Shown: piece by piece, positions 1-64,000 of the stretch
Layout of the letters: the number at the start of each line of letters is the position of its first letter
Numbering within the stretch: position 1 is the first letter of the stretch
From: Eledone cirrhosa
Lineage: Eukaryota
Length of the DNA: 64,000 bases
Assembly (NCBI GenBank): GCA_964016885.1
Contig: OZ024743.1
Location: 79,980,001-80,044,000 of the forward strand
Reading direction: 5' to 3'
Program-made: the position numbers and the translations under genes
Notes under the pieces: generated by a model
Told to the model about the DNA's origin: nothing
What the model saw: only the letters and a program-made list of their open reading frames with translations
The model's database searches: none

Positions 1-2
1 AT

Positions 3-1475
3 TCTCCCGTTCTGTTGCCAGTTGCAGTAGACCGCCTCAAGGAGATCGGGGAACAAGTCCGGCATATTAATATATAGTTCGTAGGGCAGACCATCGAGTC
101 CTGGAGATTTGCGTTTGCCGCATAGGCTCAGCACGTCCCCTATTTCAGCCGCTGAGATCGGCCCGTCGCAGGACCTCGCCTCCCTGTCCGAAAGACGCGG
201 CAGGCCGTCGAGGTATGGACCGAAATCCACATCTCCAACCGGCTCCCCGCCCCTCCCGAACAATTGGGCAAAGTGCCTTTGAAAGGCCTCGCACATTTGC
301 TTAGGTTCAAGGATCAGCCGTCCATCCTGGTCTCGCAAAGACCGGATAGTGGATTTAATCCCACTTTTCGCTTCTGTCACGCGGGCCCAGCTAACAGCTT
401 TGGTCCCCTCGTTTCCCAGAGCACGTATTTTGCTTCGGACAACGCAGCCTTCGTGTTTCGCGTCGAAGAACTGGTTCAAGACCGTTCTCGACGCTTGCAC
501 CCTGGCCACGTTGCCGCTTCTCATTGCCTCTTCAACATTAACTACCAACTCCCTTTCCTTCCTATTTCTATCTGAGGCTAACTCCTTACTAACTCCTATT
601 GAAACTACTCTAATCTCTCTTTTTAGAGAGCCCCACCACCTGTTGTTGACGATGGCGCCCGTCAACTGCTCCTTAACTAAGGTTCTAATCCGGTCCCTGT
701 AAGCTCTACTTGCCGGTAAGGACAAGTTGAGCTTCCAGTAACCGGGCCCCTGCCTATGCGGTCTATCAAGGTGGACTACGCAGGTCACTAACTTGTGGTC
801 TGAATAGCCCACCATGAGCATTTCTGGACAACTTAAAAAGTCCCTATCCTTAATTCTAACTAAGAACCTATCTAGGTACGATCTAGATTGACCACTGTTA
901 TTTGACCAGGTCCAGGTTGGTACAGTCTGAAAATCTAGTCGGTATCTATCGGCCAGGTCGAATCGGCCGATTAACCCCTTAAGGCTGTTGCACCCCCCTC
1001 TATCGGGACATGCCCCTACATAGTCCCAACGTGCATCTAAGATACCATTCCAGTCCCCCACTAAAAGCAAGGAGCGGGACGTCCCTAGAAAAGTCTCCAG
1101 ACGATGGAAGAAGTCCGACCGCATTGCCCCAAAAGGGGCGTATACGGCGACAAGCCTAAAAGCTTCGCCTTCGCCATTGCCAAGGTCCAGAACCACGAGT
1201 CGACTCTCCGGGTCCAAGTGTACCGTCTGTGTAGCGAGGCCCAGATGTTTTTGCAGCAGAACGACAACCCCACCCCCACCTCCGGGCTGACAGAGAGATG
1301 CGTGCATCTCAAAGTCATCAAAGGTGGGGGTTAGCTGTCGCATGCTGCTGATCCGGGCCTCGCAAATAACCATCACATTTACACATTGTGACCTGAGGTC
1401 ACTTAGAAGTTTAGCTTGCTTCCAAGGTGAGCCCAGGCCACGCGCATTTAGACAACCTACTCTTAAGACAGCCAT
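3..1475 (-). CDS. LINE ORF2 (AP endonuclease plus start of the reverse-transcriptase region), partial, open to the window edge
   Basis: Hand translation from the ATG at 1475: MAVLRVGCLNARGL..ICEAR..VYAP..LVGDWN..WTW..YLDRFLV..SDHKLV..GYWKLN..KSPGLDGLPYELY. No stop seen in about 491 codons; absent from the ORF track because it has no stop in the window. Confidence 0.92.
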   Translation of the reverse strand, partial: MAVLRVGCLNARGLGSPWKQAKLLSDLRSQCVNVMVICEARISSMRQLTPTFDDFEMHASLCQPGGGGGVVVLLQKHLGLATQTVHLDPESRLVVLDLGNGEGEAFRLVAVYAPFGAMRSDFFHRLETFLGTSRSLLLVGDWNGILDARWDYVGACPDRGGCNSLKGLIGRFDLADRYRLDFQTVPTWTWSNNSGQSRSYLDRFLVRIKDRDFLSCPEMLMVGYSDHKLVTCVVHLDRPHRQGPGYWKLNLSLPASRAYRDRIRTLVKEQLTGAIVNNRWWGSLKREIRVVSIGVSKELASDRNRKERELVVNVEEAMRSGNVARVQASRTVLNQFFDAKHEGCVVRSKIRALGNEGTKAVSWARVTEAKSGIKSTIRSLRDQDGRLILEPKQMCEAFQRHFAQLFGRGGEPVGDVDFGPYLDGLPRLSDREARSCDGPISAAEIGDVLSLCGKRKSPGLDGLPYELYINMPDLFPDLLEAVYCNWQQNGR

Positions 1476-1498
1476 GTTGGTGGCAAAGAAAGAGGCAC

Positions 1499-3247
1499 TT
1501 ACCTCTCTGCGTCCCGGGGTTCGGGTCGCTCAGTTTCCATGGGGCTGGTGGAGGGGTTGATGGGTGGGGTGGTGGTTTGTGGTGGTGTGGGGGTATTAGT
1601 GTGTGGAGGGGTTGGGATCTTTGGAGTTGTGTGGGTGTTTGAGGAGGGGAGGGGAAAACCTTTCAGGAGGACGCGGTTGAGTGGCCTGGTGCAGGGTGGG
1701 CCCACGTCCTCAGGGTACATGTCTTTTAAAGTTTTGAAAATGTCAAGTGGGATTTTCACCATTTTCAGGTTAGGGAGCCCCATTGCCGTTACGAAATTCG
1801 GCCCTTCGGTTTGTATCGAAGGGTTGGTTTCTACTTTTAAAGTTAGGTTTTCATTGTTTTTGTTTATGTATGTGTAGAGTTTTTGTGTTGTTGTGTTTGT
1901 TTTTGCTTGTTGTTGTTGAGTGAGTTTGCGTTTTATTGTCTATGTTGTGTTGTCAGGTGGGGTTATTTTTGTTTGTGTGGTGTGTGTACGTTTTTTTCTT
2001 TTCACTTTTTGGAAGGGAGCCCCCTCGTCTTCCGACGATATGAGCTCCTCTTCCGTATTGGAGGGGAGGGGTATATCTCCGGGTTGTGTATGAACTGTTT
2101 TTGTATTTGTGTTCTGTGTGGTGGGGCTGGGTGGGACCGTGTTTTGGGTTGTTTTCTTGAGCTGTTGTTGATGTTGTTGTTGTTGTGGTGGTGGTGGTGT
2201 TGATTTTTGTTGTTCTGGTGGAGATGGTAGTGTATTTTGTTGTTTTTGTGATGGTGGTGCTGGTTGTTTTTGTTGTTGTTGTGGTGTTTGTAGCAGTGGT
2301 TTTTTAGTTGTTAGTAGAGGGCAGGCCGTCCTCAGGTGACCTCTGCCAGCGCAGTGGTAACATGAGGGTCTCCTGCCTTCCACTGTGATATTTATGTAGG
2401 TTCGCCCATCCAGTAGCACTCGGTCGGGTATTCCGGAGATTCTCTCAGGTGTCATCTGTAAGAGAACCTCCAGACTTTTCCCCCCGAACAGTCCACTGGT
2501 GGACTCCCCTGCTGAAATTAGTATGTCCTTATCTAGGTCGGTAAATCCTGTTAGGACGGACCAGATGTTAATTTCTGGCGTAGGGCTCCACATTCTTATC
2601 CTTTGTGTTCTTCTTCCTTTATATGTGGGGAAGAAGGTGTATTGTGGTGACACTATAGGTGCCACCGAATATTTCTGAGCCAGCATTTCGTCCTTCATTC
2701 GGACCATAATGCTGGCATACAGCTTTCCTCTTTGAATAAAGAGTATGTCATTTTTCATTTCTTTCAGAACCAGCTCGATTTGACTTTCGGTCAATTGCAC
2801 TGGCTTTCTCGTTTCGTTGGTTATGGTTCTGTAGCTTACGGTATTCTTGTAAATCTGTTCACGCACTTCTTCTGGGGAGTTGATCGTAAAAGAACCATCC
2901 TCCCCAAAAGATACGTATTTTCTAGCCTCTAGCAAATTTTCCTTGGCGTTCGTGATGTCAATGGCTTTGTATTCCGTGGCTCTCCTGAGTGTTTGGGCAA
3001 AAGAAATTTTGTCTTTGTTTGTTGTTGTAATGTTGTTGGTTTCCTTATTTGTGGTGTTATTTTTTTCTTGAAAATTAATTTTTTCATTTGAATTGAAATT
3101 CTTTTTTTCATTGGAGAGGAGGGGTTGTTCAACAGTTTGAACTGTTGTTCCCTCTTTCCCGCTTGTTTTTTTGGTCGGCGTGGCGTTCGCTTCCAATATG
3201 GCGATATCGTTTTCGACGATATCGTTATCAACGATATCGATAAACAT
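1499..3247 (-). pseudogene. LINE ORF1 (gag-like nucleic-acid-binding protein with CCHC zinc knuckle), interrupted by one in-frame TAG at 1940-1942
   Basis: ORF 1940..3247 contains CYHCAGRGHLRTAC. The frame continues without stops past the TAG (TIKRKLTQQQQ...MGLPNLK...) into ORF 1499..1783 and ends at TAA 23 nt before the ORF2 ATG. Confidence 0.85.
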
Positions 3248-3499
3248 TTCTGAAATATTTATTTTTCACCCCAAAAGGGGTGAAAATATATTTACCCGAC
3301 GTCTAGAGTCCCAGACTAGGGGTTACAGTTAATTATACAAAAGAATTCAAAAAAATCCACTCACAAAATTAGCAGGTAAAAATCCAAATCACAGAGCGAT
3401 ATGACACACGTCTACTATCCTCAGACAGACAGACAGACAGACAGACAGACACACAGACTAACAACAAATTAATCAAAGAAGCAAGGTGGAGATAATAAT

Positions 3500-3611
3500 A
3501 ATTGTTTCTACTTTAGGCACAAGGCCAGCAATTACCCAGTGCATTACTGGTACTTTATTTTATCGACCCCGTAAGGATGAAAGGCAAAGTTAACCTCGGC
3601 GGGATTTGAAC
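3500..3611 (-). mobile_element. tRNA-derived SINE family A, 5'-truncated copy
   Basis: Matches the other copies: GTTCAAATCCCGCCGAGGTTAACTTTGCCTTTCATCCTTACGGGGTCGATAAAATAAAGTACCAG. Confidence 0.8.
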
Positions 3612-3716
3612 AATAATGATAATCATTTCTAATTCAAGCTCAAGGCCAGCAATTTGATAATACAGATATAATATAAGAGAGACTAAGGAATGAAAGAATG
3701 GAAGAAGGAACAGAAG

Positions 3717-3862
3717 AATATATGGTCCCTATAGAAGTGGGACCATCCCTGTAATATATGGTCCCTATAGAATGTGGGACCATCCCTGTAATATATGGTC
3801 CCTATAGAAGTGGGACGATCTTGTAATATATGGTCCCTATAGAAGAGGGACCATCTTGTAAT
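3717..3862. repeat. Minisatellite, 4 x 35-37 bp, each unit with an internal hairpin
   Basis: Unit AATATATGGTCCCTATAGAAGTGGGACCATCCCTGT; ATGGTCCC/GGGACCAT stem. Confidence 0.9.
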
Positions 3863-3985
3863 TTACTTCATAATGTGATCGATGGCTAAATAATCGATAA
3901 AAAATATAAAATTCATTGAAAGGGGTGGAATGTGCCAGTAATAATAATTGCTTTCAACATAGGTATATATATATATATATATATA

Positions 3986-4247
3986 TGCTGACCAGGACTA
4001 CCATGTTGCTTGTTTATTTCCTTTCTTTGGTTTGTTTTCATCCTTCTATGTTGTTCACTTGTCCCCCTCGCTTTACGCGAATTACTGGTCCCAATAACTT
4101 TTTTTAGATTATTGCTCGCACCAACCTGAGGTATCTGATTTTTAATGCGATGAAATACCAATGATGGTTGAAAAATCACTGACGAAGGACTATTTTTATC
4201 ATATGTAACCCATGTGCAAACCACGCAGTATTCTTCTTTCTTCTCAT

Positions 4248-4250
<3 letters not shown>
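3986..4250 (+). mobile_element. Short (TA)n-flanked retroelement 3' fragment (probably a PLE pseudo-LTR) carrying a permuted hammerhead-like structure
   Basis: Bounded by (TA)n on both sides; homologous to 10090-10280. Confidence 0.6.
4088..4190 (+). ncRNA. Candidate permuted, pseudoknotted hammerhead ribozyme with kink-turn (copy 1)
   Basis: GGTA-TC (4130-4135), GAAA-TACC (4152-4159), CTGACGA (4179-4185), stem I TGATTTTT/AAAAATCA; covaries with copy 2. Confidence 0.65.
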
Positions 4251-4297
<47 letters not shown>

Positions 4298-4301
<4 letters not shown>

Positions 4302-4383
4302 TAAATCATGTCCTTAGAATTATTAGATAAAATATATACCATATATTTTATCTAATAATTCTGAGGACATGACTTATGATATA
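4298..4383. repeat. Near-perfect foldback inverted repeat at the edge of (TA)n
   Basis: ATCATAAATCATGTCCTTAGAATTATTAGATAAAA / TTTTATCTAATAATTCTGAGGACATGACTTATGAT. Confidence 0.85.
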
Positions 4384-4474
4384 TTGCTCTGATTATTTAA
4401 TTTATTAATTCTTCATTGAGCCAAAACGTGACCGGTTGCCGCATATATATCTATGACTTTATGTATATGTAAAT

Positions 4475-4505
<31 letters not shown>

Positions 4506-5410
4506 CTTTATGGTATGAAGCATGAGTGAGAGAGTTAGAATGAGGGAGGTGTAGGGGAGAGTGAGAGATATGGAAAGAAACAGATGTGGACACACAAGGT
4601 AGAATGTCGACAGAGATAATGCGGGGTATTCCGTCTCCTACTACACCAGAACCCCACCAAAGTACCACCTGTTGACTGCTAACTTATTTATCTTCACCTC
4701 GGTGAGATGTGAACTCAGAGATCCGAGAGTCGCAACTAATAACGTGAAATTTAATCTGGTGCTCCTTCGGCTTTGTCAATTCTCCGCCTTAATATAACAA
4801 ATGTATGTTCACTGAAATGTTCTAGAATATGAGAGATATGAGGGGAAAGATAATTTGATTGATCCATCTGATCCATTGATATCTATAAGTATATTAACAG
4901 TGTGTCTACTGTGGAGTTGATATATTATATTGATTAATTAAATGAACACAAAGCGTCGGGTAATGAAACGAGGAGGGAATCTCCGTGGTATGCAAATTAC
5001 ATCACAGCTGGTTGGAATATCTTACAAGATAACTGTTAAGAACAACTGCTAACCAATTCCTTTGGTGAAACCTGAAGTTACAGAGACGAAAAGTCTCTTG
5101 TAAGACGAACAGATGCCAGACAAACAGCAGGGAGAAAACTCCTGATGGTGAACACAGCGCTGGAAACACGTAACATAAAAAGAGGCCGAACAGCCTCGTG
5201 ACGTATGTGTAATGATATGAAACAAATGTGCAAGTCTCCATGTTGTCCACCCTAATGATGGAAATAGCAGTTAAAGGTCTCCCTCGTCATATCTTTACCA
5301 TCCTAAAATAGTAGATATTGGACGATCAAGGTAGGACTAGGGCTGAACTAGAGATAAACAACATCAAAACAATATATTTCATGATGATACACAGCAGCAC
5401 ACACACACAC

Positions 5411-5496
<86 letters not shown>

Positions 5497-5499
<3 letters not shown>

Positions 5500-5608
5500 G
5501 GAAAATGTTTAACCCCTTGGGGTTAAACATTTTCCTATTACCCACTCTACTACGCTAAGTATTGAGTACTCTGGTGCGTTATGGTCCATCTGGTTCCTTA
5601 CCACAAAT
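5497..5608 (+). mobile_element. Hairpin-plus-tail mini-element (PLE pLTR-derived family), short-hairpin variant, tail interrupted by a SINE
   Basis: ATAGGAAAATGTTTAACCCC-TT-GGGGTTAAACATTTTCCTAT followed by the same TACCCACTCTACTA...TTATGGTCCA tail as 7142-7219. Confidence 0.8.
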
Positions 5609-5773
5609 GGCAGTATAAGTATAGAGTCGGACACCATGCTTTCGATCTGAGTCCCTTTACGATCTGAATTCAAATCCCGCCGAGGTTAACTTTGCCTTTC
5701 TCCTTACGGGGTCGATAAAATAAAGTACCAGTAATACACTGGTAATTGCTGGCCTTGTGCCAAAAGTAGAAAC

Positions 5774-5776
<3 letters not shown>
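5608..5776 (+). mobile_element. tRNA-derived SINE family A
   Basis: A-box-like TGGCAGTATAAG, B-box-like ATTCAAATCC, family body and tail CAAAAGTAGAAACAATT. Confidence 0.8.
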
Positions 5777-5830
<54 letters not shown>

Positions 5831-5910
5831 AAAGGTAAACAGAAATAACAACACAATCGGTACAGTATATGGAAGGGATATATTAGGTTAAAGCTTGATA
5901 TAGCAGGAAG

Positions 5911-5976
<66 letters not shown>

Positions 5977-6044
5977 GCGTGTTTAATGATAGCTATGGTG
6001 CTTCCATAGGCGGTATGCCACTTGAGCACTCAATATATATATAT

Positions 6045-6149
<105 letters not shown>

Positions 6150-6169
6150 GAGAGAGAGTGAGATTCAAA

Positions 6170-6380
6170 ATCCCGACCGCAGTGCCAAACGGGAGAGATA
6201 CGCAGTGATATACATGTGGAAGTTCGTGGAAGGACTAGGACCATAGTTTGGCATTGAAGCTGGACCAATCCTCGAACAGGATTCAAAAGTCGTGTCACAT
6301 CTTCCACATCTAGATTAAGGAGAAGTTACTGTAATATCATTAGATACAAGGGCAGCCCGCTCTTTAGAATGCTACTAGAA
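6170..6380 (+). mobile_element. CR1/L2-type LINE ORF2 C-terminal remnant
   Basis: Translation KRERYAVIYMWKFVEGL...GSPLFRML resembles the post-RT RR.R..LI..WKI..G...LFN.LP tail of CR1-type LINEs (recalled). Confidence 0.5.
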
Positions 6381-6884
6381 TCGATTCTGACACACAGGTT
6401 TTCTACTTCAGTCAATACTTTCCAAATCTTTCAAATTTTGATATTGGTTATAACGCACACGCATTTTATTTTTTTATTTGTTTGGCACCCCTCATTATGT
6501 GAAATGGTGGCAGGATAGATGCCAACCCCCACACACAAATTCTTCTGAACATAGCAGCAGAAAACCAAAGCCGACCTGCCAGCTGGTCCCTTAACACCAC
6601 TACCACTACCAACACAATGGAGGAGGTCAGTTATACTTAAACAAAAACAACTACAACCGATTGTCTTGCCTCAGAAAAATTTCTATAGACTTTTGACTGA
6701 GGAATGTTCTCACAACTGACCAATGGGATTGGTCCTATGACGCCGAAATTCGTTTGTTCTAATTCATATGATTCCAGTTCCTCAGAGAAATAACAACGCA
6801 ACCAGGAGCTGGACATATCGTAGTATTGACAGAGTAAAACACACTTCAACAACATGTGTACCTGTCTCTACCACACCAATTCGG

Positions 6885-6939
6885 ACTGCCTGAAGACGTC
6901 ACAGCCAATGATGGCTGTCACCGAAATATATATAGCAGT
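6885..6939 (+). ncRNA. Minimal type I hammerhead ribozyme (PLE-type)
   Basis: ACTGC-CTGAAGA-stem II (ACAGCCA/TGGCTGT)-GAAA-TATATA-TA-GCAGT; palindromic minimal stem III. Confidence 0.75.
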
Positions 6940-6990
6940 ATATCTATAATTTATAATAAACGAAGCCAAATTTTACCTATTTGACTTAAT

Positions 6991-7018
<28 letters not shown>

Positions 7019-7022
<4 letters not shown>

Positions 7023-7217
7023 GAACGAGTAGGACCCCGACGGCTGAGCTCAAGCCGTTTCGACGGCTAATTCTGGACTCAGTCCAGAATTAGCCGTCGA
7101 AACGGCTTGAGCTCAGCCGTCGGGGTCCTACTCGTTCCTATTACCCACTCTACTACCCTAAGCATTGAGTACTTTGGTGCGTTATGGTCCACCTGGTTCC
7201 TTGCCACAGTTCCTCCG

Positions 7218-7219
<2 letters not shown>
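7019..7219 (+). mobile_element. Hairpin-plus-tail mini-element in (TA)n: perfect 61-bp foldback plus 78-nt tail
   Basis: 7019-7079 is the exact reverse complement of 7081-7141; contains the HHR 3' half GAAA-CGGCT-tgagctc-AGCCG-TC; near-identical copy at 59531. Confidence 0.9.
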
Positions 7220-7272
<53 letters not shown>

Positions 7273-7371
7273 TCCTCCCAATATGTATTTATCAAAGTCC
7301 TCTGCAACTAATTCCAGAAATTAATAACAAGACACTCACCCATCCAGACACATATACACACACAAACATAC

Positions 7372-7486
<115 letters not shown>

Positions 7487-7519
7487 TATATATATATACA
7501 TATATATATACATATATAT

Positions 7520-7597
<78 letters not shown>

Positions 7598-7684
7598 ACA
7601 TATATATAATATATATATGTATATATATATATATGCATGAATTATATGTATTTATACATACGCGCACGCAGATAACCCCCTATA

Positions 7685-7843
<159 letters not shown>

Positions 7844-8357
7844 GGGCAGATTATACATATTTTATAATTTATACATATAATACATAAACACACACACATA
7901 GATAGAGAATTAGAGACAGAGATATATAGATTGAAGGAAAGAAAGTGAGAGAGGGAGAGAGAGAGAGAGAGAGAGGGTGATAGGGATAGAACATGAAAAA
8001 GGGTGATTGGTGTGGTAGGGCTCCAAGAAAAGGGATCAATAGGTTTCAGAGAAATGGCATTCTTGTTCATTGAAAAATCATTTTAAAGAAAAGAGAAAAT
8101 ATTTAAATGTATATAAAAAGGAAATATAAGAAAATTTCAATGTAAAAACCTATGATGGAGGTAGTGTTAAAATGGAAGTAATGCTAAGTGCATATTTCTC
8201 TCAGACAAAAATATAGAGATTACTACACGAACGAGAATACGGGTTAAAACAAATTAATCCTCAAATATCGACCCAGCCCCCATCAAACATATATACACAT
8301 CTACATATGCATGTATCTATGTGTGTATGTATGTATGTATGTATGTATGTATGTATG

Positions 8358-8424
<67 letters not shown>

Positions 8425-8717
8425 GTATATATACTTATGTATTTATAAATATAGATATATTTATATATATTCATATATTTATAAATTTATATAAATATTT
8501 ATATATGTATTTATAAATAAATATATATATACTTATTCATATTTATATATATATATTTATTAATGTATTTATAAATAAATATATATATACTTATTCATAT
8601 GTATATATATATATATATATATATACATATGAATAAGTATATATATATATATTTATTTATAAATACATTGATATATGTATATATGTATTTATTAATGTAT
8701 TTATAAATATATATATA

Positions 8718-8853
<136 letters not shown>

Positions 8854-8960
8854 TAATTTATATATATATATTTATTAAATATATAAATATATATATATTT
8901 ATGCATATGTATATATATATATATATAAATATATATATATTTATATATATATAACTTTGA

Positions 8961-9013
<53 letters not shown>

Positions 9014-9198
9014 GTGTGTGTGTGTGTGTGTGTGTATGTGTGCGTGCGTGTTTGTGTGTACGCACGTGTGTGTATATACACATATATTATATATGTGTAT
9101 GTATATTATATATACATCTATTCCCACAAGCAATATAAGTACAACTTTCCCATGGACACTTAATTTCATTCCTCTGTTTCCTAATGCAACTACATGCA

Positions 9199-9280
<82 letters not shown>

Positions 9281-9562
9281 TTGAGTTTTTGTGTATCTGT
9301 ATATTCATCATACATATATATACACATATATATTTATACACCTTTACATGTGAGTCCTCTGGTTGACGAGGCAAATCCCTCATATAATGATTGTATGAAA
9401 AGTAAGCAGTTTGTGGTCTTTGAAACTACTTCCCTGTTATGTAAATGAAATTGAAGTCCTTATTCATGTGTATATATATTTTATGTCAGCCGGTATATAT
9501 ACGAATCAAACGCAAGTAATAAACGATATTTACATATACCCATATATGAACGCCATATACAT

Positions 9563-9597
<35 letters not shown>

Positions 9598-9607
9598 AAT
9601 ATATATG

Positions 9608-9724
<117 letters not shown>

Positions 9725-9725
9725 G

Positions 9726-9813
<88 letters not shown>

Positions 9814-9821
9814 TTTATATA

Positions 9822-10280
9822 TATCTCTTTCGTCTGCGACTTCACAAAACTTATGTTTACCGAATTCGTAGACCAGACCCCTTCTTCTTCTTCTTCTTCT
9901 TCTTCTTCTTCTTCTTCTTCTTCTTCTTCTTCTTCCCCCCTCCCCCCGTTAGACTTGTGCGAAATTCTTTCCTTGCTCACATTTCAACCAGGTTTGATGG
10001 TCTTTTGTCTCTTGTTCACGATTTCACCGAGTTTATATTCATAGAGATCTGGGACTTGTCTATTTCTTCTCACTTTCCGTTGCTTAAACCTTTTTGTTTG
10101 TTACCCTGGCGTCCCCTTTGTTTACGTGTCCCAACGACTTTTTTTAGCCGTTGTTCGCACCAACCTGAGGCATATGGCCCTTAAAGCGATGAAATGCCTG
10201 GGACGGTTGGAGGGTCACTGATGAAGGACTTACTTTTTCATATGCCCCACCATTTGCAACGCGCAGCCATCATTATTATC
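9822..10280 (+). mobile_element. (TA)n-flanked retroelement 3' end (possible RT C-terminus plus 3'UTR/pLTR) with permuted hammerhead
   Basis: Homologous to 3986-4250; upstream translation [10 protein letters not shown]../[16 protein letters not shown] weakly resembles the end of a PLE RT thumb; internal (TTC)n. Confidence 0.55.
10128..10229 (+). ncRNA. Candidate permuted, pseudoknotted hammerhead ribozyme with kink-turn (copy 2)
   Basis: GGCA-TA (10169-10174), GAAA-TGCC (10191-10198), CTGATGA (10218-10224), stem I TGGCCCTT/GAGGGTCA. Confidence 0.65.
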
Positions 10281-10294
10281 ATATATATATATAT

Positions 10295-10430
<136 letters not shown>

Positions 10431-10458
10431 GTATCTGTGTGTGTTTTTATATATACAT

Positions 10459-10505
<47 letters not shown>

Positions 10506-10511
<6 letters not shown>

Positions 10512-11388
10512 AGAATTAGTATATCTACCAACATATGTATACAGATGCATACCTATGCTAGCAAATATATATGTTTTGTCTTAGTAACTTTGTGGTTCTA
10601 TGCAAGGGGATGCAGAATAATTATATGAAAGACGTACATGAGAAAGTTATGAAAATTGACTTACCAAAATTTCACTCCAACTAATTAGTTTCTGTAAGGG
10701 GATATATATGGTTACGGAGCGTATCCACAGAGAAACCTTACGTCATCAGGGAGTCTATTCTCAGCTAAGCTTCCAGGCAATGTGAGGACACTGGGAACTT
10801 ATATAAAAATAATTCAGTGGATGGAAAAAAGCGAGCGGGGACTAGATTCCAAGACATTGAAAAATTCACTGCCTACTTGGTCACGTGGCAAATCAAAAGA
10901 ATCAATCACGTGATACCGAGGTTAATCAGTGAGGAGTGGGGTGCTATTAAGACAGGGCCTAGCCACTACTATTAATCATAGTAGTAATTTCGGCAAGTTT
11001 TGCTCAACAAATAATTTGGAGATAATTATAAAGAATTAGTATATCTACCAACATATGTATACAGATGCATACCTATGCTAGCAAATATAATTCTCAGTGT
11101 CACGTGATTGATTCTTTTGAATTTGCCACTTGACCAAGTAGGCAGTGAATTTTTCAATGTCTTGGAATCTAGTCCCCGCTCTCTTTTTTCCATCCACTGA
11201 ATTATTTTTATATAAGTTCCCACTGTCCTCGCATTGTCTGGAAGCTTAGCTGAGAATAGACTCCCCGATGACGTAAGGTTCCTCTGTGTATACGCTCCGT
11301 AACCATATTTATCCCCTTACAGAAACTAATTAGTTGGAGTGAAATTTTAGTAAGTCAATTTTCATAACTTTCTTATTTACGTCTTTCA

Positions 11389-11392
<4 letters not shown>
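10506..11392. mobile_element. PLE-derived inverted pLTR pair (arms about 10623-10913 and 11100-11392) in (TA)n, each arm with a hammerhead
   Basis: Arms of about 290 bp are reverse complements; additional ~65-bp direct repeat at 10506 and 11026. Confidence 0.8.
10674..10754 (-). ncRNA. Type I hammerhead with long stem II (second copy 11260-11340 on +, core mutated to CCGATGA)
   Basis: ACTCC-CTGATGA-c-GTAAGG...CCTTAC-a-GAAA-CTAATTAG-TT-GGAGT. Confidence 0.7.
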
Positions 11393-11456
<64 letters not shown>

Positions 11457-11459
11457 TTG

Positions 11460-12515
11460 GAGTATTAGGATGAATAGGTTTTTGAAAGTCGTTATAATTT
11501 ATGTGAGAACAGGTAGAGAAATTAAGTTTTAGTTTGGTATTTTTAGATGTAGGATTTTCATTTGGTGTTTGCTGGTAATATTCGGTTGTACGTTTGAAGT
11601 ATTATTGGTGCAAGGTATATAGACTAATTTGTTTTTGTAGCCCCTTCTATCTAAAGCTTCGTTATAAAAGGGCGCGTTTTTATCGAATACATCCTGGTTA
11701 GATGAAAGGTTAGAGATTCTGAGTGAGATGTTATATGCTAGGTTTTTAAGGATAGATATAGGGTGATTGGATTGTGAGTGTATGTAATGTAAGTTTTGGT
11801 TAGGTTTATGGTAAGGTTGGTAGATACCCGTAGATAGGTCTAAAGTTATATCTAGGAAATTGACTATTTTACTGGTGTTTTCAAATGTAATAGTGAGATT
11901 GTAACAGTCTTTGAGGAAAGTTCCAATAAGTTTTTTTTATTATTTTTTTAAAATCTTTTTCTATTTCTGATAGGCTAAGATTAGTGGAAAGAAGAAGACA
12001 GTCATCATGATATAAACCACCTTTAAGGTGGGGAAAAGATGAATTAATGTTAAATAGAAGAAAGAGGCCCACAAGATCGGTAATTTGGGCGGAATCACTA
12101 GAGCCCATAGTTATGTCGAAGAGATTACTATATGTATTTCTGGTCCAGTATTCCTTCTGAAATTCCAGTAGTGTTTGTCTACCGTGCGTGATAATATTAA
12201 TGTCATCCATAGTTAAGTTTGATCTATTTTTGGCAAATATCAAGGCTTTGTTCAGGAGTATGGGTGATATAGAGGAATAATGAGCATCTATATCAAATTG
12301 TAGAAATGAAGCAGATGATTTATTTCTAATATTAGTAAACCAGTTAATTACTTGGGATGTATTTTCCTAGAGTGGTAAGCTAACGTGTTTTCTTAACTGT
12401 GGGATGATTGTATCTAAAAAATGTTTATTAATGATGTCAATATCTGACTTGGAAGGGCGTATAAGTCTTACAGAAGGATTAGAGTTAAAGTTAGATTTGT
12501 GATCTTTCTGGTTAA
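11460..12515 (-). pseudogene. Penelope-like element reverse transcriptase (decayed)
   Basis: KDHKSNF..PSVRLIRPSKS..VINWF..FLQFDIDAHYSSI..ITMGSSDSAQITDLVG..GLYHDDCL..VNFLDITLDL..YIHSQSNHP; contains stops and frameshifts. Confidence 0.9.
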
Positions 12516-12519
12516 AGTG

Positions 12520-13170
12520 TGGTTTTTTCAGTGCCAAAGGTTCAGTTCTAGTAAATATTTTATTTCTTACAACTTAAATAATAATTCACAACCAGTTGAT
12601 ATGATTAGCAATATTGTACCTAATAATACTAGTAACCACTCTCATATAATATCTAGGACATATAGGAGTATTAATAGCAATTGTAGCACTCATATATCTA
12701 ACTCTAATGACTCTTCACACCTTTATCCTCAAAACCGCTTAATCAATAACCATAACTGTAATTGTAGACCTAATAATGTATGCCCTCTTAATGGAAACTG
12801 CCTTGTTAAAAATATTATTTATTCCTGTACTGTCACAACTACCAATTCCAAAACCTATATCGGTTCTACATCGAATAGTTTTAAGACTAGGTATAATTCC
12901 CATCTTCATACCTTTAAGAACTCTAAGCTTAAACATGCAACCTCTTTATCTGATTTCATATCATTTCTGAAGAGTAATAATACACCTTACACCCTAACCT
13001 GGAATGTGATCGCAAAAGCTGCTTTGTATAAACCCCCAATAACCTTTGCATTCTTGAATCCCATACTTCTATTTATTCTAAACTAAATTTATTAAATAGG
13101 AAATCTGAAATGTTTTCCACTTGTCAACATATCAATCACCATTCCTTTTACTATTTTAAACCTAGTAACT
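12520..13170 (+). pseudogene. Penelope-like GIY-YIG endonuclease with Cys-rich linker (decayed); AT-rich 3'UTR continues to about 15200
   Basis: CNCRPNNVCPLNGNCLVKNIIYSC..TYIGSTSNSFKTRYNSH..LTWNVI, then LLNRKSEMFSTCQH in another frame. Confidence 0.88.
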
Positions 13171-13759
13171 AACTTATGCCAATGTAGATATTTCTATATA
13201 TATATTTAGTAATATTAGTATCATTACATACTTATAACATCCCTATTCGGATCCCTTCAATTTTGATTACAATTTATTATAACCACCCCATCACATTTAG
13301 GCATCTAATTATTTTATTATATTATTGTCTTATTTTACTATACTATGTTTAATAAGCGCCACCTTTATCTGAATGTATTTTTACTAATATTATATTATAT
13401 ATTAGCCATTGCCTCAATCTCAATTTTTTCAGTAGTATACCTTCAATACTTATATAATCTATTGAATATTTAATTAATTAGTATACATTTTTACCTTTAG
13501 ATAATTTCAAAAAACTTTTTTATTCTTTTTTATCATTCGATATTATTTAGAATATGTATATATATTTTTTTAAATAATATACACTGATAAATTATTTTAT
13601 TTCTATTTTGTAATATATTATTATTATTAAATAATTTTTAAAACAATTCTTTAGTTCTATAATCATTAGCCCTAATCATTTCTTTGTGTTATTACACCTT
13701 GACTTACACAATAAATATTTATTTTCCATATAATAATTTGTAACTCTCCTATAAATAAT

Positions 13760-13944
13760 TGTTTCTACTTTTGGCACAAGGCCAGCAATTACCCCAGTGC
13801 ATCACTGGTACTTTATTTTATCGACCCTGTAAGGATGAAAGGCAAAGTTAACCTCGGTGGGATTTGAACTCATATCATAAAGGGCTGTAACTCTTTGCTG
13901 CAAAGCATGGTGTCAGACCCTCTACCGATACTGCCAATCAAATT
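13760..13944 (-). mobile_element. tRNA-derived SINE family A, full length, with TSD
   Basis: A/B boxes on the minus strand; 13-bp TSD TCCTATAAATAAT at 13747 and 13945. Confidence 0.9.
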
Positions 13945-14186
13945 TCCTATAAATAATATTTATGAATTACCTACCTTTTATTCTTAATTTTCTATCAACC
14001 GTTAACTGATTATATTTTTCAAACTCTGTTAAGATAGATTTATTTATGCTTAGTATATAAGACCTTCTTCCTCCTATTCAAATATGTGATGCTTTTTTCT
14101 GGTGATAGCACTTATTCTATATTAGATTTTACTTTGCTGATTATATTTACTCAACATTAATTTATTTGAATGGTTTGATTAATAAT

Positions 14187-14372
14187 TGTTTCTACTTTTG
14201 GCACAAGGCCAGCAATTACCCAGTACATTACTGGTACTTTATTTTATCGACCCCGTAAGGATGAAAGGCAAAGTTAACCTTGGCGGGATTTGAACTCAGA
14301 CCATAAAGGGCCGTAACCCTTTGCTGCAAAGCATGGCGTGCGACTCTCTACTGATACTACCAATCCACCGCT
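14187..14372 (-). mobile_element. tRNA-derived SINE family A, full length; the TSD also encloses 14373-14560
   Basis: Family match; 18-bp direct repeat AATGGTTTGATTAATAAT at 14169 and 14561. Confidence 0.85.
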
Positions 14373-15068
14373 TACAATCGTTTCATCCAAGAACAAGGTC
14401 GAATTCATCGAAGTATATAGTGAAGGTTAAAAAAAATAAGTTTGTCACAGAACATTTTGAGGATACATAATATGGGAAGTAAGCATAAGTATTAACATTT
14501 ATATAAGAGAAGATAGCAAAAGTAGAAGAAGCATATGAAAAATATGAGCATATAAATGCAAATGGTTTGATTAATAATAATAACAATTTAACCTACATTT
14601 GATGTTTATTTTGCTGACTTCACTCAGCCGACATTATTACCTTTGAAACATATATGACTGAAAGACGCAGTCGAACTTTTTATTGAAATATATTTTGGAG
14701 ATGTATTTTTATATTGGATCTACACACCTGCTCTTATTAGCTTTATAAACTTTTGTAATTCTTATGATATATGTTTATTTACTAATTATGATATATGTCC
14801 TGCACTATACTTAACCTTTCTATAGCAGCATGTTTCTCTACCCCAGCATGTTTTTACAATTTTTAATCCTTTTAGCAGCTCCTAATTTTATTTTTTGCAT
14901 TTATATGCTCATATTTTTCATATGCTTCTTCTACCTTTGCTATCTTCTCTTATATAAATGTTAATACTTATGCATACTTCCCATATTATGTATCCTCAAA
15001 ATGTTCTGTGACAAACTTATTTGTGTTTTACTATATACTTCCGGCCTTGTTCTTGGATGAAACGATTG
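14373..15068. repeat. Inverted repeat (14373-14560 versus 14895-15068) of the PLE 3' end with degenerate hammerheads
   Basis: Reverse-complement match; the minus copy reads TACTT-CGATGA-ATTCGA..TTGGAT-GAAA-CGATTG-TA. Confidence 0.75.
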
Positions 15069-15197
15069 AAAGTAATTAAATGTTATAAAACACTCTTTGA
15101 TTGCTGCTTATAAAGTATTTTGGCTCTGTAATATACTTGTTATATTACATTGAGCTATTCTCATACTTATAACTGGATAATATTTAATATTACCCGC

Positions 15198-15298
<101 letters not shown>

Positions 15299-15669
15299 GT
15301 GTATGAAATATAAATTTTGTAAACAGTTCCTGAGATTGAAATAACTATCATTTTGTAAGAGTGAGTAATGTCAAATGAATATACATTCTATATTAAACGA
15401 CATAGAATACTCATTCCAATCGACTTTCCTTTCCTCCTGTATTAAGTAAAAAATAAGAACCTCTCCCCTACACAAACACATGCGTATATATATATATATG
15501 TACATATATGCATGCACACACACACATACCCAGCGACACACAGACAGACATACAGACAGGGAGACAAATATATACACATACATATATATATATATAATCA
15601 TTTGAGAACTCACGAACATGGAAATATATATGTAACCGTTGATGTCTCTGTAAAGTCGCTTATATATAT

Positions 15670-15739
<70 letters not shown>

Positions 15740-16774
15740 ATATATAAATGCATGTATGTGATGTATATATGTATTAATGTATATATGTATGAATGTATAC
15801 ATACCTTTATGTTATGACATAAATTATCTAGTTTTGTGCAATTATTATACATTGTTCCTTCATATTCTTGGTGAAACAAACCACCGTAAAATCTGTTATC
15901 CAGTTTGATGTGCAGCCGTTCAGATTCTCTAACGGTGCGTTAGATTAATTTTATTTAATATCATTATTTCTACTCTGTTAAGTTTCGGCAAACTATTTTT
16001 TTGTTTTTTGTTTTTAGTAAACTTTAAATATTTATGTGTTTTTTTTTTCTTCAGATTTTTTAAAATATTTCTGTTGTTTTTCTTTGTGTACTTGCCGAAA
16101 TATAGTATCAAACAATGGTCACTTCTAATGGCTGTTAGGAAAGGATAGTTAGATCGGTTAAATGGAATTATATTTCTATTGGTCTTTCAGTCTTTCAGTC
16201 CGGTCGCATTTCCTGGCAGATGACAAAAGATGCGATTTGAACGCATAATATATATAGCCAGATCAGATACCAGTAATACCTCCGTCCAACTGTTTGCCAG
16301 TTCAGCACCACTACTGGGCATGAAATTTAATTATCTATAAGAAATGGATAAATATCAAAGTTGACCTCCGTGGGGATTTGAACACAGGGTGCAGAGAGTC
16401 GGCGCAAATGTCGAGGCATTTAATCCCACGTCCATACCAATTTGCCGCCCTTATCAGGACTAATTAATATTAATCAATATTCAATTTGGTTATTTCTATA
16501 GTTCGTTGACATTTTGATTTCTTATTAATAGGGAGTTCTGCTTCTGATTCGGTGTATTTATATCTTAGTAGTTTTACTGAATAATTAGTTAGTGTCTTTT
16601 CAATGTTAATTATTTCTTAATTGGTTGAAATTTCATTTTGTGTACTTGCAGGAAATATTCCGTAATCAGCCTTATTTATGTCTTTCGTTAATTTTAATTA
16701 TTTTCTAATTATCAATAATATATTAATTAATATTTAACCAAAATTACTATCTAATTTAGTTCTGTGGAATTTAA

Positions 16775-16990
16775 AAAGCTGCGTGGTGAAGGACTTTCCT
16801 TCGCAATCATTTAGGTTGAAGCCCAGTCTCATTGTGGAGCCTTTTGGGCGAGTGTTCCCCTCTATAACCACGGGTTGACCTATACCTTGTGATTGAAATT
16901 TCGTAGTCGAAAATTGCAAAATTCCACTGTATATAGGTTACGCACACACAAACACACAAACACACAGACACACGCACACACACACACACA

Positions 16991-17078
<88 letters not shown>

Positions 17079-17325
17079 AGTGTGTGTGTGTGTGGGGGGG
17101 GGTATGTGTGTGGGGGGGGGGGAGTATGTGTGTTTATGTTTATATGTCTACATTTTCTGTTTCTGTAGGTCCCTTAACTGATAGATTTGACAAATAAAGA
17201 ACCATTTAATAATGACCAGACTTGCTAAGACACACACTTGTGACGATATGATTGACAATGTCCTTTAAATGTGGTGTCCCAGAGCGGCCACCATCAAATA
17301 ACTAAAGTCAGTAAAAAAACAAAGG
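16775..17325 (+). mobile_element. Old tRNA/CORE-like SINE with an internal (CA)n/(TG)n expansion
   Basis: Degenerate head GCTGCGTGGTGAAG..., CORE-like CCTTTTGGGCGAGTGTT; tail after the microsatellite. Confidence 0.45.
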
Positions 17326-18220
17326 AATAGATGAACTGCTGTTAGATCTTCTAATTCTTTCGAATTATATCCACGATGAGACTTCACTGATAAAGCCTTG
17401 ATCTCGTCGTTGTTTATGTCGTGATCGAGAACATTAACTCGGCAAGTTGGTTTTGTTGTTTAATACCAGATAAGCTGGGATCAAGACATAACAGCAAAAA
17501 CAATCCTGTCGTGACCAGCCCGTTTATTTCGTAGATGTATTTTAGCTGAGGATCTCCTTATCAGACGTATCTTTTTTTTCTAAGACGGTAGAATATGAAA
17601 TGAAATAGACTTGGTGTCTCTTTTCAGCTGGATGAGCTAACATGTAGTTAGGATTGTCTAAAAAAAATAGCTTAAATTCTGAAACAAAACCAGAGACTTG
17701 TCAGTGGGAAGAGGGTAACTTGCTACTACGGTGGATGCTTAATGAGACAGAATTAATTGGGAGACGAGACTAATGAGAAACGTGTCTCTTGGCAGAAAGT
17801 AAATCACTACAAAACCAATGTCCAATGAAACAGTATTAATTTAGAGAAGAACCCTGTGACTCTTTAGTGTGCTAAATGTAAATTAGCTCTACACTTTTGT
17901 CTAATAGCATTAATTGAGAGACGACGAAATACTGGTCACCGAAGAAAGAGTTAACTTACCACTTCACAACAGTCCTCGACACTTTTATCAGATATTCAAT
18001 TTTTGTATCCTTTAATTTTTAAAGTAAAAGTGACATTTCAAAACCTCGACTCAGAATTATCGAAATATTATCTAATGAATCATGAAAAATATTAATTATT
18101 TATAGAAATTCCCATTTCTGATGAAATAATAATGATAATACTAATGCCTATAACATCATTACATCTAATAATAATAATAATAATAATAATAGCAGCAGTA
18201 GTAGTAGTAGTAGTAGTAGC

Positions 18221-18269
<49 letters not shown>

Positions 18270-18283
18270 TAAGTAGTAGTAGC

Positions 18284-18338
<55 letters not shown>

Positions 18339-19027
18339 ACAACAACAACAACAGCAGTAATGTTGAAACGTAATGCTAAATCATTTATTAAAAGTTACTC
18401 AGCTTCGAAATTCATCATAGCCGAGTTGCATTTAGTTTTCGCTACAAAAATAGTTTTCTAATACTAATAAATGACTGGTGGGCTATAAATTGTCATAAAA
18501 TAGAATCCATCAGATATTTTTGACTTGATATATTGAAATGTAGTTTCCATGTTTGAGGAAAAAGCGAAGTGTCCATTTTGGAAATAAAGAGTAATTAATA
18601 ATCAGCCATTTATTCTAAAATATACAAATATATCAGTAAAAATAATGCCAGATACGACAGCGGTCTTATTTTAACATTAATTTTCATTTATATTTAATCA
18701 TCTTCAGAAAAAAGAAGTACTTATATAGTAGAAACGAGCCAGTAAATACAGCTTAGCAAATTTTGAACTCCTAATTCTCATTCGTAAAATAAAAAATGTT
18801 TGAAGGTTTTCGCGCGAAGATTATAAATAAATGATGTGCAAACATCATACGTGATATGTGGTTACATACACACACACACATAGACACACACACACACACA
18901 TATATATAGATATAGATATAGTGTATATATATATGCATGTAACCATATATAGATATATACATATGGATATATATGCATGCATATTTATATATACATATAT
19001 ATATATATATATATACATATATATATG

Positions 19028-19102
<75 letters not shown>

Positions 19103-19140
19103 AAATGTGGAGAGGAAGCACACGAGTTAGGATATATATA

Positions 19141-19572
<432 letters not shown>

Positions 19573-19639
19573 CATATATATATACATATGCATATACGCA
19601 TATATACAATATATATATATACACACATATATATATATA

Positions 19640-20230
19640 TGTCAGGTCACCAGTTGGTGCTACTGGTAACATGTATCCCAGTACAACCTGTCCCATGGTC
19701 GGGTCGTTGGCGGCTAAACTGGCAACCCCACGAAGGTTTCTTGGTGAGGATGGTGATTGTGTACATCCTGCAGGACTAAAAACAAATCCTGTCAAAGGGC
19801 AAATGAGCTCTTAAGAGTCAATGGCCATCCAAAATCACCGGGAGAGATGACCCCTTAGCCTTTGTCAAGGCAGAATTCTAGGAGAAGGAAAACTCTGATA
19901 TAACACCTACAACCCTGATGGTATCCAATGATGTTGACTTGTTCTTCTTTTTGGTAAATATCATATTGGTTAAGAGAGTGGGACTGGCTTTATGCAGTGC
20001 CTTTGCTCACTATAAAAGCTTCACGGTACAGGCATTGCTTTATATCTGGAGATCTCTCTGCACTTGTCGTCACATGGTACCATGGGCCTAGCACTATGTG
20101 TCAATAATTGTCACAGGTGTAGTGTTTGTACCAGAGTTTTCAAGTCGCTGGCTGGACTAAAAGGTCACACTCGTTCAACGCATCGGTAGGGGTTCTCCTA
20201 CATGGATATAAATTAGTGGCCGTACTGGAA
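19640..20230 (+). mobile_element. RTE-type LINE 5'UTR fragment (homologue at 37765-38410)
   Basis: CTAGGAGAAGGAAAACTCTGA motif recalled from RTE 5'UTRs; long similarity to 37765-38410. Confidence 0.55.
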
Positions 20231-21214
20231 AACGAGTTGGCAGCCACCATATATATATATGTATATATATACATATATACATATATATATTTATTCATAT
20301 ATGCATACATACATACACACACACATATATATATATATGCGCATATTTGTGTATGTGTGTTGGTAATAAGGGTCGGTGAAGCCGTGTGGCTTAGTGGTTA
20401 GGGTTTTCGGCTCACAATATTACGTTCAATGCTCTATGATACGTTGTATACCTGACTTCTCCGTTGCTCCACTCATCAGGTATAGATTATACTTTCAACA
20501 TTTACCATAGAAAACTTTACATGTAACATATTGTTGCCTCTTATCTGGAAGGGATGTAAATTATGGTTGCCTCTCATGTGTGGAAACTTCTATTATAGCA
20601 ATTTAGTTCTATTCAATATAATTCTTAGCCAGCATAGTACTTTGGAAGGGAAAATATTTTATTTATTAGAAATAAGTAGTTAAATCCCTTAGGTATATAA
20701 CTAATAATCTAAAGGTAAGTAAATATATTTAAAAATTATATGACTGGATATATTTTGAATTTAACTCTATTTAAAAATAAAGATATGAAGAGTTTTTAGT
20801 TTATATCTCTTGTGTGGCATATGAGGAACTGGAAATAAAGTGGTTGGAGTTCAAAATCCCATTGGCATATACCTAATATTCTGAAAGTAAGGAAATATTT
20901 TAAACGGTTTTAAAAATTCATATGTATGAAATTACATTTGATTTTAACTATGTTTAAAAATAAAGATGTTAAAATTTGAGTGTTTTTATGGTATATAAGC
21001 AGGTGGAGTCAGGAGATTTAAAGTTGGAGTGTTAGTGGTCGGGATAAGTCTATGTTTATTAATAATTATTAGGTAAATATATTAAACTTCATGTGAATGA
21101 CAGATTAATGTTAACTATATTTAAAAAAAATAAAGACGTTTAGAGTTCAAGTTTATTAAGGTTCTCATATGTTATAGGAGCAGTTCAAATTAGATTGGTA
21201 AAGTTAGAGAAATA

Positions 21215-21505
21215 TATATATATTTATTTATCTCCCTAAGGTGTGACTGTTTAACAGAATTCGTAATATAATCGGCTTGTCACCCCACAGCCCCGGCGGA
21301 GAGAATAGAGAAGGCGTTTCCCCGGAGGATGGCAAGGGAGATGCGTTGCAAAAGCGACTCCAAATCGCGGGGCTTACACCTAAGGCTGGCCAGCTCAGCG
21401 CCTATGGGGGTGAGTAGGGATGTAGCCCTAGGGCCGAGGACACCAGAAGTCTCCATTGCCAAGGGTACAACCGCAAACCTGTCGTAGAGCGACCGGTATT
21501 TGAAG
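21215..21505 (-). mobile_element. CRE-like LINE 3' fragment (restriction-like endonuclease C-terminus); inverted partial copy at 21760-21880
   Basis: KYRSLYDRFAVVPLAMETSGVLGP...QRISLAILRGNAFSIL. Confidence 0.75.
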
Positions 21506-22194
21506 AGTTAATTAAGAAATAGAGAAATAATTAAGTGGGGGTGTATTTAGAAGACTTATATTTTCTGTCATGTATTTAGTCAAATGTTGTATTTCGTAGG
21601 GTAAAAGGATTTGAAAGGGTACTTCTGAAACAGTTCCGAAATCTCAGTAAATATAAAGATCTGACAATTGAAATTGAGAAAATGTTGCAACTTAAGGCCT
21701 ATACAATACCAATGTTATTCAACGAACTTGGAATAATAAAAAAAAAAACGATGAATATTGGACTAGATATCAGGTGTGAGCCCCGGGAGTTGGAATGGAT
21801 TTTCCAGCGCGCCTCTCTTGCCGTCCTCCGGGGAAACGCCTTCTCTATTCTGTCCGCCGGAGCTGTGGGGAGGCCACCAATATGATTGACTGACTTGTCA
21901 TTTCATCATCAGATGTTTTTAGATCATCTCCTATATTGACCTGGAAAACCATTTCTGCAACAGATACAGAAAATAGTGCTGAATGGCACTGACCATGTTC
22001 TGAGAAGGGCAACATTATCAATTTAAAAACCTTGTAAAGATATTTACTGTTTTGTTCATGTCCATGTGGTAACATTCGTGAGTCAATTGTTAAATATGTG
22101 TCTCATCATCAAATTTCACTTTAGGTTTCAGGTTGACACTCGCCAACCTATGAGAACAAAAGCAGAATTCAAAGAAGTTTCATATAATAATAAT

Positions 22195-22400
22195 TGTTTC
22201 TATATTTGACACAAGGCCAGCAATTACCCAGTGCATTACTGGTACTTTATTTTATCGACCCTGTAAGGATGAAAGGCAAAGTTAACGATGAAAGGCAAAG
22301 TTAACCTCGGCAGGATTTGAACTCAGAATGGCAAGGGACGTAACTCTACGCTGCAAAGCATGGTGGCCGACCCACCACAGATACTGCCAACCCCCGCGCT
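22195..22400 (-). mobile_element. tRNA-derived SINE family A with TSD and an internal 19-bp duplication
   Basis: TSD AGTTTCATATAATAATAAT at 22176 and 22401. Confidence 0.9.
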
Positions 22401-22686
22401 AGTTTCATATAATAATAATAATAATGGTTTCTGATTTAGGCACAAGAGCAACACTTTGGGGGGATGGGAAAGTCGATTAAATCGACCCCAGTGAATTACT
22501 GTTGCTTTATTTATCTGGGGTCGATTTAATCGACTTTCCCCTTCCAAAATATGGTTTTGACAATGACATCTAAAAGATTCTTTCATCTTATAGTTTCTTT
22601 CCGATTGTATTTTTGATTTTCATCATCATCATCATCATCATCATTGGCCTTTATATCATTACCACAACCTTATCGTATGACGTCCC

Positions 22687-22761
<75 letters not shown>

Positions 22762-23189
22762 TCCTCCCTATACACTGATACACTATGTATTGACACAATC
22801 CCTCATCTTCCCCCTTATTGACCCCCAGCAAGAGAGATTCATAACCAAACAATATTTAAAAAAAAACTGAATACACAATAATGTTATATCTTAAATAGCT
22901 TCTCACCTGCCTCCCTACTCACCTGTCTCTCTATATATCTAACTACCTGTCAATTTACCTATTTAACCACTACATACCTAGCTATTGAATATAGCTCTAT
23001 ATCTACCCAGCATTTACCTACCTACCTAGCCACCAAGACTCTTATCTATCCACCTACCTAGCTATCTGGAGACTTTCCTGCCGCTTTATTTACTTTGCAA
23101 TCGAACTACCTATCTACCTACCAAGTAATGTACCTAGCCTCTTTCCTACCTACTTATCTGTTTACCTAGGTAGTGATGCTGCTGCTATC

Positions 23190-23629
23190 TCTAGCTACCT
23201 CCACTAACACCAACAATATCACCACAATCCCCAACACTAACCCCATCACCCCCAACACCAACATCACTACCACCACTACCACCACCGTACACTAACACCA
23301 CCACCACCACCGCAAGCAGAACCACCACCACCAGCACCACCAGCACCACCTCCATCAACATCATCATCATCACCATCATCACCATCATCATCACCATCAT
23401 CATCACTATCACGATCTTCATCACCATCACCATCATCTCCATCATCATCGTCATCATCACCATCACCACCATCACCATCATCATCATCACCATCATCATC
23501 AACATCACCACCATCAACATCATCATCATCACCATCACCATCATCACCATCATCACCATCACCACCAACATCACCATCATCACCATCTTCATCACCATCA
23601 CCATCATCATCGTCATCATCATCATCATC

Positions 23630-23687
<58 letters not shown>

Positions 23688-23800
23688 CCAGCATCACCAG
23701 CATCATCACCATCATCACCATCACCATCACCATCATCACCATCTTCATCACCATCACCATCATCACCATCATCATCGTCATCATCATCACCATCACCACT
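23190..23800. repeat. Compound (CAT/CAC)n trinucleotide microsatellite
   Basis: Direct reading. Confidence 0.95.
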
Positions 23801-24489
23801 ATTATTATTGTTGTTTATTGCCTGTTATTACCGAGCGCTGTCCTGTGTGACCTGGGCCGCTGCAGTCAGGTTTTTGGTGTTGTTATTTCTAGTGTGTTGA
23901 TAGAACTCTTTGTAAAATATATGAAGTGCATAATATTATTATTCAAATCCTGCCGAGATTAACTTTGCCTTTCATCCCTACGGGATCGATAAAATAAAGT
24001 ACCAGATAGGTAGTTCGATTGCAAAGTAAATAAAGCGGCAGGAAAGTCTCCAGATAGCTAGGTAGGTGGATAGATAAGAGTCTTGGTGGCTAGGTAGGTA
24101 GGTAAATGCTGGGTAGATATAGAGCTATATTCAATAGCTAGGTATGTAGTGGTTAAATAGGTAAATTGACAGGTAGTTAGATATATAGAGAGACAGGTGA
24201 GTAGGGAGGCAGGTGAGAAGCTATTTAAGATATAACATTATTGTGTATTCAGTTTTAAAAAAAATATAGTTTGGTTATGAATCTCTCTTGCTGGGGGTCA
24301 ATAAGGGGGAAGATGAGGGATTGTATCAATACATAGTGTATCAGTGTATAGAGAGGAGTGTATATATATATATATAGAGAGAGGGAAAAGTTCGAGGCCC
24401 CGACAGCAGAGCTCAAGCCGTTTCGGCGCGGTTATTTCTGGACGGCTATTGCAGTCCAGAAATATATAGTGATATATTTATATATATAC

Positions 24490-24522
<33 letters not shown>

Positions 24523-24584
24523 ATATATATATATGTGTGTATATATATATATATATATCACTTTATATATATATTTATATACTG

Positions 24585-24684
<100 letters not shown>

Positions 24685-24811
24685 TTTATATATATATTTA
24701 TATACTGTATATATACATATATATATGTATATATATATATATATATATACATATATATACATACATATATATATATTTATATATATATATATATATACAT
24801 ACATATATATA

Positions 24812-25603
<792 letters not shown>

Positions 25604-25699
25604 ATACTTTGGGAGGGTCATGACCCTCCCAAAGTATAACAATATCGGTTTCAACACACGATTTCAGATAAAGAATCTTGCTAAACAAATTCAGAAACG

Positions 25700-25774
<75 letters not shown>

Positions 25775-25787
25775 TATATATATAACC

Positions 25788-25917
<130 letters not shown>

Positions 25918-26145
25918 CGGACGGGACGTCATATATACTATACGGCTGTGGTAATGATATAAAGGCCAATGATGATGATGATGAGGAGGAGGAGGAGGAT
26001 AAGAAAAATATGGAGGAGGAGCAGGAGATAGTTATAATGATAACAAGATGATGATGATGATGATGAAAATTCAAAATACAATAAAAAAGAAATTATGAGA
26101 TGAGAGAATCTTTTAGATTTCATTGTCAAAACCACATTCTAGAAA

Positions 26146-26288
26146 GTGTGTGTGTGTGTGTGTGTGTATGAATACATGAGTATGTGTGTGTGTGTGTGAG
26201 TATGAATACATGAGTCTGTGTGTGTGTGTGAGTATGAATACATGAGTATGTATGTGTGTGTGTGTGTGTGTGTATGAATGCATGAGTC

Positions 26289-26320
<32 letters not shown>

Positions 26321-26428
26321 AGTATGAATACATGAGTCTGCGTGCGTGTGTGTGTGTGTGTGTGTGAGTATGAATACATGAGTCTGTGTGTGTGTGTGTG
26401 AGTATGAATACATGAGTATGAATACACA
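26146..26428. repeat. Minisatellite GAGTATGAATACATGAGT(C/A) interspersed with (TG)n
   Basis: About 7 repeats read directly. Confidence 0.85.
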
Positions 26429-26429
26429 G

Positions 26430-28590
26430 GTATTACTCAATCTTTAATAGACATATTATTAAACTCTCATATTCCACCACTATGAATTTAGCGCAGAATA
26501 TTAATAGAATTATTAATAGAAACTTAAAACCTAACCAGTATAGCATTAATACCCCTAGCAATATCCAATATAATGTTACGGCTCCCAATAATATAAATTT
26601 AGACAAATGTAATTGTAGAAATAAATCTAACTGTCCTCTAAATAATAATTGTTTAGTTAAAAATATAGTATACAATTGTAATGTCAAAACAAATGAAAAC
26701 TCCTTTAACTATGTCGGCTCTACTTCCACAGACTTTAAATCTCGTTTTAATAACCATAAATGTTCCTTTACGAATATTGGTAAAAAAATCTTCAACTTCT
26801 CTATCTAACTTATTATGGGACCTGAAATCCAAGAATATTAACTATTCTTTACTTTGGAAAATTATTTCCAAAGCTCCTTCATACACTGCTTTATCCCAAA
26901 ATTGTTCTCTTTGTGTTCAAGAAATATTCTTTATACTAAAAATAAGAACTCTATTAATTTGCGAAATAATTTATTCAGTTCCTGCAAACATCATTTAAAC
27001 TCAACTTTTAAATATATATATAAAATGTAATATATGATTTATCTCTTTTACATAATGTCTTCTATATCTATATATGATTCATATCTCTACTTCACATATA
27101 TATACTATATACTTTATATTATTACACCTATCGATAGATTATAAAAAAATGTTTATATGACTGCTTGAAACTCCTTTAAGAAAAATTTTTTTCTTGAAAA
27201 ACTTACGGAAGGTTTTAGGAAAAATCTTATGAACATTTTTTTGAAAATTCCTTTGAAAGATATAGAAAAAAACATTATTTTCATACCTTCCGATATTTTT
27301 ATATTTTTTATATCTCCAAACGTTTTTAATATATATATCCAAATGTTTATATATATGTGGAAAAACATATGATTTTTATATATAGTTTTTTTTTATATAT
27401 ATGTGGAATAACCTATGGTTTATGCTTTAAATATATTCTTAAGATAAATTTTTTTTAATGTTTTAATTTTAATGTTAATGTTTTAACTTTATAGCAAGTA
27501 AATTTATGACTTCGTATAAAATAACATATGGCCCATGTTTTAATTATATTCTTAAGATAAAAAATGTTTAACTTTTTAACTTTATAACATTTAATCCTTA
27601 GAGTCATCTGAGTTCTTAAAAAATCACTTCTAACTTCCTTTACACTTCCTTACTGTTTTTATAATATAATAAGTGGTTATTCCTTTGTAAACTCTCGTAA
27701 ATTTTTCATAAATTTAGAATTATTTGGATGTTTAAATTTTGACTTACAACTTTTAATAAAATAAACTATATTAGTTTTGCTCTAATGTAAAATAATATAT
27801 ATTTATTGAAATAATTTATAATCCTTAACATTTAAACTAATTATTAATATTAAATTATTAAATTAAATCTTTAATATTAAGGTAAATTTTAATCTTTAAT
27901 ATTAAGGTACATTTTAATCTTTAATTTTGATTTCTAATTTTTAATTTTAATTTAATTTTAATCTAATTTTCAACCTATCATTATAAGTATTATAATCAAA
28001 ACGTAATGAATCCTGTATTATAAATATTATTCTTCCACGCTATTCTCATTTCTTCTCTCATTTAGATATACTTAGGCTGTCTATATTTATCTCTTCATGC
28101 ACTCTATTTTCACTATCAATATATATAATCGTTCTTTCTTTCCTCTTCTATCTTTCTCCTTTCTTTTTTTCTTTTTTCTTTTTTTTCGTTTTTCTATTTT
28201 TTTCTCTCTCCTTTACATATCATCTCCTTCCAACAGTTTAATTTAAATAAACCGTTATCTTTTCAACCTTTCGGACATTCATTTGCATACTGACTCATAA
28301 TTTTATATCACCATCAATAAATGTACTATCTCCACTATCCAGGAAGCTCCAACCGTTCAGGTTGTCTTTTTTTCCGGGTATGTCAATATTTATTTATAAA
28401 ACAAATCTGTAATTTATCTGATGAAAGCGCACCATAATTTGCCTTGGTTGTTCTTGAAATATGTATAATAAAATAAATATGGTTTTATAAATATAGTTTC
28501 CATTTATTAATATATTGTTTATTTACTCCACTAACTGTTGAGTGCTTTATAGCAGTTATAAAAATGTTTAAATTAAATATAACCTCTGCA
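26430..28590 (+). mobile_element. 5'-truncated PLE: frameshifted GIY-YIG (26440-27000), long AT-rich 3'UTR, terminal hammerhead (28413-28472)
   Basis: KLSYSTT..CNCRNKSNCPLNNNCLVKNIVYNC..YVGSTSTDFKSRFNNH../LWKIISKA..CSLCVQE; TTTAT-CTGATGA-..-GAAA-TATGTA-TA-ATAAA. Confidence 0.88.
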
Positions 28591-28605
28591 TATATATATA
28601 TATAT

Positions 28606-28718
28606 ATAGGAAAAAGTATGACCCCGACGGCAGAGCACAAGCCGTTTCGACGAAATAGCTGTCGAAACGGCTTGAGCTCTGCCGTCGGGGTCATACTTGT
28701 TCCTATTTCCCACTCAGT
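28606..28718 (+). mobile_element. Hairpin-plus-tail mini-element with a different apex (other relatives at 24383-24470 and, diverged, 29118-29290)
   Basis: ATAGG..ACCCCGACGGCAGAGC..CGACGAAATAGCTGTCG..GCTCTGCCGTCGGGGTC..CCTAT next to (TA)n. Confidence 0.8.
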
Positions 28719-29068
28719 TGGCTGTCTTTAGTTAGAGATAGTTGTAAATATCTTCCTTCTATACGATCGTTTCTGTGTAATATAACTTTACAAATGTAAA
28801 TTTTACTTCTGCAATATTCAGAAAATCACGTAAAGTCACCGGATATTTGCGTAATCGGGCTATTACATGTCTTCAGCGGGTGCCCATATCATACGATGGT
28901 TCCGTGCTGTGTGAGGTAGCCTTCACTACTGGATCTAGCAGTTCGATTCCTGGACCGGGCGATGACATTTTATTTCAAGTTGCTCGTTCTACCTGGAGTT
29001 GCGACCGATAGATAGTATTAGCAATTGGAAAGACAAATGGAAACATTGTTCCCTTCTTATATTTCCTT

Positions 29069-29112
<44 letters not shown>

Positions 29113-30157
29113 ATTTAATATAGAAATGGCCTCTACAGGAATAGATCTGTTTCATTCGAAGGAAATCATCAGGCTTTCCTGGTGATTTCCTTCGAATTAA
29201 ACAGTTCTAGTCCTGTAGAAGACTTTTTTATATAAAATTTTGTATATACTCTACTAATGTATTGAGTACCTTACTTACTGTGGTTACCACAGATTGGATA
29301 CATAACTCACACACCAACACACACACACACTCACACTCATACACATACACGCACACATAGGAAAGGTTTTATACAGATCACGTGATATAAGGTAAATGAT
29401 TGAAAGATGATTGGAAAAGCGCACCTGGCATAATATATAAAAAAGGTTCTTTGAAACGTGGACAATTGATATTGGCAAACCCTGTTTTCTCCGTTTTGGA
29501 TCTTGAAATGGTTTGTTCTTAGGTTGAATTGTTTTTCCGTTAAAACCCCTGCAAGCTGATTTTCGAACACATTGGGATTCTCACATTTCTAAATTTCAAA
29601 TCTCCTAGCATATCAAAACTTTAAAAGATTTGTTTAAATCCGGCCTCGCTCTATGTTCAAAAGTTGTCTAGTATAGCATCTTAAATTGTCAAGAAAATGA
29701 ATATTCACACTGTATTGAAGGGATGCGACTGTAACTCTTCGTTGGTGTCACTGGCCTTTTTATCCACCTCTAGCTATCAAGTGTTAGTACAGTTGTTTCC
29801 AACTTTTTGAATTTTCACATTTAAAAATATATATAGGTGTCTGGCATTCTCACTGCTACTGAGATACCTGTGACATGATCACGGCTGCAAACACGTTCAA
29901 TGTGAGACTCTCGCTACTTTATTATAAATAAACATATCATATATGCTTTCATATAAACTCAACCATATATATGTATATATATAACATAGTGTTAGTTTGC
30001 TTGAAGCATTGTTGAACAAGGAAATATAAACTTAAATAATTTTAAAAGCCATACAATGCATTAGAAAATTAAAAGGAACAAGATAACGATAGAATTTTAC
30101 CTTAGCAAATATATATATATACATACATATATATATACGTATACACACACACACATA

Positions 30158-30222
<65 letters not shown>

Positions 30223-30687
30223 ACACACATATATATATATGTGTATATATATATATATATAAACTGGATTACTACAGCAAATGCAAAACGCAAGCTTGCG
30301 CATTTCGTTAGCATGTTACGTAATGCCAACTTTCGCCATATTTATTATCAAGTTTTTTTCTACTATATATAGACGTGAGTCTACATGTGAACACATATCT
30401 TAGACGTTTCGATTCCAGAGTCAGGATCGATCATTAATCGATCGTTCCTCGAGCTAATCGATAGTGAAACATATGTAATATGTAATTAAATATGTATATG
30501 ATGTAACACTGATTCTTTGTCCCCTTATAAATGTATATCTGTATATATATGCGTGTGTGTGTCTATGTATGTGTGTGTGTTTGTGTGTTTGTGTGTGTGT
30601 GTGTGATAGTAGGTAGGAGTATAAGTCTATGAACAACTGGGCTTGTATTTGTTAATGTGCTATCGACTGTATTTACGTGTATCTTTA

Positions 30688-30809
<122 letters not shown>

Positions 30810-30978
30810 TGAGTTATAAACTCGAGATTGTCATTTACACTTATTTTAAATCGAGACAGGCAAACCATATTATGTTAAATTAGTATTTTTCAACCTAGCT
30901 TTCAACCTAGCTAACTTGGTCATTTGCAATTCGAACATATGTATAATTGTATAGGTGTTCAACCCCCATATATTCATT

Positions 30979-31023
<45 letters not shown>

Positions 31024-31785
31024 TATATATAAAATATATATATATGTGTGGGGGGGGGGGTATATATTCATATATATCTGTATAACTTTACTTTGATAAC
31101 TTTGATACTATGTATATATATGTTGATTTTTCCCTGGATTTCACCAAATTCTGTGGATGAATCTATATCTTGATTCTTTTTGAATTGAGTTTGAATTATT
31201 TTCCCACATCTTACTCTAACTATTTTTCCATTTTGACGCTATAGTCACTTATATATTATGGAATACTGTTGGCTTCTTGCTACAATAATTTCTATACTTT
31301 TCATTTATATATATATATATATATATATATACTCTTTTACTCATTTACCAGTTTGAGCCATCCGGCTGAGGCCATGCTGGGGCATATATGCCTGCATGTG
31401 TGTATATGTATGTATATATATATTATATATGTGTCTGTATGTGTCTATATGTGTATATGTTTATATTATATATGAGTCTGCATGTGTGAATATGTGTGTA
31501 TATATATTATATATGTGTCTGCATGTGTGTCTGCATGTGTGTATATTATGTATATATCTGCAGGTGTGTATATGTGTATATATATATTATATATGTGTCT
31601 ACATGTCGGTATATTTCAGCAACTTTGCCACGTGACATTTTTCTCTTCCAGTATTACATTTCATTGTTTATCTTCCTCTCAAATCCATTTATTTGTATGA
31701 CCTGCATTGTTTCCCCTTACATCCCACATTGCCCCACATTCTCTCTATCTCCCCCCTTCTCTTTATTTCTGTGTCTCTGTCTCTA

Positions 31786-31865
<80 letters not shown>

Positions 31866-31988
31866 ACTCTCTATCTTCTTGTGTGTCGATGAATCGATTA
31901 ACACACACCAATCAATCACCTTTATGTATACATTTACCGAACTGTTTGTTAAACATGCTGCACCTTGTTTCACACACACAGACATATG

Positions 31989-32051
<63 letters not shown>

Positions 32052-32134
32052 GGATGATATATGTACGTATATATATATATATATACGTACATATATCATC
32101 CGTATATATATATATATACCTTTCTATACCTTTC

Positions 32135-32214
<80 letters not shown>

Positions 32215-32233
32215 GTATATATATATATGTACG

Positions 32234-32267
<34 letters not shown>

Positions 32268-32305
32268 AACGTAACAGTGTATGTATTTATTTATAATGTG
32301 AGTGG

Positions 32306-32370
32306 ATTGTTTTAAAATCATAACAAAAAAATGTGGTTGGAAAACTGTGTCATTGTTATTATATTACTGT

Positions 32371-32437
<67 letters not shown>

Positions 32438-32504
32438 AACAGTAATATAATAACAATGACACAGTTTTCCAACCACATTTTTTTGTTATGATTTTAAAAC
32501 AATA
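32306..32504. repeat. Inverted repeat with ~70-bp arms centred on a (TA)n tract
   Basis: TTGTTTTAAAATCATAAC...TTACTGTTG / CAACAGTAA...GTTATGATTTTAAAACAA. Confidence 0.9.
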
Positions 32505-32543
32505 TATATATATATATATACATATATATATAAATACATATAT

Positions 32544-32605
<62 letters not shown>

Positions 32606-32966
32606 TTACTGTTGTTGTTGTTGTTGTTGTTGATATTTATTTATATATTTATTTACGGATTTCTTTTCTTTTCTTTTCTCTGAATTGGCGAAGTTTTAAA
32701 TAGCAAAATTACTTGCTGTTATAACAATTGTATGATCTTATGACATCAAAGTATTGTAATAGAGAGCGTATTGGAAGAGTGGAGGGGGGGGGGGGTAGAA
32801 GAAGAAGAAGAAGAAGAAGAAGAAGAAGAAGAAGAAGAAAAATCCACCATTTTGAAAAGATGTAGCGGCTAAATAAACAGAAAACAAATAGCAGTTGATT
32901 CAACGTGAGGAAACCATTGTTTGTTATATATTGTTTGTTATATATATATTTTATGTATACACACAC

Positions 32967-33014
<48 letters not shown>

Positions 33015-33359
33015 TGTATATATATATATGTGTGCGTGTGTGTGTGTATATATGTATATATTTTATGTATACACACACACATATATATATATATATACTG
33101 TATATATATATATATGTGTGTGTGTGTGTATATATATGTATATATATATATTATGTATACATATATGTACAAATGTACTCAAATATATATAAAATATATA
33201 TATCTACGTATGTACATATATACATATATATATACATATGTATGTATGTGTGTGTGTGTGTGTGTGTGTGTATTATTTCCACACATATTGCGAGCGATTG
33301 TTTTATAGTGAATCGATGAACGATAACATGAGTTTCTATGACTACCACTACAGTGTTGA

Positions 33360-33830
33360 GGAGGACGAAGAAGTTGATAATGAGGATGGTGATGTTGGTG
33401 ATGGTGGTGATGATGATGATGATGGTGATGATGGTGATGAATGTGATGATGGTGATTTTGATGATTATGATGATGATGATGGTGATGTTGGTGATGGTGG
33501 TGATGATGGTGATGATGGTGATGATGGTGTTGAATGTGATGATGGTGATGATGATGATTATGATGATGATGATGGTGATGTTGGTGATGGTGGTGATGAT
33601 GGTGATGATGGTGATGATGGTGATATTGGTGATGGTGGTGATGATGATGATGATGATGATGATGGTATTGATGATAATGATGGTGATGATGATGGTGATG
33701 GTGATGATGATGTTGATGATGATGATGGTGATGATGATAATGGTGATGATGATGATGATGATGGTGATAATGGTGATGATGATGATGGTGATGATGATGG
33801 TGATGGTGGTGATAGTGGTATTGATGATAA
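33360..33830. repeat. Compound (GAT/GGT)n microsatellite
   Basis: Direct reading. Confidence 0.95.
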
Positions 33831-34158
33831 TTATATTTAATGAAAACATAATGATATAACATTTTTACTTACTGTGATGACGGATATTGATGGAACACGT
33901 CTTATATACACACACACACACACGCGTGTGTCCATGCACACACACACATATATATATATTTACACAGCACACATTCATACATACACAATCGAATCATATA
34001 TACATATATACATAAACATATATATATATATATATATACATACATACATACAGACAGACATACATACATATATATATATACATATATATATATACATATA
34101 TATATATACATATATATATATACATGCATTCATACATATATACATACACATACACATA

Positions 34159-34234
<76 letters not shown>

Positions 34235-35889
34235 CATTCCTACATAATTATTTATGTCTGTGTGCGTGTTTGACCCTTCAGCTTTCATTTTTCTTTCAAC
34301 CCCACCCTACCCAGAATCCTCATTCAATTCGTTAATTATCTTGATTTATCGATGTTTATTATTCTCTAATGAGACAAAGTCTCCCATTCAATATGACGGT
34401 AATCTTGCAATTAAAACTTATTGTTCGATTCTTTAGCTAAATAAAAGCTCAATGTTATTACTTGTTCACCATATTGTTCTCTGTCGGTTTTTTCTTCTTC
34501 TCTATAAACATCCAATAGACTTAACTATTTTCCTCAATAATGAATATCATTTTCAAAAATCTTCATTTTTCTCTTCCATATTTGTAAAATTTGCTTTGTT
34601 GATGCTCTTTATTTTCATTTTATATGTTTTGTTTTTTTTATCTGATAATAACATGTGTTGTATTTGTGCTTTCTTTTTAAATGTTCATTTAGTCTGGATT
34701 TTATTCTAGTACTACCTCCTATCTTCGGCTGAATGATTATGTAAAGATTTAAATAAGCTTTTCTTTTCCTTTTTTTAGTTATAGAATATGAGAAATGAAA
34801 GTTTTACAGTTACATGTTGCTACTAACTTTAACTAACCACTCAATAAGGTTATATTATACACACAAATAGCATTATAAACTAAGTTTTTTAATTGGAAAC
34901 TTAGCTCTTCTATTTTCCGTACAATCTGTCTGGAGGTTATGTGGGTACATGAAACGATGAGCCAAGGGCGCCCCTAAAGTAGATGGTGAGATCAGACCCT
35001 AAAATGGCCAGAATTCAAGGCAATGGCAACGAACAAGGTGTCTGTCTAAAATCTGTCATGGAGGTATGAAACCTGGAAAGAGAAAGCGAGAATATTTGAG
35101 GTGTGTCTTATACATGTCATTAAAATATTAACTTCCCGACAACCCGGTTTCAGAGCTCTGCCTATTACTTTGATCAAGTTTTTTCTATTAAAGCCCCGAG
35201 TCACACCATTGAATTTTAAGTGAACTTTCTATTAATGAAACTGAGTATAAGCTCGTTATAGTGACTGTTGCTTAGTCCTTGGGTGACTTTAGATATATTA
35301 ACTCTCTTGCAAGCCAGAATACTTAATATTCAAACTCAACATGACATCCTAACGTATCCAAATATATGGACATTACTCAAGATTTGGTTTGTAGATTTCG
35401 GTAGTTTCCTGCGGGCTGTATCTCATAAGAGGTGTCTCGGGGGTTTTAACTATCATCTCACATTCTTGTTGTTAGAACTCACATCTATGTAGTTTTAACT
35501 GGCCTCCTAAGAGACACCGCAAGTGTTTTAATGTTAAAAACCGTAGTCCTATCTTGAACCACAACTTACAATGAAACGTTACCCTCAACAACATAACACA
35601 CAGCTATGATCTTGGTTCCATGTAGCTTGGAATGAAGATCCCTTTCAAGTTTATGTTAATAACGATTGGAATTAACTTTAGAAGAAGGGGTTTATATTTT
35701 AGCAATGTCGAGGTAATGCTACAAATTATTAGGTGTTGTCGCTCTAAAGCAGTGTTACCAAACGGAGTCCTCACCACTCCTAGCTTGTAGTTATGTGTCT
35801 TGTCATGAGCAAAATCTTAATGGTGGGGATTGACATTTAGAGGTTTTAGAGTGTGATATCATCATCATTAGAGAAGTAAATATAAATAT

Positions 35890-36160
35890 TGGAGCTCCGT
35901 CAGTTCCGACAATGAATGCTCCAATTGTTAGAACAGACAGCTAACTAAATTAAGGTGTAAGTGGTTGAAAATTATACAGACATGTGTACCTTTAATGTAA
36001 TTCTCGGGGAGATTCAGCGTCACACATTGAGTGACAAGACGGCTCCTTCTAAGGGATCTAGAACTAAGTGAAATAAAGTATTTTATTGAATGACACTACC
36101 TGGAATCGAACTTACAAACTTACCATTGTGAGTCGGACACTCTACCGCTTAACCCACACA
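35890..36160 (-). mobile_element. tRNA-derived SINE family B (fragments also at 20371-20480 +, 53170-53358 -, 60820-60980 -)
   Basis: A-box TGGGTTAAGCGGT and B-box GTTCGATTCC on the minus strand; shared body GAGATTCAGCGT.AC. Confidence 0.65.
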
Positions 36161-36571
36161 TCTTTGTGAAGTAAAGATATGGAAGAACAACCGACTTTGG
36201 GGTCAGATTTGATTTTATTAGATTAATATAATGTTGTACATATATATACACATATATATATACTTCAATACCAGCATAGACACATATATACACATATATA
36301 TACTTCAATACCAGCGTAGACACATATGTACATATATATATATATATACTTCAACACTAACATAGACACATATATACTTTAATACTAACATAGACACACA
36401 TATATATATACATATATATACTTCAATACTAATATAGACACATATATATACATATATACTTTAATACCGACATAGACACATATATATATACATATATATA
36501 CTTCAATACTAATATAGACATATATATATATATATATACTTCAATACTAATATAGACACATACATACATAT

Positions 36572-37710
36572 ATATGGTATAAACGTTTGGAGTTGTAAGG
36601 CCAAGACAATGCAGGTATGGATATAGAATATAAATGCAAATGCAAAATATATTGTTGACAATTAGTCTTTTACCTTTAGCCATCCGCAGAGCTATCAGAC
36701 GAGAGGGACTAGATATCCAACTAACCCACTCAGTACCTTCTCTACGCGGACAGTTAACCAAAAGACACTCAACCAGACATGACAGCCGCTGCAGGCTAGC
36801 CAACAGCCCCATCAACGACACAGACCTATGCCACCAGGCCTGCGTCGTATACAGATTAGAGTGCGACAAATGCAGGAATTTCTACGTAGGTAGCACCACC
36901 AGACCACTTCACATAAGAATAAAAGAACACCTCAATACTAACGCTTCCTCATTTAAGAAATACCTAGTGAAATACATAAACACCGACAAAACATAACAGT
37001 TAGGATAGAAGCTAAGGAAAGAAACCTCGGCAATCTTAGAATTAAAGAAGCATTAATTTTAGACAAAACGCAACCACCAATCAATAATAGACTAGAACTC
37101 AACACCCAATTTTTAACATGATAGAGCACCTAACCCCACACTTACACCCCCTCTCACACACACGCACACACACACGCACGCGCGCACACACACACACACA
37201 TACACACACACGCTTACACCTCCACTTATTCTCTCACACACACATACACACACAAAGACCAGTTTTAACATGATAGAGCATCTAGCCTCCACATTTACGT
37301 ATAGACATATCTTCTCACACTCACACACACACGCGCATACTTACGCCTTCACGTATTCTCCCACACACTTAAACATACATGTACAACACTCCTTTTAAAG
37401 GGAGACTACTCTTTATCCACCTAACCTTCACTCTCTGACATTAGAGATAGAATGGAATCTCTATATCATTTCCTGTCAGCATAACTTGGCAAGCTAATTA
37501 GAACACTGGATTAACCTCTTTACTTCCCTCCGAAGAAGAGATATTATCTCGAAAATTAAGGATATTTAAATAAATTTAAGGTAAAAGACTAATTGTCAAC
37601 AATATCTTTTGCATTTGCATTTATATTCTATATCCATACCTGCATTGTCTTGGCCTTACAACTTCAAACGTTTATACCTTATTACACAATGCTTCAAGTT
37701 AACTACAACT
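36572..37710 (+). mobile_element. 5'-truncated PLE with GIY-YIG remnant (36680-37115), hammerhead (37527-37561, CCGAAGA core) and an inverted pLTR piece at its 5' end
   Basis: CHQACVVYRLECDKCRNFYVGSTTRPLHIRIKEH; 36577-36675 is the reverse complement of about 37580-37678. Confidence 0.88.
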
Positions 37711-37964
37711 TCATACATATATATACTTCAATACCGACATAGACACATATATACACACATATATACTTTTGTCCTGCTGGACAAAAAACAAAACCTGACA
37801 AAGGGCGGAATAACTCATAAGAGTCAACGGCCACCCAAAAATGTGTACATATGTATGTACATGTGTATGTAAGTATGTATGTATGTATGTATGTATGTAT
37901 GTATGTATGTATGTATGCATGTATGTATGTGTCTGTCTGTATGTATGTATGTATGTATGTATGC

Positions 37965-37996
<32 letters not shown>

Positions 37997-38938
37997 GTAT
38001 GTATGTATGTATGTATGTATGTATGTATGTATGTATGTATGTATGTATGTGTGTATGTATGTATGTATGTATGTATGTATGTATGTATGTATGTATGTGT
38101 GTATGTATGTATGTGTATGCATATGTATGTAAATGCACGGGAACATAGAAATAGTCGGGCTGGATACCCGATCGCGCGGTTAAACCACTGGGAGTGAAGG
38201 ACCCCTAGTCTTTGTCAGGGCATTCTTCTAGGAGAAGGTAACTCAGGAAACTTGGATAACTCCGACATAAAACCAGCGGCTCAGTAGTTACCGATGATGT
38301 TGATCTTTTCTTCTTTTCGGGTTATAGCTACTGTCTCTCAGAGAGTGGGATTGGCTCAGTGCACAGTCTTTCCTCACTTAAAAAAAATCTTCACGCACAG
38401 GCATTGCACGATGGAGTTAATTGATAATTAATTAATAATTATTAATAATGTTATATCGTGCAATTGCAATACTCGATAACGAGGGGGCAACCATCATATA
38501 TACCTCAATACTAACATAGACACATATATACACACATATATACCTCAATACTAATATAAACACATATATACATGCATATACATACATTACATATGGTGGG
38601 TTGTGGCATTTGTAGTAGGCTGTATGTTGTAGGTTGATCTTCTAGAAATAGTAGGAACAACAGCAACAACAACAACAACAGCAGCAATAACAGCAATAAC
38701 AACAACTGTAGCAATAACAGCAATAACAACAACAACAGTAGCAATAACAGCAGTAACAACAACAACAGTAGCAATAACAGCAGTAACAACAACAACAGTA
38801 GCAATAATAGCAGTAACAACAACAACAGTAGCAATAACAGCAGTAACAACAACAGCAACAACAACAGTAGCAGCAGCAGCCCTAAAACAGTAGTATCTTC
38901 ATCAACTACAACAACGTCAGTGACAACAAGGACAAGAA

Positions 38939-39015
<77 letters not shown>

Positions 39016-39035
39016 AGAAGAAGAAGAAGAAGAAG

Positions 39036-39066
<31 letters not shown>

Positions 39067-40622
39067 GAGATGAAGTGATTGTCATCGACCAGTATGTATG
39101 AAACATTATTACTGTTCAGCATGAAGTCAGCAGCGCCGCCCTGGTGACAGATTACGGAAACAAGGAAACCTTTGATTAGTTTCTTCCGAAGGACTCGATC
39201 AATTCGATCAGTATATTTCTTTCTCTTTGTATTTAGTAGAAAAGAAGAATTCTTAGCTTTTTCCATATAAATTATTAATTTCACCAAATCTTTAGAAAAT
39301 ATGAAAATATCAGCCTTAAACTTGAACTGATTGTTATTGGAATGAAGCATATAACATTTTAAAAATTCATCGTATCTTTTTGACAAGACACATTCCAAAT
39401 GTGACAAAATAGACAATGTCTTCCTCACTCCCAGAGGGGATTCGCCGAGAAAAGAAGAACTTTGCAGAATTTACCGAAATCCTTTATTCTTCATTCTTCA
39501 TTCTTTCATCACTTCTGCGAAATATGGAGAAAACAAACAGTTTCCAATTCTTTAATTTTATCACTGGTGTCGCTAAAACGTCGTATGAGATGTGTGACTG
39601 CGCAGTGCAGTGCCTCTCTGTCTATGCGGGTGTGTGTGTGTGTGACAGTGCAGGGGGACTGCCGGTGTGTCTGTATACAAGTGTGTGTGTGTGTGTGGCA
39701 GACTGTGCAGGGAGTATGTCTGTGTGTCTGTATATGTGTGAGGATGGAGAAGTGTGTGTGTGTGACTGCGACACGGTCGTCGCTGTGCAGGGAGCAAGTA
39801 TGTGTGTGTGTGACTGTGTATCTGTGTGTATGTTTACGTCTGTGTGTGACTGTGTCAAGGTTTGTGCAGGGATTATGCCAGCCTGTGTTGTGTGTGTATC
39901 TGTGTGTATTTCTGTGCACGAGATATGCCTGTGTCTGTGTGTCTGTACCAATCCATGTATCACTGTGTCAACCTTTCTGCAATGAGACGATCTCTGCGTG
40001 TGTGTGTATGTGCATGTCCATCTGTGTGTGTGTTCCTGGTGTGTCGGTGCGCATGTGTCAATAATTAGCAGTTTAATGATGATGCAGAGAAAATAAGCAG
40101 TACGTTCTCGTGTGATTCTTGTCACAAAGATGCTTGCGATACATTGTATAATGAGCTTTCTCATGTCTTCTGTCGCCGACTCTCACCAATTCTCGCTCAA
40201 GACAGGCATTAGCTTGCTATATAAGATACAGTAAGTTCTCGCGTGACTCTTCTATTGCATATTCTCGCCACAAAGACACGTTGTAGCTTACTATAGATTG
40301 TATAGTGACTTATAACGTGCCATCTTCCTATCAACTCTCACACACTCTCGCCACCAAGACACGGTGTAGCTATACAATATACAGTTTGTTCTCTTGTGGT
40401 CGCTTATTATCGCCGAGTCTCGTCGAATAGAAACTATGTATCTCGTTATACAATATCCAGTGAATCTGTCAATATTCTTGCCTCAAAGACACGCGGTATA
40501 CATTTAAAAGAAAAAAATAGAAGTTGATGATATCTAATTAAAACTCGGAAGACTCCGCTTAAATTTATTACCAGGTTACAATTTCTGTGTCATTATTGAA
40601 GGTATAAATAAGCCATGGATAA

Positions 40623-40702
<80 letters not shown>

Positions 40703-40985
40703 CGTGCTTTGTATTTTCTTGTTCTTTCTCCCCTAACTAATTATCTAGCTGTTTATCTACATATCTGACATTCTGTCTGTGTCTGTCTATCTACCTCCCC
40801 CCTCTCAATGTAATAATATTTACTCCAAACCACGTCAGCCAGCTACAGTTTTTGTGACAATTGCCATGTTAAAACGAGGCTCTAATAAATTTATAATGGA
40901 TTTGATCTCGAAAAACCTTTTTTCATTTATGGTGTAGAAAGTAATTTACAACACACACACACTCACACAAACGCAGTGATGTGTG

Positions 40986-41116
<131 letters not shown>

Positions 41117-41868
41117 ATGTGTGTGTGAGCTTGTTAAATTTGACAAGAAACCTAATAAAATAAGCTATACAAGAATCACTAAAATGTTCCATTAAACCGT
41201 GTCTTTCATTTAATTAAAACCTTCTCTAAAACAATAGATATCCCCTTTTCTCCCCCTACCTCTCTCCCCCTCTCCCCCTCCCTCTCACACGATGTTTAAC
41301 TTATACTCCTATCAGTTTATAAATCTAGTTTTGTCTTACAAAATACCAGTTGTTGATGTTCTCTTTAGTTTCCACCAAAATATAAAAATAAAACTATTTT
41401 CCACGACAGAATTCATGTGTCACTAATTTAGGAAAAACTGAACGAAAATTGAGAGTAGAATGAAATTAAACTTTTAGAAATAATTCTAACACACTTATTT
41501 TCTGTACCTATGTATGTATGTATGTATGTATGTATGTATGTATGTATGTATGTATGTATGTATGTATGTATGTATGTATGTATGTGTATGTATGTATGTA
41601 TGTTTGTGTGTATGTATGTATGTATTTATGTATGCGTGTATGTATGTATGTATATGTTTGTATGTAGGTATAAATGTGTATATATATATACATACATACA
41701 TATATGTATGTATGTAGGTAGGTATAAATATATATATATATATATATGTGTGTAGGTGTAAATGTATATATATATGTATGTATGTAGGTATAAATGTATA
41801 TATATATATATATGTATATATGCTTGTATGTAGGTATAAATGTATATATATATATATGTATGTATGTA

Positions 41869-41972
<104 letters not shown>

Positions 41973-42789
41973 GCTAATTTTTTATCGTAACATCACCAAA
42001 TTAAGTTGTCAAGAGAGAGGAAGAGAGAGAAGGAATGCAAGCGAGATATTCCAAGATCTATAAAGTGTCTAACAAACGCTGTAATGGTGGACAGGTAAAT
42101 TCCTTTCTTTTCCAATCACACCGATCTAAGTTCAAATCTTACTTTCACTTATCTGAAATCATCTCAGGTCTTGTTTTACCATTTATAAGGGAGCCTATAT
42201 GAAGTTATTTGATTTGCTAAAAATTGCAGCTCATTCTCCTTCATTATATAATGACACCTTTGATAAGGACAAGCATATTTTAGTAACATAAACTTCGATC
42301 TGAATGCAAGGAAGGTTTTGTCTGAACACCTTCGATCACTTGTCTGAACAAATAGAGCTGATAATGATTGCCAACATATATTGATGTATATATTTGCTAC
42401 TAAAATTGCAGTGAAGTAGTAACCATGGAGACTGTAATTTGTGTTCTATAAATAATGAGGTTGTTATTGGTTTTAGTTTAGACACGGCTCCAATAATTTG
42501 GTGGGTGGAGAAACTTGGTTAAATCGAGCCTAGTTCTTGGTTAGTACTTTATTTTCTCGAACTCAGAAGGATGAAAGGGAAAGTTACCGGCGGCGGGGTT
42601 TGAACTCAGAACGTAAAAAACGAAAACAAAAATCACAAGGTATTTTCTCCGATACTTTAACGATTCTACCATTCCACACCTTAGACCATTATTTCATTAT
42701 CTGATGGATTTAAATATGGCTGAATTGTGAAGATAGAGTTTCAACAACTTTAGTAAATAAAAACATTAAGGTTGTCCACAGATTTTTCT

Positions 42790-43135
42790 ACAATTATTTA
42801 ATAACAGAAAATGAAGGGAAGGGCAAGGGGTCTGAGAATGGAAAAAAGAAGAATGGGGGTGGAGGGTAATGGGCTTTAGACCTAGGGCGTGGCGGTGTTG
42901 GGGCTTTACTCCGCGGAGGAGACCGCAAACGTATTTCCGTGGACAATGACAAGAGACATCGACTGCAACAGCCACCCCACCTCGCTGGGCTCCTTCTTCA
43001 GACGGGCTGCTCACGTTCCGATCTTTCGAAGAACCTCGGCAATACGGGGTCCAAGTACGCCAGGGGTCTCGACAGTGAACAGTGCGAAGAGGAAGTCGCC
43101 GGACAATTCCCGGTATTTGTTTTCCTCCATGGATC
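42790..43135 (-). mobile_element. CRE-like LINE 3' fragment (restriction-like endonuclease C-terminus, decayed)
   Basis: EENKYRELSGDFLFALFTVETPGVLGP...LQSMSLVIVHGNTFAVSS*. Confidence 0.7.
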
Positions 43136-43931
43136 TACAAAATAAGTCTAATAGTCCAACCTCTTTAGATCCTTCTTGAAACCCCGATCAAATCATAAAC
43201 CTGGAATAAACGTGGAATTTGGAACATAGCATCAACGAAGCAGCATGAGCAATACCAACAACCATTACACCAATATTTTCGAGTTTAAAACTTTTAGTTA
43301 ATTGAATACTAAATATTTCTATCTTCTACTTGAAAGACAATATTGAGAAAACGAGCTTGATGCTAGTAAAAATGACCCTTGATTGATTTCACCAGTAAAC
43401 ACAACACTCAATAAACCAACCACTGACCTGCCTACACTCATAACTCCCACTATAACAATAAGCGATCTGCATGTGTGTACCATATTGTAGTCCTCCTGTT
43501 ATCGAGCCCTCTAAAATATGTAATCATCACCTTTTGTGGCGAAACCTACTCTAATTAGAACATGTCCAGGGGTAATAGTTATTACTGGATGGTTAGTACA
43601 CTTTAATGTATTATTTTAATTGATCTGTATTCTCCTTTCATTCGTAGACACTATGTTCGTCTCTCTGGTGGTTTTCTATCCCCTATTATTAAACAAATAC
43701 CGCTATGTCGACTTCTCTCTTTATACTGATTTATATATAATTTCACTTTTCTCTTGAACATCCAGAGTCGTGAGGGTGCTGTACCACTCTCCAGGACATA
43801 TATATATATATAGAGAAGTGGTTATACAACAGTTTGTTCACCATACCGAGAACAATTGTTTCACCTTAGCGGCTCGTCCCATGGACTGAGTGCTCTACCA
43901 CTACGGATATTACCTCCCAGTGTTCTACCAC

Positions 43932-44021
<90 letters not shown>

Positions 44022-44080
44022 AGAATGAGTTTTTTTTTCAAGATGAAAAAGAAACCGAGATGTCTTACATGAGTGAAAGT

Positions 44081-44334
44081 ATAAGGAAGAAGGATGAAAT
44101 CGAAAATGTCACTGGAGTCTTTATTTGTTCCCTTTATTTGTTCCCTTTACCGGTTTCACAGTTCTTATGCTTTTCAAAATTAGAATTGAGATGGAGGGCA
44201 TCGGATGCGAGAAAAAACACACATCCACCACCTGAATTCTACTTTTGAAAAGCATAAGAACTGTGAAACCGGTAAAGGGAACAAATAAATATTCTTAAAA
44301 AGACTCCATTTGCATTTTCGATTTCATCTTTTTT

Positions 44335-44340
<6 letters not shown>
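44081..44340. mobile_element. Foldback pLTR mini-element between (TA)n tracts with a degenerate hammerhead
   Basis: Arms 44081-44195 and 44225-44340; CTT-TTGAAAA-GCA..TGT-GAAA-CCGG-TA-AAG at 44242-44277. Confidence 0.7.
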
Positions 44341-45517
<1,177 letters not shown>

Positions 45518-45646
45518 TATATATATATATATATAGCGAGAGAGAGGGAGATAAAGAGGCAAACAGTAAAAACAAAACCCCAACAAAATCTAAAGCGTCA
45601 GTATCTCCTATCTCTTCTTCATGTTTCGTCATCTTAACGACAGTAA

Positions 45647-45881
45647 TTGCTGTCGTTGTTGTGTGTTAACATTGTCTGGTCGCCATCTTGAACCGGTGTC
45701 AACACCTTCACTCATACAATATCCTACACTCATAAATACTTTGTTTTGTGTATAATATTGTCTAATCTGGTCGCCATATTGCTGTCGTTGTTGTGTGTTA
45801 ATATAACATTGTCTGGTCGCCATGTTGAGCCGGTGTCAACACCTTCACTCATACATTATCTTACACTCATAATTACTTTGT
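45647..45881. repeat. Direct duplication of about 100 bp
   Basis: TTGCTGTCGTTGTTGTGTGTTA...CACTCATAA.TACTTTGT at 45647 and 45779. Confidence 0.85.
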
Positions 45882-46016
45882 AAAAGACGCATCAGAGAAA
45901 ATATTTTCTATGCCAAAGATTAATCAAAAGAACAACCAATGATAGAACATTCATTAACTGGTACGGTGAGGTTGACAGGAAGTTGTAGCTCTAGTAGTGG
46001 TGTTGTTGTGGTGGTT

Positions 46017-46068
<52 letters not shown>

Positions 46069-46069
<1 letters not shown>

Positions 46070-46824
46070 CTAATTTGCATATCGAGTGAGTTAATCGGCC
46101 GGGCGCACCGAAAACGATAAACGGAAAAAATGAAACGAAATTTCATTTCTCACTCTTAGTACGGCTGTTACTTAAATATAAGTATGTATACGTACATACA
46201 TATATGTATACAGACGTACAGTAGTATGTATATATATACATACATGCACACATATATATATGGACGTATGGATTTACCGAGCATTTATTATGATGCTCGG
46301 TTTGTTTGTAAACAAACATCCCGAATTAAGCCGTACAGTGTTTAGCAACCATCGTTTCACTCTGTATACATATATGTATGTACGTATACATACTTATATT
46401 TAAGTAACAGCCGTACTAAGAGTGAGAAATGAAATTTCGTTTCATTTTTTCCGTTTATCGTTTTCGGTGCGCCCGGCCGATTAACTCACTCGATATGCAG
46501 ATTAGGCTGCTCAGCCGTTAATATGCATTAGGAAAGTATATACTTTCAGACGTTCAATCCTCTGGAGGGAAGGTATACGGTGCTGACGATAGCTAATAAG
46601 CTTGAAACTAGTACATTGTTCCTTTGTCAGTGTTGAACAAAAGGGCAACGATGGTTGCTAAACACTGTACGGCTTAATTCGGGATGTTTGTTTACAAACA
46701 AACCGAGCATTATAATAAATGCTCGGTAAATCCATAATACGTCCATATATATATGTGTGCATGTATGTATATATATACATACTACTGTACGTCTGTATAC
46801 ATATTTGTATGTACGTATACATAG

Positions 46825-46825
<1 letters not shown>
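46069..46825. mobile_element. Retrozyme-like non-coding element: partial unit on - (46069-46360) joined to about 1.07 units on + (46361-46825)
   Basis: 431-bp period (TCTGTATACAT at 46361 and 46792); same unit as 58451-59155. Confidence 0.8.
46577..46619 (+). ncRNA. Minimal type I hammerhead ribozyme
   Basis: ACGGTG-CTGACGA-T-AGCT-AATA-AGCT-T-GAAA-CTAG-TA-CATTGT. Confidence 0.8.
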
Positions 46826-46849
<24 letters not shown>

Positions 46850-46861
<12 letters not shown>

Positions 46862-47343
46862 TGTAGTTCCTGTCTGTTTGTTTCTTTGTTTGTTTGTTCA
46901 CGAACGCCTCCTATGGTTTTGGAGATAACCATTTATATTCTGAAACTACATTGCCCAGGGTACTTGGATAAGTATATTTCATTTTAATAAAAGGGTTCCC
47001 CGGGGGCACAAACCCCCGCTGAAAATGTTTTCCCTTTGATTTATATGAAATTTAAATCATAGGTAAATGACAAGATATGATGCCTATTCACAGAAGTTTT
47101 GAATTGATATTTTCAAAAACATTATTTTCAAGAAACAAAATAAGAATAAGATTTAATAATGTAATTTTGATTTGATATATTACAAAATATAATGTTTTTC
47201 AATTTTTCATGCATTACATTTTACATTGAGTAATATTGAAATGCAGAGTTTTTCTCCAAAAATTATATCACTGATTTAAAATCAATCATCATTTTCTTAC
47301 CAAAAGAATGTGAAATACAGCAAGGCGCGGGTAATTCGGCTAG
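46850..47343 (+). mobile_element. Non-autonomous Helitron-like element
   Basis: 3' GC-rich subterminal segment followed by CTAG|T; 5' end lies within (TA)n and is followed by (TGTT/TGTC)n. Confidence 0.6.
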
Positions 47344-47420
47344 TACACACACACACACATACATACACGCACACATACGCACACACACACACACACAAAG
47401 ACACTCATATATATATATGT

Positions 47421-47722
47421 ATATTGTTATACTTGGGGAGGGTCATATTGTTGTAATAATATTGCCAGAAATAATAACAGAACTCACTGATTGGTTGGTT
47501 TTCGCTTCTGCATCTTTTATATCTCCATAGTTAATTTATCTGGCAATCAATGTTTATCATTGATTGACCAACGGTTAAAAATACAGATATAAATACATAT
47601 ATATAGGCTAACAAAGTGTACTATTATGTTTCCTCCCATTGTATTGTTTTGTGCTGTATTGTCTACGCCATTTTCATTGTCTCGTCACACGATTTCATAT
47701 CAAAAACCTTGCAATACAAATA
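47421..47722 (-). mobile_element. Diverged solo pLTR of the PLE family at 49975-51092
   Basis: Similar to the reverse complement of 50830-51092. Confidence 0.75.
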
Positions 47723-47724
47723 TA

Positions 47725-48927
47725 TCTATATTATAAAGCTGACCTTTCGCCAAACGGTTGGACCAAACAGCATCAAATTTGCGCCATAGATGTAACTTTT
47801 TCCAAGTAGAAATGTAAGGGTATTTTTGTCTACTGAATTTTGTTAAAAGATTAAATATTCACTTCTTTAAAATTCCAAATGTTAACACTTCCAGTTATAC
47901 GACATTCCTCCCTTTTTCTTAGTCTGTCTCTTTAGATAGATACATAGCTATGACGTCACGCCATTATAATATGTATCTGTATATTTGGTTGTCTGCATTA
48001 GATAACGTTTTTCGAAATATTTAATTCTGCGTTCACAAATTGAATTTTTTAGTTTCAGAAGATCCCTTTAAGGGTGAAAGCAGTGATTCTTTGTTTAAAC
48101 TTTAATCTGCTATTTTAATATATATATTCGTGTACAGTTATTTTTGCATGCACAAAAACTAAAATCTATTTATTTCACGAAAGCACGGATAAATGCCCAC
48201 ATTTAAAGTACAGGGCCAAGTGTACCACACGATTGGAAATCTCCTACCTCTGACCGACGAAAACCACAAGTTTTTGCAAATCTACTTCATTGGAGATGCA
48301 GATTCACAAGTGATACGTCGCCATCGGGCCATCCCAGGAACCAGACTTGAAATCATTCGCCAGTTACAGGACATGTTAAGCGACTTCAGTTTCCAATAAG
48401 ACTAAGCTTCGCGATTACCATCAACAAAGCTCAGGGTCAAACCCTAAAAGTGGCTGGTCTTTATCTGAGAAAACCATGCTTCTCCCGTGGGCAATTGTAT
48501 GTAGGATGCTCTAGGGTGAGCTCGCCAAACAATCTCTTCATCTTTGCTCCGGAGGGCCGAACAAAAACTATTGAATACTCTGAGGCTTTAACAATATAAC
48601 TTATGTATTTTCTGTTGCTTGGAATTTCCATTATGGTTGTACAAATTATTGTAAAGTTTATCAAAATATTTCTCTGTTCAGCCTTTATTGTTGTAACTAT
48701 CAATTTTCTTTAACGTACTGGCTGCTGAAACTGGGGAATCCTAAAAACTATTCAAACCCAACACCAGAGCACGTTAACCCCCCCCCCCCCCCCACACCAA
48801 CCCTCCCTACCCAAAACTCGCAGACTTGAGAGGGCGTGCGGTATCTTTGTACTGGAGTGGAGGGGGAATCCTGGAAAGATAAAATGCCGGTATACCTAGC
48901 CGGGCGCCAGCCGGGCGGGCTAGCTAG
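47725..48927 (+). mobile_element. Internally deleted Helitron
   Basis: A|TC start, GC-rich hairpin-like segment plus CTAG|T end, RepHel fragments inside. Confidence 0.85.
48193..48599 (+). pseudogene. Helitron RepHel fragments: N-terminal region fused out of frame to PIF1-like helicase motifs V/VI
   Basis: MPTFKVQGQVYHTIGNLLP..KFLQIYF; 48381-48599 RLQFPIRLSFAITINKAQGQTL..FSRGQLYVGCSRV. Confidence 0.9.
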
Positions 48928-49595
48928 TATATATATATATATATATATATATCGCTATTTTTATCTTTGTATTAATCTCACAAGTCAAGCGATTAACCAC
49001 TTAATTTTGGGGGGGATTTTTAGTTAATTCTATTGACTGAATAATCGCTTGAGTTTATTTTAAAAACAACTGGGTCGAGAGCTTAATTCGTTTTGTGCTG
49101 CTTTTGCAAATTTTTGCAATAACTACACATGCTGAATTCACTGGCCAAAATAGGGGTTTTCTCCCCTTAGAACCTCACATGTGCTTTCATAACCTGTGAG
49201 ATTCTGGCCCACGAAGAACAAAATGCCTGTTGAGAAAGCGATGCCTTGTTCGATCATTATACCAAAAGCTTATTTCTTATAAGCAGATAGTATTATTGAT
49301 TTAAGTGTTGCAGAAACCCAATATCGGAGTATTCCATCTTCCCCGAGAGTCCGGGTAACTATTTAAATCATATCTTATTTTGTTTGACCCGTTTAGCTTT
49401 TTCGCTTTTTTGGTTCTGGTGGTTAATGGCTTCTTAACCATCGTCTCAGCTTGTATGACCTTTTTAACTTATGTTTATAGCTCTGGTATCTTCATATACA
49501 TGGAGCGCTTGTCTGCACAATACGGAAGTTGCGTTTCGCTAATTTCTACCCGCCGAAATGCAATTCTCGCTAAATTTATATTTATATATATATAT

Positions 49596-49690
<95 letters not shown>

Positions 49691-49974
49691 AAGAAAGAAG
49701 AGTAACGATCAACGAAACAATTGTCAGTACTTTAAATAAAGCCCATTACTGTACAGCCAACATTGCTAATCTTCATTCTTTAACTATTATTACTCCAAGT
49801 ATAACCTACATAGGAATTAGCGCGAACTCGCTGCAAAACTATGGAAGCATCTTGTTGAGTCAAACAAAGCCGTACGTTAAAACTATCCACGACGCAGGGT
49901 ACTCACAACCTCTAACTGGATTACCTATAACGATAACTTGTTATCCCATATATATATATATATTTATATAACGG

Positions 49975-51086
49975 CGATGAATTAGTTTTGCGAGGTTTTT
50001 GATATAAAATCGTGTGTCGAAACAAATATTGTTATACTTGGGGAGGGTCATATTTGTGTAATAATATTGCCAGAATTAATAACAGAACACACTCACTGTT
50101 TGGTTGTAGAAAGGCCCTGAGAAAGACCCACTTAAAGATTAAGGTTGTAGAAAAGCCAGGAACCACCATAAAATACCTGATCAGCAAAACCTACCCTTTT
50201 AAGAAAACCCACTGTACTAATAGGAAATGTATTATATGTAAAGTAAATCACCGGATAAACTGTAAAACTAGAAACGTAGTCTATAGCATAAGATGTACAG
50301 AGGGTACTTGCAGAAACACGACAACAACATACATAGGTGAGACAGCTCGTAGCATAGGTGAAAGGATAGACCAACACTGGGGGGAACTAAAAGGACGAAA
50401 AAATGGTTCAGTACTATACGAACATGCCAGACAACAACACGACGGTAACATAGACAACATAGAAATTAGAATAATATCTAAACATAGAAATGACCCAGCA
50501 GATAGGCAAATCAGAGAGGCCAGCGAAATAGAACCTAGAAGGCCAAAGCTAAACAGAAAAAATGAATGGAATAACAACACCCAAACAAACAATACTGACC
50601 TAAGAGAAGTATGAATAAATAAATACATACACAAGAACAATAACAACAAACACATATAAACACACACTAGTAAACTAAGATAGAATACAATAACCAATAC
50701 ACAGTCACCCAAACACGAACACACATCAAATACTATACACACACGCAAACGCATGCGCAGAGAAAAAAATAAAAATAAAAAAATAAAATAAACAGACTAA
50801 ATAAAGATGGCGTAGGCAAACAATACAACAGGAGGAAACATAATAGCACCACTGACGATGTTGCAGATGTGCAACGAAATAACTTTGTTAGACTATATAT
50901 ATGTGTTTGTGTCTATATTATATTTGTATATTTGACCGTTGGACAGTCAATGGTAACATTGAGGACCGAATAAATTAAATTAACCGATATAAAAGACACA
51001 GAAGCGAAAACCAACCAAACAGTGAGTGTGTTCTGTTATTAATTCTGGCACAATATTATTACACAAATATGACCCTCCCCAAGTAT

Positions 51087-51092
<6 letters not shown>
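49975..51092 (+). mobile_element. 5'-truncated PLE (GIY-YIG 50110-50614, Neptune-like by recall) with inverted pLTR ends and a degenerate hammerhead (50843-50896)
   Basis: CTNRKCIICK..CKTRNVVYSIRC..YIGETARSIGERIDQH..RQIREASEI; 50026-50106 is the reverse complement of 51012-51093; CTGACGA-T-GTTGCA..TGCAAC-GAAA. Confidence 0.88.
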
Positions 51093-51117
<25 letters not shown>

Positions 51118-51159
51118 GTAGAGCGTGTTACACAACTTTAAGTAGGTGTGTGTGGTCAT

Positions 51160-52372
51160 CAGTGTGGTAGTGTGGTGGTGTGGTAGTGTGGTAGTGTGGT
51201 TATGTGGTGGTGGTGTGGTGTGGTAGTGTGATAGTGTGGTAGTGTGGTAGTGTGGTGGTGTGGTAGTGTGGTAGTGTGGTTTTGTGGTGGTGTGGTAGTG
51301 TGGTAGTGCGGTGGTGGTCTAGTGGTGTGGTAGTGTGGTAGTGTGGTGGTGTGGTGGTGTGGTAGTGTGGTGATGTGATAATGTGGTGGTGTGGTGGTGT
51401 GGTAGTGTGGTGGTGTGGTGGTGTGGTAGTGTGGTGGTGGTGTGTTTGTGTGGTAGTGTGGTGGTGTGGTGGTGTGGTAGTGTGGTGATGTGGTAATGTG
51501 GTGGTGTGTTGGTGTGGTGATGTGGTAGTGTGGTGGTGTGTTGGTGTGGTAGTGTGGTAGTGTGGTGGTGGTGTGTTTGTGTGGTAGTGTGGTGGTGTGG
51601 TAGTGTGGTAGTGTGGTGGTGTGGTAGTGTGGTAATGTGTGGTGGTGTGGTAGTGTGGTGGTGTGGTAGTGTGGTGGTGTGGTGGTGTGGCAGTGTGGTA
51701 GTGTGGTGGTGTGGTGATGTTTTGGTGTGGTAGTGTGGTAGTGTGGTAGAGTGGTGGTGTGGTAGTGCAATAGTGTGGTAGTGTGGTGGTGTGGTAGTGT
51801 GGTGGTGTGTTGGTGTGGTAGTATGTTAGTGTAATAGCGTGGTAGTGTGGTAATGTAGTGTGGTGGTGTGGTAGTGTGGTAGTGTGGTGTGGTAGTGTGG
51901 TAGTGTGGTAGTGTGGTGGTGTGGTAGTGTTGTGTGGTGTGGTAGTGTGGTGGTGTGGTAGTGTGGTAGTGTGGTGGTGTGGTAGTGTAGTGTGGTGTGG
52001 TAGTGTGGTGGTGTGGTAGTGTGGTGTGGTAGTGTGGTGTGGTAGTGTGGTAGTGTGGTGTGGTAGTGTGGTAGTGTGGTAGTGTGGTGGTGTGGTAGTG
52101 TAGTGTGGTGTGGTAGTGTGGTAGTGTGGTAGTGTGGTAGTGTGGTGTGGTAGTGTGGTAGTGTGGTTGTGTGGTGTGGTAGTGTGGTAGTGTGGTAGTG
52201 CGGTGGTGTGGTAGTGTAGTGTGGTGTGGTAGTGTGGTAGTGTGGTAGTGTGGTTATGTGGTGGTGTGGTAGTGTGGTAGTGTGGTGGTGTGGTAGTGTG
52301 GTAGTGTGGTGGTGTGGTAGTGTAGTGTGGTGTGGTAGTGTGGTAGTGTGGTAGTGTGGTAGTGTAGTAGTG
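51160..52372. repeat. Compound GTGGT(A/G)GT micro/minisatellite
   Basis: Direct reading. Confidence 0.95.
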
Positions 52373-53596
52373 ATCAGAGAATCTGGCAATAAGAGACGAC
52401 CATGTTAAAGTGAAATGGGTGATATTGACCTGAAGTAAGATTGATTAAGACGAACGACGAAGGAGATCTGTGAAAGGTGACCTTTGCTGACCTTTGCTGA
52501 CCTTTGCTGACCTTTCTGGCCGAGGTGGACGGAGAAGTCCTCGCAGAGAACTAAAGGATGTGTTGCAGTAATATATGAAGTGGTGGTTATGTTGACAGAT
52601 ACACGGACATAGATAAATGGGTAGTGGTGGTATGTTGACATAGAGAGAGGGGAAGGGGAGGGGGAGGGAGAGAGAGACTGATAAGACAGAGAGAGAGCAG
52701 GGTCGCGAACGTTAGAGAAATATATTTATAAAGGAAGAGAGAGAGACTGATTAAGAGAGAGAGTGAGGGTGGTCTGAGGGGGTGGGGTGAGCGGTTTCAT
52801 GGATATATATATATATATATATAAAGAAAGAGAGGAAGATTGATTAAGACAGAGGGAGAGAAATGAAGGGGTTAACAGAGAGCGAGAGAGAGAGTGAGAG
52901 AGGGAGAGAGTGAATGAGAGAGTGAGAGATTGAGAGAGTGAGAGAGGGAGAGATAGAGTGAGAGAGAGAGAGAGTGAGAGAGTGAGAAGGAAGCGAAAGA
53001 AAAGACATTGAAGGACCGAGATTGTGAAAGAGAGACACTCTCACACACACTCACACACACTCACACACACACACTCACGCACACACACATGTTGGACCTC
53101 AGTCAGTTTTGCCACCGTGTGTTTCAGTTGATGTAATCACCACAACAGCCATCTCATGAAATTAATGCGCAAATGGGTGAGTTTTCAACAGACACGTGCA
53201 CGCTTAACCTAGTTCTAAGAGAGATCCAGTATGATGCCCTGTCTGACAAAGCTGGCCTTTTGAAATGTACTGAAGGAGCATGAAATAAAGTGTTTCACTC
53301 AATGACACGCCACCAGTAATCAACTCTCGAGATGAACACCCTAACCACTAAACCATAAGTCAGGGAGTACGGGAGTACAGAGGCAGGGAGTACGTTTCTC
53401 TGAGGAACACCAACAGTGTGAAACAGAATCTGTCAGCTTCTCTCCCTTCCTTTGCCGAGAATAAGTAAGTGACATGGTCACTACTTTAAAATGATAGCGC
53501 AAGGTCTTCAAAATGTTTTTAATTAAACATACGGTATATTGCCAAATATACTATACATACATTCATGTATACATCGCTATTTCAGAGGCACCAATC

Positions 53597-53689
<93 letters not shown>

Positions 53690-53693
<4 letters not shown>

Positions 53694-54733
53694 AATTGTT
53701 AAACAATATTCAATGATTATGTCAAAGAAAGAGTTTTACAGTAGATTGGAAGCACTCAACTAGAAATAATTTTCTGGAGTTATTAATATTAAAATATAAG
53801 TATTAATAAAATAGATGTTCTTTTGATCAATTACATTTTATTATACATATTTCGGATGTACAACAGTACGTCCTCATCAGACAAAATATAATGATACATG
53901 ACATACCCTGAGATGTTAAATGGTTAAGATTTAATCAAGGTAGTGATTAATCCGATAGAAAATTTTACTTATATTCTATCTATGAGAAAATGCGAAAACG
54001 TAATAAACTCATTAGAGAATGTGTGAGTAATAAAAAATGTTGCATACTGTAAGTGTTCTAAAATTTTAAAGTGTATGATACTACAATATATCTAGGAAAA
54101 CATCTCATGAATCATAACAGCCAGTGATAGCCACTGGAAAAGGATTTATAAAGAGGGAAAAATAAAGTGTGGGTTTTTTTCGAAAGTTAGACGGTTAGAT
54201 TTGAAAATATTTAATTTATAATATTAGGGTGAAGACTCCAGATTTCAGGATTATTTGCTAGTTATTTATATATTATTTATATAAATTCGATAAGTGTGTT
54301 ATCATTTCTAAACTTCTGAATTGTGAGAATAACATTGAAAGGATTTAGCTGGCACATAAAGAATGAAATATTATACTGTTGATTATTTACCTAAATTTAA
54401 ACTTTAACAAATATACCAACATATTAGGTATGTAAAGCTTTTGAAGTACTTCTTGTTATAAATATTTAAATAACTATTATGTATATAGGTATATATTAAT
54501 GAGCCAGTAAGTTTAAGGTAAATAATAACGACGAAGATAAAAATAAAATAAAATAATATGTTAAGGATAAATATATACATATGTATAACTGGGTGTACTA
54601 ATTATTCTTCAACCAAGATATCAACATATTATTAGATATAGGGATGTATATATATAGATATATATTAGGTATTATTAGTGTAGTATACTTTAGGTAAATG
54701 ATAACAGTTAAACTCTTATCAACGTGTTACATT

Positions 54734-54831
<98 letters not shown>

Positions 54832-56655
54832 AAAGAAAAACAAGCAATGAGTGCATGGATAATACAGAGTTCAAAATAATGTCTATAATAATTTTTAGTT
54901 TGGATATTTTCTCTATATTTGAATCATATATATAGAAATGTGGTAGGTATATTTAAAAATATTTAAAAATATATAAAATACAATATATAACTACATATAT
55001 ATTATAATACATTATATTATAAATAAATAAGTAAGAGACCGAAAGTACAGCGAAAAATTCACATTTATATATAAGTTTGAATCCGTCTCAAAATTTAGAT
55101 TTTATATTGCAGTAAGTATATTTAAAAGAAATATATGTTATATTATACTATAAATAATAGATCCAAAACTCATTAAAAATTTGGAGTTATAGATAAGTTT
55201 CATAAAAATTTATGGATTGGGTATTAAACTAAGATTTAAAAGAGATCATAAATGTATTAAAAATTCACAGTTAAATAAATCCATAAATATGTAACGATTA
55301 AGTATTGTACTAAATTATAGATAGAAATAATGAGATAAAGAAATGATGGTGTTGATCAAAGTTAACAAATAATGTTGTGTGTATCAATGTTTAGGCATGT
55401 TAATTGAAAAATTGTCATTCATTCTAACGTTGTTTTTTCTATAGATAGTTATAAAATAAAGCAATATTAAAGGCCATTGATGTTTTTTACTGTTGATTAT
55501 ATATTCCTGGTAACCGAGTTGTTATTGGTTCTTTCTTTCTCGTTTTATGTGAGGCTAAAAAAGTGGACGTAGCTTTATGGAGGCAACTAGAGAATAATTC
55601 ACGTTTTTGTTAATTAGGGTCTCATAATTATTAATAATCAACAGGGTCTCTATTGTAGATGTATTATCCATCCACTCATTGTTTGTTTTTCTTATATGTA
55701 TATATATATTTAAATGTAACACGTTGATAAGAGTATAACTGTTATCATTTACCTAAAGTATACTACACTAATAATACCTAATATATATCTATATATATAC
55801 ATCCCTATATCTAATAATATGTTGATATCTTGGTTGAAGAATAATAAGTACATTTACACCCAGTTATACATATGTATATATTTATCCTTAACATATTATT
55901 TCATTTTATTTTTATCTTCGTCGTTATTATTTACCTTAAACATACTGGCTCATTAATATATACCTATATACATAATAGTTATTTAAATATTTATAACAAG
56001 AAGTACTTCAAAAGCTTTACATACCTAATATGTTGGTATATTTGTTAAAGTTTAAATTTAGGTAAATAATCAACAGTATAATATTTCATTCTTTATATGC
56101 CAGCTAAATCCTTTCAATGTTATTCTCACAATTCAGAAGTTTAGAAATGATAACACACTTATCGAATTTATATAAATAATATATAAATAACTAGCAAATA
56201 ATCCTGAAATCTGGAGTCTTCACCCTAATATTATAAATTAAGTATTTTCAAATCTAACCGTCTAATTTTCGAAAAAAACCCACACTTTATTTTTCCCTCT
56301 TTATAAATCCTTTTCCAGTGGCTATCACTGGCTGTTATGATTCATGAGATGTTTTCCTAGATATATTGTAGTATCATACACTTTAAAATTTTAGAACACT
56401 TACAGTATGCAACGTTTTTTATTACTCACACATTCTCTAATGAGTTTATTACGTTTTCGCATTTTCTCATAGATAGAATATAAGTAAAATTTTCTATCGG
56501 ATTAATCACTACCTTGATTAAATCTTAACCATTTAACATCTCAGGGTATGTCATGTATCATTATATTTTGTCTGATGAGGACGTACTGTTGTACATCCGA
56601 AATATGTATAATAAAATGTAATTGATCAAAAGAACATCTATTTTATTAATACTTA

Positions 56656-56660
<5 letters not shown>
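53690..56660. mobile_element. PLE 3' end on - (55690-53690) plus an inverted copy on + (55700-56660), giving ~950-bp inverted arms each ending in a hammerhead
   Basis: 53792-54745 matches the reverse complement of 55700-56660 with few differences; minus-strand ..ELFSSCLH (GIY-YIG tail) near 55570-55640. Confidence 0.88.
56561..56621 (+). ncRNA. Minimal type I hammerhead (identical copy 53831-53891 on -)
   Basis: TTATATTTTGT-CTGATGA-GGACGTAC-TGTT-GTACATCC-GAAA-TATGTA-TA-ATAAAATGTAA. Confidence 0.85.
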
Positions 56661-56721
<61 letters not shown>

Positions 56722-56724
<3 letters not shown>

Positions 56725-56905
56725 CGAAGGAAGTGTGATAAGGAACAAGGTGGACCATAACACACCAGAGTACTTAATACTTTGGGTAGTAGAGTGGTTA
56801 ATTGGAAAATGTTCAAGGCCCCGACCGCAAAGCTCAAGCCGTTTCGACGGGTATTTCTGGACCGGTCGTCAGATAGATCTCTATCTGACGACCGATCCAG
56901 ACACC
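56722..56905 (-). mobile_element. Hairpin-plus-tail family member that retains both hammerhead halves
   Basis: Minus strand CTGACGA-CCGG..CCCGTC-GAAA-CGGCTTGAGCTTTGCGG-TC-GGGG followed by the family tail; foldback apex at about 56880. Confidence 0.7.
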
Positions 56906-57134
56906 TATATTATTATCGTCTGTAACCCAGAAACTTTTAGTAATGGAGTAGTTATATTTTGTGTTGTTCATTTCTAATTAAATATATAATAAAGAACGAG
57001 CATTCAGTGTTGTATCATATCATATGTATTAACATATATGTATATATATATATATACTCTCCTTACTATCCTTGCTTTTTAATTTTTCCTTGCGCCCCTG
57101 TTCTCATTGTATTTGTGTATAAACACGTACATAG

Positions 57135-57560
57135 ATACAAGGAGAAAGGGAGAGCAAGGATAAAAAGAAAGCAAGGAGAGCAAGGAGAAATGGAGAAAAG
57201 GAGAGCAAGGAGAGCAATGAGAAAAGGAGAGTAAGGAGAAAAGGCGAATAAGGTGATAAGGAGAGAAAATACAATAATGAGAAAAGGAGAGCAAGGAGGG
57301 CAGTGAGAAAACGAGAGTAAGGGGGAAAAGAGAGCAATGAGAAAAGGAGAGCAAGGAGAACAAGGAGAGAAAGGATAAAAGGAAAGCAATGAGAAAAGGA
57401 GAGCAAGGAGAAAGAGAGAGCAAGGAGAGCAATGATAAAAGGAGAGCAATGAGAAAAGGAGAGTAAGGAGAAAGGAGAGCAATGAGAAAAGGAGAGCAAA
57501 GAGAGAAAGAGAGCAAGGAGAGCAATGAGAAAGGGAGAGCAAAGAGAGCGAGGAGAGTTT
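57135..57560. repeat. Purine-rich degenerate tandem repeat (AAGGAGAGCAATGAGAA-like)
   Basis: Direct reading. Confidence 0.9.
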
Positions 57561-57569
57561 AATGCAAAT

Positions 57570-58429
57570 ATTGCTCAAGTTATGCTGGAAGCAGACAAAG
57601 GTGAAAAAATCAACTGAAGCGATACATTCGCCACGAAAATGACTTTTCTTCCTTTACAAACATCGAGTTTCCGTCTTTTGTAACTCCTGGTACAAAAACT
57701 TTCTTCACGAGATTTTCTATCAGCACCGATTTCCTCGACAAAGACCCTTCAACATGGAAGGATGATCCTGGTTACAAAAGTGGACTTGAAAAACTTGAGA
57801 AGACAGTTGTGAATGATGTTGCAGAAAGAGGTGTCAAACTCATTCAGGATTACAATAACATTCTCACAAAAGATGAAACTGAGAAACAATTTTTTTACAG
57901 ATCGTTACTGAAAACCGTAAACCCTACCCAACTGCCAATAAATCCTCTCTAATGTTCAATATTCAGTGTTCAGTGTTCACATTAGTGCTCACATTATGTT
58001 TTTGATTCTATAGAAATTATTGTAAATAAAAAATGCGTTTCCTTTAGAGAAGTTGTGTGCTTTATTAAGAAAACCTAATATTTCTTAAGTTTTTCATGTT
58101 ATTTCAGGAATTTTTCAAATTAACTATTTGTAAATTTGATTCAGAACGTTTTTAAACATTTACTGGGGTTGCCTGGATGTGTCCACATAAATTTCTCTAA
58201 AAATAAAAAAGAAAATGGTCGAGATAGGGAACAGTATACCGCTTTTGAACAGAATTAATCGTTGCGTATACTATGTTCCAACTTCAAGGTGTATGGGGGT
58301 CGCCTAACAATTGTTCGATTTAGCTGAAATTTTGCACACTCCATAATTTTGTTTATTGAAATATGACTAAGGGGTGGGAGCCGCAAAATGTTAACTTTCG
58401 GAAAATTACCATTGATAAGGGCCACCCTA
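57570..58429 (+). mobile_element. hAT-superfamily (hATm-like) DNA transposon, right-hand part with transposase C-terminus and TIR
   Basis: FLDKDPSTWKDDPGY..VVNDVAERGVKLIQDYNNILTKDETEKQF (about 57661-57955); terminus reads TAGGGTGGCCC on the minus strand. Confidence 0.7.
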
Positions 58430-58450
58430 GTATAAAAAAAAAATATATAT

Positions 58451-59155
58451 ATAAGTATGTATACGTACATACATATACGTATACAGACGTACAGAAGTAT
58501 GTATATATATACATACATGCACACATAAATATATATGTATGTATGGGTTTACCGAACATTTATTATAATGCTCGGTTTGTTTGTAAACAAACATCCCGAA
58601 TTAAGCCGTACAGTGTTTAGCAATCATCGTTGCCCTTTTGCTCAACACTGACAAAGGAACGATGTACTAGTTTCAAGCTTATTAGCTATCGTCAGCACCG
58701 TAGACCTTCCTGCCAGATGATTGAATGTCTGAAAGTATATACTTTCCTTATGCATATTAACGGCTGAGCAGCCTAATTTGCATATCGAGTGAGTTAATTG
58801 GCCGGACGCACCGAAAACGATAAATGGAAAAAATGAAACGAAATTTCATTTCTCACTCTTAGTACGGCTGTTAGTTAAATATAAGTATGTATACGTACAT
58901 ACATATATGTATACAGACGTACAGTAGTATGTATATATATACATACATGCACACATATATATATGTACGTATGGATTTACCGAACATTTATTATAATGCT
59001 CGGTTTGTTTGTAAACAAACATCCCGAATTAAGCCGTACCGTGTTCGGCAACCATCGTTGCCGTTTTGTTCAACACTGACAAAGGAGCGATGTACTAGTT
59101 TCAAGCTTATTAGCACCGTATGCCTTCCTGCCAGATGATTGAACGTCTGAAAGTA
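58451..59155 (-). mobile_element. Retrozyme-like tandem array, about 1.6 units of 430 bp; hammerhead 58659-58701 intact, second copy with its core deleted
   Basis: ATAAGTATGTATACGTAC at 58451 and 58881; minus ACGGTG-CTGACGA-TAGCTAATAAGCTT-GAAA-CTAG-TA-CATCGT; octamer ATTTGCAT at 58776-58783. Confidence 0.82.
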
Positions 59156-59500
59156 TAAGGAGATAAGTATAAGACAGATAAGGAGCCGAAATACAAATAA
59201 AATATAGAGTTATTAATTCATATAGATACCCTGCAATTAACAAGCTCAAAGTATAAATACTGAGCATTATAATATTAATATGTGTAGAAGTAAACACAGT
59301 AAACCCGTGTCTAAAATTACTAGGGTAGATTACACCACAAATGTTATATATCATTCAACCTGATTCATATGGGAAGTTACAAGATTTCACATACATACCT
59401 AATCAATAATCATTTCATCTCCCGGACAGACTAAAGATTTAATCTGTTTCGCCCTGAATGAATCGTGATTGTAACAAGTAATCCGTAGGCATTTGTATTT

Positions 59501-59530
<30 letters not shown>

Positions 59531-59533
<3 letters not shown>

Positions 59534-59729
59534 GGAGCGAGTAGGACCCCGACGGCTGAGATCAAGCCGTTTCGACGGCTAATTCTGGACTCAGTCCAGA
59601 ATTAGCCGTCGAAACGGCTTGAGCTCAGCCGTCGGGGTCCTACTTGTTCCTATTACCCACTCTACTACCCTAAGTATTGAGTACTTTGGTGCGTTATGGT
59701 CCATCTGGTTCCTTACCACATTTCCTTCG

Positions 59730-59731
<2 letters not shown>
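59531..59731 (+). mobile_element. Hairpin-plus-tail mini-element in (TA)n, near-identical to 7019-7219
   Basis: 61-bp arms with the same apex CTGGACT-C-AGTCCAG and the same tail. Confidence 0.9.
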
Positions 59732-59765
<34 letters not shown>

Positions 59766-60556
59766 CAGGCATGTCTGAATTAACAAATTATTTGCAGAAA
59801 GAAACCAAAGAAAATATTATATATTAATTTATTTGTCTGTTTGTTTTTAACCTTTGTTTTGTTATTGTTTCCTCCAGCCTCTGAACAATGGAACAGTGTA
59901 AGAGTTTTTTTGTTGAGAGGATTAGAAGACATATACACATACACAGAGAGACACACACGTTTATACACACACATATATTCATGCATAGATAGACACACAC
60001 AAACATATGCATTTATACGCACACTCACACACACATGTGGACAACTACAAACACACACATACATGCCTGCATAGATAGAGACATAAACATACACATGTAT
60101 AAACGCGCACACACACTCACACAGACACATTCACGAAGATACGCATCTATACATTCACATACACACAAACACACATGCATGCATAGATAGATGGACATAC
60201 TCAAACATACGAACGCACACACACATATATGCATACAAACATATACTCACACACATATATACAAAGATATATACACACATATATACATACATATACATAC
60301 ACACGTATTCACTCGCACTCAAACATCCTACATGCACGTATATACATATACGCACGTATATGCGCGTATATACATATACCCTCATAAGGAGACACACATA
60401 CATACACACACCCAGATTTATAGAAAGGTTAGTTTATATGGAAGGCGGCATTAAATTACAAACCTATCCAAATTTACTCTTGCAAGAAACATCATAAAAT
60501 ATCATTGTGGTGTTCCATACTTAGAATATATAACACTAAACATCTAAATTGATAAT

Positions 60557-60744
60557 TGTTTCTACTTTTTACACAAGGCCAGCAATTATCTCAGTGCATT
60601 ACTGGTACTTTATTTTATCGACCCCGTAAGGAAGAAAGGCAAAGTTAACCTCGGCGGGATTTGAACTCAGATCATAAAGGGCCGTAACTCTCTGCTGCAA
60701 AGCATGGCGTCCGCCCCGCTACCGATACTGCCAATACGACCCTG
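60557..60744 (-). mobile_element. tRNA-derived SINE family A, full length, with TSD
   Basis: A-box TGGCAGTATCGGT, B-box GTTCAAATCC; TSD AATTGATAAT at 60547 and 60745. Confidence 0.9.
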
Positions 60745-61299
60745 AATTGATAATGTTGTAATTGTTGTTCTTGTTTGGTGGTGGTGTAGGTTGAAATGTG
60801 AGTCGTGGAACCTTTTGAGGTCCCAACGACGAATGTGTCAGATGTTTCATCAACAGATACAACCTGTTTGTGGAATTACCCTGTACGAATTCCAAAGACA
60901 CTAACACCCCTAACGTAGTTTAGCAGGGGATTCAGCATGAATCAGAGTGTGACAAGATATTTTAAGGGACAGGGTACTGTCAAAGGAATCTACCCCGTTT
61001 ATTATCACTGGCTATACAGTCTAGTAAATCACATCTGTCAATGACCTGGGGACCCTTGACTGCAGTTGACCGTAGAGAAATGGCGTCAACATCTTTGTGA
61101 AACCATCTTTTATTCATAGTGAAATAGTCACTGAGAGTTTAAGTCTAGATACCCTTAGAAAGACGGGTGGGAGTGTTAAATACTGCAGTTGGTCGACATA
61201 CAACTGCCCCACAGTCTGGTCTTGGGACAGAATTAGAAAACATTATTTATTCATGCAAGAAGAAATATTTGTCAAATTTGAATTGATTCTGTTTTTGTA

Positions 61300-64000
61300 A
61301 CTGGAAATATACAGATGACAGAATCTAGTGTGACACTCTACCTCCCTACACTGGGAATATAGAGATGACAGAATCTAGTGTGACACTCTACCTCCCTACA
61401 TTGGGAATATAGAGATGACAGAATCTAGTGTGACACTCTACCTCCACTGGGAATATAGAGATGACAGAATCTAGTGTGACACTCTACCTACACTGGGAAT
61501 ATAGAGATGACAGAATCTAGTGTGACACTCTACCTACACTGGGAATATAGAGATGACAGAATCTAGTGTGACACTCTACCTCCTAACACTGGGAATATAG
61601 AGATGACAGAATCTAGTGTGACACTCTACCTACACTGGGAATATAGAGATGACAGAATCTAGTGTGACACTCTACCTCCCAACACTGGGAATATAGAGAT
61701 GACAGAATCTAGTGTGACACTCTACCTACACTGGGAATATAGAGATGACAGAATCTAGTGTGACACTCTACCTACACTGGGAATATAGAGATGACAGAAT
61801 CTAGTGTGACACTCTACCTACACTGGGAATATAGAGATGACAGAATCTAGTGTGACACTCTACCTCCCTACACTGGGAATATAGAGATGACAGAATCTAG
61901 TGTGACATTCTACCTCCCTACACTGGGAATATAGAGATGACAGAATCTAGTGTGACACTCTACCTCCACTGGGAATATAGAGATGACAGAATCTAGTGTG
62001 ACACTCTACCTACACTGGGAATATAGAGATGACAGAATCTAGTGTGACACTCTACCTACACTGGGAATATAGAGATGACAGAATCTAGTGTGACACTCTA
62101 CCTACACTGGGAATATAGAGATGACAGAATCTAGTGTGACACTCTACCTACACTGGGAATATAGAGATGACAGAATCTAGTGTGACACTCTACCTCCCAA
62201 CACTGGGAATATAGCGATGACAGAATCTAGTGTGACACTCTACCTACACTAGGAATATAGAGATGACAGAATCTAGTGTGACATTCTACCTACACTGGGA
62301 ATATAGAGATGACAGAATCTAGTGTGACACTCTACCTACCTACACTGGGAATATAGAGATGACAGAATCTAGTGTGACATTCTACCTACACTGGGAATAT
62401 AGAGATGACAGAATCTAGTGTGACACTCTACCTACATTGGGAATATAGAGATGACAGAATCTAGTGTGACACTCTACCTACCTACACTGGGAATATAGAG
62501 ATGACAGAATCTAGTGTGACACTCTACCTCCCTACACTGGAAATATAGAGATGACAGAATCTAGTGTGACACTCTAGCTACACTGGGAATATAGAGATGA
62601 CAGAATCTAGTGTGACACTCTACCTACACTGGGAATATAGAGATGACAGAATCTAGTGTGACACTCTACCTACACTGGGAATATAGAGATGACAGAATCT
62701 AGTGTGACACTCTACCTCCCTACACTGGGAATATAGAGAAGACAGAATCTAGTGTGACACTCTACCTACACTGGGAATATAGAGATGAAAGAATCTAGTG
62801 TGACACTCTACCTACACTGGGAATATAGAGATGACAGAATCTAGTGTGACACTCTACCTACCTACACTGGGAATATAAAGATGACAGAATCTAGTGTGAC
62901 ACTCTACCTACACTGGGAATATAGAGATGACAGAATCTAGTGTGACACTCTACCTACACTGGGAATATAGAGATGACAGAATCTAGTGTGACACTCTACC
63001 TACACTGGGAATATAGAGATGACAGAATCTAGTGTGACACTCTACCTACACTGGGAATATAGAGATGACAGAATCTAGTGTGACACTCTACCTACACTGG
63101 GAATATAGAGATGACAGAATCTAGTGTGACACTCTACCTACATTGGGAATATAGAGATGACAGAATCTAGTGTGACACTCTACCTACACTGGGAATATAG
63201 AGATGACAGAATCTAGTGTGACACTCTACCTCCCTACACTGGGAATATAAAGATGACAGAATCTAGTGTGACACTCTACCTACACTGGGAATATAGAGAT
63301 GACAGAATCTAGTGTGAAACTCTACCTACACTGGGAATATAGAGATGACAGAATCTAGTGTGACACTCTACCTACACTGGGAATATAGAGATGACAGAAT
63401 CTAGTGTGACACTCTACCTACACTGGGAATATAGAGATGACAGAATCTAGTGTGACACTCTACCTACACTGGGAATATAGAGATGACAGAATCTAGTGTG
63501 AAACTCTACCTACACTGGGAATATAGAGATGACAGAATCTAGTGTGACACTCTACCTACACTGGGAATATAGAGATGACAGAATCTAGTGTGACACTCTA
63601 CCTACACTGGGAATATAGAGATGACAGAATCTAGTGTGACACTCTACCTACACTTGGAATATAGAGATGACAGAATCTAGTGTGACACTCTACCTACATT
63701 GGGAATATAGAGATGACAGAATCTAGTGTGACACTCTACCTACACTGGGAATATAGAGATGACAGAATCTAGTGTGACATTCTACCTACACTGGGAATAT
63801 AGAGATGACAGAATCTAGTGTGACACTCTACCTACACTGGGAATATAGAGATGACAGAATCTAGTGTGACACTCTACTTACACTGGGAATATAGAGATGA
63901 CAGAATCTAGTGTGACACTCTACCTCCCTACACTGGGAATATAGAGAAGACAGAATCTAGTGTGACACTCTACCTACACTGGGAATATAGAGATGAAAGA
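61300..64000. repeat. Satellite/minisatellite array, 46-bp unit with 50-bp variants, running off the window
   Basis: CTACACTGGGAATATAGAGATGACAGAATCTAGTGTGACACTCTAC repeated more than 50 times. Confidence 0.98.

Follow-up and report, generated by a model that had tools for sequence, protein, structure and literature searches.

The window analysed here is a stretch of 64,000 nucleotides from the Eledone cirrhosa genome (contig OZ024743.1), a genome of 3.0 Gb. It contains two insertions of non-coding repeats, from families A and B, and each insertion carries one copy of a hammerhead-like motif. The coordinates of the insertions, of both motif copies and of the parts of copy 2 are collected in Table 1. 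The motif has the three conserved blocks of a hammerhead ribozyme in the order cleavage site, GAAA, CUGAnGA from 5' to 3' (S-G-C), which is a non-circular permutation, and all partner strands lie inside 102 nt. The sequence elements listed for copy 2 in the original prediction were all located where it had placed them. Its description of the motif as a permuted hammerhead holds for the complete core and the block order, but the form is not the plain one, as stem II is split. The strands that would make an ordinary stem II, following A9 and preceding G12, show at most one consecutive pair in 10 of the 11 lineages described below and two in the other. Beyond the 10.1-11.1 pair, these two strands pair with different upstream partners to give helices a and c, which flank hairpin b. 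The predicted geometry is one in which the 10.1-11.1 pair opens into a four-way junction of helix a, hairpin b and helix c.

Table 1. Insertions, motif copies and motif parts in the window; the parts are those of copy 2.
Feature	Position	Strand	Description
Family A insertion	3986..4251	+	roughly half of a monomer of ~525 bp, flanked by (TA)n runs
Motif, copy 1	4088..4190	+	predicted cut after C4135
Family B insertion	9824..10281	+	truncated at the 5' end, ~0.65 of a monomer of ~700 bp, flanked by (TA)n runs
Split-stem-II, SGC-order hammerhead-like motif, copy 2	10128..10229	+	evidence: substitution comparison, 11-lineage alignment, at least 40 identical genomic copies
Helix a, 5' strand	10128..10131	+	partner strand 10226-10229; this helix closes the motif; pairs changed on both sides in lineages K and M; register shifted by 1 nt in D
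Hairpin b	10132..10153	+	8 bp with one A.C mismatch in copy 2, 6-nt loop; arm of the predicted four-way junction
Helix c, 5' strand	10155..10158	+	pairs with 10186-10189; stands in for distal stem II
Helix d, 5' strand	10160..10165	+	pairs with 10205-10210; ties the far ends of stems I and III
Block S	10169..10181	+	stem III strand 10169-10173 (U16.1 = 10173), H17 = A10174, stem I strand 10175-10181
Block G	10186..10198	+	helix c 3' strand, 11.1 = 10190, GAAA 10191-10194, stem III strand 10195-10198
Helix d 3' strand and block C	10205..10229	+	helix d 10205-10210, stem I 10211-10217, CUGAUGA 10218-10224, 10.1 = 10225, helix a 3' strand
3' tail	10230..10281	+	holds the two insertion ends used preferentially, near +65 and +110 relative to the predicted cut

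Copies 1 and 2 differ at 23 of 102 aligned positions when one extra hairpin base of copy 1 is removed. Six Watson-Crick pairs are changed on both sides (10135/10150, 10136/10149, 10171/10196, 10178/10214, 10179/10213 and 10180/10212), in agreement with the approximately six double-sided substitutions claimed originally. When the same 23 substitutions were placed at random non-core positions with their spectrum kept, six or more double changes arose in 101 of 200,000 trials (P = 5e-4), a value that is optimistic because the fold itself was read from these two copies. Some details of the helices required correction. Stem I has 6 conserved base pairs, 7 in some families, but the eighth pair formerly assigned to it depends on a private G-to-A change of copy 1 at position 4171; of the two wobbles placed in this stem, one lies inside it, whereas the other rests on the same private change. 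G is kept at 4171 in most family A copies and the base belongs to the helix CCAACC/GGTTGG, so that the private change breaks the end pair of helix d. The side hairpin does contain double changes, as had been claimed, but its pair 10137/10148 breaks to A.C, which the claim did not mention. The flanks had been described as diverged; however, the 3' flank is still alignable for ~70 nt downstream, and the whole alignment stands at 73.5% over 185 columns.

For a wider comparison, one natural copy per lineage was aligned for 11 lineages, nine of which had no role in proposing the fold. Pairing was found in 96.5% of 374 cells, and 21 of 34 pairs are changed on both sides, with all six helices included; the three helices earlier listed as merely retained are among them. 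The pairings are thus preferentially maintained in the larger alignment, and the earlier proposal of selection on RNA structure is supported. The observed covariation was matched by 0 of 500 column shuffles, a count that is not a probability and takes no account of kinship, and sliding the partners by 1-3 columns lowers pairing to 26-45%. Parsing by hand, with a 1-nt register shift for lineage D, gave 353 of 363 cells paired and more than one Watson-Crick type at 22 of 33 pairs. When the changes were placed on a tree built from flanking sequence alone, the two partners of a pair were seen to change in step; in these flanks mean identity is 56% and 6 of 112 ungapped columns are invariant.

The double changes are spread over the whole motif. 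Stem I, which adjoins H17 and C3, has 6 bp that are 98.5% paired, with 5 of 6 pairs double-changed, and stem III, which starts at A15.1-U16.1, has 5 bp that are 96.4% paired, with two pairs double-changed. Helices c and d are 100% paired, with double changes at 2 of 4 and 5 of 6 pairs respectively, and hairpin b has them at 4 of 8. Helices a, c and d, identical between copies 1 and 2, covary in lineages C, F, J, K and M. The 10.1-11.1 pair takes part in the covariation, with four types (A-U in three lineages, U-A in three, G.U in two and G-C in one); the other two lineages, E and F, have the mismatches A.A and C.A, and both families spread nonetheless. The stem III double change is also present in contigs of three other organisms that span the motif. 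One alternative attributes the paired changes to GC drift or to chance between two repeats, and indeed all six double changes between copies 1 and 2 run from A-T to the G-C type. However, the shuffle that preserved this spectrum still gave the low probability quoted above, the lineages beyond these two copies include transversion swaps, C-G to G-C and T-A to A-T among them, and the 11-lineage alignment refutes it, leaving this explanation a negligible probability. That the motif is a conserved RNA structure is, on the pattern of substitutions, nearly certain. A minor variation was seen in lineages J, K and M (L334, L479 and L485), in which the 3' strand of helix a is followed by one base and then by a near copy of its own partner; an alternative pairing is possible there.

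The catalytic core shows the variation expected of a hammerhead. C3, U4, G5, A6, G8, A9, GAAA and U16.1 are invariant in all 11 lineages, in an alignment whose parser was anchored on the core but whose families were found by DNA similarity. Variation at N7 (U, C or A) and at H17 (A or C, never G) stays within hammerhead rules. The spacing from GAAA to CUGA is 27 nt in 11/11 lineages. The family majorities agree with the chosen copies at every core position, and the core is intact in all 42 family B copies. Within the older families, private changes per site amount to 0.022 in the core, 0.033 in the stems and 0.047 in the loops, all three rates being lowered by the choice of copies by similarity. 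As core, stems and loops mutate alike within families, inserted copies appear to decay while the founders of families keep the fold.

The two copies in the window had been taken for remains of active ancestors. They represent instead two separate, recently expanded families: a search with copy 2 returned 719 first-look candidates, and all 40 that were scored were 100% identical, while copy 1 returned 1,205 candidates, of which the 40 that were scored reached 98-100%. Further families (C, with 10 matches; D, E, F and K; and the older M) came to light through bystander copies, as did the sparsely sampled lineages G, H and J plus four more diverged copies. Across the four largest contigs, 80 stretches of 10 kb taken at even spacing contained six insertion loci and the reversed control none, which extrapolates to a genome total of ~22,000 loci (95% interval 8,000-49,000). 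The units are tandem and non-coding, pyrimidine-rich in families A and B, 510-764 bp long with a GC content of 0.40-0.45, and are set in (TA)n; the longest ATG frame on doubled units is 70-148 aa, and there is one CUGAnGA per unit. Insertions range from 0.2 to 2.2 units in length, which fits a circle or a multimeric transcript. Among unusual arrangements, one locus (L152:500-2600, minus strand) has three tandem 320-bp derivative units that lack a complete core followed by one full unit, another (L139) has a composite unit of 838 bp, and at the unlinked loci L302 and L304 (~1604-1640) an identical truncation 15 nt past the cut is joined to foreign sequence.

Comparison with known hammerheads places the motif outside existing descriptions. 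Rfam covariance models gave no hammerhead match in 10050-10290 at E values up to 10. For the whole window at E up to 1, the 150 matches listed out of 273 were all to simple repeats and none to a hammerhead; the classic core-plus-GTCC pattern had zero matches, and the type I hammerhead fold is absent from the repeat units. The nearest relatives are the type-SGC and type-CSG hammerheads of Eckert et al. 2023 (PMC10085705). The motif resembles them in its core nucleotides, and type SGC in particular in its block order, its short linker from stem I to stem II and an extra helix that ties these two stems. In those types, however, stem II is an ordinary one formed between blocks C and G, and the same paper assumes that it cannot be interrupted, whereas here it consists of one pair and a predicted four-way junction with three extra helices. 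The motif therefore has the S, G, C order of the published SGC definition but lacks an uninterrupted block C forming stem II with block G; the upstream strand c-A-d takes the roles of the 3' end of the SGC block C, namely a stem II strand followed by a pseudoknot. Since both the published definition and Rfam failed to take it in, we class the motif as working like an SGC hammerhead and not as a member of that type. Its topology may be regarded as that of an SGC hammerhead whose two ends have been joined and whose chain has then been opened at a new place, within stem II. Scans for the pattern in metagenome contigs (at least 120 loci) and in viral contigs (18 loci) gave no homolog; among the matches listed, one of 138 loci passed a loose SGC scan, but the other helices were missing there, and the best profile E value was 0.02.

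Several observations bear on the predicted cleavage between 10174 and 10175. Among 303 upstream halves, 281 read through the core, and 13 of the other 22 stop exactly at the predicted bond. These 13 junctions, spread over 11 of 30 loci of family E, join the base just ahead of the predicted cut without overlap to monomer position 204, so that the homologous bond is the exact breakpoint of a family E derivative. The units preceding the junction share a hairpin-loop variant, and the 13 cases therefore probably descend from one ancestral event that was then amplified. None of the other junctions recurs or is blunt among the 18 distinct non-microsatellite internal ones, in a census made without families C, K and M and after 31 jumps within the (CTT)n repeat of family B had been set aside as changes in microsatellite length; a junction at the cut would be expected by chance at about 18 in 520, or ~3-4%. 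An RNA that ended at the cut and was then ligated, or was jumped onto by reverse transcriptase, would explain it, and the breakpoint speaks, if indirectly, for cleavage. Family A loci picked by sequence upstream of the cut read through it in 30 of 30 cases, which rules out a linear unit ending at the cut as the usual template. Insertion arms that end at most 1 nt from the cut (L144/L145 and L102) overlap the TA target and were not counted as support.

Of seven sequences, five or six gave helices a, b, d and III (hairpin b in 7/7) in single-strand folding, which admits no pseudoknots. The z scores over the seven range from -0.9 to -3.2, and copy 2 alone is not unusual (z = -1.0). The nested fold predicted for copy 2 differs in part from the model; it has -27.7 kcal/mol, while the nested part of the model, its pseudoknot helices uncounted, has -19.9 kcal/mol. 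Two RNA runs (X15 and X20) matched only a simple-repeat piece and are uninformative on expression; a third (X8) covered part of the stretch. Published assays give a mixed precedent: an anole Penelope-like element (PLE) could insert in vitro without its hammerhead, which required protein for cutting (PMC11167929), and among frog retrozyme dimers only one of nine cut in vitro (bioRxiv 10.64898/2026.07.22.740005). Self-cleavage at the predicted site, after A10174, is very likely.

The insertions have a characteristic anatomy. At loci chosen for holding the motif, 163 of the 3' ends abut TA, and 158 of these lie in one of two bins, +60-90 or +105-135 relative to the cut and ~48 nt apart; this choice of loci forces the ends downstream but does not force their clustering. 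The 5' ends are scattered over the unit. Among inverted insertions, 25 of 33 have one arm ending at each bin, and all 29 inversions of the junction census are joined 5' to 5'. This matches the pattern of tails, tandems and inversions given for PLEs in PMC8557442, and two internal start sites of reverse transcription have been shown for the anole PLE (PMC11167929). The two-bin 3' ends and 5'-5' inversions thus point to PLE-like insertion anatomy, and the two ends in the 3' tail are presumably sites at which reverse transcription starts. Mobilisation of the element by a PLE is highly probable.

Remnants of PLEs also occur in the window. Fragments of Penelope-like reverse transcriptase and GIY-YIG frames lie at 11529-13086, 26422-26808, 36634-36996 and 50003-50614, three of them with a Pfam GIY-YIG match just under the cut-off, and the family of the fragment at 50003 has copies that are 92-97% identical at L079, L102, L118 and L022. 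Elsewhere in the genome (L439-L458), long open Neptune-like PLE frames of up to ~900 aa have a C-terminal GIY-YIG, and some form perfect inverted pairs. Other repeats, at 10510-11400 and 7020-7145, are inverted-duplicated between TA runs, head-to-head as in PLE insertions.

A particular PLE clade, Naiad, was examined further. In PMC8557442, Naiads are said to have no canonical hammerhead, only flags for 'HHR_core' and 'HHR_half_core' without a fold, and cephalopod Naiads are described as long inactive. By eye we examined 27 of the 54 consensus 3' ends in the supplement of that paper, mostly over the last 600 nt, with names assigned by file order. Clear non-circular hammerheads were seen in this way at 12 of the 27, six CSG and six SGC. 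The CSG examples (Parc, Nbra-2, Nbra-3, Hcon, Hpol and Smim) appear to have stems I, II and III plus a pseudoknot of 9-16 bp. Two SGC examples (Ppla and Lpol) have a short stem II and a long S-to-G insert, and the other four (Ovul, Obim, Movir-2 and Chem-3) show the same split stem II as the motif in the window. Of the remaining ends, Esco and Bfor are probable, Dst-3 and Chem-4 ambiguous, and eleven are without a motif in the text seen. The 3' end of Naiad_Ovul, again as read by eye in the supplement, has the same helices, the same 27-nt spacing from GAAA to CUGA and the hairpin loop of lineages K and J, and it ends about 117-120 nt after the cut; loop sequences and spacing are thus common to it and the window families, while the helix sequences differ.

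Within this genome, no Naiad ORF was found in the 1.9 Mb examined, a short Naiad_Ovul motif had no exact match, and limited searches found no autonomous partner sharing the terminal sequence. Among 50 GIY-YIG loci, no PLE ORF carried the motif, which occurred there only as separate TA-flanked insertions. It seems probable that Naiads of cnidarians, nematodes, arthropods and molluscs carry non-circular hammerheads and that ~20,000 Naiad-derived retrozymes of the split form are present in this genome. That the mobilising PLE is specifically a Naiad is somewhat less probable, though still favored. Another clade, Neptune-like or Hydra-like, both of which are present, may have moved a ribozyme of the same kind; this is possible but clearly the less probable choice. 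The long open Neptune-like frames, the lack of a Naiad in the genome DNA examined and a preference for (TA)n targets common to Naiad and Hydra, as reported in PMC8557442, all speak for it. On the other hand, the motif was found in the 3' region proper of 0 of 20 PLE loci with long frames, and the same architecture was met, by eye, only in the Naiad consensus sequences seen.

Taken together, the motif is likely to be a self-cleaving ribozyme, cutting after A10174, of a non-autonomous retrozyme that is likely copied by a Penelope-like reverse transcriptase, probably that of a Naiad. In the proposed mechanism, stems I and III would form as pseudoknots, and helix c, with a linker of 4-5 nt to stem I, would stack on the 10.1-11.1 pair in the role of stem II. 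Stems I and II would be tied to each other by the strand c-A-d, a task that falls to loop-loop contacts in ordinary hammerheads. Transcription would read through the tandem units, and its products would be cut to unit length and possibly circularised. The PLE protein would nick (TA)n DNA and start reverse transcription at either of two sites just downstream of the ribozyme, giving copies that are 5'-truncated, partly tandem and often inverted. Selection would then apply to those RNAs from which new families arise, and not to every single inserted copy.

Two other accounts of the fold have to be set against this one. The fold might be real but catalytically dead or incidental, a hammerhead-derived signal for binding by the PLE protein or for initiation of reverse transcription. 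The absence of an ordinary stem II, the mismatched 10.1-11.1 pair in two successful families, the position of the motif next to the preferred 3' ends and the insertion of a PLE in vitro without hammerhead cutting (PMC11167929) are all compatible with such a signal. It would not be expected, however, to keep the catalytic letters invariant while N7 and H17 vary by hammerhead rules, to have a blunt junction exactly at the scissile bond, or to maintain the 10.1-11.1 pair in 9 of 11 lineages by means of four pair types, and we consider it improbable. Slightly more weight, although still little, is given to the possibility that cutting takes place only in a dimer, in trans or with the aid of protein, so that the single-chain fold is not the working unit. 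The units are tandem, the model requires two pseudoknots and competes in copy 2 with the more stable nested fold noted above, and protein assisted the anole hammerhead. Against this, the partner strands all lie within 102 nt at a fixed spacing, and in four of five monomers examined as dimers the neighbouring unit supplied no conventional stem II.

The units of the window combine features of several known elements. Animal non-LTR retrozymes, as described by Cervera and de la Pena 2020 (PMC7229834) and Li et al. 2026 (10.64898/2026.07.22.740005), are likewise non-coding tandem repeats of a few hundred bp, with a GC content of 40-45%, one hammerhead core per unit, forms from monomers to multimers and a link to PLEs. 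They are defined by type I hammerheads, however, whereas the window units lack the type I fold. Naiad PLEs (Craig et al. 2021, PMC8557442) share with the units (TA)n targets, 5' truncation, partial tandems, inverted 5' copies, a tail at one end and, in four consensus 3' ends read by eye, the split-stem-II motif, but the window units have no ORF. Non-autonomous Chlamys elements such as MRC1, treated in the same paper, are also non-coding PLE derivatives with head-to-tail insertions; no permuted hammerhead is described for them there, whereas the window units carry a motif like one. No published description of a split-stem-II SGC hammerhead or of a permuted hammerhead in Naiads was found in a search that lay largely outside subscription journals and preprint supplements, and the accessible parts of PMC13725137 and PMC13159263 contain nothing on the motif.

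In PMC10085705, SGC hammerheads were found only in metatranscriptomes and CSG only in metagenomes, with one weak GCS candidate as the sole find in genomes of known organisms; the motif described here, in contrast to SGC, is present at high copy in an animal genome. If our interpretation is correct, non-circularly permuted hammerheads would move from metatranscriptome contigs to animal genomes, with a host element, and would be common parts of such genomes. The hammerhead core would function even with an interrupted stem II, in a topology beyond the six block orders thought to be exhaustive, and for that reason would have been missed by descriptor and Rfam searches. It would also answer the puzzle of Naiads that have no canonical hammerhead although some have the core letters, and counts of retrozymes that relied on type I descriptors would be too low.

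The window also contains hammerheads of the ordinary kind. Two type I hammerheads, with a 6-bp stem I and a 4-bp stem II, lie in another repeat at 46575-46625 (plus strand) and 58703-58653 (minus strand). Four further sites, at 25313, 50852 and 56572 on the plus strand and 53880 on the minus strand, have CUGAnGA, a hairpin and GAA; these failed the strict scan and by eye resemble type I hammerheads of PLE ends. At the left end of the window, on the minus strand of 1-3265, a 441-aa frame with a zinc-knuckle-like motif is followed by endonuclease-like fragments; it has no Pfam match and by eye appears to be a LINE ORF1/ORF2 remnant.

Follow-up and report, generated by a model that had tools for sequence, protein, structure and literature searches.

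A permuted hammerhead motif with a proposed rebuilt stem II at the 3′ end of an Eledone cirrhosa repeat family, and its counterparts in Naiad elements

Hammerhead ribozymes in which the conserved blocks stand in a non-circular order have been described almost only from environmental sequences. The closest described system to the motif reported here is the type-SGC hammerhead (HRIMA-1 and variants; Eckert 2023, PMC10085705), with which it shares the S-G-C order, an intact core, a short linker between stem I and the G arm, and covarying stems I and III. In type-SGC ribozymes, however, blocks C and G form a canonical stem II, accompanied by a I/II helix, and genomes of known organisms were not found to contain them, whereas the present motif has a stem II of 0-1 bp and X and Y helices, and is located at the 3′ end of a retrotransposon in animal chromosomal DNA. 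Type-CSG hammerheads, known from two metagenomic sequences only (Eckert 2023, PMC10085705), share their block order, three canonical stems, and a helix beside block C with six nematode Naiad consensi and with two metagenome loci; the window form (SGC) differs from them. Type I hammerheads, present in the pLTRs of canonical Penelope elements (PLEs) and in non-LTR retrozymes, likewise lie near the 3′ end or pLTR and cut about 100 nt upstream of the end, but they have the circular order C-G-S and no pseudoknots, and their catalytic strand is on the 5′ product rather than, as predicted for the window motif, on the 3′ product.

For the Naiad clade of PLEs, the accessible part of Craig 2021 (PMC8557442) reports no canonical hammerhead and lists 10 'HHR_core' and 8 'HHR_half_core' cases; it describes a preference for (TA)n and leaves the 'half cores', Naiad_Ovul among them, unexplained. 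In a literature search, with most subscription journals outside its reach, neither SGC nor CSG hammerheads turned up for Naiads or for any animal element, and the accessible part of a 2026 retrozyme preprint treats type I alone.

The window, the whole 64-kb stretch of Eledone cirrhosa DNA analyzed here, contains two repeat fragments that carry the motif (carriers 1 and 2; Table 1). Carrier 1 lies between (TA)n runs at 9575-9824 and 10281-10510, and the coordinates place both of the two copies within (TA)n, as an earlier sequence-only reading of this DNA had observed. The carriers are 75% identical to each other over 139 nt (E 4e-19; 4082-4219 in carrier 2). The family is highly repeated, with 1150 contigs (run X1) and 2326 reads (run X13) mapping onto 9936-10283, and no contig spans the carrier stretch. 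Loose ends at the (CTT)18 run suggest that it is shorter in other family copies, and it has probably been expanded in this one. Module A has an X13 depth peak that is partly a RAD read-start effect at 9963; it has no protein match and no Rfam match, and an imperfect short direct repeat lies on its flanks. Neither carrier contains an ORF in which the Naiad domain set (N-terminal GIY-YIG, CxC, DKA, and C-terminal RT with IFD) could be read, and both are solitary fragments as far as pLTR or partial tandem arrangement is concerned; Naiad_Ovul is likewise listed without a pLTR in the accessible part of Craig 2021 (PMC8557442). Family-specific patterns had no match in viral contigs or prokaryote genomes.

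Table 1. Positions of the carriers and of the parts of the hammerhead motif within the window.
Feature	Positions	Strand	Description
Carrier 1	9825-10280	+	3′ end of high-copy interspersed repeat in (TA)n; no assignable ORF
Carrier 2	about 3987-4250	+	Shorter copy of another subfamily, in (TA)n, with the same motif as carrier 1
(CTT)18 microsatellite	9881-9935	+	Separates the two peptides of the sequence-only reading
Module A of carrier family	9960-10035	+	Second well-covered segment; depth peak in X1 contigs
Strand X	10128-10131	+	Pairs with 10226-10229, the arm 3′ of CUGAUGA
Hairpin joining X and Y	10132-10153	+	Family variants 10135/10150 and 10136/10149 compensatory
Strand Y	10155-10158	+	Pairs with 10186-10189, the arm 5′ of GAAA; stand-in for stem II
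Stem III extension helix	10160-10165	+	Pairs with 10205-10210
Block S	10168-10182	+	Stem III 5′ strand, AUA triplet, stem I 5′ strand; predicted cleavage after A10174
Block G	10186-10199	+	Arm, GAAA (10191-10194), stem III 3′ strand
Block C	10210-10229	+	Stem I 3′ strand, CUGAUGA (10218-10224), arm
Carrier 2 core		+	AUC triplet, predicted cleavage after C4135; GAAA 4152-4155; CUGACGA 4179-4185

The motif occupies 10128-10229 in carrier 1 and about 4087-4192 in carrier 2, with its hammerhead blocks in the non-circular order S-G-C. Each copy has CUGANGA, GAAA and an NUH triplet (AUA and AUC, respectively) with the A15.1-U16.1 pair, as well as covarying stems I and III and a linker of 2-3 nt between stem I and the G arm, short as in type-SGC. 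The predicted cut site is 106 and 115 nt from the element end. In the window copies, the arms that follow CUGANGA and precede GAAA form 1 bp instead of a stem II, A10225-U10190 being the sole canonical stem II pair in carrier 1; the canonical stem is replaced by the X and Y helices, which use upstream strands. These measure merely 4-6 bp in the window family (the equivalent of X in Naiad loci has 4-10 bp), Y is invariant between both copies, and in an unconstrained MFE fold stem III forms and the full model does not. Because blocks C and G, with block C taken as indivisible, are not paired as stem II, the motif is a variant of type-SGC and not a member of HRIMA-1. Rfam hammerhead models had no match on the motif, as expected for a permuted block order; among the matches listed, the window gave microsatellite noise alone, and 20 metagenome Naiad loci gave no match. 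The sequence-only reading had recognized a permuted hammerhead here, and the S-G-C order in both copies agrees with it; what it had overlooked is the rebuilt stem II, with two helices to upstream strands. The permuted motif in the window is real, and its self-cleavage is a prediction from the model.

Between the two copies, seven of the 22 model pairs differ. Five of these, all interior, are still paired (four by two-sided change), and the other two, both at helix ends, break; in the core, the copies differ just at the free N of CUGANGA. Family variants include five compensatory pairs, two in the upstream hairpin, one in stem III (10171/10196) and two in stem I (10178/10214 and 10180/10212), in counts that are unphased and with all five paired changes being C>T/G>A transitions. 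None of the 40 variants listed falls on a core position (37 further variants exist).

The same motif recurs in published Naiad elements. For 53 of the 54 Naiad consensi (all but Cmel) in the accessible part of the source, roughly the final 370-480 nt were inspected by eye, and 17 of these 53 ends contain a non-circularly permuted hammerhead: 11 SGC, one of them doubtful, and six nematode CSG. SGC with an upstream Y helix occurs in nine consensi (Obim, Ovul, Amil, Aacu, Anas, 3_Chem, 2_Movir, Plae, and EuTe), among which the Amil, Aacu, and Anas motifs are nearly identical to one another; Bfor has SGC and a Y helix with a stem I of just 2-3 bp, and Ptep has SGC with another arrangement replacing stem II. 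Naiad_Obim and Naiad_Ovul show the same order and helices as the window copies, their predicted cut site lying some 120 nt before the end. CSG with three canonical stems is present in six of the eight nematode Naiads (1_, 2_, and 3_Nbra, Hcon, Hpol, and Asuum); a second permutation thus occurs in the Naiad clade, which the sequence-only reading had missed. By this by-eye reading, the hosts of the permuted motif comprise octopus, cnidarian, acanthocephalan, crustacean, spider, and nematode. In 36 of the 53 ends no complete motif is seen; there are six partial cores (Sdum, Smim, 1_, 2_, and 4_Dst, and Esco), and nothing is in view in 29 ends, including all 11 bivalves and all four hemichordates. 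Among about 50 Chlamys ends, 12 were viewed by eye in the accessible material and none has the motif. The idea that Naiad/Chlamys elements have a permuted hammerhead as their missing ribozyme is therefore too wide given the bivalve, hemichordate, and Chlamys ends; for part of the Naiad clade it is well supported, by published ends and metagenome loci alike, with cleavage predicted.

Other ends appear to carry other structures. The 3′ end of Naiad-1_Movir has a putative twister-like motif, that of Naiad_Parc has a putative HDV-like stretch, and Naiads may swap ribozyme types. Bivalve and hemichordate Naiad ends, together with metagenome loci L017, L049, and L079, contain a different conserved structured motif after the stop codon, with no hammerhead core; it is possibly another ribozyme or an RT-binding element, and Rfam found nothing in L049.

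A degenerate RT motif, which had no match in viral contigs, fetched 120 metagenome loci, of which 80, with flanks, were analyzed. Most of the fetched loci show Naiad-type RT motifs, and long ones add an N-terminal GIY-YIG. A descriptor of the full architecture gave eight sense matches in the 80 loci, scoring 36.5-49, each of them on the 3′ side of the RT. By eye, L054 shows this layout too, with its core longer by one base; the identical L065 and L070 have the CSG order. Where at least 1200 nt follow the RT motif, the permuted hammerhead is present in 11 of 36 loci (two rows are duplicates and one was found by eye), and the intact motif is absent from 25, one of these being a decayed copy. L060 and L006 encode full ORFs, with N-terminal GIY-YIG and C-terminal RT, and their cores lie 141 nt and 306 nt, respectively, past the stop codon; in L009, the motif is upstream of the ORF, the pLTR position. 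A tree built from 48 RT rows spreads the SGC loci over several deep branches and nests CSG next to L066; L027 forms a long branch whose place is unsure. This topology is compatible with an old origin but is no proof of it. The GC-rich, long-branch L027 has two different SGC motifs 3′ of the ORF, at about 4560-4680 (+) and about 5040-5170 (-), and in L044 a CUGAUGA, with a UUCG hairpin and then GAAA behind it, lies some 1020 nt downstream of the RT motif, possibly a hammerhead in canonical order.

For structural comparison, eight motifs were aligned, with L006 and L027 dropped as ambiguous. Canonical stem II pairs occur in 3/8, 1/8, and 1/8 of them at positions 1-3. The X and Y helices stay paired throughout, using several types of base pair. 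Since the descriptor itself selected these helices, counting their pairs is partly circular, and the test is the shuffle control described below. U16.1 is 18 nt from GAAA in five of the eight motifs, and X is 22-25 nt from Y in six. A covariance model (R1), built from four Naiad loci with 18 of the pairs and no pseudoknots (L004 and L021, misaligned by MAFFT, were left out), missed both window copies as well as L004, L006, L021, L027, and L053.

With this model negative and blastn of the carriers against the metagenome Naiad loci giving no match, the link between carriers and Naiads is architectural only; the published Naiad consensi were compared with the carriers by eye. As far as the accessible part of Craig 2021 (PMC8557442) allows comparison, the carriers have in common with Naiads, especially Naiad_Obim and Naiad_Ovul, the (TA)n insertion, a T-rich 3′ region, the terminal RNA architecture, and a similar end distance, but they differ in primary sequence and Y register and have no ORF. 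The sequence-only reading had also seen, upstream of the motif, a translation weakly resembling an RT thumb, a resemblance that dissolves: the 10- and 17-letter peptides involved lie in different frames around (CTT)18, protein searches with the peptide gave no informative match, and an HMM for the C-terminal halves of 44 Naiad RTs gives negative scores to every carrier frame, as against 8.0 (E 0.002) for the unrelated neighboring PLE RT. The lack of an RT match in the carrier is compatible with Naiad membership, given a 3′ UTR of about 1 kb in the octopus Naiad. The same reading was correct that no GIY-YIG precedes the 3′ end, from the carrier's 5′ end to its 3′ end.

Naiad membership of the carrier thus rests on the shared 3′ RNA architecture, a feature found here rather than a published criterion, and on the (TA)n insertion of both copies, a weak sign in a window so rich in TA runs. 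The ribozyme model could be right and the carrier belong elsewhere, another PLE clade, a retrozyme-like element, or a SINE having acquired the RNA module. The absent ORF and the want of sequence matches to Naiads would suit this alternative, and the differing ribozyme types among Naiad ends (SGC, CSG, and twister-like) suggest module exchange. It is nevertheless unlikely, given that the carriers agree with Naiads, octopus ones included, in their seven-helix layout, in their spacings, and in how far the motif lies from the 3′ end, whereas other repeats in the window have ordinary type I-like cores (25313 and 56572) and Hydra and other PLEs have canonical hammerheads in the accessible part of Craig 2021 (PMC8557442). 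A carrier derived from Naiads, or mobilized by them, is quite likely.

In combination, we consider it likely that the carriers are 5′-truncated or non-autonomous members of a high-copy family derived from or mobilized by Naiad PLEs, with a 3′ S-G-C hammerhead and a rebuilt stem II. The sequence, the block order, the covariation, and the presence of the same architecture 3′ of Naiad ORFs are observed; the structure and function described next are inferred. In Naiad loci, the upstream strand Y would partner the base before GAAA, and Y and the G arm would act as stem II; the arm after CUGANGA would pair with the second upstream strand, X, and X, the hairpin, and Y would close a four-way-type junction, with the window family retaining one putative A-U pair of canonical stem II. 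By analogy with other PLE hammerheads, the motif probably cuts transcripts that are tandem or read through, at 106-115 nt before the end of the element, and so yields unit-length RNA. The S-G-C order would leave the catalytic strands on the 3′ product, and four helices (X, Y, the extension, and III) would clamp the 5′ product to it, so that cut RNA would stay together and re-ligation or circularization, or a nicked intact template, would be favored. As inserted copies span the cut site, the template would have been uncut, re-ligated, circular, or tandem.

The motif could instead be hammerhead-derived and not cleave alone, serving as a protein-binding or RT-positioning structure or cleaving only with an element protein or as a dimer. 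The stem II of 0-1 bp and a fold that needs several crossing helices would agree with this. In the accessible part of the work on an anole PLE (PMC11167929), RT starts 85-92 nt downstream of the hammerhead cut, and cleavage required protein and was dispensable for insertion in vitro, findings that leave room for a protein-dependent or structural role. We nonetheless see rather little chance of it, because CUGANGA, GAAA, and the UH triplet persist in different phyla with covarying stems around them, the nematode and L065 CSG forms possess all three canonical stems, and SGC and CSG RNAs do cleave in earlier assays.

A six-permutation descriptor run on the 64-kb window returned as SGC matches exactly the two copies, plus two CGS matches. 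With the full-architecture descriptor, the window copies score 42.0 and 40.5 and the next window match 22.5; the best score in 20 shuffles of the 80 Naiad loci is 32.5. The explanation that short motifs fell into this arrangement by chance in AT-rich repeat DNA, for which one could cite the roughly one SGC match per shuffle of the 80 loci that a loose descriptor yields and the strong antisense match in L027 (score 41), is exceedingly improbable and has largely been refuted, since the full-architecture scores exceed all 20 shuffles, the stems contain compensatory changes, the motif has a fixed position after the ORF in Naiad loci and recurs in published Naiad consensi, and the L027 antisense match is itself a well-formed motif.

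On a wider reading, the motif would be an active hammerhead of four strands, in which an upstream strand replaces the covalent link between block C and stem II, and this form could be the ancestral Naiad ribozyme across animal phyla, replaced in some lineages by CSG or other ribozymes; we hold this proposition to be evenly balanced. If true, the four-strand hammerhead would be a permutation that none of the six orders in the scheme of Eckert 2023 covers, non-circularly permuted ribozymes would exist in animal chromosomes at high copy number, and environmental CSG sequences could come from Naiads. Apart from this wider reading, the permuted motif of Naiads would answer an open point about PLEs, that Naiads thrive without a canonical hammerhead, would explain the 'half core' notes of Craig 2021, would give non-circularly permuted ribozymes a host and a biological context in animals, and suggests that the hammerhead core tolerates a stem II on a separate strand, beyond detection by existing descriptors and Rfam.

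The window contains further mobile elements. At 11458-13086 lies a decayed PLE of another clade in an inverted arrangement, with RT and thumb on the minus strand (MGSSDSAQ..LYHDD) and, on the plus strand at 12448-13086, a GIY-YIG linked to CxC whose Pfam match (E 0.00025) is below cut-off; the element resembles the Hydra-type RT in the accessible part of the Craig 2021 supplement (PMC8557442). As a parent of the carrier this element was ruled out: it is of a different family, has its RT on the opposite strand, and shares no sequence with the carrier. Additional GIY-YIG-like PLE fragments of several types occur at 26422-26998, 36634-36996, 45052-45381, and 50003-50614. Canonical minimal type I-like hammerhead cores are present in other repeats at 25313 (+), 56572 (+), and 53880 (-), the latter two in the arms of an 817-nt inverted repeat (53781-54597 / 55855-56671), a PLE-like inverted structure. 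A SINE-like repeat of about 185 nt, which presumably resembles octopus SINEs, has many copies (3496-3611, 5608-5776, 13751-13939, 14178-14365, 22189-22390, and 60548-60735). Palindromic MITE-like repeats are found at 7022-7218 and 59534-59730, a foldback element is inserted in (TA)n at 10506-11390, and a tandem array of 46/50-nt units occupies 61300-64000. Finally, a 441-aa ORF with a zinc knuckle, like LINE ORF1, lies at 1940-3265 (-), upstream of more coding fragments.
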